A stretch of DNA of 64,000 nt from contig CDRNST010000013.1 in assembly GCA_977016875.1 (NCBI GenBank), positions 1,240,001-1,304,000 on the forward strand, given 5' to 3'. The position numbers were made by a program, and so were the translations under genes. Each line of letters opens with the position of its first letter. The stretch's first letter is position 1. Positions 1 to 64,000 of this stretch are shown piece by piece. The notes beneath the pieces were generated by a model. The model was not told the origin of the DNA. It searched no databases and saw only the letters and a list, made by a program, of their open reading frames with translations. The DNA comes from Pavona decussata (Eukaryota).

Positions 1-599
1 TGGTTGGAATCGTGCTTTTATTCAACATTTTCAGTCTTTCAAGGGTTACAATTGCATCATTTGACCCTCAAAAGCATTGGTAGGTCCTCAAGAAAGAAAT
101 CTGTAGGATCCATCTGAAGGATTTCTCCAAAATTGAACAATTTAGGAGATTTTCTGGAGAAGTAAAGGGGCTTAAAGGGTTACTAGAGCTTTTATGGTAT
201 TTGTAGGTTCACTGATTATATCTGTTTTGTTATGGAAAAGTATCAATCTCGTCCAATTGATTATTAAATAAATACACAAATAAGCCAATGTCAAAGAAAA
301 CTTCTTTCTGTTGTTGTGTTGTCCTAGATGACATCCATGCTCCCCCACATCTAAACTTCCAGTGCAGCTTTAAGAAATCTGAGGTTGGAGATCACTCAAT
401 TAGAATTTCCAGGAACTGACCCCCCTTGGAGGGGGGGTATGGGTATGGATGTATTCTGCATACACTGTACAGGCATAGTCATCAGTATATGCTAATAACA
501 ATTCAATAACAATTTGTAAAATACATGGTTTGCCATACACTGAAAAGCTTTGAGGCCCAGTGATGAAATTCTCTATAATCCAGCTTGTGAAGATTTTTC

Positions 600-1200
600 T
601 TAAATCCTTTAAACTAGTTGTAGCCTGTCTGGCTTAACATCAAATGCTTTCATCCTATGTAAATCATTAGTGATACTGATAACGATCTCGTCTAGATGTT
701 TTGAGCTGTGACATCCACTTCTTGATTTGAGATCACAATCAATGTCAATCATGCTCAAAAAATCTTCTAGGGTTGACATATTGATTTAGGAATCCCTTGT
801 GCTGCATCTTCAGTTATGTTCGATCCAAGTTGTTTCAAAGCTATTTTCGTTTGTTTAAGTGTTCCATCCTGAGATCTAAAGGCACATTTCCACCAGCTTT
901 CCCAGAGTTTTTAAAGTATTGATTCTGTAGCACTTCAAAGGCAAGTTTCTCACTTAAAACAGCATATATTCTAGCAAGAAGCAACAGAACATGTGCATAT
1001 GTCACTCTACCATATGAATGCAACATGAGAACAGCAACGTTTAGACACTTGAGAAACCTTGCTGAATCACCCTTCTTCACTGAATCACTGAAGCATATCA
1101 TGAGCAGACCAAATGTCAATCGAGCACAGTGAAAATTGTGTATACCATCTTCTTGTCCTCAACTCCAGGATCTGCATGTTGTTCATTTTGTACATGATCC
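600..1200 (-). pseudogene. Decayed DUF6589-like (probably Academ-type) transposase C-terminal region
   Basis: ORF 841-1119 reads DSVKKGDSARF...YAHVLL...NSGKAGGNVPLDLRMEHLNK, matching the D(A/S)V(R/K)EGD...KYA...N..G..G.N.PLDL..EHLN pattern. It has stops and is cut upstream by a LINE tail. Boundaries approximate. Confidence 0.6.
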
Positions 1201-1202
1201 TT

Positions 1203-1209
1203 ATTGTAT

Positions 1210-1257
<48 letters not shown>

Positions 1258-1351
1258 GGCTTTATTCAATCTAAGGATAAAATACATATCCTAAGTTACA
1301 GTGAAAAAGTAAAAATACACGATAAAATACAACAATAATACAGGATAGAAA

Positions 1352-1382
<31 letters not shown>

Positions 1383-1510
1383 TCTATTTACAAAAGTTTT
1401 CTTGAATCTCTCTGTTTTTATCTTAGGAAGGTGACACCTTCTCCTACGCAAATTATATACTGGTTCCTTTTCATTGGGAATGATCGCACCTAGCATATGA
1501 TTATTAATAG
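1203..1510 (-). mobile_element. 5'-truncated non-LTR retrotransposon 3' end (L2/CR1-like) with (TTA)n tail
   Basis: C-terminal peptide YNLRRRRCHLPKIKTERFKKTFVNR, then a T-rich UTR, AATAAA and an (AAT)n array at about 1211-1257 on +. Confidence 0.7.
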
Positions 1511-1972
1511 TCTCCCAATGTGCCCATTGCTCATTCTCACGGTCATCTCGCTCATGCCTGAGTGAAGATAAGCCAAACGCAATTTGAGTCTCCATTATGG
1601 ATGGGCAGTTTGCAAATCTAATGTTAGTACATGTAAATGACCATATCCCTGAAGAGACCACAACATGTAATCCCTGTTGTGTAATTTCATTCCTCGGTAA
1701 GTGGAGACAACATTTATGAAATGTAAGTAATAACAATGGTATGTGTAATTCATATTGTATGCTATGCAGATGTCGGACGGGGTGAAAATCAGATTCCACC
1801 CTGTCCATGATAACAATTTGGTATATTTGCAGAATTTCTTTTGGTTATTTTTTTGTTCCATGCCTGAAATAAGCACCGGCCATGTGTTCCAGAATTTTTT
1901 GCTGTACTTTTACCTCATAACTTTAAAAGTGCCTGAAGGAAATACTGAAAGAGAGGAAAGGCGTCCTCTAAG

Positions 1973-2779
1973 TGTAACCGATGGCAGTGCGAGTGGTCTA
2001 GCGCCGCCAACGGCAGGAGTGCACGAGCAATGACACAACAGACATGAATTCGTGGATGCAAGGAGTGGGCTTAAAAGAACATTTATTACAGTGAACCCTA
2101 AGCTAATTACAACAAAATGGAAAGAAACGAAAGGAACTAATAATCAAAAAAAAAAGAAATGTTATAAAAACACAAGAACGTACAAAATGGACTATTACAA
2201 AAACGGGATTATAAAAAGCGGAATGAGCATAACTGCCTCTGGGGAGCGAGCTTACACAGCTTACTCGAGCAACACTCTGCTCCACTCAAATAAACCAAGC
2301 TAAACAACTTGTATTTATACCGGAGTAAATACATACTACTTATGTGACAGGAAAAGGATTGTCTCAAAAACAAACAGACAGATTACATAACAACTACGTA
2401 CAATTTCTTCACACACTACTTGATAATAAGATTAAAATAGGAACGCCCTAATGACCTACTGATGATATCATGCAGTGTTGCTACAAGAAACAGAAAACTG
2501 TCTTGTAATCCCACATACAAGGAAACCAAGCCTAGGAAATAGTGAACCTAAGCAATGTAACACAATACGTGATAAATTAAACCAAATTAAACTCCCACTG
2601 ATATGTGACAATAGAACTCTCCAGACTGTGAATGTAAACCAGCTCCACTCACGTCTGCAAATGGTCAACGATAAAACATAAACACTCTAGACTACTATAC
2701 GTGACACGAAAATATTCTAAAAAGATCTTAGAAATAATTCAGAAATTGCCTTTGGGAACTGCAAAGTGACTCGGTCACA
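1973..2779 (-). mobile_element. Solo LTR (807 bp)
   Basis: TGTAACCG...CGGTCACA termini with a 4-bp TSD TAAG (1969-1972 / 2780-2783). A TATA-like GGTATAAATA and a downstream AATAAA on the minus strand suggest the orientation. Confidence 0.7.
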
Positions 2780-3893
2780 TAAGTCTCTCAAAACTTTAGT
2801 AATTTCAGCCAAACAATTACAATGACTTGTAGCATCTTCAATAAAAACCCAAAATTTGAAATAAGCATCGTGGGTGCTATACTCTACAATTTATGGTATT
2901 GGTACATTACATGAACAATTGTGTTGTACCTGTTTTGTGCTGGTTTTCTTTTGTATGTGTTTCCACAATGGAATCAGCAAATGTAATAACCAAACTCGTC
3001 GATCACTTCTGTAGAGGCAGGTACCTGTCCATGTTGAGTTCTCTCATGACTAACAAGACAGGTTAAAAAAGAACAACTTGTGAACAGAGAGGGAAATGAT
3101 GACATAATGACAGCCAAGTAGAGATATTCTAGTTCCTTCATTCAACAAGTTGTTAATACCTCTCTATGTATTATCCACCAAAGGAAGTAAAGTACAACTC
3201 GAAGGCATTCAAGACGTGAAAATAAGTCAAATGCTGACTGTAATATACTGTTTTGTTACAAGGCTTATGCAAAGATTTTGCATTCATTTTATGTGAAGTG
3301 CACAGCTGCACTCATTCACGACACACCTTAGCAACTTGATGTAAGGTGTCTTACGTGCTGTTGAGATATGGGTGACATCTAAATCAAAGTATTCACACAT
3401 TTTGTGGAGCATGGCGATGATAAGCTTCTTGAATCCATTCCACGCGTTTAAGTTACAGAGGCTAAATGATTCAAAAGTGACTGGATGGGATAACAAACAC
3501 TGGTCAAGAATAGTTTGGCTAATTACCTCAATCTATTCTGTAAATAGTAGTAACATTGACCTATTACCAACTTTCTACAGAAGCTGAATTAGAAACTTGA
3601 TGGGAAAGAACCAACTTGGTACATTGAGAACAAATGGTGGAGGGGGAAGAGGGCGAGCTCAAACATGCAGCCACGAAGAGGATGCAAATGCACAGCTTGA
3701 ATAAAGCTATGATTAAAGACATGAAATATCCCCTGCAAAATACATGATAAGCTCAGGTCACATGGGACACCTACTCTCATGTGTTCCTTAAACATTGAAA
3801 TTCATCATTTTTTGAATCGCAAGCCTTGAAACATTAAATGACTGGAGGGTAAAAACACATGTACAGAAATCTAGAAGTTACAATGAACAACTT

Positions 3894-4056
3894 TTATTGT
3901 TCATCATCTTCAAAGCCATGATATTGCCTACTTTCACTTGGAAAGGCTGTCCTTATTGCTTTGTAGGCACAGCATGGCAAAGGATGGCGCTTGGATTGAC
4001 GAGCAAAATCCCATAGAATGCAAGTAAATTGTCTGTAAGACACTGAACGAAGAAAC
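3894..4056 (-). pseudogene. Terminal exon of a KolX / P2RX7 C-terminal-like protein (Kolobok accessory protein)
   Basis: Acceptor tttatttatag followed by FLRSVSYRQFTCILWDFARQSKRHPLPCCAYKAIRTAFPSESRQYHGF, the R..AYRQF...R.PLP.C....IR..FP....Y.GF motif. Confidence 0.7.
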
Positions 4057-5410
4057 CTATAAATAAACAAAAACAAATAGTTTACTCCATTCATCCCCAT
4101 CTGGTCTTTTCTACTTTAAATAGTTCTGTTTCATGTGCTCAAAACAAAGGGTATCATCAAATGTTAACTGTTACATAGTTCTTTTTTTTAGATAAAAGGC
4201 TTTCACAATAACAATATCAATATCCATATTTGACCTTAGAAGTAGTTTATCACCGATCAATCGATCAATCAAAGACCTTATTTTACTTCAAATTTTAGAT
4301 AGCAAATATGCTATCTCCAAACTTCACTAAAATTTATAAGTCATTAAAATGCATAAATAAATACATTCGAATTCATCAATCAAATAATGTGAAAATAAAT
4401 AAATAAAATATACATTTATGTAAATAATATCACCAGCTACAATAAAAGTAGCCATACAGTTTCGAGACTAGCATTGCTCACAAAAAAGAACAGCATCCAT
4501 TGTCCAAGTAAACAGTTTTCAGTGCAGTTTTGAAAGCAGCAAGAGAAGTACACATGTAAGTAAATTATATTTTTTGAGTGCTTAAGTGAGGACTTCTGTC
4601 CAACATTAATACGGGCTTACTAGCCCTGTGAAGGAAGTTTGGTTTTCCAAAGTAGTAAGCCCGGGGAAATGTCAGACAGAAGTTCTCACTTTAGCACTCA
4701 AAAAATATAATTCAATTACACTTCTTCTGCGTTATATGGGTGCTACGTGGCTCATACAGAGAAGTGGGCACACCAAAGATTATCAGGCAATGAGTTTCGT
4801 AGTTTGCTTGCATAATAACAAAATGATTGAATACCATACTTAGTTGTATTAACACTGGGAATAACTAGCCTGCATTTGCCCCGTAAAATGATGCTGGAGT
4901 GACCCTCAGTTAAAAGTTAAGAAAGATAGCTAGTAGCAGCATTGTTTAATGCTAAATTTACTAGTACAAGCATATTTATTCTGTGAGCTTGGCTGACATG
5001 TATCCTTAATTAAAAATATTTCATAAGAATTTTTAAAATCATTTAAAACTTAATGATGGATGGATTCATTAAGTCTCTTAAGCTTATTGGCATGCTTTCC
5101 ACAGTGGATCCAGTAAGATAAACTTGGAAGAAAATAAGCCTGATACAGCCTCCTCTTAGCTTGAGCAGGGAACAGGTGCTTGTATCACTTGGAAACTTGT
5201 AACTTGCTCCTAATCCTTTGTACAATCTCCTTAACATGAGTGTTGAAGTCAAAGCCATCATCAATTTTAACGGGGAGAGGTGTCTGTATCAGCGGTATCG
5301 ATTGCAATGCCATCAATGAAACAGAGATCTTCAATGTGGTTACCAAGCCACATAAAAACAAATAGCTCACCGTGATTCAGTTTTTGGACCTTGGCTGAAC
5401 AAGGTCCAGC

Positions 5411-5688
5411 GATGAAGTGAGAAAAAGGAGATGGAACTGGATCGGCCATGTGCTGAGGAAGGAACAAACGGACGACTGCGCTGTGGCCCTAGGGTGGACT
5501 CCGGAGGGAAGGAGGAGAGGCCGCCCCAAAACAACATGGCGATGCATGGTGGAGGTGGAGTGGAACAGTGACGGCTGGAACTCTTGGAGTGCGGCGTGCC
5601 ATGCAGCCTCAGACTGACCCCAGTGGAAGGCTGATGTCCTGGCCTTATGTGCCTCCTGGTACTGAGAGAGTTAAGGTAAGGTTAAGGC
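5411..5688 (+). mobile_element. RTE-clade LINE 3' fragment
   Basis: RRWNWIGHVLRK...ALGWTPEGRRRGRPKTTW is a typical RTE C-terminus, followed by a short (GTAAG)-like repeat tail. Confidence 0.8.
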
Positions 5689-6879
5689 ACTGTTATTAAA
5701 TACTGTAAGAACATTATACTGTAAATAATAAACTGACAACGAACCAAGAGTGAATTACCAATTACCTTCACTGTCTTCTACCTCACTAAAGTCTGCATTA
5801 AATCTCAAATTGGAACCGTTTTCCCAAGAATTGGATCAAGAACTTGAACGAATTGACATATTTCTGTGCTCAAAAGTGGCTGAAGCAAGGCTTAAAGCTA
5901 AAATTTTGATGATAACATGACATCACCAGTTCAAAGCCACTGACAGGAATTTGTAGGCTCACGTAGTTGCTGTTTCGATAATGGCAGACATAATTTACCC
6001 ATATTTTCGCGGCTTTGGGAAGGGAACTGCTTTGTCAGATTGGTGGAAAAAGTATTTTTAGGTTTACAAGTTCTTGTAGGTTTTAGGTCTGAACATTAAT
6101 TTTGGGCACAAAAATTTCACATAGAAAAAGGCTGATTTTCGTCACAGTGGGTGGAAGTAATAAGTTTTTGTTATTCTGATTGTATTCCTGACATTTTGAA
6201 GGTACCTTACATAAGATGAGTTAATTGCTGATATGAGGGTTTCTATGTGTGGTTTGGTCATTGCATACTGCAATATGGATTGAGGCATTGAGTGAATGTG
6301 AAGAGGTAGGTTGCAATATGCAGGTGGGGCATTTCATCAGTTTTATATTAGTTGAGGTTAGGTAAGTAATCTGTTTGTTGCATTTGGTGCAGGACAACCT
6401 TTCTCGTTTCATAGCACCTTCACATCTTTTTCAGTTCCGTTGCTGTCACTCAACTTCAGTATCTATGAGCTTGTCTGTATTTTTCTCATACTAAACCTTC
6501 TTTTGTTCCTTTCTTTTTTCAGCTCTCTGCCCTCTCTACTGCTCAATTTTAGAAAGGTTGTTCGAAGATTCCTTGGAACAACGATTTACCATATTTTTAT
6601 GCTAATTTATTCCACTTAATCCTCTGGACCCCCACTTGCCCATTGCCTTCCACGTGGGAGAATTTGAGAATTTCTTTTCACATATCACTTCACTTTCACT
6701 TTTCACTTTATTTGCCACTTTTTCTTACTTCCATCAGTGGAGTCTACAATAATATTGCTTATTTAGTAGCAGGATGATCTGAGCAAGCTTGTGAGATATT
6801 TTCAGGGGAGATTACCCTAGGTTCTATTGGTTTTGTAGTGCACCGTGATGATTTGTTGTTGTGTAACCAGTAAGGAGTC

Positions 6880-8185
6880 ACGAACATAACCAACCGGCCA
6901 ACCAAACTCTAAATAGTCACAAACTGTTATCCTCATAATCAGCCAACAAAGTCCGCCAAAGCAGAATATTCAGCCTGAAAGGAACGGAAAGACAACAAAC
7001 TTGATAATTAATAGTGCCCGAGACGTGAACTGTGTAAGAAGATGGCATAAGCAGGATCAAAATCGACCGGCGCGGGCGAAGAAGAATAGCCATCATGATC
7101 CGTAGGGAAAAATTGAAAAACATCGGTAGAGCAACTAACATGAAACGGAGCTGAAGCAACGAGGTCATGGTCAACAATCCCAGGTGGGGATAAGTCTTGA
7201 AGAGAGTCTAGCATAAAAACATAAGAGTCATCAAAATCATGAGCCACGACAGTAACGTTCGAGGAATCACAAGTCAGTAAGTCACGAGATGAGTCTTGCG
7301 TTACCTCAACGAGAGCACTAAAACAGCCACGTTCCAATCCATGGAAATCAATGTCCATTGTACAATCTTGCGAAGGGAACGAAACAGTAGAACAAGGAGA
7401 CAACGAGGTCATGCTGCACAGAGTACATGCACAAGATAGTCGCGAGGAATTGCCAGATACCGCAGGGGGGGTTAATGTCTGAATTCTCCCGATGAACACA
7501 TTTCTTCCACTCGTTGACTTCGCTGTGCAACGAACCAGAATTATCACTTGGGAAGTGACATGTGCCACGCTGATAATCCCGGCAAAATAACAGCACCATG
7601 GTAAGCCAACACGGCGTGCCACTCAGAAGTCATTGCTAAATACATCAAATGAATCAAAGGTGCTTCCCACACTTGTTTCTCTGTCGTTGCTAACTTACGA
7701 GAATGCAAAATTGTGGTGTAACCAGCCACAAATTCCTCTATCGTTAACTGATCGTAAGTGACATCATTAGAACAGGCTGCGACGTCCAATTTGCTATGAG
7801 GCCATGATTGTGGACGAACAGCTTTACTGGTAGGCTAAACTGTTTCGCCAGAACGTAAGGACTTACCAGTGGAGCGACGAGAGGCCCTGTTAGAATCATT
7901 GGAATTCTCATCCTGGCCGTAAGTGCCATCAGAAGAACTGTCGTCTTCAACGTCAAGCTGTGCGAAACGTTGGGCTACACGATCTTGTAGTGTTTCCTCC
8001 TTTCATAAGTCATCTAAGGTCTTAAGACATGATTCAGTTGCAGAAACATGTACAGGGACTGCTGCCAAAGTCGAAGGAGCCAAGGTCAACGTCGAGGACT
8101 TTGAAAGAACCGCTTTTTGGCTTTGGAGTTGTTTGAGTGCCTCTTGTTTGAGTGCTTGCAACTCCTCCTTCTGTTGTAAAACAAC
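6880..8185 (-). mobile_element. DIRS-group retroelement remnant (gag-like region plus start of RT region), decayed
   Basis: YDQLTIEEFVAGY...HLMYLA...W.AVLAYHGAV gag-like motif, then RLNILLWRTLLADYED.. resembling the N-terminal part of DIRS-type RT ORFs. Frameshifted. Confidence 0.55.
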
Positions 8186-8815
8186 ACCCCCGGCTTCCTT
8201 TTGAATTTTGTTGATTATTTGTTTTGCACTATTCTTGTCACCCATTTCTCTCATTCTCTCCAATACACTTTGCTTCATTCTCACTTGTGGTACTGAGGAA
8301 CGTTTCTTTCTGATTCCTTGGTTGGCGAAGACTGCTTTTGCCTCATCAGGGGTCATATTAACGGTATATTGGACAATCGCAAATCGCAAAAACTTCCCTT
8401 CGTGTTCAACTTTTGCTATCATGCGGTGAAAGGTTTTGTTTTTTCTTGTCCAACTATACTGCCGTCTTATGACAAAGTGGTCGAAAGATGTCTGGGGCGT
8501 TGATCTGGTTTCGGTGTCCCGCTCATCCTTCCTATTAATGACACTGACTCTTCCCTGCTCATCGAGGAAAACCTGAAAGTCCTCAGAACGAGGACTAGAA
8601 TGAGCACCATAAACTCTGTTGTCATCTACCGTCAAGTCCTTATAGTGGACTGCCTCTAGGTCAACAATCAAAATTGAGCTTTCTGTTATGCCAGCCGGTA
8701 CTTTTGTACATACTTTCGTATCTGAAGCATTACCCTCGATACAAATTTGTAAAATTTCTGTAGAAGTAATTCCCGATTTTGATCTTTTGTATACGGGAAA
8801 GCCATTTATGACACC
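8186..8815 (-). pseudogene. Exon of an unknown, probably transposon-derived protein (possibly MULE-like N-terminal domain)
   Basis: Acceptor ttttaattcactttcag at 8816-8832, then about 210 open codons (VCTKVP...IVDL...DLTVDDN.VY...RRQY...FHRMI...IVQY...N.G..K...P..R.K.SVL). Truncated by the DIRS-like insertion. Confidence 0.4.
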
Positions 8816-9770
8816 TGAAAGTGAATTAAAATGAAGGTAAATATATGAAAACGATATATGTAAACTGCGGATAAAACTTGAGTGAATGGAGTGGAAAGAG
8901 AAACCTGCATGGCAATGGATATGACCGAAGAAGTTACAGACTCAGCAACTTCCCGCTTATTTATGTTTCCATATATAAGGCGAGTTTTTTAGATTATTCA
9001 TGGCAGACACCTAAAATAGGTCGCGGTGGCAGGAGCCGTTTAAAACATTTTGCTTGCCATTTCTTCTACGTGTGTGTTGGTAGATACAATGTTAAGACTA
9101 TTTAAGCCTATTGGCTAATGCACCCAAAGGAAGTTGATTGATCGACCAATACAAAGACCCTAAATGCACTTACTGGTATATACAAACTGACACTGAGTCA
9201 AATCTTGGCCATCAGAGTCACTTTCATCCTCAATGTGTCTTTTGCGAGAGCAACTTGTTTGTCTCTGCTAAGGAGAAAGCACAATTAGTTACTTTACAAA
9301 TAAGCTTTTTATGCAAAATTGCGTGCGATTTTAAGAATTTACGTTTTTGTTTTATCTTGAGTCCCGCGTTGTTTTATGTATAGTAGCGCTATATATTTTT
9401 ACGCGTTGTTTGAATTTTGACTCAAAATACAGCATGTCAGCTACTTTGAGAGCTGTACACACCGGTGCATGCACAGGCAAACAACCTTTATAGAATAATT
9501 CCTACACAACTGCACAACCGAAGATATTAACATACCTTACTCAAAGACAAGTGATCAACAGTGTCTGATGCAGGGCAGCTATCTCCATCTTTACTCCTAG
9601 GTGGTGGAGATGAGGAAACATCTTGCTCCTCACTTAAATCAATAAAGACGGAATCTACCGTTTGACGCCTTCTGCCACAACCAGCGGGTTCCGTGCCTGA
9701 TAAATCATTTGCGTCGTCCACGATAACAACCTTGGTGGGACGCTGTCCACCACTTGCTTGGGAAGTCACA

Positions 9771-10230
9771 TCTGACTGTCCATTGGAATCGTCTCTGGGG
9801 TGTCCACTGTCAACGGCGGCTGCACTAACACCAGATCAGTCATCTGTCCTGCTACACTTAGGTACTGAATGTTCACTGGCATCGTCTCTGGGGCAGCCAC
9901 TGCCAGCGGCGGCTGCACTAACACCTGATCCATCATCTGTCCTGCTACGCTTAGGTACTTAATGTTCACTGGAATCGTCTCCTGGGCAGCTGCACTGACA
10001 CCTGATCGGTCATCTTTCCTGCTACACTTAGGTACTGAATGTTCACTGGCATCGTCTATGGGGCGTCCACTGCCAGAAGCGGGTACACTAACACCTGATC
10101 GGTCATCTTTCCTGCTACGCTTAGGTACTGAATGTTCACTGGCGTCGTCTCTGGGGCGTCCACTGCCAGCAGAAGCTGCATTAACAACTGATCGATCATC
10201 TGTCCTGCTACACTTAGGTACTGAATGTTG
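9771..10230. repeat. 93-bp tandem repeat, about 5 units, one unit with a 16-bp deletion
   Basis: The anchor ACT(G/T)AATG recurs at 9864, 9957, 10034, 10127 and 10220. Confidence 0.9.
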
Positions 10231-10713
10231 ACTTGAATAATATCTGGAATGAACTGAGTAAAATCAGTGCTAATAGTTACGAAACGTCAAGATGCATATA
10301 AATTTTAAATGTGCCGCATATCGGTTTGGAAAGTTTGCATTATTCCCAAAAAATAGTTCTACTAACTATGCTGGACTGGCGGTTTAGGACTGGCACTAGA
10401 TACCTACGCGTGGGTGTTCAAACAGTACAAAATTCTCTAAAACAGCTCACTATAAAATACCGTACGCAACAATCCATTAGCAATGGTTCTAGATTTTCAT
10501 TAGTGAAGTGTTACCGCCACCATCGACACCCCCCTCTCCCCCCCACCACAACTTCCGACCCATCCTATAATATGGCAGAATTTTATTCTAGTCGTCGATT
10601 ATTCAATTTCTATATTAAGCATAATATATTCTAACTTAGTACCAGGCAGTTGTGAGGAAACTATACTGAAAAAGTGGGATGAGCAAACTAAATAGCACCA
10701 GGCAATGCAACAA

Positions 10714-11483
10714 CAGACTGCAAAACAGTTGTTTTATTTTGCATATCTCCGTCATACTAGGGTGCGGTCTTTGAATGGAAGCTGGAAGGTCAGTGAAGCT
10801 GGAAGGTCAGCTGGAAGATCTCAAATACTCCCTTGCTTAACTGGGTTTAAGGTTAAGATAAAAATTAAATTTGAAACAGAAAAATATATCTGTACTCAGA
10901 ACAACACCCTTATTAAATTTAACAAAAAATGGGCAACGATCTGTGGTCTTTAATTTTCATATTTATGTTTTATTTAATATTCTTTACGTAACATTATTAA
11001 TTTATAATACGTAACTTGTAGTTTTAATAAATAACAGGGAAGGAAGATAAATGATAAGTGTATTATAATTAAGTATTGCATTTTTTTTGTTAGCAGTCGT
11101 TCTAATTAGTGTTATAGGCATTGTGCACACTCCATTTTTTTGTATTGTTAATAGTAAATTGATTGTATGTAGCTTTTCTTTTCATAACTTCATTTTTTTT
11201 TGTGCAGAGACTGTATTTTGAAAATGTGAGTAGTGCAATTTAGGTTTAGTTATTGTAAGTTATGCTATGGTATTGTAAGTAACGCGTGGTATTGTTTAAT
11301 TAGTAAGAAATGTTAGTATTGTAAGTTATGTTTTGTTATGAATAAACTTGCATTAATTTAAAAAAAATGAAACGCCTCAGGGAGCACTTTGCCCGCCTTA
11401 CACGCCCCTGCGGCCTGTAAGGCTCGCGTGATGTGCGCTTTGCGCCGACGAGTCCAACGAGAAAACGACTGTTTTGCAGTCTA
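10714..11483. mobile_element. Academ-type non-autonomous TIR element carrying later insertions
   Basis: TIRs CAGACTGCAAAACAGT / ACTGTTTTGCAGTCTA and a 9-bp TSD ATGCAACAA / ATGTAACAA (1 mismatch). Confidence 0.7.
11085..11368 (+). mobile_element. 3' UTR and poly(A) of a Tx1/L1-like LINE, same family as 18573-21524
   Basis: Shares long blocks (e.g. GGTATTGTTTAATTAGTAAGAAATGTTAGTATTGTAAGTTATGTTTTGTT) with 21260-21524. Ends AATAAA...A-run. Confidence 0.8.
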
Positions 11484-11739
11484 ATGTAACAAGGGGAGGG
11501 GATATAGTAAAGTCAGTCCAATTCCTAAGTTACCCAAGAATACATGCGAGATGAATAGGAGGGTCTTTTCTCATACTAGTTGTTTAATGTGTTTGAGTTT
11601 AAAAGGCAAACATATTTAGAGGCATGGACAAAATGATTACTGCAAGCGATTAGCAAAGTTAATCCAACGCATTCGAAAGAAATGTTTACAGCACTTACTT
11701 AGATTGACTTGTAATAACTGCGAGTGACTGGCATACGTC

Positions 11740-12935
11740 TTGTTTTACGCCTTGGTGGTGCAGTCTTTTCCAAAGCCAGGTGCAGAGAGATCCACACTTC
11801 CGACGTGTTCTTCTTTCCAATCAACAACAGCCCCATACCTTTCCCAGGTTCCAAAGTCACTGGGTGTGTATTGATCAAGTAAGGCCTACCATCACGACAC
11901 CCAACCGTTAAGCTTGGTTCACACTTGTGACAACTCTTTAATAGTCACTGCATCCACACATTCAATCATTCTTGACTGATACCTTATAAACTCATTTTCT
12001 GTCAGTTCAATGTTGCCATTTCCTGTAACATTTTTTTTCCAATGAGTCACCTAGGTCCTTATCATTTATCTCGACAACACCTTCTGTATAAAATATCAGA
12101 GGATTGAATGGGTCACCTTCAAATAACCTAGCATTGACATTAGTTTCTTCTGGTGCAAGCCAAATGTGACAGCAAACGTCTGAAGATTACTCAGATACTT
12201 GACCAGAGGAAGCACGTCACTTGTCATTCTCAGGCAGCCTGTTGAAGAGTCGACCACAAAGGCTGTTTTCCCTAAAGCAATTACACCCGTTGGCTGGACT
12301 TATTGGGCACATTTGCCATCCCTCGTTCCTTTGCCATTTCCGGAAAACCTGCTGCATTCACGGGTTGCAGGGTTCCATACATTCAATGAATGGTTGCCAA
12401 CATAGCTGAAAAGAATCTTATCGTCCTAAACTGTTAGACTGTGTACTTTAGAGCACTCTGTCCCGTTTCCAATAACCTTCTCAAATGTCCTGTCTTCAAG
12501 ATTAACAGTAAAGATTCCACCATCATTGTCGTGCGAGGCTGTGTACAGCTCATCATTGAGAATAGCCATTCCGTAGAGAAGGCCACAATCTAATGGAATT
12601 TGAGCAATAACTTTCCCTTTCAAGCTCACAAGATTAGACTCCACTTGGACCTTGAATACTGTCCCTTGCTTTGTAGATGCATACAAATAGCCATCTTTGT
12701 CAAAGACCAAAGCTAAATGATTCTGTATGTTGTGATTTATTTGAAGCTTGTTTGAACATGCCGTACCTCTTCTTGACATTCTCTCTTTGAGGACTCTTTG
12801 CAGCTTCTCTTTCAACGGTTTCTTCGTTTTCCTCTTGTCACCTTCCTCCCAAGCACCTGTTTTCTTTAGTTTCTCTCGTAATTGCGGAACTGTTAACTTG
12901 TTTGGATCAACAATAGTTTGGCCAGTAAGGTCTTT
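11740..12935 (-). pseudogene. Decayed ORF with SAP-like motif and NHL/beta-propeller repeats
   Basis: KLTVPQLREKLKK (SAP-like); ALVFDKDGYLY; after in-frame stops, SGNGKGTRDG...QPTG...VVDS (NHL-like). Truncated 5' by the DIRS-like element. Confidence 0.5.
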
Positions 12936-14570
12936 GAACAACCCCAAGAGGAGAAACTGGAAAGGGGGAGAATGGCGGAGATTCAAATGGGCCAGCCAGC
13001 CTATTTAGCTCTAGCTCCTTGTGAAGTTTGGCATCAACAACTGTTGGATTTAGCAAAGTGGATTTCAAATTATTAGAAGTGAATGAGGTACGTTCACCAT
13101 CAAAGTGGAGAGGAAAGCCATGAGTAAAAGCAGAGAGCAAAAAATTGGCAGTGGAAGGGAGGTACCCATCAAGCAAAAAGCTTAAACGCTCAACTTTTAT
13201 TGGTGTTGGCAGACAAGGCTGGGGAGGAGTTGGCAGGTTAGGGCCTAATTCGGGACTGCTTGGATGAGTCACGAAAATTGCACTTTGCTACTGGGTGGGA
13301 GCCATCGCATTTAAAGCACAAATGCTTGAAAGGACAACACAGGTTGCATTTTCGATCTTTGTGAAAACGAAAACAATAACCTTTTGCGACAGAATCTGGC
13401 TTAGGGTTTCATGACAAAGAACCATTATGCGGGGACTATTTACGATCCACAGCCTGGGACGTAAGCCATAATTTACCATGGACTCTGTCCCAGGGCATGG
13501 AAGCGTGCTTTGCCTGTCTTAAAAAACGACAGTTCTCATCGTAAAATTTCCTATTATGGCCCCTCCCTGCCAAATCCTGGATGATTTCGCCATATTTCGT
13601 GAGGGCGGGGGCCTCATGAGGAACATTTTTTGGTATAAACTCCAACAAAATATGAAACTACGCAGCCACAACTCAACAGTGATGATTTTCTTAAGCCTTG
13701 ACATGGGTTCAAGGGATAAAGAGGGAACAGGACTGCTGTCCCCTCCACTAAAAGTGAGGCGGTACTGGTTCTCAAATACAAGGTTAGTTAACATGACACC
13801 ATAGTCAACAAACTCCATGTTCCAAATCTTGGCCCACACTTTATCACACATGGGCATCAACTGATAACCCGGCTGATTGGAGTAACTGACCTGGTATCTC
13901 TGTAACGGTCTGTAGGGAAAAGTTGGTCTAGGCTGACGCTGACGTGGCCTTACAGTGCTGCACAACTGATGAGGCCACATTCTCCACATGAACTGGTGAA
14001 CTAACAGGAGCTGGAACAGCAGCAGAAACTGTAGCCGGAACAGTTGAGGGAGCTTGGACACTGGAGGCTGAGAAAGCCGGGGTTGAGCATACAGCAAGCT
14101 CATGCAGCTGCGAAGGTGCCGGAGCAGATGGAGCCAGAGGAACTGCAGCAAGGCGATCGGAGACCTCATCAGCCACTTTTGCTACCAGTGTCTCAAACAA
14201 ATGAGGGGGCAATGCACTCTCAGCTGAGCTTGCCTGGACTGGTGAAGCTGACACTGTAGATAACGGAGAGTCATCACTGGACTGTTGAGCTGGGACCCTA
14301 GATGCAACCAGAGATTGGGTTGCGGCCGAGCTGGGCCACACACTGGACCTTGGACTGGTACGGGCAGACGGGCCCCTGGTGACCGCACGATGAGGGCGGG
14401 TTTTATGCTGAGCTTTAGGCATTTCAGAGCACTCTGTGAATGAAATCAAAAACAGTTTGGGAGAAACAGAACATGATGACCAAACAAAAGTAATTAGAAA
14501 TACCTAGGAATTAGTAAGCAAGGAAATAATCTGGTAGGGACTACCATGATCAGCAAGTATACCAGAAAAG

Positions 14571-14856
14571 CTGGGATAACTCCATATCTCCAGTGTAAAG
14601 AAAAGCTAGCATAACTACATATGACTAGCCCAGGCCAATCGGCCCAACTACATTTGCCGAGAGGAAGTGAAAAAATGGGAATAACTACATATCCCCATTC
14701 AAAATAAAGGCTAGCATAACTACATATAACTAGCCCAAAACAGAAATAGGCTCACAAAAGAAAAACACAACTACAAGTGACTAGGCAAAGGAAATAAACT
14801 AAACGGATCCTAAAAATAAAAGGAAAAGATTTGGTGGTAGCATAACTACATATGAG
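14571..14856 (-). repeat. Array of five hairpins with conserved core ATAACT(A/C)CATAT
   Basis: Cores at 14576, 14611, 14681, 14716 and 14842, each flanked by self-complementary arms. Confidence 0.8.
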
Positions 14857-14954
14857 TAACGAAACAATCTGCAAACAAATAAATTAAACGAACACAAGCT
14901 AACATAAAGAAGTCAGCGAGGCACAAACGCATGGCTTTGGAGTCACATGTTCTT

Positions 14955-15430
14955 ATTATGATCAACTGCTTCGAGAAGCGCGCCACGGTAACTACAGTAC
15001 AGCAAATACTGACCCGTAACATTGAGGTGAACACTATCATCCAAATTCAAATCCTTATAAGCGCTTACTGTACATAACAATTTAAGACCAAGGCCCGCCG
15101 AAGAAAGGGTAGAGCGTGATAACAGGAAATGCCACATGGAATTACATGACAAATGCCGACAACGCAGGCTGAATATTCCTCGAAAATTAACCGAATGTGG
15201 TCGTCAACAACAGACCCGAAAACCTCATACCCCTACGAGAAAGATCATTGATGCCAATTTCCAAAATAACAATATCTGGGGCAAAGTCTGTGACAAGGGG
15301 ATCGACGAGGTGAAGGTCATTCGCCCACAAGGTTGGCAATGGACGCCCGCCAATTCCATTCAAGCAAACCGACGCCGTATTCATGGCAATGTCCCTCAAG
15401 CTGTTTTGCAGGAAGTGATCTGTACATGTT
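14955..15430 (-). pseudogene. SGNH/GDSL hydrolase-like ORF remnant
   Basis: GIGG (block II-like), PDIVILEIGINDLS (block III GxND) and DDSVHLN (block V DxxH), split over frameshifted ORFs. Confidence 0.7.
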
Positions 15431-15657
15431 GACGAAGATATAATCATTAAATTGCTCACCATTTTGTGAAAACAAAAGTCAACTGTTTTCACCCCTTGAT
15501 TTTTTTTCTGGTTATCGTAGAACACCAGCTTAACAACAACAAAAAATATCAACCTCATGACAACAAAGACTTGGCAGTTTTGTCAATTTGAAAGTCGTCT
15601 TTGGCAACAATCCAGCGTGCAAGGTCGGCTCTAGGGCACTCACATTCTGTAACAATA

Positions 15658-15855
15658 GCAGACGTTTTTGAGCCACGGACGGCAACCGGAACTTGAATTT
15701 TTCCCTTTCTGGAGAGTTTTTACGCCATTGCATTTGTAACATCAAGCCACAGTCATCAACAAGAGCTTTTCCGGTCTGTGGTAAGGAGAAAAACCACGCC
15801 GAAAAAGGAAACATTCAACTTCCGGTTGCTGTCTGTGGCTCACGCAAGTGTGTTC
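15658..15855. mobile_element. Short MITE-like inverted-repeat element
   Basis: GAGCCACGGACGGCAACCGGAA at about 15670 and its inverted counterpart TTCCGGTTGCTGTCTGTGGCTC at about 15820. Confidence 0.55.
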
Positions 15856-16401
15856 ATAAACTCAACCACTTCCTTCACAAAAGTTTAAGAAATTTATTCT
15901 AGGAAAGCAAAACCTTCCATTTTGTTTGGTTTCCTTGTAAAGCAGTTGATACCACAAGAAAAAGGTTTCAAGTTTTCAGACGGCTAAAAAAAATCAATAC
16001 TTCGATGAAATTGATGTGGATATTAGTTTCTTATATGAAATTAACTTGAATATCTGGGAGAGCATTTCTTTAAATAAAGGTACCTTGCCAGTTGCAGTGT
16101 ACATGCTTTGGCATGTCTTCTACTCTGTAGAGCTTTTAGGTGTGTTATCTTGGTCAATATCGGCTTTGGCTAACTTGTAGAGCCACTGTCAGCATGCAAC
16201 CACGCAATCAATCCACTTTGTCTGTTTACTTCCCTGGTTATCCAGATTGTGCTTGGCTGCAAGTCTGCAAACCTGCTCATCTGTAAGGCGCGAGTCATAA
16301 ATGCTCACCCACACTTTCTCCAATAACTTTTGTTTTTTTTTTTCCATTTCCATTGACAGCTGCGGTTGAAGAATAAAGGTGGTACAGTCCAACCTCAACC
16401 T

Positions 16402-16885
16402 CAGGATTAGCTGATGCAGCACCAGTACCATTTGGCTCACGGCATGTTGGGTCAGGATTAGCTGATGCAGTACCATTACCAGTTGGCTCACGACATGTTA
16501 GGTCAGGATTAGCTGATCCAGCACCAGTACCAGTTAGCTCACGACATGTTGGGTCAGGATTAGCTGATGCAGCACCAGTACCAGTTGGCTCACGACATGT
16601 TGGGTCAGGATTAGCTGATGCAGCACCATTACCAGTTGGCTCACGGCATGTTGGGTCAGGATTAGCTGATGCAGCACCAGTACCAGTTGGCTCACGACAT
16701 GTTGGGTCAGGATTAGCTGATGCAGCACCAGTACCAGTTGACTCACGGCATGTTGGGTCAGGATTAGCTGATGCAGCACCACTACCAGTTGGCTCACGGC
16801 ATGTTGGGTCAGGATTAGCTGATGCAGCACCAGTATCAGTTGGGTCTGGATTAGCTGATGCAGCACCAGTACCAGTTAGCTCACC
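16402..16885. repeat. 51-bp tandem repeat (about 8 full units plus partial units) inside a probable minus-strand exon
   Basis: Unit CCAGTTGGCTCACGACATGTTGGGTCAGGATTAGCTGATGCAGCACCAGTA; translates as (TCREPTGTGAASANPDP)n in ORF 16295-16963. Confidence 0.9.
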
Positions 16886-18572
16886 ACCTGCAGGGCAAAC
16901 TGGTGCTGGTGCAGGATTTGCTAGGGCTTGTGCTTGGGCTTGTTCTGCATCTGAGGCTGTCAATGTTGGTGCTACTGCAATACCGAATGCTGAAAATTTT
17001 TTTGATCTATTTGTTGTTATTTACATGCAGATGATTCTCTCGTTTCTTGTCCAAATACATAAAATTACTTTATTATAGCAGTAGTGGGGAGACGTTGTTA
17101 AACATCAAGAAAATTCATCTTGGGTGATCATACCTTAAACTTTCATGATCTTTCTGATAGCTTAAGTGAGAAATTTGATGCTAATCACTAGATTCACTAG
17201 ACCATGTGGTCCTTCGCTCATCCCCAGTCCCTTAACAGACAACACCACATCTCCCTTCCCCACCCAGAGTTGGCCATGCAACATCTTCTCTCCTCCCCTA
17301 CAGGAGATAAAGCAGTACAATTTGAACAAAAGGGGTGAGTTAAAGAACAAAACTGTCAGTGTGCAGGCCTCAAGTATCTTCTATTCTGGATGAGAACTGA
17401 ACCTTGGTCAGTTTGGACCAAGAAGGTACGGTGGGGACGGAGTTCAAGAATGGTACCAAGGACGGACCAGTCAGTGTTGGTGCAAGAGGGGATCGCCACG
17501 CGAGATCCTGGGTGTAGCGGAGAAAGATCTTTGCTTTGTTGATCATAGTTGCGTTTCTCTTTAGTCTTGTTATGTAAGATTCTTCGCCTTGTGTCGGGAG
17601 TTACAAATGTTATCCTTAGGGTTTGGTAAACGTGGAAAAGAATCACGCATGGAACGTACAAGTAACAACTGAGCAGGGCTCTTTCCGCTAGAAAGTGGTG
17701 TGTTACGGATTGCCAGCATTCCTTTCCAGAACTCGTTATTAAGGGCTCCACATTTCTTGAGCAGCTTTTTCACATTCTTTACAGCTGCCTCAGCCTTACC
17801 ATTGGACTGGGCATGCGTAGGAGATAAGAGGGTGTGTTGGAAACCCCATTCTTTGGCAAAGTCTTGGAAGGCCTTACAACTGAACTGGGGGCCTCCATCT
17901 GAGACGACTTCTACAGGACTACCGAATTGAGAAAATACTTCCTTCAGTTCTTTGATAATGATTGGGGCCTTAGTATTTTTCCTTAAATTACGTACTTCAG
18001 TGAAGAATGAGAAATAATCGGTGATGATGAGGTACTCTTTTCCATGAAGAGAACAAAGGTCAAGACCAACCTTATCCCAAGGTCTTGTTGGCAATGGTGG
18101 CTGTTGGAGTGGTTCCTTGCAATTTGCTGGGAGAAGTGACAAACATTGGTGGCAGCATTTGATCATGTCCTCGATTTCCCGATCAATACAAGGCCAAAAG
18201 ACAGAATCACGGGCACGGCGTCGAGTTTTGTCAATGCCTTGATGCCCTCCATGTAGGGTCAAGAGGATCTTCTTCTGAAGGGATGATGGGATGACAGTGC
18301 GGCCATTCATCAACAGAAGAGAATGATCAGTCAGTGGATTAGCCAGGTAAAGTTGATGGCGAGTGGGCCAGAAGGGTTTAGCAAGATCATCGACTTCTTC
18401 TAGGGAGTCGGGCCATCCACAGCGGACATAGTCTGCGACTCGAGAAAGCTGAGGGTCGGTGTGTTGGGCATTAGAAACTTCATGTAGCTGCAGGTCTTCA
18501 GTCGACTTATCAGCAAAGCGGGCGTGCACAGCTACTTCAGCATGAGCTTCACACAATTCATCATCAAGTGAG

Positions 18573-21524
18573 ACAAAAGACAAAAGGAGCTATCATTAGA
18601 AGTAAGGCACTTTGGCATGAACAAGGTGAACGAAATACAAGATACTTTTATAATCTAGAAAAGCGAAATCAAAATAGAAAAACGGTTACTAAATTAAAAG
18701 TTGGTAGTAATAAATACACTTCCGATCAGTTTGAAATATTACAGGAAGAAAAACGCTTTTATGAAACACTCTACAGATCTAACAGCACTGATGTTTCGCC
18801 TGAATCCACTTTTTTCAAACCTGATAACATATCTCCATTAAAAGAAGAGGAACAACAGCAGTGTGAAGGTCTTGTCTCAGAAAACGAATGCTTAAACGCT
18901 TTAAAGGAATTCAAAAATGCCAAATCTCCTGGTACCGATGGTTTCTCAGCAGAGTTTTATAAATTTTTTTGGCCCGAGCTCGGTAATGAAATCGTTTCTA
19001 GTTTTAATCATGCTTTTCGGACTGGTATTCTTTCTATTAGTCAAAGACGAGGAATCATATCGTTAATTCCCAAAAAAAGTAATGATAAAACTATGCTGGA
19101 AAACTTGAGGCCAATTTCTCTGCTCAATACAGACAAAAACTATGGCAAAAAGGCTGGAAAAGGTGCTCCCAAAAATTATAAACCCTGATCAAACTGGCTA
19201 CGTTAAAGGCCGCTTCATTGGCGAAAATGTTAGATTAATACATGATGTCATGTTTTTTACTGAATACGCAAAAAAGCCTGGAATTGCCTTATTCCTCGAC
19301 TTTCGAAAAGCATTCGACACAATTGAATGGGCCCACTTAAAAACTGCTCTACAAATGTTTAATTTTGGCCCTGATATGTTAAGTTGGTTTCAAATAATAT
19401 ACAATCAAGTATCCAGTTGCGTCTTACATAATGGTCATGCATCCGAATTCTTTCTTCTCGGGCGAGGAGTTAGGCAAGGTTGCCCCTTGTCAGGCCTTCT
19501 TTTCGTTATCGGAATTGAACCTTTTTGCCAGGGCGTTAAAAAAAGACCCGAGTATCAAAGGCATTAACGTAGGCCAAAAAGAAATTAAAATTACACAGTA
19601 TGCGGATGATACAACGGTCCTAGTACGTGACTGCGACTCAGTGCTAAGATTATTAGAACTTCTAGAAGAGTTTAAACGTGTAAGTGGCTTAGAAATTAAT
19701 ACAAGCAAAACCGAAGCTATGTGGCTAGGTACCTGGAAAAACCGCAAAGAAAAACCCTTCGGCTTCAAGTGGCCAGATGATCCTGTTCTCGCCCTCGGAA
19801 TATCCTTTACTTACGATTCCGAACGCGCTTGGATGCTTAATCTGGAGGAAAAGATAGATAAATTGGAAAAAACCCTCAGTTGCTGGAAGCGAAGAAATCT
19901 TACTCTTATGATAAAAATTAACATTGTAAAAACCTTAGGTTTGTCTAAACTAATTTACAGCGCCTCTGTATTAACAATGTCAAGACGTACTGTAGAGAGA
20001 ATCAACAGAATCATTTTCAACTTTATTTGGGACGGCAAACCCGCCAAAATAAAAAAGAAAACTATTATTGCTGAAAGGAAGTATGGCGGTTTAAAAATGA
20101 TTGACTTTGAACTTATGGAGAAGTCACTTAAAATAGCCTGGATTAAAAGATTTGCAGAAAATAACCACGCCGCATGGAAAATAATTCCTGAGCACACATT
20201 GAGCCAACATGGTGGAATCAGTTTTTTCACCCAATGCCAGTATGATATGCAATTGTTTGACCTACAAAATCTACCTGATTTTTACAGAACAATTCTGAAT
20301 TACTGGCAAAATTTCAAGCTCTTAACCGATAATGACAAAGCAGCACAGAACCAAATAATCTGGAACAATAGTAACATTCTCGTGGATGGAAAACCAATCC
20401 TGTATAACTCCTGGCTCATTAACGGTATAATGTACATCAAAGACTTACTCGCTGAAGACAAAAATTTTCTCTCTCTGGCTGATCTAAAAGCAAAATTCAA
20501 CTTAAATGTACCTCTTACCACCTATTACGGTGTATTAAATGCTATCCCAGCAAACTGGAAGAAAAGCATCCAAAATACAGATGTCCAGAGAGGACTCGGA
20601 CTAGTCGCCCGACTTCCATCAACAAAAACAGCTTATTCGATAATACTGAGTAATAGCTACTCAACACCAATGGCAGAGAACAAGATTTTAAATTACGGCT
20701 TCACAAAAGACAACATCCAAAATGTCTATATGCTTCCATTTCAAATTTTGAAAGAAGCAAAATTAATTTTCTTTCAATTTAAAATTATTCATGACATTTT
20801 ACCGACACAATCCAACTTGTTCCGTGCTGGGATAAAAGACACGTATGCCCCCTATGCAATTCCGAGTGCCAGTCTTTAAGCCACATGCTGTTTACATGTC
20901 ATGTATCCTCGACTTTTTGAAATCATTTTAGACTCTGGTGGCGAGAAAGCTTTCAAGAAAAAATAACTTGATCCGAGAGCGTGATCTTCTATGGTTGGTA
21001 TGAAAAATCAAAAACCTGGCTTGTCCTCAACTACTCTCTCATTATTGCTAAATACCACATTTTCACCACAAGTGTATGCAATGGCAACTTAAACTTTGAA
21101 GGTTTTCTTTTATGTGTGAAAAACAAACTAACTATTCTGCGTACAATTGCTGCGAAAAATAACAACTTAAAGAAATTTATGGTAACGTGGGCCCCTGTGC
21201 TATAAGACTACCAGGAAATGTGTACTTTTGTCCGTATTCACGCTTTTTTAATTGTGTTGTGTTCGTCTTTAGAATCTAATAGGTGTTATGAGCATTGTGC
21301 AAACTCCAGTTTTTGTATTGTTTATAGTAAACTGATTGTATGTAGCTTTTTTTCGTTTCGTAACTTCCTATTTTTCTTTGTGCATTTACTGTAAGTAGTA
21401 CAATTTAAGTTTAGTTATTTTAAGTTATGCTACAGTATTGTAAGTAACGTGTGGTATTGTTTAATTAGTAAGAAATGTTAGTATTGTAAGTTATGTTTTG
21501 TTTGGAATAAACTTTAAAAAAAAA
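18573..21524 (+). mobile_element. 5'-truncated Tx1/L1-clade LINE inserted into the Gypsy pol
   Basis: RT motifs KSPGTDG, LRPISLLN, DQTGY, LDFRKAFD, GVRQGCPLS, QYADD; AATAAA plus A-tail; 10-bp TSD ATCAAGTGAG (18563-18572 / 21525-21534). Removing it restores the Gypsy frame ALSRFPVDQPSLDDELCE. Confidence 0.95.
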
Positions 21525-23371
21525 ATCAAGTGAGGGCTGGTCTACAGGAAAGCGCGAAAGGGCATCTGCCGCCAAATGATCTTTTCCTTTTACCCATTGC
21601 GCTGTGAAAGAGTAAGGCAGCATGTTCATCATGAGTCGCTAAAGTCTGGGATTCTCAACGTCTGCGATCCCCATAGAATTTAAGATTGGGATGAGAGGTT
21701 GATGGTCAGTGAGCACGGTGAAGTGGTGTAAGCCCTGAAGGTACATGTAGGACTTCTTTATAGACCAGCAAGCAGCAAGAGCCTCAAGCTCTATCATGGC
21801 ATAACGGCTTTCGGTAGGAGTCAAGAAACGTGAACTGGCTTGAACAGGTCTCCACACATCATCTACCAGCTGAAGGAGAACAAAACCCAGTCCTTTAAGA
21901 TGAGACGCATCAGTAGCGAGAACAGTTTGTTGATCAACCCCAAAATATGTTAGAACAGGCGTGGTACTCAGGCGAGATTTTGCTTCAACGAAGGCATGGT
22001 CGTGTTTAGGGAGCCACTGGAAGACTGCATCCTGTGTAAGAAGAGGGCGAAAGGGGACCATAATTTCAGTAAGTTCTTTGGAGAAATTACCAAGCTGGTT
22101 CACCAGACCAAACCACGAGCGAAGTTCTGTGAGGTTCCTTGGTCGAGGAAAATCCCTAATTGACTTCAGGAGGTCAGGACTGGTTTGAATTCCTGTTGTT
22201 GACAGGCGAAAGCCACCAAAATCCACTTCAGTGACAGCAAGCTGTGACTTTGCTTTCTTGAGGGTGACACCATGCTGATGGCACTGATCAAGGAAGGCAC
22301 GGCTACGCTTCTTCAGAATAGAGAGAGTTGGGGCATAGATCAAAATATCGTCAACAATCTTACGAACACCTTCTAGGCCAGCAACGACCTTGTCCATACG
22401 GCGGTTGTACCATTCAGAGATGCTGTTGATGCCAAATGCAGCCCTATAGCACACAGCGACCAAAGGGTGTAATGAGGCAGGTTAGAGGGCGTGACTCAGG
22501 AGCAAGTGGGACTTGCCAGTAACCATGGGGAGCATCAAATTTGCAGAAGAATGCAAGTTCCTCCTGCGGGATACTTGTAACGGCCTTAAAAGGAGAATTA
22601 CTCAGATGATACCCACATTGCATAAAACGGTTTAAACGAGTAAGTCAATGCAACTTTGGAGTTCATCGGTGTCCTTCTTTGGGGCGATTACGATCGGATG
22701 ACACCAAGGACTTGGCTCTTCACACGCTGTGATTACTCCAAGTTGTTCCATCTCATTAAGCTGCTTCTTTAGCTGATCCAGATAAAGGATAGGAATTTTC
22801 CGTGCTTTTAGTTGAGCACAGGGTGTGGCATCAGGTTTAAGGTTGATCTTAAAGGGTGCACCTGACATTGCAGGTAGAACAGTCTCATGGAAGACGTCTT
22901 TATATTCTTGCAAGAGAGAAGAAACAGAAGTCTCATCATCATTGGAAACAACCTGTTGGTCTGAGGAGGCTTGAAGAACATGGACCTGGGAACACACTTT
23001 AGTTGCTGAGTGGTGGATCCAATTCAAATTAGGCAATAGCTCGTCTTCTGAAAGTGGATGCTCCTGGGTGTGGACTTTTGAGACAACAATCAGGCAGAGA
23101 GCATTCAGCTGGAGCATGAACAGTGTCAGCATGAGCTGTCTTGACAGTTGAAGAAGAAAACTGCGCTCTTTCCTTCAGAATAGACAAGGGCCACTGCTTG
23201 TCTATGGCTCCAAGAGCTCGGCAAGCAGGGGTGCCAAGTAAAACCCATCTTCACCATGGACGATGTAGAACCACTGGTTAGCTGAGAGAACTGGGTGCTG
23301 TGGGGGCCAGGAAATCTTCAGAAGGACACGTGCTTCAATTTCGAGCTTAAAGCCACCCGCAGTCTTTACAG

Positions 23372-23879
23372 GCCAGACTCAAATTCGATCACATTACTCC
23401 AGTGGCTACGGGAGCTACACTGGCTAACTGTAACACAGCAACTTTACCTAAGAGACGCTGTTTTTACTTTCAAATGTATGACGGGTTGCGTCCCTGACTA
23501 CCTTCGATCCAAGCTAGTTACCAGGGGCCAAGCTCCCAGTAGCGTGACACGAAATTCATAACAGTTGAATATCCCTTTATTCAGAACAGCTACCGGTCAG
23601 CGGTCCTTCCAGTACAGAGCTGTCAGTTTATGGAACAGCTTAGATAAAGATCTTAAACTTAGTAAAAATCATGAGGTTTTTAAGCGTAAACTTAAGCATA
23701 TATTACGGGACACTAAGTTATTTATAGACTTTCGATTAGTAATATTCTACCTTTTATGTATCGTTCTTATATGTATGTATATATTAATTTACCTTATTTT
23801 TCATTTTAAACATGATGTATTGATCACCGAAAAGCCACTCTGGGGAGTGTTCAATAAAGTATTATCTTATCTTATCTTA
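23372..23879 (+). mobile_element. L2-like LINE 3' fragment inserted in the Gypsy protease region
   Basis: KFDHIT...RELHWL...FKCMTG..P.YL...IPLFRTATGQRSFQYRAVSLWN, AATAAA and a (TCTTA)n tail. CTCAA is present at both junctions. Confidence 0.85.
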
Positions 23880-25070
23880 TCTCAAGATTATAGTTCCATT
23901 CAGGAATTTCAAAGTGAGCAATCCAATCATAACCAACACAGTTTATGTTAGCACCTGGATCAACCATGCAACTCTGGATCCAATTGTTATTTCCAATGAG
24001 AAAATAAACGTGGCAGTGACTTCCTACACTGGGAATGGGAGAAACGTTGATGGACTTCACAGATACAGTTGCACTTATCTGAGATTCCCCAAGGGCCGAA
24101 ATCGACTTGAGGGAGAGATTACTGGATGATTTGGATTGAATCGGACCAAAATCTGGTTTGCTTTCTTCACTGGATCGCCCTGCTCTAGGCTAGAGATGCT
24201 AGGGCACATTCGGGGAGTTAGCCCAATGGCCTCTGTTGTGACACACCTTGCAAATAGAATCTTTAGCAGGGCACAATTCCTTTCTGAAGGTGTGAAATTT
24301 CATGCAAAATTTGCATGTTCTAGGAGTTTCGTCCCGAGTTTCACTGTGAGGTGGGCTCTGTTTGTAGGAGGTTTTAGTTCCCTTTCCTTGTTTGTAAGTA
24401 GATGCACCTGCTTTGTTTACTTGAGTAGAGAACTGAGTAGCCTGAATTGAGGTAGTCTCATCAACTTGAATATGTTGTACAGCTTTTTCAAGGGTTAGGT
24501 CTTGCATACACAAAAGACTTTTTCGGAGATTATTAGACCTTATAGCAGCTACTAGTCTGGCAAGAAGTACAAGACATCTTGCTTGCCGTCTTGCAAAATC
24601 CTCATGCTGGCATTTACTTAAGGGGGACTGCAAATCGCTGTAAAATTCTTGAAAAGATTAATTTGACCCTTGGATTCTATTATGAAACTCATATTCGCGA
24701 ACGAAGACACTTGTGCTCCCACATACCTGGGTCTGGAAAGCTTCAATGATAGCGTTGACATCAGGGAGGGCTAGCAGGTTCATTTTTTTACAGTATCATC
24801 GCTAAGGACATTTGTAAGTAGAGCTAGTTGGGTTTCTTGTGAGAGTGTAGAGAAACCTGTGATAGTTACTGCAGAGGTCCTTTGCTGCTTCCAAATTTGA
24901 AATCCGTCGGGAGTAGAAAAAGCAACATCCAGGTGGGGGACTCGTGCAATTTCAGAAGAAATAAACTGAAGACTTGGACTGTTTGTTGTTGTTGAACTAG
25001 CACTGGCCTCATCGGGAAGTTCAGGACTTGGCTTGGGAGGCATATCCTGTACAACCGGAGTAAACTGTGT

Positions 25071-25530
25071 CAAGGCTGCCCTTTGGGCCTTAGGTTCAAA
25101 GCAATGTTAACCTGCAGGTTAACCTCCTTAGAAATAATTTTGCAAGACTTCAACCAAGAAAAAATTCTGTTCCAAAAGATCTCAATTTTTGCGCATTCCC
25201 AAAATAAGTGAAAAAAGGCTTTCTCTCTCACTCTGACAGAAAATACAAATCTCATCATCTACAAGTCACATTTTGTTGAGAAAGGTGTTGGTCGCTAATC
25301 ACCGACGCAAGAATTTGAAATTGAAAACTCTAAGCTTCAGCTTTTAGTTTTAAAGGCCATTTCATAAGCTACTTCCCAGGCAATATTTTGGTCCAGCTCA
25401 ACATTTATTTGTTCGCGCCATATTTCTTCGCTTGATTTTGGTCATTCGCTTTTATTTGACACAAGCTTCTTATAAACTAGTCTGGATGATTTGGGGGTTT
25501 CTAAAAATCGTGAAGCTAGGTTAATAAATT
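25071..25530 (-). mobile_element. Tx1/L1-like LINE C-terminal fragment
   Basis: WEVAY...KL..FNFKFLRR...TNTFL...FHLFWECAKIEIFW zinc-knuckle region. Confidence 0.65.
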
Positions 25531-25809
25531 GGTCAGGCTGAAGGGCCGAGCTGTGCTAAGCCACACGAATTTAGCACCAAGCTCTGCACTTAATCAATAA
25601 ACAAACAGAATTACTGAAACACTTGCCTTTTCAGCAATGCTGATCAAAAGTCCATAATTTTTTAGACACCTGTGGTCTAATTTAGGATGGGAGTGGGACA
25701 GGATTGGAGTGATTCCTTGAGTCCTTGTCTTTAGAATGTGGTCCAGTTGCTGGCTGAGACTAACAATCATCCCTTTCGCACTTGAAGCCCGACTGAAAAC
25801 CTCCTCACT

Positions 25810-26047
25810 ATCCCATCGTATCCTCTTAGGTTATGGGCAATGACAATGGCATCTTGGTGAGTTCCATCCAACAACCATGTACAGAATTAGTTAATGCAGT
25901 CATCTGCTTTGAACACCTCTCAAACCCCGTGTCAACTTGCAGGATTAGCTGATTGGTGATATGTTGTCCATTGTCTTGGCGTGATTCTATGTCAAAAAAT
26001 AAATATTCTCGCCCTTCCTCTTCGTCTGTCTTCTTCTTCAACTTCAT
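25810..26047 (-). pseudogene. Polinton/Maverick-type protein-primed PolB exonuclease fragment
   Basis: YLFFDIESRQDNGQHITN (ExoI) and, after a frameshift, CTWLLDGTHQDAIVIAHNLRGYDG (ExoII AHN..GYD). Confidence 0.75.
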
Positions 26048-26484
26048 GGCTTATCATCTCGTCAGAAATCCGTCTTCTCTTTCTTTGCTCTTTGTTTTTT
26101 TTCTTCGGTTTTGGCTGTGCTTCATGTGCTGCACCTGTATCATCTAGTAAGTAGCGGTTGACAGCTCGCTTGGAAGAAAGTATTTTTTTCTCTTATTACA
26201 AAAGACACAAAAGAATTTGGGTCAGGTTAAATAATAAAAGACTGCAGTTTGTGACTCAGATGAAGAATAATAAAACAAACAAAAAAAGAAAATAAATAGA
26301 ATTTCCACTGTGTGTACCACAGGTATCCCATGGAATTAGCACAAGGACAAGGGGGAAATGCAGATAACAGCATTTAACTTGAAAGAAGGAAAATTTTGAC
26401 TTAGAATTATAATGCTACACTCTGGCTCTTGTCAAAGTAGTGTACAGATGTATGGAAACTATTATTGTTTGTTTCTCAACAATA

Positions 26485-27269
26485 AAACATCCTGTTACAT
26501 TTAAGGTGGAGGATTGTTGTCCATGGGGTTTATGGATATTCCCAATTGCCAGTCTATTTACATGCGTCACCAAACAACCAAGCTTCAACTGTCCTCAACC
26601 TGTTCACCAATGCAGTGAATACACATGGACTACCCTCTCGTGTTAGGTGTGATAAAGGTGGCGAACACTATGTTGTGGGATGGTGTATGATTAATCACCC
26701 TTAGGGGGACCATTGCGTGGTAGCATTATTGCTGGTAATTTGTTTTAGCATATTTTTGTGATTATTATGACTATTCTATCTTAGTTTTTGTAACGGTTTT
26801 TGTAACTGATGGGGGTACACAGATTGATTCTGAGTTTGTCTTTATTTGTTGGGAAATCTAAATTGGAAATAAGCCGTGCAAAACGTTCTTCAAATTTATG
26901 AAAAATGTAATGTGATGTTTCCGAAAATATACATACTTCCCCTAGACAGATTTTCATGGAGATGTGTTGTTAACACAATGGACAGTTTTGTCCTTAATAT
27001 TTAACCATATATCTGCGAAAACCACAAATAATTGTAAACAGAACAATGGTGATTCCAAAGGTGATTGACAGATCAATATAACAAATACCATACTCTGATA
27101 AATGTACCTCTCCTTTAGCAATGGGATGAAATTGCCCCTGATAAAAGAAGGCCAGGAGGTTGTTTAATAGAACCACATGGTGTGACCTCTGCAATTAAAC
27201 TAGAGTCTTTACATTACCTAATCCTGACACTTTTGCAGGAAAAAGCACCCTCAACCAAAGAATTGAACA
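26485..27269 (+). pseudogene. Spliced integrase-core transposase remnant (IS3EU-like)
   Basis: RWRIVVHG...GYSQL...NNQASTVLNLF..AV..HGLPSRVRCDKGGE...IAG, GT-AG intron 26734-27238, then (G)KSTLNQRIE. Confidence 0.65.
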
Positions 27270-27744
27270 TATATAAAACTGTTCAATTGAGGCCTTAAAC
27301 TGCTGTTTGAAAGTAAAAACTAAAATCCAAGCTTTCGCCAATCAACGGCATCATCAGGGATGAGAAAATATTCCGCGCGCGCTGTATAGATATGCAGAGA
27401 GTGTAGGGTGAAGGGGGAAATGTGCAAGAAATGTGACGTATGTGTGAAAGCTATAGAAATAAACTGTGAGCGTTATACAAGGTTCTAATGATGGATTGTA
27501 GTCTCTAAAATGAAATATTAAAATAGCAGTTCCGCGAATTCAGTACATTCCTCTCGGGAATTGAGTGTGGGCTTGTATTTTCTTTTTCAAATGGAATGAT
27601 GCATTGTCAATGCGAATCTTAAATCGTAAACATGTATGTTGGATTACAACTAGAGTGTTGCAACGTAAACTCATGTGTTACATTGTGAACTTGAATGTTA
27701 AAATGTGAACTTTAATTTTGGCGGATATAACTTTTTTTAAAAAT

Positions 27745-28385
27745 TTTTTTGTTGTTAATTTTTATTGATTATTAAATATTCAAGAATACAATTTTAACAA
27801 TTACAAAGGAAAAAAACCACGTAATACTAGTTAACAAAATAAAATAAAACTAAAACAGAAACAACAACAAACAACAATACAAAGTCAAGTACAAGAACAT
27901 TTTGTATTGGTTTTCACTCACACAAAACCTGTCACTGTTTAAATACCTTCCATTGAATGTCGTCACGTTGGATTATTGAAAAATATGAATTTATTTCTCC
28001 TATTTCTTAAGATGCTGCAGAAGTTTATCATTCTCCCTTGCAATATAAAGCTCAATGTTGTACACACGTTTAGTCCTTGCGATAAAAACTGGCCGGATAT
28101 TTTTTTACATCTACTGGACTAAAGATAGAATTTACCCATTAGTAACATGTGATTGATTAGAGTGAAGTCATCCGTGGTATCAAATTTTTCAAATATCAAA
28201 TCTGTCTCTTTTTGTGTATTGATTTGAATTCCATTATCCTTTAACCAGGACAAAACGTGTTGCCAAAATTCAAAACATACTTCGCAAGAGTAAAGCAAAT
28301 GCTCGATGGACTTTATGTCCTCTTGGCAAAAGGTAGAACATGGAGAGTCAGTTAGGCCTAGCCGAAATAGCGGTGGAGATATAAC
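27745..28385 (-). mobile_element. Tx1/L1-like LINE 3' end
   Basis: CSTFCQEDIKSIEHLLYSCEVCFEFW...INHMLLMGKFYL, then a T-rich UTR, AATAAA and an A-rich tail. Confidence 0.75.
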
Positions 28386-28900
28386 GCCATACTGTAGAGG
28401 GTAACGAGAGGTTCAAAACCTCATCTTTCTGGGGAAGAATTTTTTAAAATCACATGGCTAAGAATTGCTGTTTTCAGCACTTTGAGCATAACCATATTAC
28501 TAACAGTGTGTTCACAGTGGCTATGTTGGAGGAGCAAAACAAAATACATTTGCATGAAAATAAAATTTATTTCCCAAAAGCAAATCTCTCCATTTTTGCT
28601 TCTCCAATATGGCTTATATGAACACATTCATTAGCACAAGGTTCAATACAAAATTGTAGGGATTATAGTCAGCTTTCACAACATAATATGAGGTGGAGTT
28701 CCAGCAGGTGCAAGCTCTTATTGAAAACACTCCAACAGTGTACTGTATTTTCTACCCTTCAGCCCCTTTTAGGAGGATTAATATATCTGCCCATTGACAA
28801 ACCAGAGAATCAAGGAAAGGTGGTCTTTTGTTACTTTTAGACATCTACACCTACAAACTCCTCTTAGTTTGGATTAGGGATACTGTACAATATTCATTAC

Positions 28901-29096
28901 CTAAAATTCACATAGTACTGTAGACTCTTCAGCCATCTCCATCAAATACAATCTTCCTTAACTCTTCTGCTGCTTTTGAATCCTTCGCCAATATCGTCTT
29001 TCCATCTTCTGCTTCTGTCAATATTCAATGTGAACATTCCCCATCCTCCCACTCGTGCTCACCACAGACATGGTGTATAATCCCCAGGCACATATC
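28901..29096 (-). pseudogene. Kolobok-type transposase exon (decayed)
   Basis: AG/GT-bounded exon encoding DMCLGIIHHVCGEHEWEDGECSH*...DSKAAEELRKIVFD / RWLKSLQYYVNFR (one stop, one frameshift). Confidence 0.65.
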
Positions 29097-29412
29097 CTAC
29101 ATGTACAAAGCATAGAAACTAGTTAATCGATCTTATTTCCATCAAATTACACCTCATTTACTACACCTATCGGGACACAAATGTCTTAAGATGTGTCTCG
29201 CCTCTAAGCAATGTAGCGCGTCCGGTTTAAACTGTACTTTTCGTAGATACCTAAACCCCTATATCAAATTAAAGCTTATAGAGCAGGCTATCAAACTATA
29301 CCAAGAATTTTGAAATAAAATGAATTGTCGAATTTTTAGCGCTGTTTTCTTGAATCAATTTTTTTCACTTGATGGGGACACTTTAAAGGTTAGAAAACTC
29401 AAAGGGAATTTG

Positions 29413-29694
29413 TGTTTGATCTCCAAATCCAACACATTAAACACACCGTTTCCTTCCGTTGTCTCACGTTTATTTCGCCCGATCTAAAACGTTTCCAGCA
29501 CGAAACAAGCACAACTTTCACAGCTACTACAAACTCTAGCTCTAATGAAAACACTCTTGTCCTACGAGCACATGCTACAATTCTACTCTCGCTAGAGGGG
29601 GGTAGAACAATTCATGATAATGTCAACGTCACTTCCGATTTCCTACTCGAGACTAATAACAAAACGATTAAACTAAATTGTTCAGCTTTCGACA
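29413..29694 (-). repeat. BEL 3' LTR
   Basis: Direct repeat of 41628-41909 with 8 substitutions by eye. Preceded on - by a purine tract GCGAGGTGGAGGA. Confidence 0.95.
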
Positions 29695-29836
29695 TCCTCC
29701 ACCTCGCAACTTGCGGCAGTAAGTTGCGACTCAGTCTCTAAAGCGACTTGGACGGACAATCTCTCTTCCACTCCAAGTCCTTTGTGGTATGGGGACTTCA
29801 TGTTCAGCTTCTTCTTCACCGTCTGTCATATCGGCC

Positions 29837-31177
29837 TCACTGTCTATCGTCATCCTTATCAGTATCCTCTGGTAGCCTTGTGATGGGCGGGAGATTGTCA
29901 GATTCAGCACAAATCTCCAATTTGTACAGTTTGCAAACTGGTCGCGTCAGCATACCCGATTTCACCTGTACAATAGCAGCATGACATCTTCCATCTCGAC
30001 CAATAATGAGGTGTCGAACAACCCCCATCTTCCAATTAAGACACTTTTCTCTGTCGTCAGCTACAAGGACAACCTCTCCGACTTTCAAAGGATTTGGTAG
30101 AGTATTCCAAACTTCTCCTTGTGAACCCAGCACTTGATGCAAGTATTCTTTCCTCCAAAGGTCATTCATGGAGGACAGCCACTTTTTTCTTTGTCGAAAT
30201 TCGCCAGAGAGGTTCAGTTCTCTTTCATCTTCCTCGAAGTCTCCTCGGGGTGGCAACAGGAACTGTTCAGGGCACAAAGGGATAGGAACACCACCATCAC
30301 GATTAGCTGACTACCACAAGTAAGTGATAGGCCGGCAGTTGATGACTTTCTCTACTTCAGTTAGAGCAGTTACTAGTTCCTCCCAGGAAAGAACGGCGTG
30401 ACCTAATGAGCAACGTAGGAGTCCTTCGGCAATGCCCACTAACCTCTCCCAGGCTCCTCCCCACCAATGTCCACGTTCAACCACAAACTGCCACTTCATG
30501 TCAACATTCTTCTCTCTCACCCACTTAGCGGCCGCCACAAAGTTTGATCCATGATCACTTATGCATAACTGAGGGACACCTTGTCTGTTCATAAATCTCT
30601 GCAGTGCCTGTATCAACGTTTCTGTAGACAACGACGTCACAAGTTCTAAATGAATGGCTCTTACTGACATGCAGGTGAACAAAACGAACCAGACCTTGCT
30701 GTTATTCTTCAAGTATAGGGGTCCTCCTAGATCCATACCAGTAGTTTCAAAGGGACTCTTGCAGGTCACACAACATCGAGGGAGCGGGGGCGTCTGTTCA
30801 GATGCCTGAGCAGCTAAAAACCTGCTGCATTTCCTACACTTCCGTATAACTGATGAGACCAACCTCTTTGAGCGCAGGATCCAAATCCCTTGGCGTCTCA
30901 GTTCCGAGATAACTGTTGCAGAACCAGCATGTTGCATTTGTTCATGAATGTGAAGTACTAACTGGTCGATGACACCACACTTCTTTACAAGGACAGGATG
31001 AAGCTCATCAGAGGTTACGTCCACTTGTTGCAAACGGCCACCCATCCTTATTAATCCACCTTCCAAGAACGGATGTAAGGATATTAGACAAGACTGACGC
31101 TGAACAGGTTGGCCATTTTCCAGCGACTTTAACTCCCTAGAGAAAAATTTTCTCTGCACTTGCTTCAAGATAACCGT
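29837..31177 (-). pseudogene. BEL integrase and C-terminal DUF5641-like domain
   Basis: IHEQMQHAG...CRKC, TGMDLGGP, FTCMSVRAIHLE, SDHGSNF, WWGGAWERLVG; then WRKEYL...WKMG...GRDG...RPVCKLYKLE. Confidence 0.9.
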
Positions 31178-31526
31178 TGTGACCTTCGCAGGTCACAGGA
31201 TAGAAGTAACTGAGATTACGGAGCGTATAATGCGAACGCACAACAACACAGGTCAAAGTTCCAATCACTAATGTCTTTAATGAATCACACTTGACGAAGA
31301 TAGCTTCACAAATACTTGATAACCTTTCAGAACTGTAACGATACGGTCGTAACTGTGGTAGCGTTAGCTGAAATGCGTATATGTGTGGCTGTGACAATGA
31401 TCGTGGTTACAGTTGTGGTTACAGTTGTGGTTCGAACTAAAAAGCAACAAGAACGAAATCGATTCTTATGTAATTGCTCTAATTGATTAACTAACCATAA
31501 AACAACAATACAGAAATCTGTGCGAG

Positions 31527-32052
31527 TGTTACGAAAAATTGTTGCGTGACTGTATGCTAATTTACTCTAGAATATTCTTGCATATTTAATTAGTTTTGCA
31601 TCAAAGTGACTAAGCAGTTTCTGAAGCCGTTTACGTGTGATCCTGTAAATAGATTTATATTGTAATGTTACTTTATTTAGTTGCGCCGGAAAGTTCTAGA
31701 ATCTTACGCTCATTAGTATATAAGCAAATCGGTTTAGCTTTTAGAGAGGTTGTTGTTTATGCGAAGAGGGTACGTGTTTATTGTAGTACGAGAAAGGTCA
31801 AGTGTAAAGGTTGGCAGAGGCCGTGTTTATTGAAGTGTGACAGAGGTCGCGTGTATATTTGGCAGAGGCCGTGTTTAATCAAGTGTGACAGAGGTCGAAC
31901 TGTAATTTACAAGCCTAGCGTGTGCTTGTTGTGAAGTTTTGTGTTGAATTTGCTACGCTCATTTGGAATAAATAACCTTGTTGTTGTTCCGACAACCCTG
32001 CGTTCTGTTTAGGCTGCGAACTATTCGCCACTCACAAAACGAACTCGTAACA
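31527..32052 (+). repeat. Gmr1-type 5' LTR
   Basis: 526 bp; TATATAA at about 31718, AATAAA at about 31968; internal 48-bp-period duplication. Confidence 0.95.
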
Positions 32053-32053
32053 T

Positions 32054-32070
32054 TGGGGGCCTGTCCGGGA
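32054..32070 (+). promoter_or_regulatory. Primer-binding site, tRNA-Pro-like
   Basis: TGGGGGCCTGTCCGGGA next to the 5' LTR, compared with the canonical tRNA-Pro PBS TGGGGGCTCGTCCGGGAT. Confidence 0.8.
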
Positions 32071-32199
32071 GAGTGGAATTCAAGGAACTGTTTGTTGTCT
32101 ACCGATAACCAGGAAAGGATCGCAACTCGCAAGGAAGTAACTGTGCCGTGGAAACAAGTGGTAGCAAGTGAAAGAGCCTTGGAATTCTAACGCTGTCAA

Positions 32200-33240
32200 A
32201 TGGAGAAACTTATGCAACTTGGTAAGGAGTCTGGACTGGAAGGTGAAAAGCTACTTGAATTTGTGCATGAACAACAGAAGTTGAAAGAAGAGAAAGAAGA
32301 AAAACAAAGGCAGTTAGTAAAGGAGCAGAAGCTCGAGGAAGAAGAGAGAGCAGAAAGGCAAAGACGTGAGGAAGAAGAGAGAGCAGAAAGGCAAAGACGT
32401 GAGGAAGAAGAGAAAGCAGAAAGGCAGAGACGTGAGGAAGAAGAGAGACGCAGACGCCAGGATGAAGAAAGGGAAGCGAGACGTCAGGAAAGAGAAATTA
32501 GGAAATTACAACATGAAGCTGACCTCATGAGACAGAAGGAAATTGCTGAGGCCGCCAAGAGAGAAGATGAGTTAGAACTTGCTAGGTTAGCAGCAACGAA
32601 TGGTGATGGTCGTACCGCAGAGAGAGATGATAGAGCTAAAGCGCCGAAACTTCCAGCGTTCGTGGATGGTAAAGATGATTTGGACGCATATTTGCAGAGG
32701 TTCGAGAGATTTGCAGATACAGCCAAGTGGCATAGAACTGGATGGGCATCAAAGCTCAGTGCTCTGTTGTCTGGACGAGCACTCGAAGTGTACTCACGCC
32801 TATCTGAAGAAGCAGCTAGAGATTACGGTAAAGTCAAGATTGCGCTGATGAAGAGATATGATCTCACAGAAGACGGCTATCGTCGTAAATTAAGAGCGTC
32901 TAAGCCGGAAGTTGACGAAAGTCCGGACCAGTTTATCGTGCGACTGGACAGGTACCTGTTACGGTGGCTAGAGCTTTCAGATACTGAGCGAACCTTTGAC
33001 GGTCTAAAGGACTTGATAGTGAAAGAACAGTTTATTGACTCCTGCCCTAAGGATTTGGCCATTCACCTACGAGAAAGGGCACCTGAAACCCTAGCACAAA
33101 TTGCGAAGATAGCTGACCAGTACTTGGAGGCCCATGGTAAGCATTTGTTTAGCTCAGTGAGCAGAAAGCCGGTATTACCGCCTGAGAGGGAGGAAGCCAA
33201 GAACAGACAGTCTAATTCAACAGCCCTCCAGTGGTCATAG
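32200..33240 (+). CDS. gag: Gag with coiled-coil N-terminus and SCAN-like capsid domain
   Basis: 346-aa ORF: PKLPAF...DLDAYLQRFERFA...LSGRA...EQFIDSCPKDLAIHLRERAPETL. The knuckle CFLCGKQGHEARNC follows in a different frame, so the gene is lesioned. Confidence 0.9.
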   Translation: MEKLMQLGKESGLEGEKLLEFVHEQQKLKEEKEEKQRQLVKEQKLEEEERAERQRREEEERAERQRREEEEKAERQRREEEERRRRQDEEREARRQEREIRKLQHEADLMRQKEIAEAAKREDELELARLAATNGDGRTAERDDRAKAPKLPAFVDGKDDLDAYLQRFERFADTAKWHRTGWASKLSALLSGRALEVYSRLSEEAARDYGKVKIALMKRYDLTEDGYRRKLRASKPEVDESPDQFIVRLDRYLLRWLELSDTERTFDGLKDLIVKEQFIDSCPKDLAIHLRERAPETLAQIAKIADQYLEAHGKHLFSSVSRKPVLPPEREEAKNRQSNSTALQWS

Positions 33241-33376
33241 AGCCGCCAACTGCCCAACCATAGGAAAAAGGTGTTTTCTGTGTGGCAAGCAAGGACACGA
33301 AGCTAGAAACTGTCGATCAGGTGGACGGAGATCAGGAGGACAAAGTAAGGATGGTAACCCTGCGCAACGTGGTCAA

Positions 33377-36300
33377 GTGAGCGCCAGTTGCTTAGTTCAG
33401 CAGACTGAGAGTAAACCCACAGCGGAAGAAGTTAAGTCCTGTATTAAAGATGAGAAGCTGCTGTTAGCCTGTGGTAAGAAGATTCCATTATTGAGTAGCG
33501 CCTGTGTTGAACCTTTGTCTGGAGTGAGAAGTAAAATGCCTGTAGTGAAAGGTAGAGTTGGAGAGAAGTCTGTTGATGTCCTGAGAGACACTGGCTGTAG
33601 CGGAATAGTAGTAAAGAAGGATCTTGTGTCTGAGGATCAGTTCACTGGCGACTTTAATGTTATGCTGCTCATCGACAACACGGCAAGGAAAGTGCCCATT
33701 GCAAAGATTGACGTTGATACACCTTATCTCAAGGGCCAAGTGGAAGCGCAGTGTCTTCCTGATGCTGTTTATGACTTAATTGTTGGTAATGTACCAGGCG
33801 CGAGAGCTGCTGACGTCCCAGATCCAAGCTGGCAAGATCATGTGCAAGAGGCGTGTGCTGTAACCACGAGAGGTCAAGCAAAGAAGGCCGGAGAACGTAT
33901 CCCATCGAAGGTACCGAGTACGAAAGAAAGTCCTGTAGTTGATAGAGAAAAGCTCAAACAAATGCAAAATGATGACGAGAGCTTACAGAAATATTGGGAG
34001 CGAAATGATGTAGTTGTGAGAGGCCAGGCTGAGATTTCATTTGAAGTGAAAGGTGGAGTTTTGTACCGCGTCTACAAACACCCTTACGTGAATAATGGTA
34101 AACCCCTGAAGCAAGTTATGGTTCCTGTACAGCTGAGAAGTCGAATCATGGAACTAGCTCACGGATCGCTCATGGGAGGTCACATGGGAATAAAGAAGAC
34201 GGCTGATAAGATTCAAAGCGCATTCTATTGGCCAGGTATTCAAGGGGACGTGACTCGTTACTGCAAGTCATGTGATGTATGTCAGAAGACGGTTAACAAG
34301 GGTTCTGTACCGAAGGTTCTTCTGGAGAAGATGCCATTAATTGACAAGCCGTTCAAGAGAGTAGCAATCGATCTGGTTGGGCCTATTAGCCCCCCGAGTG
34401 AAGACGGTCATAGATATATATTGACATTGGTCGACTTTGCAACCCGTTATCCTGAAGCTGTCCCGCTCAAAAACATTGATACGGAGACTGTGGCGGAAGC
34501 GTTGGTGGATATCTTTAGTCGTTTGGGAGTGCCTGAAGAGATCTTGAGTGACCTCGGCACGCAATTTGTATCTGAGTCTATGAAGAAAGTGACACGGTTG
34601 TTGAGCATTAAACAGCTCACTACGACTCCTTATCACCCTATGTGTAATGGCCTGACGGAGAAGTTTAATGGAACCATGAAGAGCATGTTAAAGAGATTGT
34701 GCAGCGAGCAGCCGACACAGTGGAATCGTTACATCAACACTTTATTGTTTGCGTATCTAACCTCAGGAGTCTACTGGTTTTTCGCCGTTCGAGTTGCTGT
34801 ATGGAAGAGCTGTCAGAGGGCCGATGTTTATTCTTAAAGAGCTCTGGACGAAAGAGTTGGAGGAACCTGAAGTAAAGAACAGCTACCAGTATGTGTTTGA
34901 GCTACGTGAGAAGCTGGAAGATACCCTCAAGCTTGCGCATACTGAACTTCAGAAAGCCCTGCACAAAGGCAAGCATTACTACGATCGTAAGGCTAAAGCC
35001 AGAAGGTTTGCACAAGGAGATAAAGTATTAATACTGCTACCGACCGACCATAACAAGCTTCTAATGCAGTGGAAAGGTCCATTTGAGGTTAGTGCAGTAG
35101 TGGGTCTCAACGATTATAAGGTGTGTGTCAAAGGAAAGGAGAGAGTTTACCATGCTAACCCGCTAAAGAAGTATTTTGAATGAGAGGATTCGGTACCCGT
35201 TGGAGCAGTGGCTGTCGAAGTGAACGCTGACATTAGTAAGAGCGGACATGCTAAAAATGAAGCGGAAGAAGTTGATCCTATGGATGGTGTTGATTTTTTA
35301 GAAATTGGTGGATATGTCGCTAAAGAGTCATTCAAAGATGTGGCTACTGGAGATAACCTTACTGATGAGCAAAGAGCAGAGTTCAAAGGCCTTGCAAGTC
35401 AGTTTCAAAGCTTGTTTACAGAAGCTCCAGGTACTACAAGCTTGGCTCAACATCATATAAAACTTACATCCGATCAACCAGTCAGATCAAGACCTTACCC
35501 AGTACCGTATAGCCTGAGAGAATCGCTGAAGAAGGATATTACAGACATGATGAAGATGGGAGTTATAAGAGAGTCAAGTTCACCATATGCCTCACCTGTC
35601 GTGGTTGTTAAGAAAAAAGACAACACAAATAGGATATGCGTGGACTACCAGAAGTTGAACAAATTAACTGTGTTCGACCCTGAACCTATGCCGACTGCCG
35701 AGCATTTGTTCCAGAAGTTGAATGGTGACAAGTATTTCACAAGAATTGATTTGAGTAAGGGCTACTGGCAAATTTCTATACCTGAGGAAGACATACCGAA
35801 GACCGCTTTTGTGACGCCTGACGGATCATATGAATTCCTGAAGATGCCGTTTGGTATGATCAACTCTGCAGCGACCTTAAAGAGAGCCATGAAGAAGCTA
35901 TTGCATGGAATGGATAACGTTGAGTTTTACTGGGATGATATTTTGGTTCACACCCGTACGTGGGAAGAACACATCAAGATACTACAAGAGTTGTTTAGAC
36001 GATTATTAGCAGCTGGAATGACCATAAGACCGACTAAATGTCTTTTTGGAGTTAACGCTGTTGACTTTCTCGGTCATCGTTTGGAGGGAGGTTTAATTGG
36101 TCTTCATCAAGACAACGTGGCAAAGATAAGAGATGCTCCAAGACCTACTACAAAGAAGTAGATAAGATCGTTCATGGGTTTAGCCGGATATTATCGAGAT
36201 TTTATTCCCAACTTCGCAGCCTTAGCTGCCCCGCTGACAGACCTCACGCGCAAAGGTCAACCGAACAAAGTCGAATGGGGCGAGGCACAAGAGAAAGCCT

Positions 36301-36734
36301 ATCAGATTATCAAGGCCCTCCTCACAAAAGAACCAATCCTGCGGTTGCCAGATCCAGAGAAAACCTACTTTCTGCGGACTGATGCCTCCGACAGTGGTAT
36401 TGGTGCTGTACTAATGCAGGAACATGATGGCAAGCTGTTCCCCGTTTGCTACGGTAGCAAGAAATTATCAAGTGCAGAGCGTAATTACTCAACCATTGAG
36501 AAAGAGTGTTTAGCCATTGTGTGGGGATTCAAAAGGTTTCACCTGTATTTATACGGAGTTCCCTTTGTACTACAAACTGATCACGAACCACTGAAGTATA
36601 TCAACAGTGCGAAGTTCGCTAATGGACGGCTCATGCGTTGGGCTATGTTCCTTCAGAGCTACAACTTTAGAGTTGAGGCTATCAAGGGATCCGAGAATGT
36701 AGGAGCAGATTATCTGAGCAGAGTAGAGGAATAA
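33377..36734 (+). pseudogene. pol: Pol polyprotein: protease, integrase, RT, RNase H (one frameshift, two stops)
   Basis: LRDTGCS; HGSLMGGH...CKSCDVC; IDLVGP, SDLGTQF, NGLTE; WKGPFEV; SPYASP, IDLSKGYWQ, MPFG, YWDDIL; RTDASDSG, YSTIEKE, TDHEPL, ADYLSR. Confidence 0.95.
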
Positions 36735-36830
36735 CTTTAGAGACATTGGACTACCTCCTCTCTTTCCACTATTTAATTAATTTTTCGTTGTTAGTACGAA
36801 TTTAAGAAATTTCTTCTCAAGAGGGGGTTA

Positions 36831-37355
36831 TGTTACGAAAAATTGTTGCATGACTGTATGCTAATTTACTCTAGAATATTCTTGCATATTTAATTAGTTT
36901 TGCATCATAGTGACTAAGCAGTTTCTGGACCCGTTTACGTGTGATCCTGTAAATAGATTTATATGTAATGTTACTTTATTTAGTTGCGCCGGAAAGTTCT
37001 AGAATCTTACGCTCATTAGTATATAAGCAAATCGGTTTAGCTTTTAGAGAGGTTGTTGTTTATGCGAAGAGGGTACGTGTTTATTGTAGTACGAGAAAGG
37101 TCAAGTGTAAAGGTTGGCAGAGGCCGTGTTTATTGAGGTGTGACAGAGGTCGCGTGTATATTTGGCAGAGGCCGTGTTTAATCAAGTGTGACAGAGGTCG
37201 AACTGTAATTTACAAGCCTAGCGTGTGCTTGTTGTGAAGTTTTGTGTTGAATTTGCTACGCTCATTTGGAATAAATAACCTTGTTGTTGTTCCGACAACC
37301 CTGCGTTCTGTTTAGGCTGCGAACTATTCGCCACTCACAAAACGAACTCGTAACA
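36831..37355 (+). repeat. Gmr1-type 3' LTR
   Basis: 525 bp; 5 substitutions and 1 indel versus the 5' LTR by eye. Confidence 0.95.
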
Positions 37356-37707
37356 GCGAGAAAAGGACAAATGATAAACGAAACAATAGAATAAACCGAG
37401 CGTAAACAATATGAGTAACTTACTTTGGTCTAGCTCCTTGAAATAGGTAATTGTAGCACCTCAAAATGTCAATAGCAGTAGCGAATTCTAGCTAGCGAGT
37501 AGCGACTGTGTTACAGTAATATGCTCTACACACGTGGCGGTCGAACGGAAACATGACCCTATGTAATAGACTAAATTATGTAATGACAAAAGTGACAACT
37601 ATTGCGTCACGTGTCTACTTGAAATGAAACAAATGAACAGTAACACGCAAAGGAGCAAATACTGGAAATGTACAAAAAACAAGAGGCGTTTCAAAACTAA
37701 CAACCGT

Positions 37708-40700
37708 TTTAGCACAGTTCAACTCCTCTAAGGATAGTATGGCTTGACTGTTTCCAGTAGACCTGTGCCAACGTAGCATCCATGCCACGCTTTTCAATGT
37801 TCGAAGGTACTTGCTTGTCCTGTGTCCTGGAGGTATCAAGAATGTCCTCAACATACATAGGTTCCTCATTGTCCGTTACGGCCATCATCAGCAATGCTTT
37901 CCCTGTTTCATTCTTTGAATGCTTTGGCCACTCTGTCTCAGGTCGTTTCAACCATTCGGGGCCATTCCACCAAATCTTAGAGCCAGACAACTGGGTGACT
38001 GTCATACCTCAAGTAGGTAAGTCCACAGGATTTTCATTTGTGGGAACCCATGACCACACTCCATCAACAGCTGTAATCTCCTCCACTCGGTTAGCCACAA
38101 ACACTCCACCCACACGCGGTCCCTGGTTAATCCATGCAAGAGCAACACTAGAATCTGTCCAAAAGAATTCATCATCTATCTTGAGCATCTCATTGTACTC
38201 TAATCTTAGTGAATTGAAAAGTCGAGCTCCTAGTAAGGCATCAAGAAGTTCAAGACGAGGTATCGTGTCTCCATTTGGTGGAGCAAGTCGGCTTTTCGAA
38301 GCCACAAGATTCACTGTTACGTTTCCTTTGATGTCTGCTACACGAAGATAGGCTTCTGCTGCATAGGCTCTGGAGGAGGCGTCAGTGAAAATGTGAGGCG
38401 ACACTCTTGTGTCCTTGTACTGAGAGGGTGTGATTCCTAATCATCGGCTAACTCTGAGATGATTTCCACCGGAGAATCCTTTCAACACTTCTTCAACACG
38501 CCTTCGGAGATCGAGACTGACTTCCTCATCCCATCCGAGCTTCTCTTTCCAATAGTCCTGGACAATTATCTTTAGGGGCGTGACAACCGGGCTCACCAGC
38601 CCACACGGGTCGTAAATCTTAGACACACAGGACAATACTTCTCTCTTCGTAAGTTTCTTGGGCACAATATCTTCCACGTCAACAAGTGGGAGAAGTTCAT
38701 CAGAGTTTAAGTCCCAGCTTACCCCAAGTACTTTGTGTATTTGTTGTACTTGGCTGTCTGAAAACTCACGGAGGAGATCTCCATCATTGGACCGAAATTT
38801 TCGTAGGTTGAAGCCACCATCTTTAAAGATGGGCACCGCCTCATGCCAGAACTCCCTTGCCTTTTCAGTGTTCTCCATAGAGTTCACCGGGTCATCATGT
38901 AAAGATTGCGAAGAAGTTGGGAAGCCATTTCTGATTTGCTGATGAAACTCTCGAGATGCTGTTTCAGGACTACTTGAAGCAGAAATGGTGACGATTTGGC
39001 ACCGAAGAAAACCTTCTTGTATCTATACACCTCAATCTCTCCTTGCAAGTTAAGCCACAAGAAACAACAAACATTCCGGTCTTCATCATGGAGCGACAGC
39101 TGTAGAAAAGCCTTTTCGAGATCACCCACAACGCCAACCTTGCCAATACGGAAACGGGGAAGTATGCCCCACAACAGTGGGTAAAGGTTTGGTCCTTTCT
39201 CAAGGGCATCGTTGAGAGAAAGGCCACCCTCAGACTTAGCTGAGGGATCATGTACAATGCGCAGTTTAGCTGTCTCCCGATCAAGCTTAACAACTCTATG
39301 TGAAATATATGACTGGGGAACGCAGTCATTTGGCAATGGCTCGATATGCCCCTCTTTGAGGAGAGTTTTGTAACTCATTGTCATATGCTGTGTACTCTTC
39401 AGGTGCCATCTTTTTAACCATGCGACGAAGCCTTGTTTCACAGAGGCCCTTGTTAAGTGCTAAATTCTTTCGGGCTTGAGGTTTCCAAGGTCACGACACA
39501 ACATACTTCCAGATTCGTCGCACTGAACAGCATTCTTCACCTCCAGCTCTAAGTCTGGTTCCAACACCTCCTCTTGCACAACACCAAGGTGGTCCAAAGT
39601 CCAGAAGTTTTGCAATTGTTCATGAACAGTGGCTCTAAATGCATGGGCATTAGCTCTCGCTACCACACCTGCAGCTGGAGGAGACCCGCTGCCACCATGA
39701 AAAATCCACCCAAAGATTGTCGGTGTTCTCTTGAGACCATTTCTCAATTTCCACGTCATTCCTGTAACAATGGTATCATAGCAATCTTCTCCAAACACAA
39801 TACCAATATCATCTGCACCAGGACCAGCAAGATATGCAAGGATTGGACAACCACCAACAACCTCTTGAAGAGCTTGATAACACTCAGGCTCCACCCTCTC
39901 AAAGAGACACCAGACAACTCATCCATTACAACAGCTTGAAAGGTGAAGGTACTCGCAATGTTCCCTCCTCTCGCAGTCACCTCAACAACATCAAACTCAC
40001 CTTCCATCACATCCCCAAGCGTCTCAATCCGCAAATGACATTTTCCAACAACTCTCTTCGGCAGACTTGCAGCCAACTGAGAAGACATCATCGTAAAAGT
40101 TGCCCCAGTATCACATAGAGCTCTTACAACCACATTCCCAATAGCATCACACACAGTTCTCATCATAACTCCTGTTGTTTTAAAATCAGCATTCCTTGCA
40201 GATGACGTCATCGCCTCTTGTGGAGGTCGGGACAATGGTGGCACTTGACTCTGGGTACCGGTTGAGGGTACATAGGGAGGGGCAACTGGATTCCAACTTG
40301 GGTGACTTGGTGTGTTGCTTGGTGGGGTCACTGTAGGCTGTCTCTGGGTGTCTTGAACCTTTACTCCACCAGTCTTACACAGCTGTGGGATGTGTGATCC
40401 ACGTCCACACTGGCAAGTTTTTCTAAACCTACTTGCATTCATTCGATGTCCATTTCTAGCACAACGAAAACAGGCTCTCGCTTCTCCCAGCTTTTTGAAT
40501 CGGTCCTCTACTGACATAGGTACAGTACACTGGTTAGGGGTGTGTGGACCCTTGCAGAAGGTGCAAGTGACAGGTTTAGCCATTAAACCAGAAGCAGTTG
40601 GAAACACAGGTTTTTCTTTTTCCACAGATGGGTCTGCACTCTCTCGAATGTCCAATTCCCGCTCCAGAAACCCTAGCATTTTCGAGAATCCTACATTTTC

Positions 40701-41552
40701 CTTTGCTTAACCAGCTTTTTCTTGGGCCTACTCCAATCTCCAATCCCTGGGGAGTTTCGATTCAATCAACGGCATTAAAAGAGCTCCATATTGTTCAGTA
40801 GTCACTCCTTGAACTTCAAGTGCTCTCACAGTTGCACAAAGTTCATCCACTGCATCCCTCATAGACTTGTTTGACTGATCAAGTGATTTCATGTCTGCCA
40901 GCTTGGTCATAAGTCAGTTTCTTTATACTTCATCTTTGCCATAACGTGATTTCAGGCATTCCACAGCAACTTCATAGTTGGCCTCTTCAGTCTTAATGTT
41001 TGCAACATATCCCGCTGCTTCATCAGTCAGCAGGGACTTCAAATACACAAACTTCTGGACTGTAGGTATTTCAGGGTTGTCATGTATGGATACCCTGAAA
41101 ATGTCCCAGAATTCTGGCCAATCCAACACCTCACCCGAGAATTTTCTGAGGTCAGTTTTCAGTAATTTTATTTTAGGCGTACATGAAGTATGTTTTGTCT
41201 CTGGCATGATGTACTCGAACTTTTTAGGCTTTTCACTTGTATTATGCTTTTGTCTTTCTATTAACCACAATTTTAAAACATGAATGCGATCTGTTACCAT
41301 GTCGAACCAAGGTCCTTGAGCGTCAACTTCTTCCCGGACATCAGAGTCATCGTTGAAAAGTTTTTCGATCTCCATCTGAAGATCCTCTGCTTCGTTCAGT
41401 CTCGTAGTTATCGAATCGAGCTTTTCCTCCACTCTAGTGACATCAAGCGAGTCGGACTCAATGATGTTCCTAACAGCATCCAAATCTCTGGTCATCCAAC
41501 CTCTCAACCCACTGCGAGCTCTTTTCAGCTGGTCAATTTGTTTCGGCTTCAT
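37708..41552 (-). pseudogene. BEL gag, protease, RT and RNase H (many frameshifts and stops)
   Basis: DUF1759-like FSGEVLDWPEFWDIF...QKFVYLKSLL; three Cys/His knuckles; ALCDTGAT; SLNDALEKGPNL, GDLEKAFLQ, FGAKSSPF; TKREVLS..SKIYDP.G; FTDASSRAY, KSRLAP, TIPRLEL, WTDS, FVANRV. Confidence 0.93.
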
Positions 41553-41608
41553 TTTGATCCAGCGATGGCGTCAAATGGCAACGAACAACACTCTAGGCGA
41601 ACGGTAAG

Positions 41609-41627
41609 ATCACGTTGCGGGTCACCA
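41609..41627 (-). promoter_or_regulatory. BEL primer-binding site, tRNA-Trp-like
   Basis: TGGTGACCCGCAACGTGAT directly after the 5' LTR, compared with the tRNA-Trp PBS TGGTGACCCCGACGTGAT. Confidence 0.7.
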
Positions 41628-41909
41628 TGTTTGATCTCCAAATCCAACACATTAAACACATCGTTTCCTTCCGTTGTCTCACGTTTATTTCGCCCGATCT
41701 AAAACGTTTCCAGCACGAAACAAGTACAACTTTGACGGCTACTACAAACTCTAGCTCTAATGAAAACACTCTCGTCCTACGAGCACATGCTACAATTCTA
41801 CTCTCGCTAGAGGGGGGTACAACAATTCATGATAATGTCAACGTCACTTCCGGTTTCCTACTCAAGACTAATAACAAAACGATTAAACTAAATTGTTCAG
41901 CTTTCGACA
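41628..41909 (-). repeat. BEL 5' LTR
   Basis: 282-bp direct repeat of 29413-29694. Confidence 0.95.
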
Positions 41910-42415
41910 ATTTGTTTGTTTGCCTTCAAATTTCGACAATAGCCACTTTAACATAAGAAAACAAAAACTCTCTGCCAATTTTTGCTCAAAATATTTTTTC
42001 TCCAAGAGCGATTTTTGTACGATCACTCAACATTTTTTTAATCCTATTTTGAAAATGTTCTGTAACTTTTCACTGCAATTGAATATGGAAAAACGGAGAC
42101 ACGTTTTTTAGCGCTTTGGGTCCAGAAACTGAGGAGCAAATTAAATTAGCGAAAAACAAAATTTGCAGCGACTTGTAGCTTTTAAAAGGTGATGCGGACG
42201 CTCGCATTTAGAGGTTGTGAAAAATTCGACAATTCATTTTATTTGAAAATTCGTGGTATTGTTTGATAGCCAGCTCTATGAGCTTTAATTTGATATAGAG
42301 GTTTAGGTATCTACAGTTTAAACCGGACGCACTAGATCTCTTGGAGGCCAGACACCTCTAAAGGTATACCATAACCTTAAATCAACTCAAATATTGAGTT
42401 TAGGAATACCAAAGC

Positions 42416-43825
42416 ATAATAATAATAATAATAATATAATAATAATCAATTTATATAGCGCTTTTTATATAACATTCAAAAGCGCTTACAATATAAAAAC
42501 GAAAAATTTACTCAAAATCAATAAAATATAAAATTTAAGAATAATCAATCAAACAAAAAGTAAGAAATAAAATAAACAAAGTAAAGAATAATCAGATGTC
42601 ATATGCTTTTTTAAACAAAAATGTCTTCAAGTGTTTCTTGAAAGTGTTTAAGTTCTTGGCAGTCCTAATTGCCAGAGGAAGCTTATTCCACTTGGATGGA
42701 CCAGCAAAAGCGAATGCTCGATCACCAAAAGTCTTACATTTGGTTTGAGGCACCTCTAACAAAGTGAGGTCATTAGATCTCAAAGAGCTTCTGATTGATG
42801 CCTTTTCCCTGATGAGATCACAGATATAATGTGGAGCGATACCATTTAACGCTTTGAAAACAAGTAGTAATATTTTAAATTTGATCCAAAACTCTACGGG
42901 TAACCAGTGAAGATCTTTTAGATAGGGTGAAATGTGACTAAATTTGGGTACTAGACAGACGACTCTAGCTGCAGCATTGAGGACTTTTTGGAGCCGATCC
43001 AGTTGATATTTCGGAAGTCCAGAAAGGAGAGAGTTGCAATAATCCAAGTGAGATGTCACAAAAGCATGAATTAATATTTTGGTGGCCTCAGTGGAAAGAA
43101 ATTTTCTTATTTGTCTAATGTTGTAAAGACCCTTAAAGGCTTTGTTACGAATGTGTCCAATGTGAATGTCCATCGCCATGTGCTCATCAAACCAAGATCC
43201 CAGATTTCTAGTACTCTTTACAGGTTCAATGATGGAGTCCCCAACCATTATAGAATTGATGTTTATTTTGGACAGCTGACCAGGAGAGCCGATAATCAGA
43301 AATTCAGTTTTAGAGTCATTTATCATAAGACGATAAGAGACCATCCAGGCACGAATATCAGCGACACACTTTTCAATCGTACTAACTGCATTATCCTGAG
43401 CCAGCTGTGATTCCGGTTTAAAAGAAAAATAAATCTGGGTATCGTCTGTAAAGGCATGTGCAGATGGAAAGTGTTTTCTTATGACTTCAAACAATTTAGA
43501 TCCATAGAGAAGAAAAAGGACTGGGCCCAGACAGCTTCCCTGAGGTATTCCACGAGACAAGTTGAATTCATCAGAGAGATTGTTCTCTATAACAATGCAT
43601 TGCTTCCTTTCCGATAAGTAAGACTGAAACCATAGAGGAGCAGTGTCCGTTACACCAAAATCGCGTTCTAATGTATTCAACAGTAAAGAGTGGTCAACTG
43701 TATCAAATGCTGCACTAAGGTCCAAGAGAACCAAGAGAGTAACTTCTTGCTTATCCATATTAAGCAAGATGTCATTCTGGACTTTAAGAAGGGCAGTCTC
43801 AGTGGACGAAAAACAACGATAGGCT
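42416..43825 (-). mobile_element. L2-clade LINE, 5'-truncated, with (TTA)n tail
   Basis: ORF 42592-43767: LDLSAAFDTVDH, GIPQGSCLGP, FTDDTQ, INDSKTE, LDYCNSLL, LHWLPV, GDRAFA. (AAT)n at 42416-42445. Confidence 0.92.
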
Positions 43826-43827
43826 GA

Positions 43828-44031
43828 CAGTGGTGGTACCTAGTGGGGCCTATGCTGTAATTGTGTTAAAGTGATGGCTGACAGTGGTGGTACCTAGTGG
43901 GGCCTATGCTGTAATTGTGTTAAAGTGATAATACGATGGAATTGAACTTTCAAGTGTTCAAGGAGAAGTCTTCAAACTAATGCATCACTTTAACACAATT
44001 ACAGAATAGGCCCCACTAGGTACCACCACTG
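43828..44031. mobile_element. Small MITE with about 48-bp TIRs and a tandemly duplicated left end
   Basis: CAGTGGTGGTACCTAGTGGGGCCTATGCTGTAATTGTGTTAAAGTGAT at 43828 and 43882; inverted copy at 43984-44031. Confidence 0.8.
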
Positions 44032-44264
44032 TTTATTGTTTATTTACAGTTTGTCATATTGAAGGTTACAAATCGTGAGTACAAAAACAAGACAATTAAG
44101 TTCAATGACGAGGGAATCTGAAAAATCAGGTTCCCTCACAAGTCAAAGACAGATTAAACGAATATTATAATATGGACAAACCGACCCTAAAACTAGAAGA
44201 CTAAAGATTACAACAGCTTACTATGGTAGTTAATACTTGTTACTTGCTGAATGTGCCACCTTGG

Positions 44265-45382
44265 GTAAAAATCTGCATACTGCATGGAGCTGCGTTTCTA
44301 AATTTGGTCGCCAAAAATTTTTGGCCCTTCAGGCCAAATATTTTTACTTCAAAATTTCCGCAGCAAGAACAATATTTCATCAAAAAAGATGTTTATTTGA
44401 AAAAATAGCTGTCTATATTTAGGCCTTAATAGTTATGCTTAACTTAATTTTCTGTGCTTTGTTGTGGGTTACAATCAACTGAACATTGAAATATTATTCC
44501 TATTTTCTTTACAACGTAGCTCTCTTATTAGAGTACAATAAACATTAAACTTTGTGAATGTCAATCACGATAGCTGGGGAGGCTCTACAAAACTGTCTTC
44601 ACAATGACTGCATTGTTAGCAAATAGCATAGTTTAACATTAACAAAATTCGGGTTTCAATATTATTTTAGGTAGATTCCAAAATTTCGGCATGTGAAACA
44701 ACTGAACTAACCACATAAATACGACAGAGGGCAAAGGCACTCTATGACTTGCTAAAACTAAATCTTGCTTTCAACTTTTTAAAACGCAAAGCTACTTTGT
44801 GCAAGAATGGCACCTCCTGATAATATTCACACTGCTAACAAAATTTCCTGATTTTTTGTTTAAACTATCTTTGATTTCAAAGATATTTCATAAGGCAGGT
44901 TAGCTTTGTTATCAGTTACAGTGTTCTCATTAGTGTTGTTAATGATCCTTGAAGAACGGTCTTCCTGGCCTCTGTCCAGTTGAAAACCACAGCTCAACTG
45001 CCTGTGATGGGACAAACTCAGCGATGGGAGAACCCTCTGAAGATGTGCCAATGAGGTCTTCTGTGGTTTCTGTTTCCAGGCAGGAACGCTTTGCACTTTT
45101 GATGCGGTTTTGGGAAGAAAATGCCCTTTCACACTGTGCACTTGAGATTGGCAGCACAAGAAGAAGCTCTACCAGATGCAAAACGTTTTTATAGTCGGAC
45201 TTATACGGTTCTTTTGTCAACATTGTTGACCACAACCTGCTGTAGGCCATATCTTGAAACTGTGTTTTAACCATCACCTTGAGTGATACCCATTCCTTAG
45301 GCACAGGTTCAACCCTACATCCCCCACTCTCTAGGACAGGCCTAAACCATGTGACTAAGCGTGCCACTTCATCTGACCCAAA
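44265..45382 (-). mobile_element. Partial second copy of the 3' end of the hAT element at 52612-57793
   Basis: Near-identical to about 52660-53741; encodes the hAT dimerization domain LPISSAQCERAFSSQNRIK. Confidence 0.92.
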
Positions 45383-45799
45383 ATGCGTCTACATTTGTTG
45401 AATGGCTCAATGCAACCATTCTCTGCCACTTGAATTGACATGTCCAATACTCTCAACTAGATTCCAGTGGACAAAACCTGGAGTCCAATGGAGTCTTGTC
45501 ATGCAATAAAACCGGAAGTACAGTTGAGTCTACTTGTGTCACTGGAAACCGTGAGTTGATACAAGCACGCTACACATGTAACATAATTCGTTCTTTAAGC
45601 CCTAAGTCAAGACTTAATAGGACTTAATAGGACTTTTCACCACTAGACTTCTGGTTTTATAATGGAAAGCAAGGGGAAATGACTGGAGTCTAGTGGTCAG
45701 TATTGGAACGAAATTGAAGGGCACTATTGGTATTTGAAATTATGTCAAGAGTCATATTGGGCCTTATTCCATGCACCCTTTCACTTGAAACATGTTTTA

Positions 45800-46544
45800 T
45801 GATGTAACATTGCTAATCAATAGGAACAATGCCTGGACATAGGTTAACAAGGACAGCAAACACAGTAATAATTCGATCAATCAATTGGAAGCGTTCCAGA
45901 TAGTATAGAGTATTTCCTGCGAAGGAGACCATTACACTGGCAATACCTCTTGCTTGTATGCTCAGCATCTACTGGGTCAAGCTGGTCTTTTCCTCTTGTG
46001 AATGCTGGAATAGCTAGTTGGGCCTGATGGGACGTACGACATTCTTGTATGGTAAAACCACAATCTGCTAAAATAAAATCTCCATGAATTTGTTATGAAT
46101 TTGTCTGATGTTTCAACCCCATGCTTTTGAAGCAAACGAAATACTGCCCTGAGATGTGATTCCAATGAAAACCTTAACAGTTTTGTGGTTTTTGTAGGAG
46201 GAGAATGTCTGTGCCCTGGCAAAAAGACACGGTGAAATAAGACGTTTACGTTTCAGGTTTTTTAACTGATACTTTACAGAAACATGAATATCCGCAGGCA
46301 GAAATTTGAATAACTGTTGCATGAAACGGGTGTGTACATTTAAGTTGTCTGCAACTGTGGCTCTGCAGAAATGCATTCCTTTAATTTATGTATCAGCAAG
46401 GTTTACGCAGTTCTGAAAACTCTCATAGCTGTCATGTTTCCCCAACTCAGAAATTCAACGGACAATCAATTATCTGCTGGATTTCTGGCGAGATTATACT
46501 TCACGATAATTTGCATTTGGATCGATCATCTTCAGGGTTTCCAG
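45800..46544 (-). pseudogene. ISL2EU/Harbinger-like DDE transposase fragment
   Basis: [34 protein letters not shown]-(ET)SDKFITNS; weak [18 protein letters not shown] further downstream. Interrupted by the Academ element. Confidence 0.75.
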
Positions 46545-47967
46545 TGGCCTGTGAACAGGCTACGGTAGGGGATATGATGAAAGAAAACCGCGAGCCGGGG
46601 GAAAACTGTGCCGAGAGAGGAGCTGGCCAAGGGGGGAATGGGGGGAAGAAGGGCGTGGCTTAGCCTGTAGACAAAGGTTTTATGCCGCCGTTCCAGGGAA
46701 CCCGCTGTGCACTAGATTCTAGTGCAACCTCTGATTGGTCAGATCGCCGATTGTTGACAAGTTGATTGACATCACCATATTCCTGCGGGTTTACGCGATC
46801 AAACTTAGCATATTTCTCTGTTGGGAGTTTGTATCATGGCATCGGGCGGTGAGCGGTTTACAAATGATCTGTTCGAAGAAGCATTGAGCGATTCGCTTAG
46901 GAATTTCTCTCATATTACACAGCTGAAAGAAGAACAGAAATGCTGCTTGCTCGCCAAATTTATTTTGTATACGAATACACGATTAATGGGACGCGGTTAG
47001 CCCCAAATGATGGCATTTTTCCAAACTCGCAGCTTTCAAACCTCCATGGAGCAACAGGCCATCTCTGTAATGATACGCACTCAATTTCTGGTTGTACTGA
47101 TGAAGACAAATTGATGGTGCGGAACAGATTGCATTTCTTAGTTTTGGCTCATAATTGCCCAGCTCGTTCAAAATGGTTTTTCCTACTGCAGCCGGCTTTC
47201 CTGACTTGCAAATTGTAGTTAGGAATATGACCAAAAGTGGACACATTTCACACAGTTGGAGATAAAACTGAGTTACAGAAGGTAGATACTGAACAAGAAG
47301 ACGACACTTTTAACATACAATCAGGATTTTTTTAATAATTTACTACTTCCATTATAGTCTGCTTAGTGTTTTCCACAAAAATGTGGGATTTCATGGTTTC
47401 CATTCTGGAAAGTGCCCTTGCAGCAGCGGGGAAGTTTCCCCTGTCAATGTTTTTAACCGCTTTCCTCTCCATGGCGTCCTTGCACTCATGTTCTTTAACC
47501 TTTCCAGTATTTGGGTACCCAATGAAGATCTAAAACAATAAGAAATCCAAATTTCAGCTGATTTTTAGTACAGCACTATAAGCTTAAGAAGTTTCATGCT
47601 AAATTTTCGGAATTTAAAGTCAAAACTAGCATGAAATCTAATTTAGCAAGCAAATAAGCTAACCTTGTACACTGGTTTATTTTGTCCCTGCGGAATATTT
47701 ATTGATGCGTGCATTTTTCCTCGATTGTAAGGGGATTTTCACCGTTTTCCTTGCTTGCTTCTTGGTTAAAGGTAAGTGACCTGTGTGAAGTTTTTGCTTG
47801 GTTTGGTCTCCGGTCGACTGAGGCGCTTTTTCCGTGGCGAGACTTCCATCTTTATTTCGCTTCGCCGAAGGTGTAATTCCTGCAGGCGAACGAAGCGCTA
47901 CTGATCTTTTTATACTTGTGTCGGAATTACTGCGGTCTGGAGATACACCAGTAATTGTAGTATCGTA

Positions 47968-48310
47968 TTGTTAAGAAATGCCTGCAAGGTCAATGTCCGC
48001 AATATTTTAAAGGATATTTTAAACGTAATAATACAATCCACGCGCGCCACTGGACAAAGCAACCTTTTACATCCCCCTGCTGTGAGGACTGAGATCGCAA
48101 AACGATCTTTCTACTACTATGGTTACACTCTTTTTAACGAACTCTCTGGATGGTATTTCGTATTTATTTGTTTCTAAATTTTTATTCGTACATAGTTTTC
48201 TATCTGCATTATAGTACATCAGTAACCACCGACCGGTTAGCTCAGTTGATTGAGCGTCGTGTGGGAGGTCGTGGGTTCAAACCCCGGCCGGACCAACACT
48301 CAGGGTCTTT

Positions 48311-48343
<33 letters not shown>

Positions 48344-48795
48344 GACATCTGCAAATGGTTAGACTTTCTAGTCTTCTCGGATAAGGACGATAAACCGTAG
48401 GCCCCGTCTCACAACACTTCAATGTTCATAACCCTGTGGGACGTTAAAGAACCCAGACACTAATCGCAAAGAGTAGGGCATGGAGTTTCCGGTGTGCTGG
48501 TCTGGTCTTTGTGCTGTTTCATGATTTCATTGGTTGGGTGGGTAGGATGAGGTCGCTAATGGACATATGCTGATGTAAACCGCATTTGAATATATATGAA
48601 TAGAAAATGCGGTATATAAATGCATTACCATTACCATTACCATTACCATTAGTATTAGTTTAATGGATATGTATATTATAGTTTTAGTACATTGTTGTGC
48701 CCAGGGATCCCATTGATAACAGACAGCTTTTTGCATCTGAAGGGGCTACCCTGAGCGTTATAAATCAATAAAGGTTCTTCTTCCTTCTTCTTCTT
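47968..48795 (+). mobile_element. L2/CR1-like LINE 3' fragment with (CTT)n tail, interrupted by the SINE
   Basis: STRATGQSNLLHPPAVRTEIAKRSFYYYG..LFN; AATAAA then GGTTCTTCTTCCTTCTTCTTCTT. Confidence 0.6.
48225..48650 (+). mobile_element. tRNA-derived SINE with Nin/Deu-like central domain and (TTACCA)n tail
   Basis: A box TAGCTCAGTTG and B box GGTTCAAACCC. The central GGATAAGGACGATAAACCG...TTAAAGAACCC...AAGAGTAGGG...CCGGTGT resembles the Deu/Nin domain. LINE-like tail. Confidence 0.85.
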
Positions 48796-50399
48796 CACAT
48801 TCAAAGCCGGCTCGTTGCAGCAGCTTGTAAGGATTGAGACTAAATGAGAGAGACAAACAGCTTGTCAAGCACAATGCATACAGCTCAGGTCGGAAGAAAA
48901 AAACCTCTCCTTGCGCTAGGTTTTCTAACGTTTGAGCCACAATAATGCTATCTTGTCCAGGGAAAACCAGAAGCTCCTTTTTTTTGGAAACGCCAAAGAC
49001 CGGTACCGAGTTTACTCTTTTTGAACCACAAGTTAGCGACTTTTTGCAAAAGCGACAGTGGAGCTCCAACTTTATTTCACTCTATTTACCGCGAGCTGGA
49101 GAAAATCACGTATTTTCCTTCAAACTGTCATATTCACGTGCGTTCTTATTTATGTTCCAATAATTCCAAGGCATCCAAGCGAAGATAACGACATACTGTT
49201 GACAGCTTATTGACAGGTATAGTACAAGGGGCGGAATGGCAGCTTCAATCCTTTGTCAACAGGCTCCCTCTCCCCAGTGCCCCCCTCGGTCAGCTTCACT
49301 CAGCTCGCTATGCTCACGGCCTTTTCCTTCGCCGTTTCCTTTGCCCTATCCGGCTACGGGAGCCTGTTCACAGGCTAGGTTGCCAGAGGTTTTTGCGGAA
49401 GGGCACATTATTTACTGGAACGTTTGGGATCGGAAGAAATAAACTATCCAGTGTAAATAAGACATAGCCGGAAATACACCACTAATGTGGCCGCATTCTA
49501 CCCATCGGCAGTGATCATGACCCATGAAGTTTCTGATACACAATTTTTAGAAATGGATTGACAAACTTTATTAGAACTATTAAGTGAATTTAATTGGTTT
49601 TATTTTAACTAACTGTACAGAGAATGTCCTATTATGCTACTAATATAGCATAATAAAGTACTATGTATATTCCTTAAAGTTATTACATTTCCATATAATT
49701 TGACTATCTTTCCTTTGCTTCAGGATTTTTCTACCATCTCAAATTTAAATGCCTATTTAAACTGTAACTAATAAAATTTCTCTCCAAAGATATATGACAG
49801 TAATTTGCAAAAACTTTACAAAAAAGTGTTTTCTTTGATTCTGTAAGTATGAAAATACAGTCAAAAAAATATTGGTATAAATATGTTCTACCGTTCTTCC
49901 AAAAGCTATATAATAATACTTTCTGTTTAGTCTTAATAAAAATAAGTAAAAATATAATCAACGTAATCATTCTTAATGCAAGAATTTAAATAACTTGAAA
50001 GAGATAATGCATACTGTTTTGATTATGAAATTAAAAAAAATGGGGTTAAAATATTAAACATTTGTATAAGATTTGAATTTGTTGAAATATAAATAGATAT
50101 AACTTGACGGTGTACTTATTATCATCACCAACGATTAGGGAATTAAAAAGTGGGACTTAAATATTAAATATTTGTCATGCATATTCATCATGAACTATTA
50201 TGGCATTATAAAAATGGGACTAAAAACACAAACTATACACACTTTAATGACCCTCCCTGAAAAGGGCTTTTCAGTGACAATAATAATTAATTCACAACAT
50301 TAAACGTCAAAACGATAGTAAATCTAAAAGTTACAAGGATGCAATGCAATGATTTTTGTAAGAGTAAAAATTAAGCTAAAGAATGGTCGCTAAAAATAA

Positions 50400-51950
50400 C
50401 AAGATAAAATGTTCATGTAAAAGCTAAGACAGATCAGAAAGGAAAGCGGCGAATAAGTTGCCTCGAAGTTTGCACTTAAAAATAAGAACAGAGTTGCAGA
50501 GTTTAAAGGAATTGTCCAAACTGTTCCACGGACTTACTATACGGTGATAGAATGTCCAGATTTAGATTTAAATAGGGGGATTTGCAAAAGTTGGAGCTTC
50601 TAGTTGCGCGACTGCTTACTTCACCAAATGTTTGAAACTTCCACGAGAGGTAAGTGGGAGTGGAGCCAGTCATACACTTGAAAGCAAGCACAGCGTCAGG
50701 GATATATAGCTGTGATTTAACAGGGAGCCAGTGCAGTTCGTTTATCAGCTGAGTAATGTTGTCGAATTTTCTGGTACTGCAGATAATCCAAGCTGCAAAG
50801 TTCTAGACTGCTTGGAGCTTAAGGAGATTAGTGTTCACTGCATTGGACCAGACGGAAGAGCAAAAAAAAACAATTTACTAAACACTAGAGTGTTAATTAT
50901 TGTGGTTAAAGTCGATCTATCAAACACGGCTTGACATGATTGATTTGAGCTAAACCTGAGAAGCAGGAAGAAACTGTTTTAACAATATGCTCGTGAAAAG
51001 TAAGACTCGAGTCAAAAGTCACGCCAAGGTCTTTAACAACGTGCACCGGTGTTAGTTCTTTACCCAAAAGGGACAGGGATATCCAGGAGATTTTGTAACC
51101 TTTGCCGACTTCCATAAACTATAAGCTTAGTTTTTTCTGGGTTAGGAGAAGACGGTTTTCGAAGCACCAGTTTCGAATTCTTAGAAGGTCATCGTTCATA
51201 GCAGAAACAGCCTTAACCCAGTCATGGGCTGGGAAGGAAATGTAAAGTTTGGTGTCATCCACGTTACTTTCAGTAAAACAGGACCGAGGGGTATGTGGTA
51301 AATCGTTTTTTGTAAATACTGAATGAAATGGGCCCGAGAATGCTTCCTTGTGGCATGCCAGATACAACGGGTAGAGGATCAGACAACTCAGAATTTATGT
51401 GTAGAACTTGTCGTCTGTTGGATAGATAGCTGGTGAACCAAGCTATGCTTGATGACGAGATTCCTATATCCAGCAGTTTAGTTAGCAAAATTTCATGATT
51501 TATTGTGTCAAAAGCCTTGATCATATCAAGTAGAACAATTGCGGTAATTTTGTTGTTGTCAATCGGACTTAAGATAGCGTCAGTTGTTCATATTAAGGAA
51601 GTTTCCGTAGAGTGCAATTTCTTATTACCACTTTGTCGTGAAGATAACCTTTCATTTGACACTAGGTAAGGCATAATTTGATTAAGCGCAACCCTTTCAC
51701 ATACTTTCGAAAGAATAGGCAAGAGAGAGATAGGCCTATTGTTGTTGGGTTCCTCGTGATTACCTCGTGATTCAGAATAGGTGACACCTCAGCTAATTTC
51801 CAAGAATGAGGAAAAATTCCACGAGAGAAAGAGGCGTTAATTAAAGATGTGATCACCGGGAGGGTCGCAGGCACGCTATCTTTGATTACAGGCACCGGAA
51901 TTTTGTCAATCCAGGGGAACTTATTTGCTGGCATTGAAGTGACAATCTTA
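50400..51950 (-). mobile_element. Decayed L2/CR1-like LINE RT region
   Basis: KAFDTINH, PQGSILGP, VDDTKLY, VKDLGV, AFKCMTG..P.YL in frameshifted ORFs. Confidence 0.85.
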
Positions 51951-53297
51951 GCAGCTTAAATGTTTGTATGTTTTGAATCTGTTAACATATAAATTGACCA
52001 ACATGTAACTGTGTTTCTGATCCTCACAATTTAAGAAGCACTTTTACAGTTGAAAAAAGGTGTAAGTCCATTGTGTGAAATAACAAATTCACGATATATT
52101 AAGAAACACAACTTTTCCAGTCCCCTGGCATATGGAGGTTCCATTGTTTTACACATAGATGTTCAACTCTGGGGTTGTCGCCCTGCCCAAGAGAGAGAGG
52201 TTTTTTGTTTGAAACATTTTGCCCAACTACTCTTGAGACTTTAGCTGGAGTTCTTTTTTGCCTTTTTGTCATGCGGGCCTGGTATGTGGCATCAAGAACT
52301 GCTTTGATGTTTTTTAGCCTTGTCCTCACCCACTGCAAGGGCTTAACATGTCTCGGAGGGGGACCAGTTGTTTCCTCTCTATCCCCTTCGTCACTCTCCT
52401 CAGACAACATAAATTCAATCGCATTCACTAATGCCAGTATGGCCTTCATTCCTTCCTTATCGTTCGAGGTAAGGTTGTCTTTTTCTACCATCTCTTGTCG
52501 ATAGTTAAGTTTCTGAAAACAGAGCCAATAATGGATGAGTACATGTATGGTTGAATAAGGCACATAAAATACACATACAGCAAATGTGTATATATGTGTG
52601 TGTGTGAGTGACAGGGCTCGACTTTAGGAAAAAAAACCTTGGGGCCAGCTGGCTCCTAAGTTTTTAGATTTGGTCGCCAAAATTTTTACTTCAAAATTTC
52701 CGCAGCAAGAACAATATTTCATCAAAGAAGATGATAACAATTACACGATGTTTATTTGGAAAAATAGCTGTGTATATTTAGGCGTTAATAGTTATGCTTA
52801 ACTTAAGTTTCTGTGCTTTGTTGTGGGTTACAATCAACTGAACATTGAAATATTATTCCTATTTTCTTTACAACGTAGCTCTCTTATTAGAGTACAATAA
52901 ACATTAAACTTTGTGAATGTCAATCACGATAGCTGGGGAGGTTCTACAAAACTGTCTTCACAATGACTGCATTGTTAGCAAATAGCATAGTTTAACATTA
53001 ACAAAAATCGGGTTTCAATATTATTTTAGGTAGATTCCAAAATTTCGGCATGTGAAACAACTGAACTAACCACATAAATACGACAGAGGGCAAAGGCACT
53101 CTATGACTTGCTAAAACTAAATCTTGCTTTCAACTTTTTAAAACGCAAAGCTACTTTGTGCAAGAATGGCACCTCCTGATAATATTCACACTGCTAACAA
53201 AATTTCCTGATTTTTTGTTTAAACTATCTTTGATTTCAAAGATATTTCATAAGGCAGGTTAGCTTTGTTATCAGTTACAGTGTTCTCATTAGTGTTG

Positions 53298-55500
53298 TTA
53301 ATGATCCTTGAAGAATGGTCTTCCTGGCCTCTGTCCAGTTGAAAACCACAGCTCAACTGCCTGTGATGGGACAAACTCAGCGATGGGAGGACCCTCTGAA
53401 GATGTGCCAATGAGGTCTTCTGTGGTTTCTGTTTCCAGGCAGGAACGCTTTGCACTTTTGATGCGGTTTTGGGAAGAAAATGCCCTTTCACACTGTGCAC
53501 TTGAGATTGGCAGCACAAGAAGAAGCTCTACCAGATGCAAAACGTTTTTATAGTCGGACTTATACGGTTCTTTTGTCAACATTGTTGACCACAACCTGCT
53601 GTAGGCCATATCTTGAAACTGTGTTTTAACCATCACCTTGAGTGATACCCATTCCTTAGGCACAGGTTCAACCCTACATCCCCCACTCTCTAGGACAGGC
53701 CTAAACCATGTGACTAAGCGTGCCACTTCATCTGACCCAAAGTCGACCAAGCTGTCAACATCATGGGGCCATGCATCTACTGTACATTGAAAATAAGCAT
53801 ATCACGAGGAATGGTGCCTGCTGTTGGGTTTCGCTGATGAGGCTTCAATCAAATTGCTGAATTGCTCCTGAAGTCCTTGTTTGCACAATTCCACTGCTCT
53901 TTCCATCTCAGACTGCAAATCACTGGACTGCTTGCCACGTTTTTGTGTACTAGATCTTGTGACAATGACTCCTTGAAAAAGAGCTTTGTCATCACTTGTT
54001 TCCACCACTTTGTCAAGTGACTCAAGCCAACCACCAGGAGCCGCGTTTAGGCAATACAGATACCTTAGCACATGTTTCCCTTAGAAGAGAAACTGCTGAA
54101 GGCAAAATGAGATCATTCTGTTGAAACTTTAAGCTAAACGTTTCCAATATGGAAAACAAATCCGCCAGGAAATGACAGAAGGCCAGAAAATGGACATCCT
54201 TAATGGCGGCTGCTACGTACTTGGTCCACCCTTTAATTTCAGCTTTTTGGGATGTGGATGCCAGGTGTTCCATGTGTTGAAGTACAGCAGCATACTGGCC
54301 AGGGTCATTGTCAGGATCTCCTTTTGGTGGTTTGATGAGGGACCTTAATGCACGGTTGACATGGGTCAACCATCTGGCCCCCTTAACTTGACCAGCCTTT
54401 AACACACCAATGCCCATAGCTTTCAGCTCTCTCGTACTCTTGGGGCTAAAGTGGCATGTTTTCCATATAAGGTGAAGGACTTCATATACCTTTTCGACGA
54501 AGGCACAGGATCTTTGAAGCTCAACCAAGGCCAGTTCCAAACGATGTGGTAGGCAGTGGATCTCAATCAGCCAGGGGGTGTCTTTTTTTAATCTTGCAGC
54601 CACACCAGCGTTCTTGCCTAAGTTTACGGCAGCTCCATCCGCACCAAGGCCAATTGACTTGGTTTTTCAATTTCTAATTTCTAGTGAATTAAAGTCATTG
54701 TGTGCTGTTGCAATAAAAAAAAAGAGAATTTAATGGTCTTGCAAAAGACAATTATTTTGATACACAAGATTGTTTGTTCTAACTTTACAGTCAAGTTATT
54801 CCAACTTTTGTTGACAATTGACACTGACCTCCAGCATGTGCATGCTCGACTACTTTGTGGCCCAGAAGACGATTCACTGGCTGACCATTCTCTACGAATC
54901 TACAATGGATTGTCTCATTTTTGACTCCTCCTGCATCCTCGCCACTGTCAATCATAATGGACATGTACCGATTTGAAGGCCATTCTTTCTTTGGAGATCT
55001 AGAAGTTTGGGGAACTTTGTAAAAGGAAGGTCTTCCTTTGCTATAAAATAGGTGGTATTCATTTTCATGGCAACATCTTTTCTTTGTTCCTCATCACACT
55101 TATTACTCATTTTAATGAAGCTCTTGAAAATGGGTCTGTCCTTCTCTGCCTTTTGTTTCGCCAAATAAGAATCACAAGCTCGCATGTGTGTGAAGCTTTC
55201 ACTATGTTTTTTTAAAGTTTCCCATTTAAAAGTTTTGCAACCTTTCACAAACTCTGATTTTCCTGTTGCACAGATGATTACACCTTTCTCATCATCGTAG
55301 ATAATCCAGGGAAAGTCATCTTTCCAGTGAGGAAGAAACTTTCGGCTCGTTTTCTTAGTTGAGGTTGCTGTTTCACTTTCATTCTTTCTTTTCAATCCTG
55401 AGCTGGTGGTTTTGTTGGCCAAGCTAGACGTGTCTTCATTGGCAGATTTAAAGAAAGATGAAATGTCCCTTTTGCCAGGATTTTTTTGTAGGGGGTTGGA
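53298..55500 (-). pseudogene. ZNF862-like hAT transposase
   Basis: RKFLPHWKDDFPWI...FVKGC..FK.ETL.KH..S..H (TTF zinc finger), NTTYFIAKEDLPFTKF, GLGADGAAVN.G...GVAARL...IHCLPHRLELA, ARW, SSAQCERAFS. Confidence 0.92.
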
Positions 55501-55539
55501 CGCTTTCTTCTTTCTTCTTTGCTGGCACATCTGCATCTG

Positions 55540-56233
55540 TTAAAATCACAACAGGTACAAAATGGTTCGGCTGGAACACGGTATTGTGGCGAGTGTCCAG
55601 GTTGCCATCTCTTGTCCACAATATCTGTATTTGGTCGAAGGTGGACTCTTCTGCCATTCATGGAAGGATTTTCCAGTGAAAAATTGGCCTTAACCCAGGG
55701 TTTGCTTCCGGATAGATAGAAAATATGGGACATCTTAAAACTGTGGCAAGGGCCAGCATCTGGATCATACCGTTCCAGTTAACTTCTATGCAGGTGTTGC
55801 GTGCTTCCACTCGAATAGCTTCCAGCCGATTTTTGGAGCTCGTCATTTCTTTTTCGCCCGCTTCTGTCAGGATTGTCGAGAATACAGTGGCCTCTGAAAA
55901 AGGTATGCTTTTTTCAACTTCCAGGAACCTGTCTTTTATGGTTTACACGTAGTAATCTGGGAAAAAGAACAGCTCTCCTGCAACAAGTAGTCATATGACA
56001 TCACTCAGTGACTCATTTTCCTCCAACCATATCGATGCTACATTAAACATACAATTGCCATCCCCTGTTGTTTTTAACGCAACGAAATTCTGTCCTGAAA
56101 ACGTGTCCCTTGGAATGAGAGCAGTTCCAATTTCATCCTGTTTCTTTCCAGACAAATGGTGATTTCTACCCCGGCCAAAACAAGAAGACAACTTGACCTC
56201 ATATTCTGAAACAACCTCTTTGGCGACCACCAT
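55540..56233 (-). pseudogene. Vertnin-like OTU cysteine-protease domain
   Basis: TTGDGNCMFN.AS..L..NE....I*L..A.EL.....YY; W.GMIQMLALATVLRCPIFSIYP; ILW...PNHFVPVV. Putative catalytic Cys and His are present. Confidence 0.8.
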
Positions 56234-57793
56234 TGACGCAAAAAGAGAGAGGATTAGCTAAACTACGACTCACAGCAGGCGTTTGCTTATATTAAAAGAA
56301 GGTGGAGTTGACAGTTTCAACTCTGCCTTTTTATCGCTCTTATCACAATCACTTTTTCTTGATTTCTTCAGCTTGAAAGAAACGTTAAGATAAAAAAGTA
56401 TACGTATAAAGAAAACCCTTAATGATGCATGCTTTGTTTCATTATTTTATTTTTGGTCAGTATCACTGACCAGCTATAAATTGCAGGAACTAAATGTTAC
56501 AGTGCGCAAGTTTTCGTGTTCATTGACGTGTGGCGACTACACACCAGAATTTCATGTGTGTGTGTGTGTAAAGCTATCATTTCAGTTTTCATACGGTGGG
56601 AATTGGTAGAGTTCAAAGCGACATGCAAGCTTGTACTTAATCATTTTATCAAGCCTTGAGTCTCTTCAGTGGATTTTCTGTACAAACCCAACTTATCAAA
56701 ACGTTATATTCGAACGTAAGTCAAAGGGAACAAAAGAAAAAACAATTTCAACGCTTAAATATGCCTTCCTTATTCAAATTGGTTTGATCATCGTTAAATG
56801 CTTCGATTTTTTTTTATCGTCTCAGAAGTTTCTTTTAAGAAGAAATGGTCTTTGAAGCAATTCAACACATCTTGAAGAGTCGCGCCGGCCTGAAAATTCC
56901 ATAGCGTGTCGATGTGCTAAATACGGTAATTGAATACACCGACAATAGCAAGCGATGCGCAAATAAATACAAATGCTGAAAGTCAAAAGCAGGCTATTTT
57001 TGCTACATGTAAAACTTGAGATACATTGCACGAATGGAAGAAAAAGTTAAATGTACATCAAATGACTAAAATACTCACCGCTTTTGGAAAACTCAAAAAT
57101 AGTTTAAGCGTGTTTTAGCGAGACAGAGAGAAATCCGATATCTGCAAAAAATGCTAATGCGTGTGTCTGAGGTTTGCGTTTTGGCGGGCTGTTTACGATC
57201 TACCATCAATGTATTTTACTTCTTTCACATGCTCTCCAGGAACTACAAAATATTGCCAATGAATAAAGCTATAAAACAAGGAAAGTTATTTTATTCACAA
57301 GACAGCATGCGACAAATAGAACATCGCTACATGCATCCAATGTCTGTTCGATAACATCAAATGCGAGCTTCCTTAAATTAAATATTTGAACTCCCTATTC
57401 TTTCCCTACAACATACTGCTACTAAATTGTAATGTGAAAACAAATGTTATTTCTCTTGAAACGAATAGACCATAGTTTACAAAATTGCAAAAGTCTCATT
57501 TTAGGAACAAATGTTACTTCCGGAATGCTTCTAACGAAAGATGTAGATAACTGATTTCACAACAGTAACTATAGTAAAGGCGGTTGAAACAGATTTGTAC
57601 ATGAAAGTGATAAGAAATTACATTGTCTGTGCATTCCTCGCAGTTTACAATTAACACTCATTTAATTCGTCATGGATCTCAGAAAATGAAAAAAATAATA
57701 ACGTGAAAGTGCAGTGGCCAGACTGGCGACCAGACATGAAAAGTTAGTCGCCAGCTGATCAAATCCAGTCGCATTGGCGACCCCAAAGCCCTG

Positions 57794-58834
57794 CATTGAA
57801 TTTGATTTCAAGGGCTCGTTGGAGATCCGCTTGCTGGGCTGTTCCCTGCCTGGCCAAAACTTCCGGAAGTGCTTCTTGCTGTGTGACAGCTTTAGAACTA
57901 CCACTAGGGGTTAAATAATTGTGGCTCTTACTCTTCAAGTGCTTAGTAAGTGTTTTGCATTTAAAGTTGTCGCATCCCTTGACTAAGGATGAAGATGCAT
58001 GCATCGGAAGGGCTTTACAGTAACTGCAGCACACCAGTTCTTTTTGTGAATCCCATTCTAACCAGTCGAATTCGTTCAACCAGGCTCCTTGAAACTGGTA
58101 AACTTTTCGTTTCTTACTCACCGGCTTGTCCTCCTTATCTTGGACAAAGGTCGCATCATTGGAGTTGGGGTTTGAGGAAACATTATTCACTGTGTTGGAT
58201 GACGGCGGCCGGCTGTTTGAGAATTAATTTTCTTTATGTAAATTAGCGTTCTTTATGTTAATGTTGACGGCGCATTGATTTAACTGAGATAAAATTCATT
58301 GTTTTACAGGAAATACGTAACACTTGTTCTTACCTTGAAGAAAAAAAGTCTCAACCCCGATTGTTTAGACATTCTTGACACTTTGGCTTGACCTAAGGCT
58401 TGACCTTTGATATCAGAAAAACAAAAAATTGCACGAGAAGCACGTGTTACAGAAGGTTGCCTTCACTCGTACATGTCAGCGATGCGGTCACAAAACCGAG
58501 AAGAGTCTGGGGTGGGATGAAACACGGACAAGAAACGGACTTGGGGAAACAACAAATAAAACACACACTGATGCAAGAAAAATGGTGTAACTTTATTATG
58601 TGGAACCTAATTGCGTTACGGCCACATTTGAATTTATTATTTCAAGCTTCTGTTTCGTGTTTAATCAGGCAAAGTAAACAAGAATTGTCAGGTAACGAAT
58701 TAAAGTGGCCCCAATTCAGGCGCACTGAACTTGGGTGTTTTAGGCTTGTGAGTGCGATCAAATATGATTTTTCAGGTGCAAAATAAAAAATCTAGTCGCA
58801 TATGCGACCAGCTGGTTGCTAACTTTCATCCCTG
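57794..58834 (-). mobile_element. 5' end of a second ZNF862-type hAT element, truncated by the first
   Basis: Terminus CAGGGATGAAAG with TGGTCGCA/TGCGAC motifs. ORF FQGAWLNEFDWLEW...CCSYCK...KGCDNFK...KH..SKSH...KFN stops at the other element's TIR. Confidence 0.8.
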
Positions 58835-59954
58835 CATTCATTATCACTTGTGGATTTAGCTGGTATTGTTCTTGTGAGGGAATAATATATGTATATATCT
58901 GCGATTCCTCCTCAAGAAATCTGACAGAGACACACTATTAAAGCTTGCAAAGGCAGGGTTGACTTCTTGCATCCTCATTGACAAAGAGGTGAATTTGTCA
59001 TCTCTTGGTAACCTTTTACAGTCAGATATTCCTGTGATGGCAACCCTATGGGAAAAGATTGAGGTAGTTGACAATATTACTATAAGGGTCACAATTGGGA
59101 AAACCACATAAGAGCAACAATCACATGATAATAACTTTGATAAAAGAAGCAAAACTGAACCAATTCCCAAAATACTGACACTACTGTAAGAACACTGACA
59201 AGAAACTATCTCTAAGCTGAACGTATGCACTCACAATGAATTAGACTCTTCTCCCTATGGTGAAAGGCTAAGATCAAAGGGCACTCTGGTTTTCGCTGGA
59301 GTTGACTGGAAAAGCTCACATCTTCCTACAGAACCAAAAATATTATTTGGCAATTTTTACGCCACAAAACATTATTAAGAGCCGTTGTCAGTAACTTTCA
59401 AGAATCTGGCGACAGAAGCGACAATTCAAATTTCTTTTTATTTTCCCCAAGACCCTTTTAGTGAACTATTTTCAAAAATAATATTCAAAAGTTCCAGCGA
59501 ATTTTTATTTTGGCTAAGATTGGGAAAGTTTGAAATCGACCTAAACGTGCCCGATGGCCCGATTGAAATTATGCAAATTGGTATATTTTCAAAACTCTCG
59601 TTCAAGACAAGGAAACGTTTTCTCGAGTTAATGTTTTCACCATCGTTTTTACATCCCTTGTGCTTGCTTCCAAACTATATTTTATCTCAAAATGAACATT
59701 CTTTCATTTGAAGTTGCCCACGAAAAGAATGCAATGTTTGCTATTCCTTAGATAAAGTGATTTTAGCCATATTTCAGATGACCACATCATCAGGGGTATA
59801 CGAATATGCTGGCAATAAAAGAACTTTTTTGAACGGGCAATTTTCTTATTTATCATGTTGAAATATTTAGTTTGGCCTGGGAAAAGTGAGCGTGCTAGGT
59901 CGAGATGTGTGGAATGCACTTTGACACAATTCACCATTTCAGTACTTCATGTTC

Positions 59955-60385
59955 CTCCTGTTACTTTGCACGCATCAGATAGATGGTAGGTAGGTAGTAT
60001 TAAAGCTTGATATATTAGTTGCAAGGTCGCCTGAGAGACAAGGTGCCTTATTCGTTTTATGGCCCCAATACCAGAGGCAACTTCCTTTGTTACTTTCTCG
60101 ATATGGCCACTTCAATCAAGGCTGTCATCAATGGTCACTCCAAGTGATTTTGCAGTAATGACCTGGCTAACTTGAAAATCACTAATTGCAAATGTCGGGG
60201 ACTCTGTGAGAGTACTTAGCCTCTGCCTAGATCCGATAAGCATAAACTCGGTTTTAGTCATATTTAGAGTAAGTTTATTTGCTCTCAGCCAATTGTGAAC
60301 ATTTTCTAAATCTTGATTTAGATGCAACTGAATATTGTCTGCATTATCACCTGCGTATGTAAGGTGGGTGTCATCAGCGTACATC
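59955..60385 (-). mobile_element. L2/CR1-like LINE RT fragment
   Basis: MYADDTHL...LTLNMTKTEFMLIGS...KSLGVTIDD. Confidence 0.85.
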
Positions 60386-60409
60386 TTCCTGGAAAAAGTT
60401 TATAATTTT

Positions 60410-61135
60410 TCTTTATGTTACCTGTTTCAAGCTTTACACAGATATTTTAATCGTTTATTAAATTCTCGATACCATCGATATTCGTGTAGAAATTAATTTT
60501 TGAACATTTTGTTTCGTAGCCGTGTTTTTTTCATTCGCACCTTACGGCATTTTTGATTGTAAACACACACAAGTTTTAAAGCTCTGAAATAATTCTACCA
60601 AACACAAGACTATTTTCCCGTATTTTCCATTTGTTATTGTTTATTTAGAGACTAGAATTATTACTATAGGACCAGAATTGACACAATTTTGGATTTCCAA
60701 ACATTTTTCCCCGGGAGCTTACTTGCTCTCGCAGAAAATCTCACGTTTTCCGTGATTCCGACGGCCGTTTACAGATCATTTGTAAACAAAAATGCTTTCT
60801 TCCAGGCGACAATTGATGATTTCATTTATGTTACATGTTTAAAGCTTTACGCAGATGCTTTTATCGCTTATTAAATTCTTTATACCGATATTTGTTTAGA
60901 AATTAATTTTTGTACAATATTGTTTCGTGGCCGTGTTTTTTTCATTCGCACTACACAGCTCTCATGTTTTTGTAAACAGACAGAAGTTTAAAAGCTCTGA
61001 AATAATTCTACCATACACCAAAGACTATTTTCCCGTATTTTCCATTTGTTAACGAGACTAGAATTATTGCTATAGAAGCAGAATTGACATAGTTTTGAAT
61101 TTCCAAACAATTTCCCCCGGGGACGGTAATTTGCT
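60410..61135. repeat. Diverged two-copy tandem repeat, period about 413 bp
   Basis: TTATGTTAC.TGTTT.AAGCTTTAC and AAAGCTCTGAAATAATTCTACCA...AAGACTATTTTCCCGTATTTTCCATTTGTT each occur twice. Confidence 0.8.
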
Positions 61136-61157
61136 CTTACACACAAAAAACATATTA

Positions 61158-61290
61158 CAGTAGAACCTCGATTTAACGAAGTCGCTGGGGACCGGCCAAA
61201 TTTGTTCGTTAAATCGAAGGTTCGTTATATCGAAAACCTTGATATAACGAACTTGAGGGGAAACGACCAAAATGTTCGTTATATCGAGGT
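61158..61290. mobile_element. Tc1/pogo (Tigger-like) MITE end fragment
   Basis: TA followed by CAGTAGAACCTCGATTTAACG, with repeated TTCGTTATATCG subterminal motifs. The second TIR was not found. Confidence 0.65.
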
Positions 61291-61964
61291 CATAGTTAAT
61301 GATTGATTTTCAACACAGGTGACTTCTGTCACGCAATTCAATGCAATTTTCGTCACCCAGAAGTGCCACGTTTTGAGATGCAATTCATCAAAGGGGCAGT
61401 GTCACCTATTTGTAGCCGTTACTTTGAATGACAAAAAAATGTATTTGAATCAATGGAATTGTAAAATAATGGGTTACTTTTGTTAGTAATAACCTTACTA
61501 GTGCACAGAAACTAGTATTGATTATGTTTTGTTGTGGATGGCTAGGGCGGAAATGGATAACAACTTGAAAAAATTGGCCAGTTTTTTCAAGCTCTTCCTT
61601 TGTATTTCAGAGAAATCACTAAAAACTGATTACAGCTTGTTCTTCCTCGAACAAGGTTGCTCGCCGAGTAGTTTCGCCCATTCACATTTAGTGCGGAGTT
61701 GATAAATCCTCAAAAGTCGATCGACGATTTTCCGAAAATATACAACTTTTCTTTCTTCGGTACAATCGTAGCACAAATAAAGCAAAGATCAGTAGCCTCT
61801 ACGACTTTCTTTAGAGTTTCCATTTGTAAAAACTACGAGAAAGTTTCTGTGATCGGAATATTCCAGATTTGATGTCAAGTCGCGGCTTTACTTTGCGGGA
61901 AAATGTTTAGCTGACTTTTGATTGGCTCGATTTAAGACAATGACTGTGATCTGATTGGCCAGTC

Positions 61965-62069
61965 GTCTGCTGAGACTAACAAAGGGAGAGGAATGCAGTT
62001 CAAAAGAAAGCAGCCATTTGTGGGGAGGAGCGTTGCATGATGAGCCTAAAAACGGCTGCGTAGGAGACT
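61965..62069. mobile_element. Academ-like MITE end fragment
   Basis: Ends ...AAAAACGGCTGCGTAGGAGACTA (TAG terminus on -). Partner end not clear. Confidence 0.4.
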
Positions 62070-64000
62070 AATTTTGATAATATGTACAAGGAATGAAACA
62101 AAATTGAACACAATACGCTGTAATTGTATAACATCACATTGATCAATAATTAACCAATTATTTCTATCATGTGCTTTATTTTGCTGAAACTTCCTGCAAT
62201 TGTAATGTAGTACATGGCCTGACAAAACACTGCCAGGATACATTTTAGATTTCAGAGAAGACAATTGACATGCGAAACCCCCTTGCAGGGGTTCACCCTT
62301 ACACCTTCTTTTCCAATAAATTTTCATTGCAGTACATATCTAACTAAAAAAAATATTGTCAGGCAAATGTGACAACCTAACTTTTAAATAAGCAAGAAAA
62401 ACAATGCTATCTTTTAGAACATTTTATTGACTTAAATTATAAAGAAAAAAGAGAACATAAATGTATAAAACTGCAGACTCCATAAAGATGATGATGATGA
62501 TCTACAACCGGAAATAAAAATCTTGGCTGTTGCCAAAGGACGTCTGAACTGCAATAGCAATGGTGCAAGAGAGGTATAAAGTCATATGTAAAATATACGT
62601 GTAATATTTTATCTTATTTTATGATCTGGCCATGTCTCAGAATGATTGTGAGCTACTGTATTCCTTAATTTGAGTAACCATCCTCCTTCTCCTACAGGGC
62701 CTCATTAAAGTCAAGTTTTAACACTGCAAACGAAATAGTTTTTCTTTTCAAAAATAAAAAAGGAACGGAAATACTGAGTTAAGTAAACTACTTAAAATGA
62801 TAGCAGCTAGCATTTGCAGCTGTAGGTTGTGCACCCGGTTTTCAGAAACAGGCGACTAACCCTGCAACACAGCTACAGCACTGCTGTACACCCCTAAGAA
62901 GACCTCATTAAAGTCACAGATTCAATTAACATAAATTATCTGTCAGGTCCCTCTTTTTATTCAAACATTAAAGTTTTAAAATATTACATGACAAGGCAGA
63001 GCTATGAGGTCTTCCTTTGAGTTTACTGTCTTCTTGAAATGGATATAGGTACTTCTGAAGTTCATACAGAGGAGACATACCCTCTTTCTTTTGTTCTTAC
63101 CTCTAACTTCTCCATTTTCATTTTGTGATAGACAGTCACAGTTTCAAAGTACTAGAGCAAAAAAAAAATTGTTGTGGTCAAAAACAAGACAAACACTACC
63201 AAATTAATAGTGGCAATTTACCTGCTAGCAGGCCATGAGCTTATCAAAATCTACTGCCAAGTGTCACCCTTGAAAAATAAAGTTGATTCAGTGCTTTCAA
63301 TAAGGTTACTTTCAAGTACTAAGGTAGTAATACAGATCTGTTATCAAATAGTATGAGGTTCTATCAACTTGAGAACTGCCGATTTCAAAATATTCAGTTG
63401 TCAATTGAATGCTTTTTAGACTGAGTAGGAAGATGAAATGCACTGACAATTACATTATTTTGTAAATGTTAAAGATTATCTTACTTCCAGCTGTGGTTGT
63501 GCCAGTGTTTTTGCTGGTCTTTTTCTTCCAGCACTGTTTGGATTCTACAGGTTACATTCTTGAAGTGTTAATTTTTGTCTTAAGAGACAGTCCGCGTTAG
63601 ATTCGACCGCTCAATTTGGGCCAGTCGTTCGATTTCCTTCAAATTTTCAGTAGCAGACAAAGTTGATATAACATTAATGAAAACACATTTCTTTTGATTC
63701 TAAACTTAACAAGACCCGAAATTTTGAGGCGAATGTTCAACCCTCCCGAATCCCCGAAAATCGACCTTTCACCGAGTCGAAATTAACCCGTTTTCAGATG
63801 TTTGCCGCCGAAATAATATTTATCCGAAAAACTTTACATTTATACCACGAACACATACACTATACTTCTTTACAAATATGGTATATAGAACTCATATTAT
63901 TGAGAACTTTTAAAAGGAGGGCATCTCAAACATACCAATTTTAACGATTCGTGCACGGAGCGTGTCAAGTGCTGCAACAAAAACCAACATTTCTCAAAAT

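Follow-up and report, generated by a model that had tools for sequence, protein, structure and literature searches.

A decayed hAT transposon copy with an OTU-type protease domain in Pavona decussata, and its intact relatives

In a 64,000-nucleotide stretch of the Pavona decussata assembly (contig CDRNST010000013.1, positions 1,240,001 to 1,304,000; hereafter the window), an OTU-type cysteine protease domain is followed on the same strand by a hAT transposase. This arrangement raises the question of whether there is a lineage of hAT transposons in which an OTU module and the transposase form one protein, as was proposed from the sequence alone, or whether two unrelated fragments have come to lie side by side. 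The combined evidence points to a dead OTU-hAT copy of the hAT5 clade, the intact relatives of which would encode a single OTU-hAT protein from two exons with a presumed deubiquitinase role for the OTU domain. We assign this joint reading a probability of roughly 0.9.

Organization and decay of the window copy

All parts described in the sequence-only reading were found on the minus strand between the CAGGGCT ends (Table 1). With the full-length relative P0043 as query, tblastn matches extend in order across the entire element (E 3e-39, 5e-33, and 1e-119), and the best database matches of the element are from Porites and Acropora. At the DNA level, this copy is single-copy in the genome. Part of its leader (56331-56769) shares 71% identity with that of L064, a locus from another sample that encodes the relative P0052.

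Table 1. Features of the OTU-hAT element and of a second partial copy (window coordinates).
Feature	Position	Strand	Details
OTU-hAT element	52612-57793	minus	order: OTU, K/S-rich linker, zinc finger, hAT DDE core, hATC
5' terminus and subterminal region	57700-57793	minus	CAGGGCT at 57793-57787; three GGTCGCCA/TGGCGAC motifs
Non-coding 5' leader	56234-57699	minus	without long ORF
OTU cysteine-protease domain remnant	55553-56233	minus	OTU frame 56233-55451; GDGNC 56051-56065, ALATVL 55736-55753, PIFSIYP 55709-55729, NHFVP 55553-55567; in-frame stops TGA 55991-55993, TAA 55943-55945, TGA 55658-55660
A7 run with frameshift between OTU and transposase frames	55481-55487	minus	from comparison with P0052
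K/S/T-rich linker	55315-55552	minus	degenerate PIP-box-like KRDISSFF at 55450-55473
Zinc finger, zf-C17orf113 type	55174-55314	minus	9-residue gap removing Cys positions
Transposase N-terminal part, end of exon 1	54833-55173	minus	first catalytic Asp in MIDSGED
Probable intron	54700-54832	minus	GTCAGT donor, polypyrimidine-CAG acceptor; bounds approximate, from sequence
hAT catalytic core	54025-54666	minus	second Asp GADGAAVN; CxxH block HCLPHRLELA; RW motif GARWLTH
Insertion and C-terminal region	53301-54041	minus	in-frame TGA 53802-53804; stop codon 53298-53300
hATC dimerization domain	53301-53750	minus	PF05699, E 8.4e-10, 38.8 bits vs cut-off 21.4
3' UTR and 3' terminus	52612-53297	minus	...GTCGAGCCCTG ending at 52612; GGTCGCCA motif at 52672
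Second partial copy, 3' part of the element	44333-45382	minus	equals 52676-53741, 97.6% identical; without terminal ~60 bp

Within the OTU remnant, the catalytic Cys (in GDGNC) and the catalytic His (in NHFVP) are both intact, and a 91-residue piece (55661-55933) has 87% amino acid sequence identity to P0052. Pieces of the window copy score only 15 bits with the Pfam OTU model, which is below the cut-off of 23.3. At the three positions where the window has stop codons, P0052 has Arg, Gln, and Arg, respectively. The sequence-only reading had listed two stops, both as TGA in place of CGA (Arg). Since Arg is present at the matching P0052 positions, this guess fits both TGA codons, but the count must be raised to three by the additional TAA. 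The frameshift had been placed in an A7 run, and P0052 bears this out by reading straight through there in one frame (...QPAKKKPCKRDISSFFK...).

Downstream of the OTU domain, the linker of the window copy has a degenerate PIP-box-like motif, and a strict QxxLxxFF-type motif is present at the matching position in 16 of the 29 relatives (compared with 0.3% of shuffled linkers). The zinc finger, earlier labeled as TTF, is of the zf-C17orf113 type according to Pfam, with a score below the cut-off in the window (E 4e-5) and above it in the relatives. Alignment places the DDE residues and the hAT-specific CxxH/RW blocks in the window copy, and the same blocks are found in the relatives. The catalytic Glu is located in SSAQCERAFS inside the hATC region, and the hATC domain (PF05699) is also present in P0043, P0096, P0117, and P0129. 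A phmmer search of the hAT core against the PDB yielded no match. The relatives have a matching break between two ORFs after ...HAHA(E/G)G, and the splice-site-like sequences of the probable intron suggest that two exons are joined by splicing. Lesions beyond those already noticed include the gap in the zinc finger, a deletion of about 100 bp at 54968 relative to L064, a second frameshift near 54042 in the hAT core, and the in-frame TGA in the C-terminal region. The window copy is an old, inactivated pseudogene of an autonomous scleractinian hAT transposon and is inert today.

Single-frame OTU-hAT proteins among the relatives

Taken by itself, the window could be read as an accidental juxtaposition, in which an OTU gene or another element was nested beside an unrelated hAT remnant. 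A frame change separates the two parts in the window, and the region is rich in other repeats. However, the L064 locus, which is 84-85% identical at the DNA level to window positions 56224-53845, has the OTU domain, linker, zinc finger, and transposase N-terminus of P0052 in one open frame of 550 amino acids, such that the join is uninterrupted in an intact member of the window copy's own lineage. Moreover, OTU and hAT-core matches occur 1.2-2 kb apart, in the same order and on the same strand, at no fewer than 10 further loci of the genome. In one near-identical family, five loci have a frame of 1169 amino acids and a sixth has one of 1176; OTU, hAT-core, and hATC matches are present in each, and the six loci are near-identical in the parts sampled. 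Several deeper lineages within the genome also have the single-frame join, and full-length single products are available from other samples (P0096, P0043, and P0117, with 1086, 967, and 1139 amino acids, respectively).

The two parts of these proteins also diverged together. Distances between the OTU domains are correlated with those between the transposase parts (Mantel r 0.87; a value reached in none of the 2000 permutations), and the mean identities are comparable (41% for OTU and 39% for transposase). This co-divergence indicates that the OTU domain is not a private insertion. Accidental neighboring is refuted by the single-frame relatives and the recurrence across loci, and we consider it to have practically no chance of being correct. 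The OTU-transposase fusion is real, intact, and multi-copy elsewhere in the genome, in agreement with the proposed hAT lineage that has an OTU domain in the same protein; the ORF joining the two domains that had been suggested as a check exists.

Termini, target sites, and probable placement in hAT5

The short terminal inverted repeats of hAT elements start with CAG or TAG, and CAGGGCT is present at both ends of the window element. The sequence CAGGGCTCGA opens the 5' ends of the paralogous copies C101, C2, and C56 and of contig L063, and the flanks of the paralogs diverge exactly at CAGGGCT. Just inside the 5' end, C101 and L063 have GTCGCCA/TGGCGAC motifs, whereas C2 and C56 have motifs of the TTGCGAC type. 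The subterminal GGTCGCCA motifs are predicted to be transposase-binding sites. Neither an 8-bp nor a 5-bp target-site duplication (TSD) was found at the window copy (flanks ATTCAATG vs. TCACTCAC), so its ends are defined solely by homology of the termini. No TSD was found either at C101:290084-295464, which is the sole full-length OTU-hAT copy with both ends, and searching for three predicted combinations of TSD and element end produced no hit at the right position.

For related termini, the pattern is different. The 13-nt sequence CAGGGCTCGAAAT occurs 189 times, compared with four times in the control. Among 22 convergent pairs, 14 are flanked by an exact 5-bp duplication, three by 6 bp, one by 4 bp, and four by none; these short elements are tied to the OTU-hAT elements through the common 13-nt terminus only. 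The 8-bp TSD typical of hAT elements is absent at the window copy, and the duplications around the related termini are mostly of 5 bp. TSDs of 5 bp define hAT5, an exception to the 8-bp rule originally discovered in cnidarians (PMC9004415; PMC12730594) and described from Nematostella and Hydra (Kapitonov and Jurka, 2007; Putnam et al., 2007; both as cited in PMC9004415 and PMC12730594). Given the mostly 5-bp duplications around the related termini, the OTU-hAT clade probably falls within this known cnidarian group. Shared features are the cnidarian host, the DDE core with hATC, and short CAG... termini; the 5-bp TSDs are found here in the short elements and not at the window copy. In the literature found (Repbase and Dfam being outside its scope), no statement of an OTU domain in described hAT5 elements was encountered.

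It may also be asked whether the family consists of domesticated, immobile host genes resembling ZNF862 or vertnin. At NCBI, relatives are listed as "zinc finger protein 862-like" (the source name on one of them) or as "uncharacterized protein", and copy numbers are low in some lineages. Against such a domestication, transposon termini bound the window copy, which is itself a pseudogene, and in nine loci of one family (including the six with full frames) a non-coding leader stretch of about 0.8-1.1 kb is near-identical. In addition, two Logan contigs start exactly at the terminal CAGGGCT, and the terminal 13-mer is present in 189 copies with 5-bp TSDs around short derivatives. Domestication of the family as a whole is very improbable, although individual lineages may still be domesticated host genes.

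The OTU module and comparison with known systems

The OTU assignment is based on profiles and on structure. Homologous domains exceed the PF02338 cut-off of 23.3 bits (L010, 24.9; P0073, 26.1; P0084, 26.6), and the family profile matches OTUD1 (4e-7), A20 (9e-7), VCPIP1, and OTUD7B in the PDB. For the AlphaFold2 model of the P0052 OTU domain (pLDDT 91.1; pTM 0.87), all 50 Foldseek matches listed are structures of OTU deubiquitinases or viral OTU proteases, 46 of them at E <= 1e-3 (best 4.6e-6). Outside cnidarian proteins, the closest structural cluster is that of chordate vertnin (TM 0.78 over 203 residues, rmsd 3.1), compared with 0.53-0.55 for clusters of ordinary OTU proteins, which agrees with the vertnin-like character proposed earlier. 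The catalytic Cys is invariant in two OTU alignments of 29 and 28 sequences, the members of which are 24-45% identical to the first sequence of each alignment. In the His motif, all three residues of N-H-F are invariant in the former alignment; in the latter, N is invariant and H and F nearly so.

In intact relatives, the two-exon gene would be expressed as one protein from OTU through hATC, with an A20/Cezanne-like OTU domain of the vertnin-type fold followed by a basic, Ser/Thr-rich linker with the PIP-box-like motif. The zinc finger is predicted to bind DNA, the RNase-H-like DDE core to catalyze transposition, and the hAT domain to dimerize. By analogy with other hAT enzymes, the transposase would excise and reinsert the element. 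The OTU module may act in cis as a deubiquitinase and might shield the transposase from ubiquitin-dependent degradation. Alternatively, it might strip ubiquitin from chromatin or from repair factors (e.g., PCNA) at the excision break. Transposon OTU domains are so far unassayed biochemically (PMC9741609).

Two other functions deserve consideration. The OTU domain may be a self-processing protease that cuts the fusion (e.g., in the linker) to yield the mature transposase, with ubiquitin not being a substrate. Viral OTU-type proteases process polyproteins, and a cleavage site could be located in the long, poorly conserved linker. Self-processing was also proposed for the OTU-MULE fusions of Medicago (PMC1702500). 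However, cellular deubiquitinases are the closest among solved structures, no conserved Gly-Gly-like site was seen in the linker, and the conserved element there is the PIP-box-like motif. Moreover, the same OTU type occupies the N-terminus of hAT, MULE, and Helitron proteins and the C-terminus of P0097, a variation in position that gives no hint of a single, fixed arrangement for cleavage. Self-processing is thus unlikely. A catalytically dead scaffold, such as a ubiquitin- or protein-binding module, is a still less likely explanation. It would match what is reported for vertebrate vertnin, which is classed as inactive (PMC10318531) and forms the closest non-cnidarian structural cluster, but it conflicts with the conservation of the Cys and N-H-F residues and with an OTU part that is conserved as strongly as the transposase. 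A deubiquitinase role is the preferred reading.

Among known proteins, A20 (TNFAIP3), Cezanne (OTUD7B), VCPIP1, and OTUD1 provide the best profile and fold matches to the transposon OTU. The catalytic motifs DGNC and HFVPL of A20 are identical to those of OTU-hAT, whereas overall identity to these four proteins is 16-22% (TM 0.45-0.54), and they are host signaling enzymes that are not part of any transposase. UniRef labels several of the transposon OTU proteins "Vertnin". Vertnin (VRTN) is an inactive OTU-like homolog that has lost its catalytic residues (PMC10318531), whereas the OTU-hAT proteins retain Cys and His. The vertnin cluster has Vertnin_mid and HTH_Tnp_1/HTH_23 domains, and OTU-hAT has a zinc finger, DDE core, and hATC instead; no Pfam match to Vertnin_mid (PF28388) or HTH was obtained in the window pieces or the relatives. 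With the Cys and His retained, this indicates a vertnin-type OTU module in a protein that is not a vertnin. Regarding the suggested bearing on the origin of VRTN, the OTU type is shared, but a hAT ancestry of vertnin is probably to be dismissed, given that its cluster has HTH_Tnp_1 and HTH_23 rather than hAT domains.

The domesticated hAT proteins of the ZNF862/ZMYM6/C17orf113 type resemble OTU-hAT in domain content, namely the zf-C17orf113 finger, hATC, and, in some relatives (P0046, P0047, P0066, P0095, P0117, and P0129 only), DUF4371. The human ZNF862 gene has a KRAB domain that OTU-hAT lacks; OTU-hAT instead includes an OTU domain, and its mobility is evident from terminal repeats and from several near-identical copies.

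Finally, OTU or Ulp1 modules have been published for Helentrons/Helitrons, Ginger1, and Medicago MULEs (PMC2836005; PMC9741609; PMC1702500; PMC6431247), in which, as in OTU-hAT, a papain-like isopeptidase is fused to a transposition protein. The same vertnin-type OTU was found fused to MULE (P0092 and P0136) and Helitron (P0124) proteins, and a pogo DDE_1 protein (P0130) was another of its matches. In the literature found, a hAT fusion is not described, and none of the papers names hAT as a carrier of OTU domains. In contrast to the published carriers, the OTU domain is joined here to a hAT transposase, with the OTU at the N-terminus followed by a linker with a PIP-box-like motif. OTU domains in transposons are already known; relative to the literature found, hAT as the fusion partner appears to be new.

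Anatomy and decay of the element

On the minus strand, 52612–57793 can be read as a single transposon whose 5' end is CAGGGCT at 57793 and whose 3' end is ...GTCGAGCCCTG at 52612, with copies of GGTCGCCA/TGGCGAC just within both termini (three within 70 nt of the 5' end and a single one close to the 3' end). The sequence-only reading had placed an OTU domain, a linker, a zinc finger, a hAT core, and a dimerisation domain between these CAGGGCT termini. This arrangement was confirmed by inspection of the window and by tblastn with P0043, a full-length relative of 967 aa that covers all parts of the window copy in order (E 3e-39, 5e-33, and 1e-119). The same search exposed further lesions: nine residues are missing from the finger, the frame shifts near 54042, and 53802–53804 reads TGA. 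In addition, about 100 bp are absent at 54968 compared with the metagenome scaffold L064. Because of these stops, frameshifts, gap, and deletion, the window copy is a pseudogene and an ordinary dead relic. Its pieces were each searched separately, with exons left unjoined and stops not read through.

Features of the OTU-carrying hAT element and of its surroundings in the window
Feature	Position	Strand	Details
Leader without ORFs	1.5 kb, preceding the OTU frame	minus	
OTU-like reading frame	56233–55451	minus	GDGNC 56051–56065; ALATVL; PIFSIYP; NHFVP 55553–55567
In-frame stops in OTU frame	TGA 55991–55993; TAA 55943–55945; TGA 55658–55660	minus	
A7 run	55481–55487	minus	Second frame begins after it
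K/S/T-rich linker, zinc finger, transposase start	Second frame	minus	Pfam zf-C17orf113, E 4e-5
Probable intron	About 54832–54700	minus	
hAT core	54666–54025	minus	After probable intron
hAT dimerisation domain	53301–53750	minus	PF05699, E 8.4e-10
Non-LTR retrotransposon reverse-transcriptase fragments	42592–43767; 51662–51934; 60112–60384	minus	

L064 encodes P0052, an intact relative of the same lineage, with 84–85% DNA identity to window positions 56224–53845 and 87% protein identity across the tested 91-aa OTU piece. At the three stops of the window copy, P0052 has Arg, Gln, and Arg. Two TGA stops in place of Arg had been noticed earlier; both are as described, and the TAA at the Gln position is a third. 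The frameshift proposed in the A7 run near 55480 also stands, and P0052 continues in frame across its own A-run without a break (...QPAKKKPCKRDISSFFK...).

Retrotransposon fragments surround the window copy. The 5' terminus of the element cuts the tail of an ORF at 57762–58190 (minus strand) that encodes another zf-C17orf113 finger (E 1.3e-8), so an older hAT-like gene may have been the site of insertion. No match to a continuation of this ORF was seen past the 3' end of the element. A 1.05-kb partial copy of the 3' part (44333–45382, equivalent to 52676–53741) is located 8.3 kb away. It is 97.6% identical with two indels and keeps an open hATC-coding piece, and the terminal ~60 bp are missing. 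A local rearrangement or an aborted repair may have produced it.

Termini, target duplications, and classification

The window copy retains the hATC domain, the Asp/Asp/Glu positions, the CxxH block, and the RW motif. Its 3' end, read on the other strand, is CAGGGCTCGA..., and GGTCGCCAATGCGAC is common to its 5' end and to the copy on contig C101. The 5' ends of the copies on C101, C2, and C56 and of contig L063 read CAGGGCTCGAAAT..., and flank divergence begins exactly at CAGGGCT. The genome has 189 occurrences of the 13-mer CAGGGCTCGAAAT, compared with four of a reversed control. When convergent ends were paired among the first 100 listed sites, 22 pairs were obtained with spacings of 0.3–5.4 kb. 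Identical flanks of 5 bp were found in 14 of these pairs (about 1 in 1000 per pair by chance), of 6 bp in three, and of 4 bp in one; the flanks of the other four are unmatched. Pairs are often about 0.8 or 1.55 kb apart with 5-bp duplications (e.g., C6:6472940–6474470 and C62:1389898–1390669), and these short elements look like abundant non-autonomous derivatives. Flanks are identical among several of the termini, which places these within another repeat that has itself been amplified.

A target duplication of five bases is the defining feature of the hAT5 group, whose first description was in Nematostella according to two papers (PMC9004415 and PMC12730594, which refer to Putnam 2007 and to Kapitonov and Jurka 2007). 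Searches with the terminus plus the expected 8-bp flank returned chance off-target matches only. No target duplication is present at the window copy (ATTCAATG vs. TCACTCAC), where a (CA)n tract adjoins the 3' end, or at C101:290084–295464, the only full-length copy with both ends listed. Transib or CMC identity, considered on account of the 5-bp duplications, is excluded by the hATC domain and the hAT blocks. A phmmer search of the transposase part of P0096, another full-length product, against PDB found nothing.

A conserved fusion of OTU and hAT domains

In P0052, a first exon of 550 aa encodes the OTU domain, the linker, the zinc finger, and the N-terminal part of the transposase as far as its first catalytic Asp, all in one unbroken frame. 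At no fewer than 10 further loci of the genome, OTU and hAT-core pieces lie 1.2–2 kb apart with strand and order unchanged. The possibility that two genes lie side by side by chance was rejected, given this repeated order and the open frame of P0052 through the join. Merged loci on C56, C273, and C49 have single ORFs of 476–562 aa that link the OTU domain, finger, and transposase N-terminus, with the rest in a second exon. OTU, hAT-core, and hATC matches share one open frame of 1169 aa on C25, C34, C49, C60, and C132 and of 1176 aa on C382; the 1169-aa frame is known from match coordinates and from its first 716 residues, visible in locus L010. This family has a long Lys/Glu/Met-rich repeat linker (L010, L011, L012, L015, L016, and others). 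Single products were also found in other samples (P0096, 1086 aa; P0043; and P0117, 1139 aa with OTU, DUF4371, and hATC). Together with the intact P0052, these frames and products bear out the earlier proposal that OTU and transposase are joined in one ORF. P0096 and P0043 are each encoded on a Logan contig whose first base falls exactly at CAGGGCT, and such a start at an element terminus is the expected effect of a repeat boundary on assembly.

Among 22 proteins, pairwise identities of the OTU domain and of the finger/transposase part are strongly correlated (Spearman 0.83; Mantel r 0.87, equalled in none of 2000 permutations), and the mean identities (41 and 39%, respectively) are equal within error. 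Because the two parts co-diverge, these patterns point to a single fusion that is old and stable, with similar constraint on both parts, rather than repeated capture. The same Mantel correlation speaks against nested insertion of the OTU part, and that reading was rejected. In the paralogue L025/L036 (C49:5072302–5077903), a retroelement splits the OTU N-terminus; its RT-like ORF, of 432 aa, lies on the other strand. Nine loci of the 1169-aa family (three with shortened frames) are near-identical over about 0.8–1.1 kb of upstream non-coding DNA. Judged by this leader DNA, the family is very young, and it is probably still active.

The N-terminal domain had been described as a full-looking OTU-type domain, and comparisons of relatives with known structures support its OTU identity. 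A profile of 29 domains matched only OTU enzymes in PDB (OTUD1 4e-7, A20 9e-7, VCPIP1, OTUD7B, and OTUD5), in alignment with the DGNC Cys motif and the HFVPL His motif of A20. The AlphaFold2 model of the P0052 domain (pLDDT 91.1, pTM 0.87) was compared by Foldseek, and all 50 listed matches were OTU deubiquitinases or viral OTU proteases, including Cezanne, VCPIP1, OTUD3, A20, TRABID, and DUBA (46 at E <= 1e-3). A language-model look-up was consistent with this identity. The Pfam OTU cut-off (23.3 bits) is not reached by the broken window pieces and is exceeded in the relatives L010 (24.9), P0073 (26.1), and P0084 (26.6). The catalytic Cys is invariant in both alignments (29 and 28 sequences). 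The His motif N-H-F is invariant in the former; in the latter, this holds for N, and H and F are nearly invariant. The OTU domain could also be a scaffold without activity, as in vertnin. The invariance of the Cys and the conservation of the His speak against this.

The OTU-hAT architecture and its conservation are direct observations. All named relatives are from scleractinian corals (Acropora, Porites, Montipora, Desmophyllum, and Oculina), and a C33 paralogue has 94% identity to a Porites lobata protein. Proteins of the family are already in databases, unnamed or mislabelled; coral proteins of this family called "uncharacterized", "Vertnin", or "ZNF862-like" are transposase genes. No paper linking OTU and hAT was found in full-text literature searches, and the architecture may already be catalogued among the hAT5 consensus sequences of Repbase and Dfam.

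Proposed mechanism, vertnin, and related transposons

Apart from a conserved PIP-box-like motif about 25–35 residues (up to 61) past the OTU domain, the linker that leads to the zinc finger is variable. The strict form, Q-x-x-[LIM]-x-x-[FY]-[FYLMW], is present in 16 of 29 proteins and a degenerate form in eight more, including the window copy (KRDISSFF, 55450–55473, minus strand), so that 24 of the 29 have either form in the same position. Shuffled linkers gave the strict form in 0.3% and the degenerate form in 6.5%. This motif suggests PCNA binding. Warbrick is said to have reported PCNA-binding motifs in the pogo transposase in 1998 and to have noted them in an Ac-like element.

In hAT enzymes (Hermes and Ac), the finger and subterminal motifs place a multimeric transposase, and the DDE core cuts the element out via hairpin intermediates and reinserts it. 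In the coral element, the finger and subterminal motifs would likewise position a multimeric transposase, and the DDE core would excise the element through hairpin intermediates before reinsertion. The OTU module would strip ubiquitin or a ubiquitin-like modifier, possibly from the transposase itself with a stabilising effect, or from chromatin or repair factors at the break. Alternatively, the OTU domain may self-process the fusion protein, an idea found in PMC1702500.

OTU or Ulp1 modules have been published on Helitron/Helentron, Ginger1, and MULE elements (PMC2836005, PMC9741609, PMC1702500, PMC6431247). In proteins from other samples, vertnin-type OTU domains are fused to MULE proteins (P0092 and P0136, with MULE and FLYWCH) and Helitron proteins (P0124 and P0127), and the module moves between transposon superfamilies. 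P0130, a pogo-type protein with DDE_1 and HTH_psq, matched the vertnin-type OTU in a word search, with no Pfam OTU score. Other carriers include P0080 and P0097, with partners that include a PHD-like finger and with a C-terminal position in an unidentified 1067-aa protein. Accessory isopeptidase domains recur across unrelated transposon superfamilies. For the role of ubiquitin editing in transposition, a cut-and-paste element that is compact and encodes its OTU domain within the transposase polypeptide is a tractable test system, and this coral genome has copies that are intact and very young, along with numerous short derivatives.

The description of the OTU domain as vertnin-like is supported by an ESM Atlas shape search, in which the chordate "vertnin" cluster ranked second (TM 0.78 over 203 residues). 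Only a cnidarian OTU cluster came before it, and ordinary OTU clusters scored far lower (0.53–0.55). The UniRef name "Vertnin" is carried by the Porites relative P0073, one fungal protein, and one rotifer protein. Since vertebrate vertnin itself was absent from the word-index protein search results, the link rests on this shape match and on automatic names. Vertnin was classed as an inactive OTU-like homologue in a 2023 survey (PMC10318531), and the literature on vertnin and transposons yielded pig SINE insertions only.

Taken together, these findings may be read, tentatively and with a probability of about 0.3, as follows. The vertnin-type OTU would be an ancient, active deubiquitinase accessory of animal DNA transposons, stably fused to hAT5 transposases and also present on MULE and Helitron, possibly pogo, elements. 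With the linker PIP-box, it would take the transposase to PCNA and, at the break left by excision, deubiquitinate the transposase, PCNA, or histones, and vertebrate vertnin would be a domesticated, catalytically dead descendant of a transposon protein of this kind. The structural closeness makes the origin of a vertebrate developmental regulator from a transposon protein testable. The vertnin cluster has Vertnin_mid and HTH_Tnp_1/HTH_23 and no hAT domains. Because of this domain content, taken from automatic cluster annotation, and because the same OTU type is found on other transposons, an HTH-bearing transposase is more likely than a hAT transposase to have been the ancestor of vertnin, and the comparison argues against a hAT partner for it.
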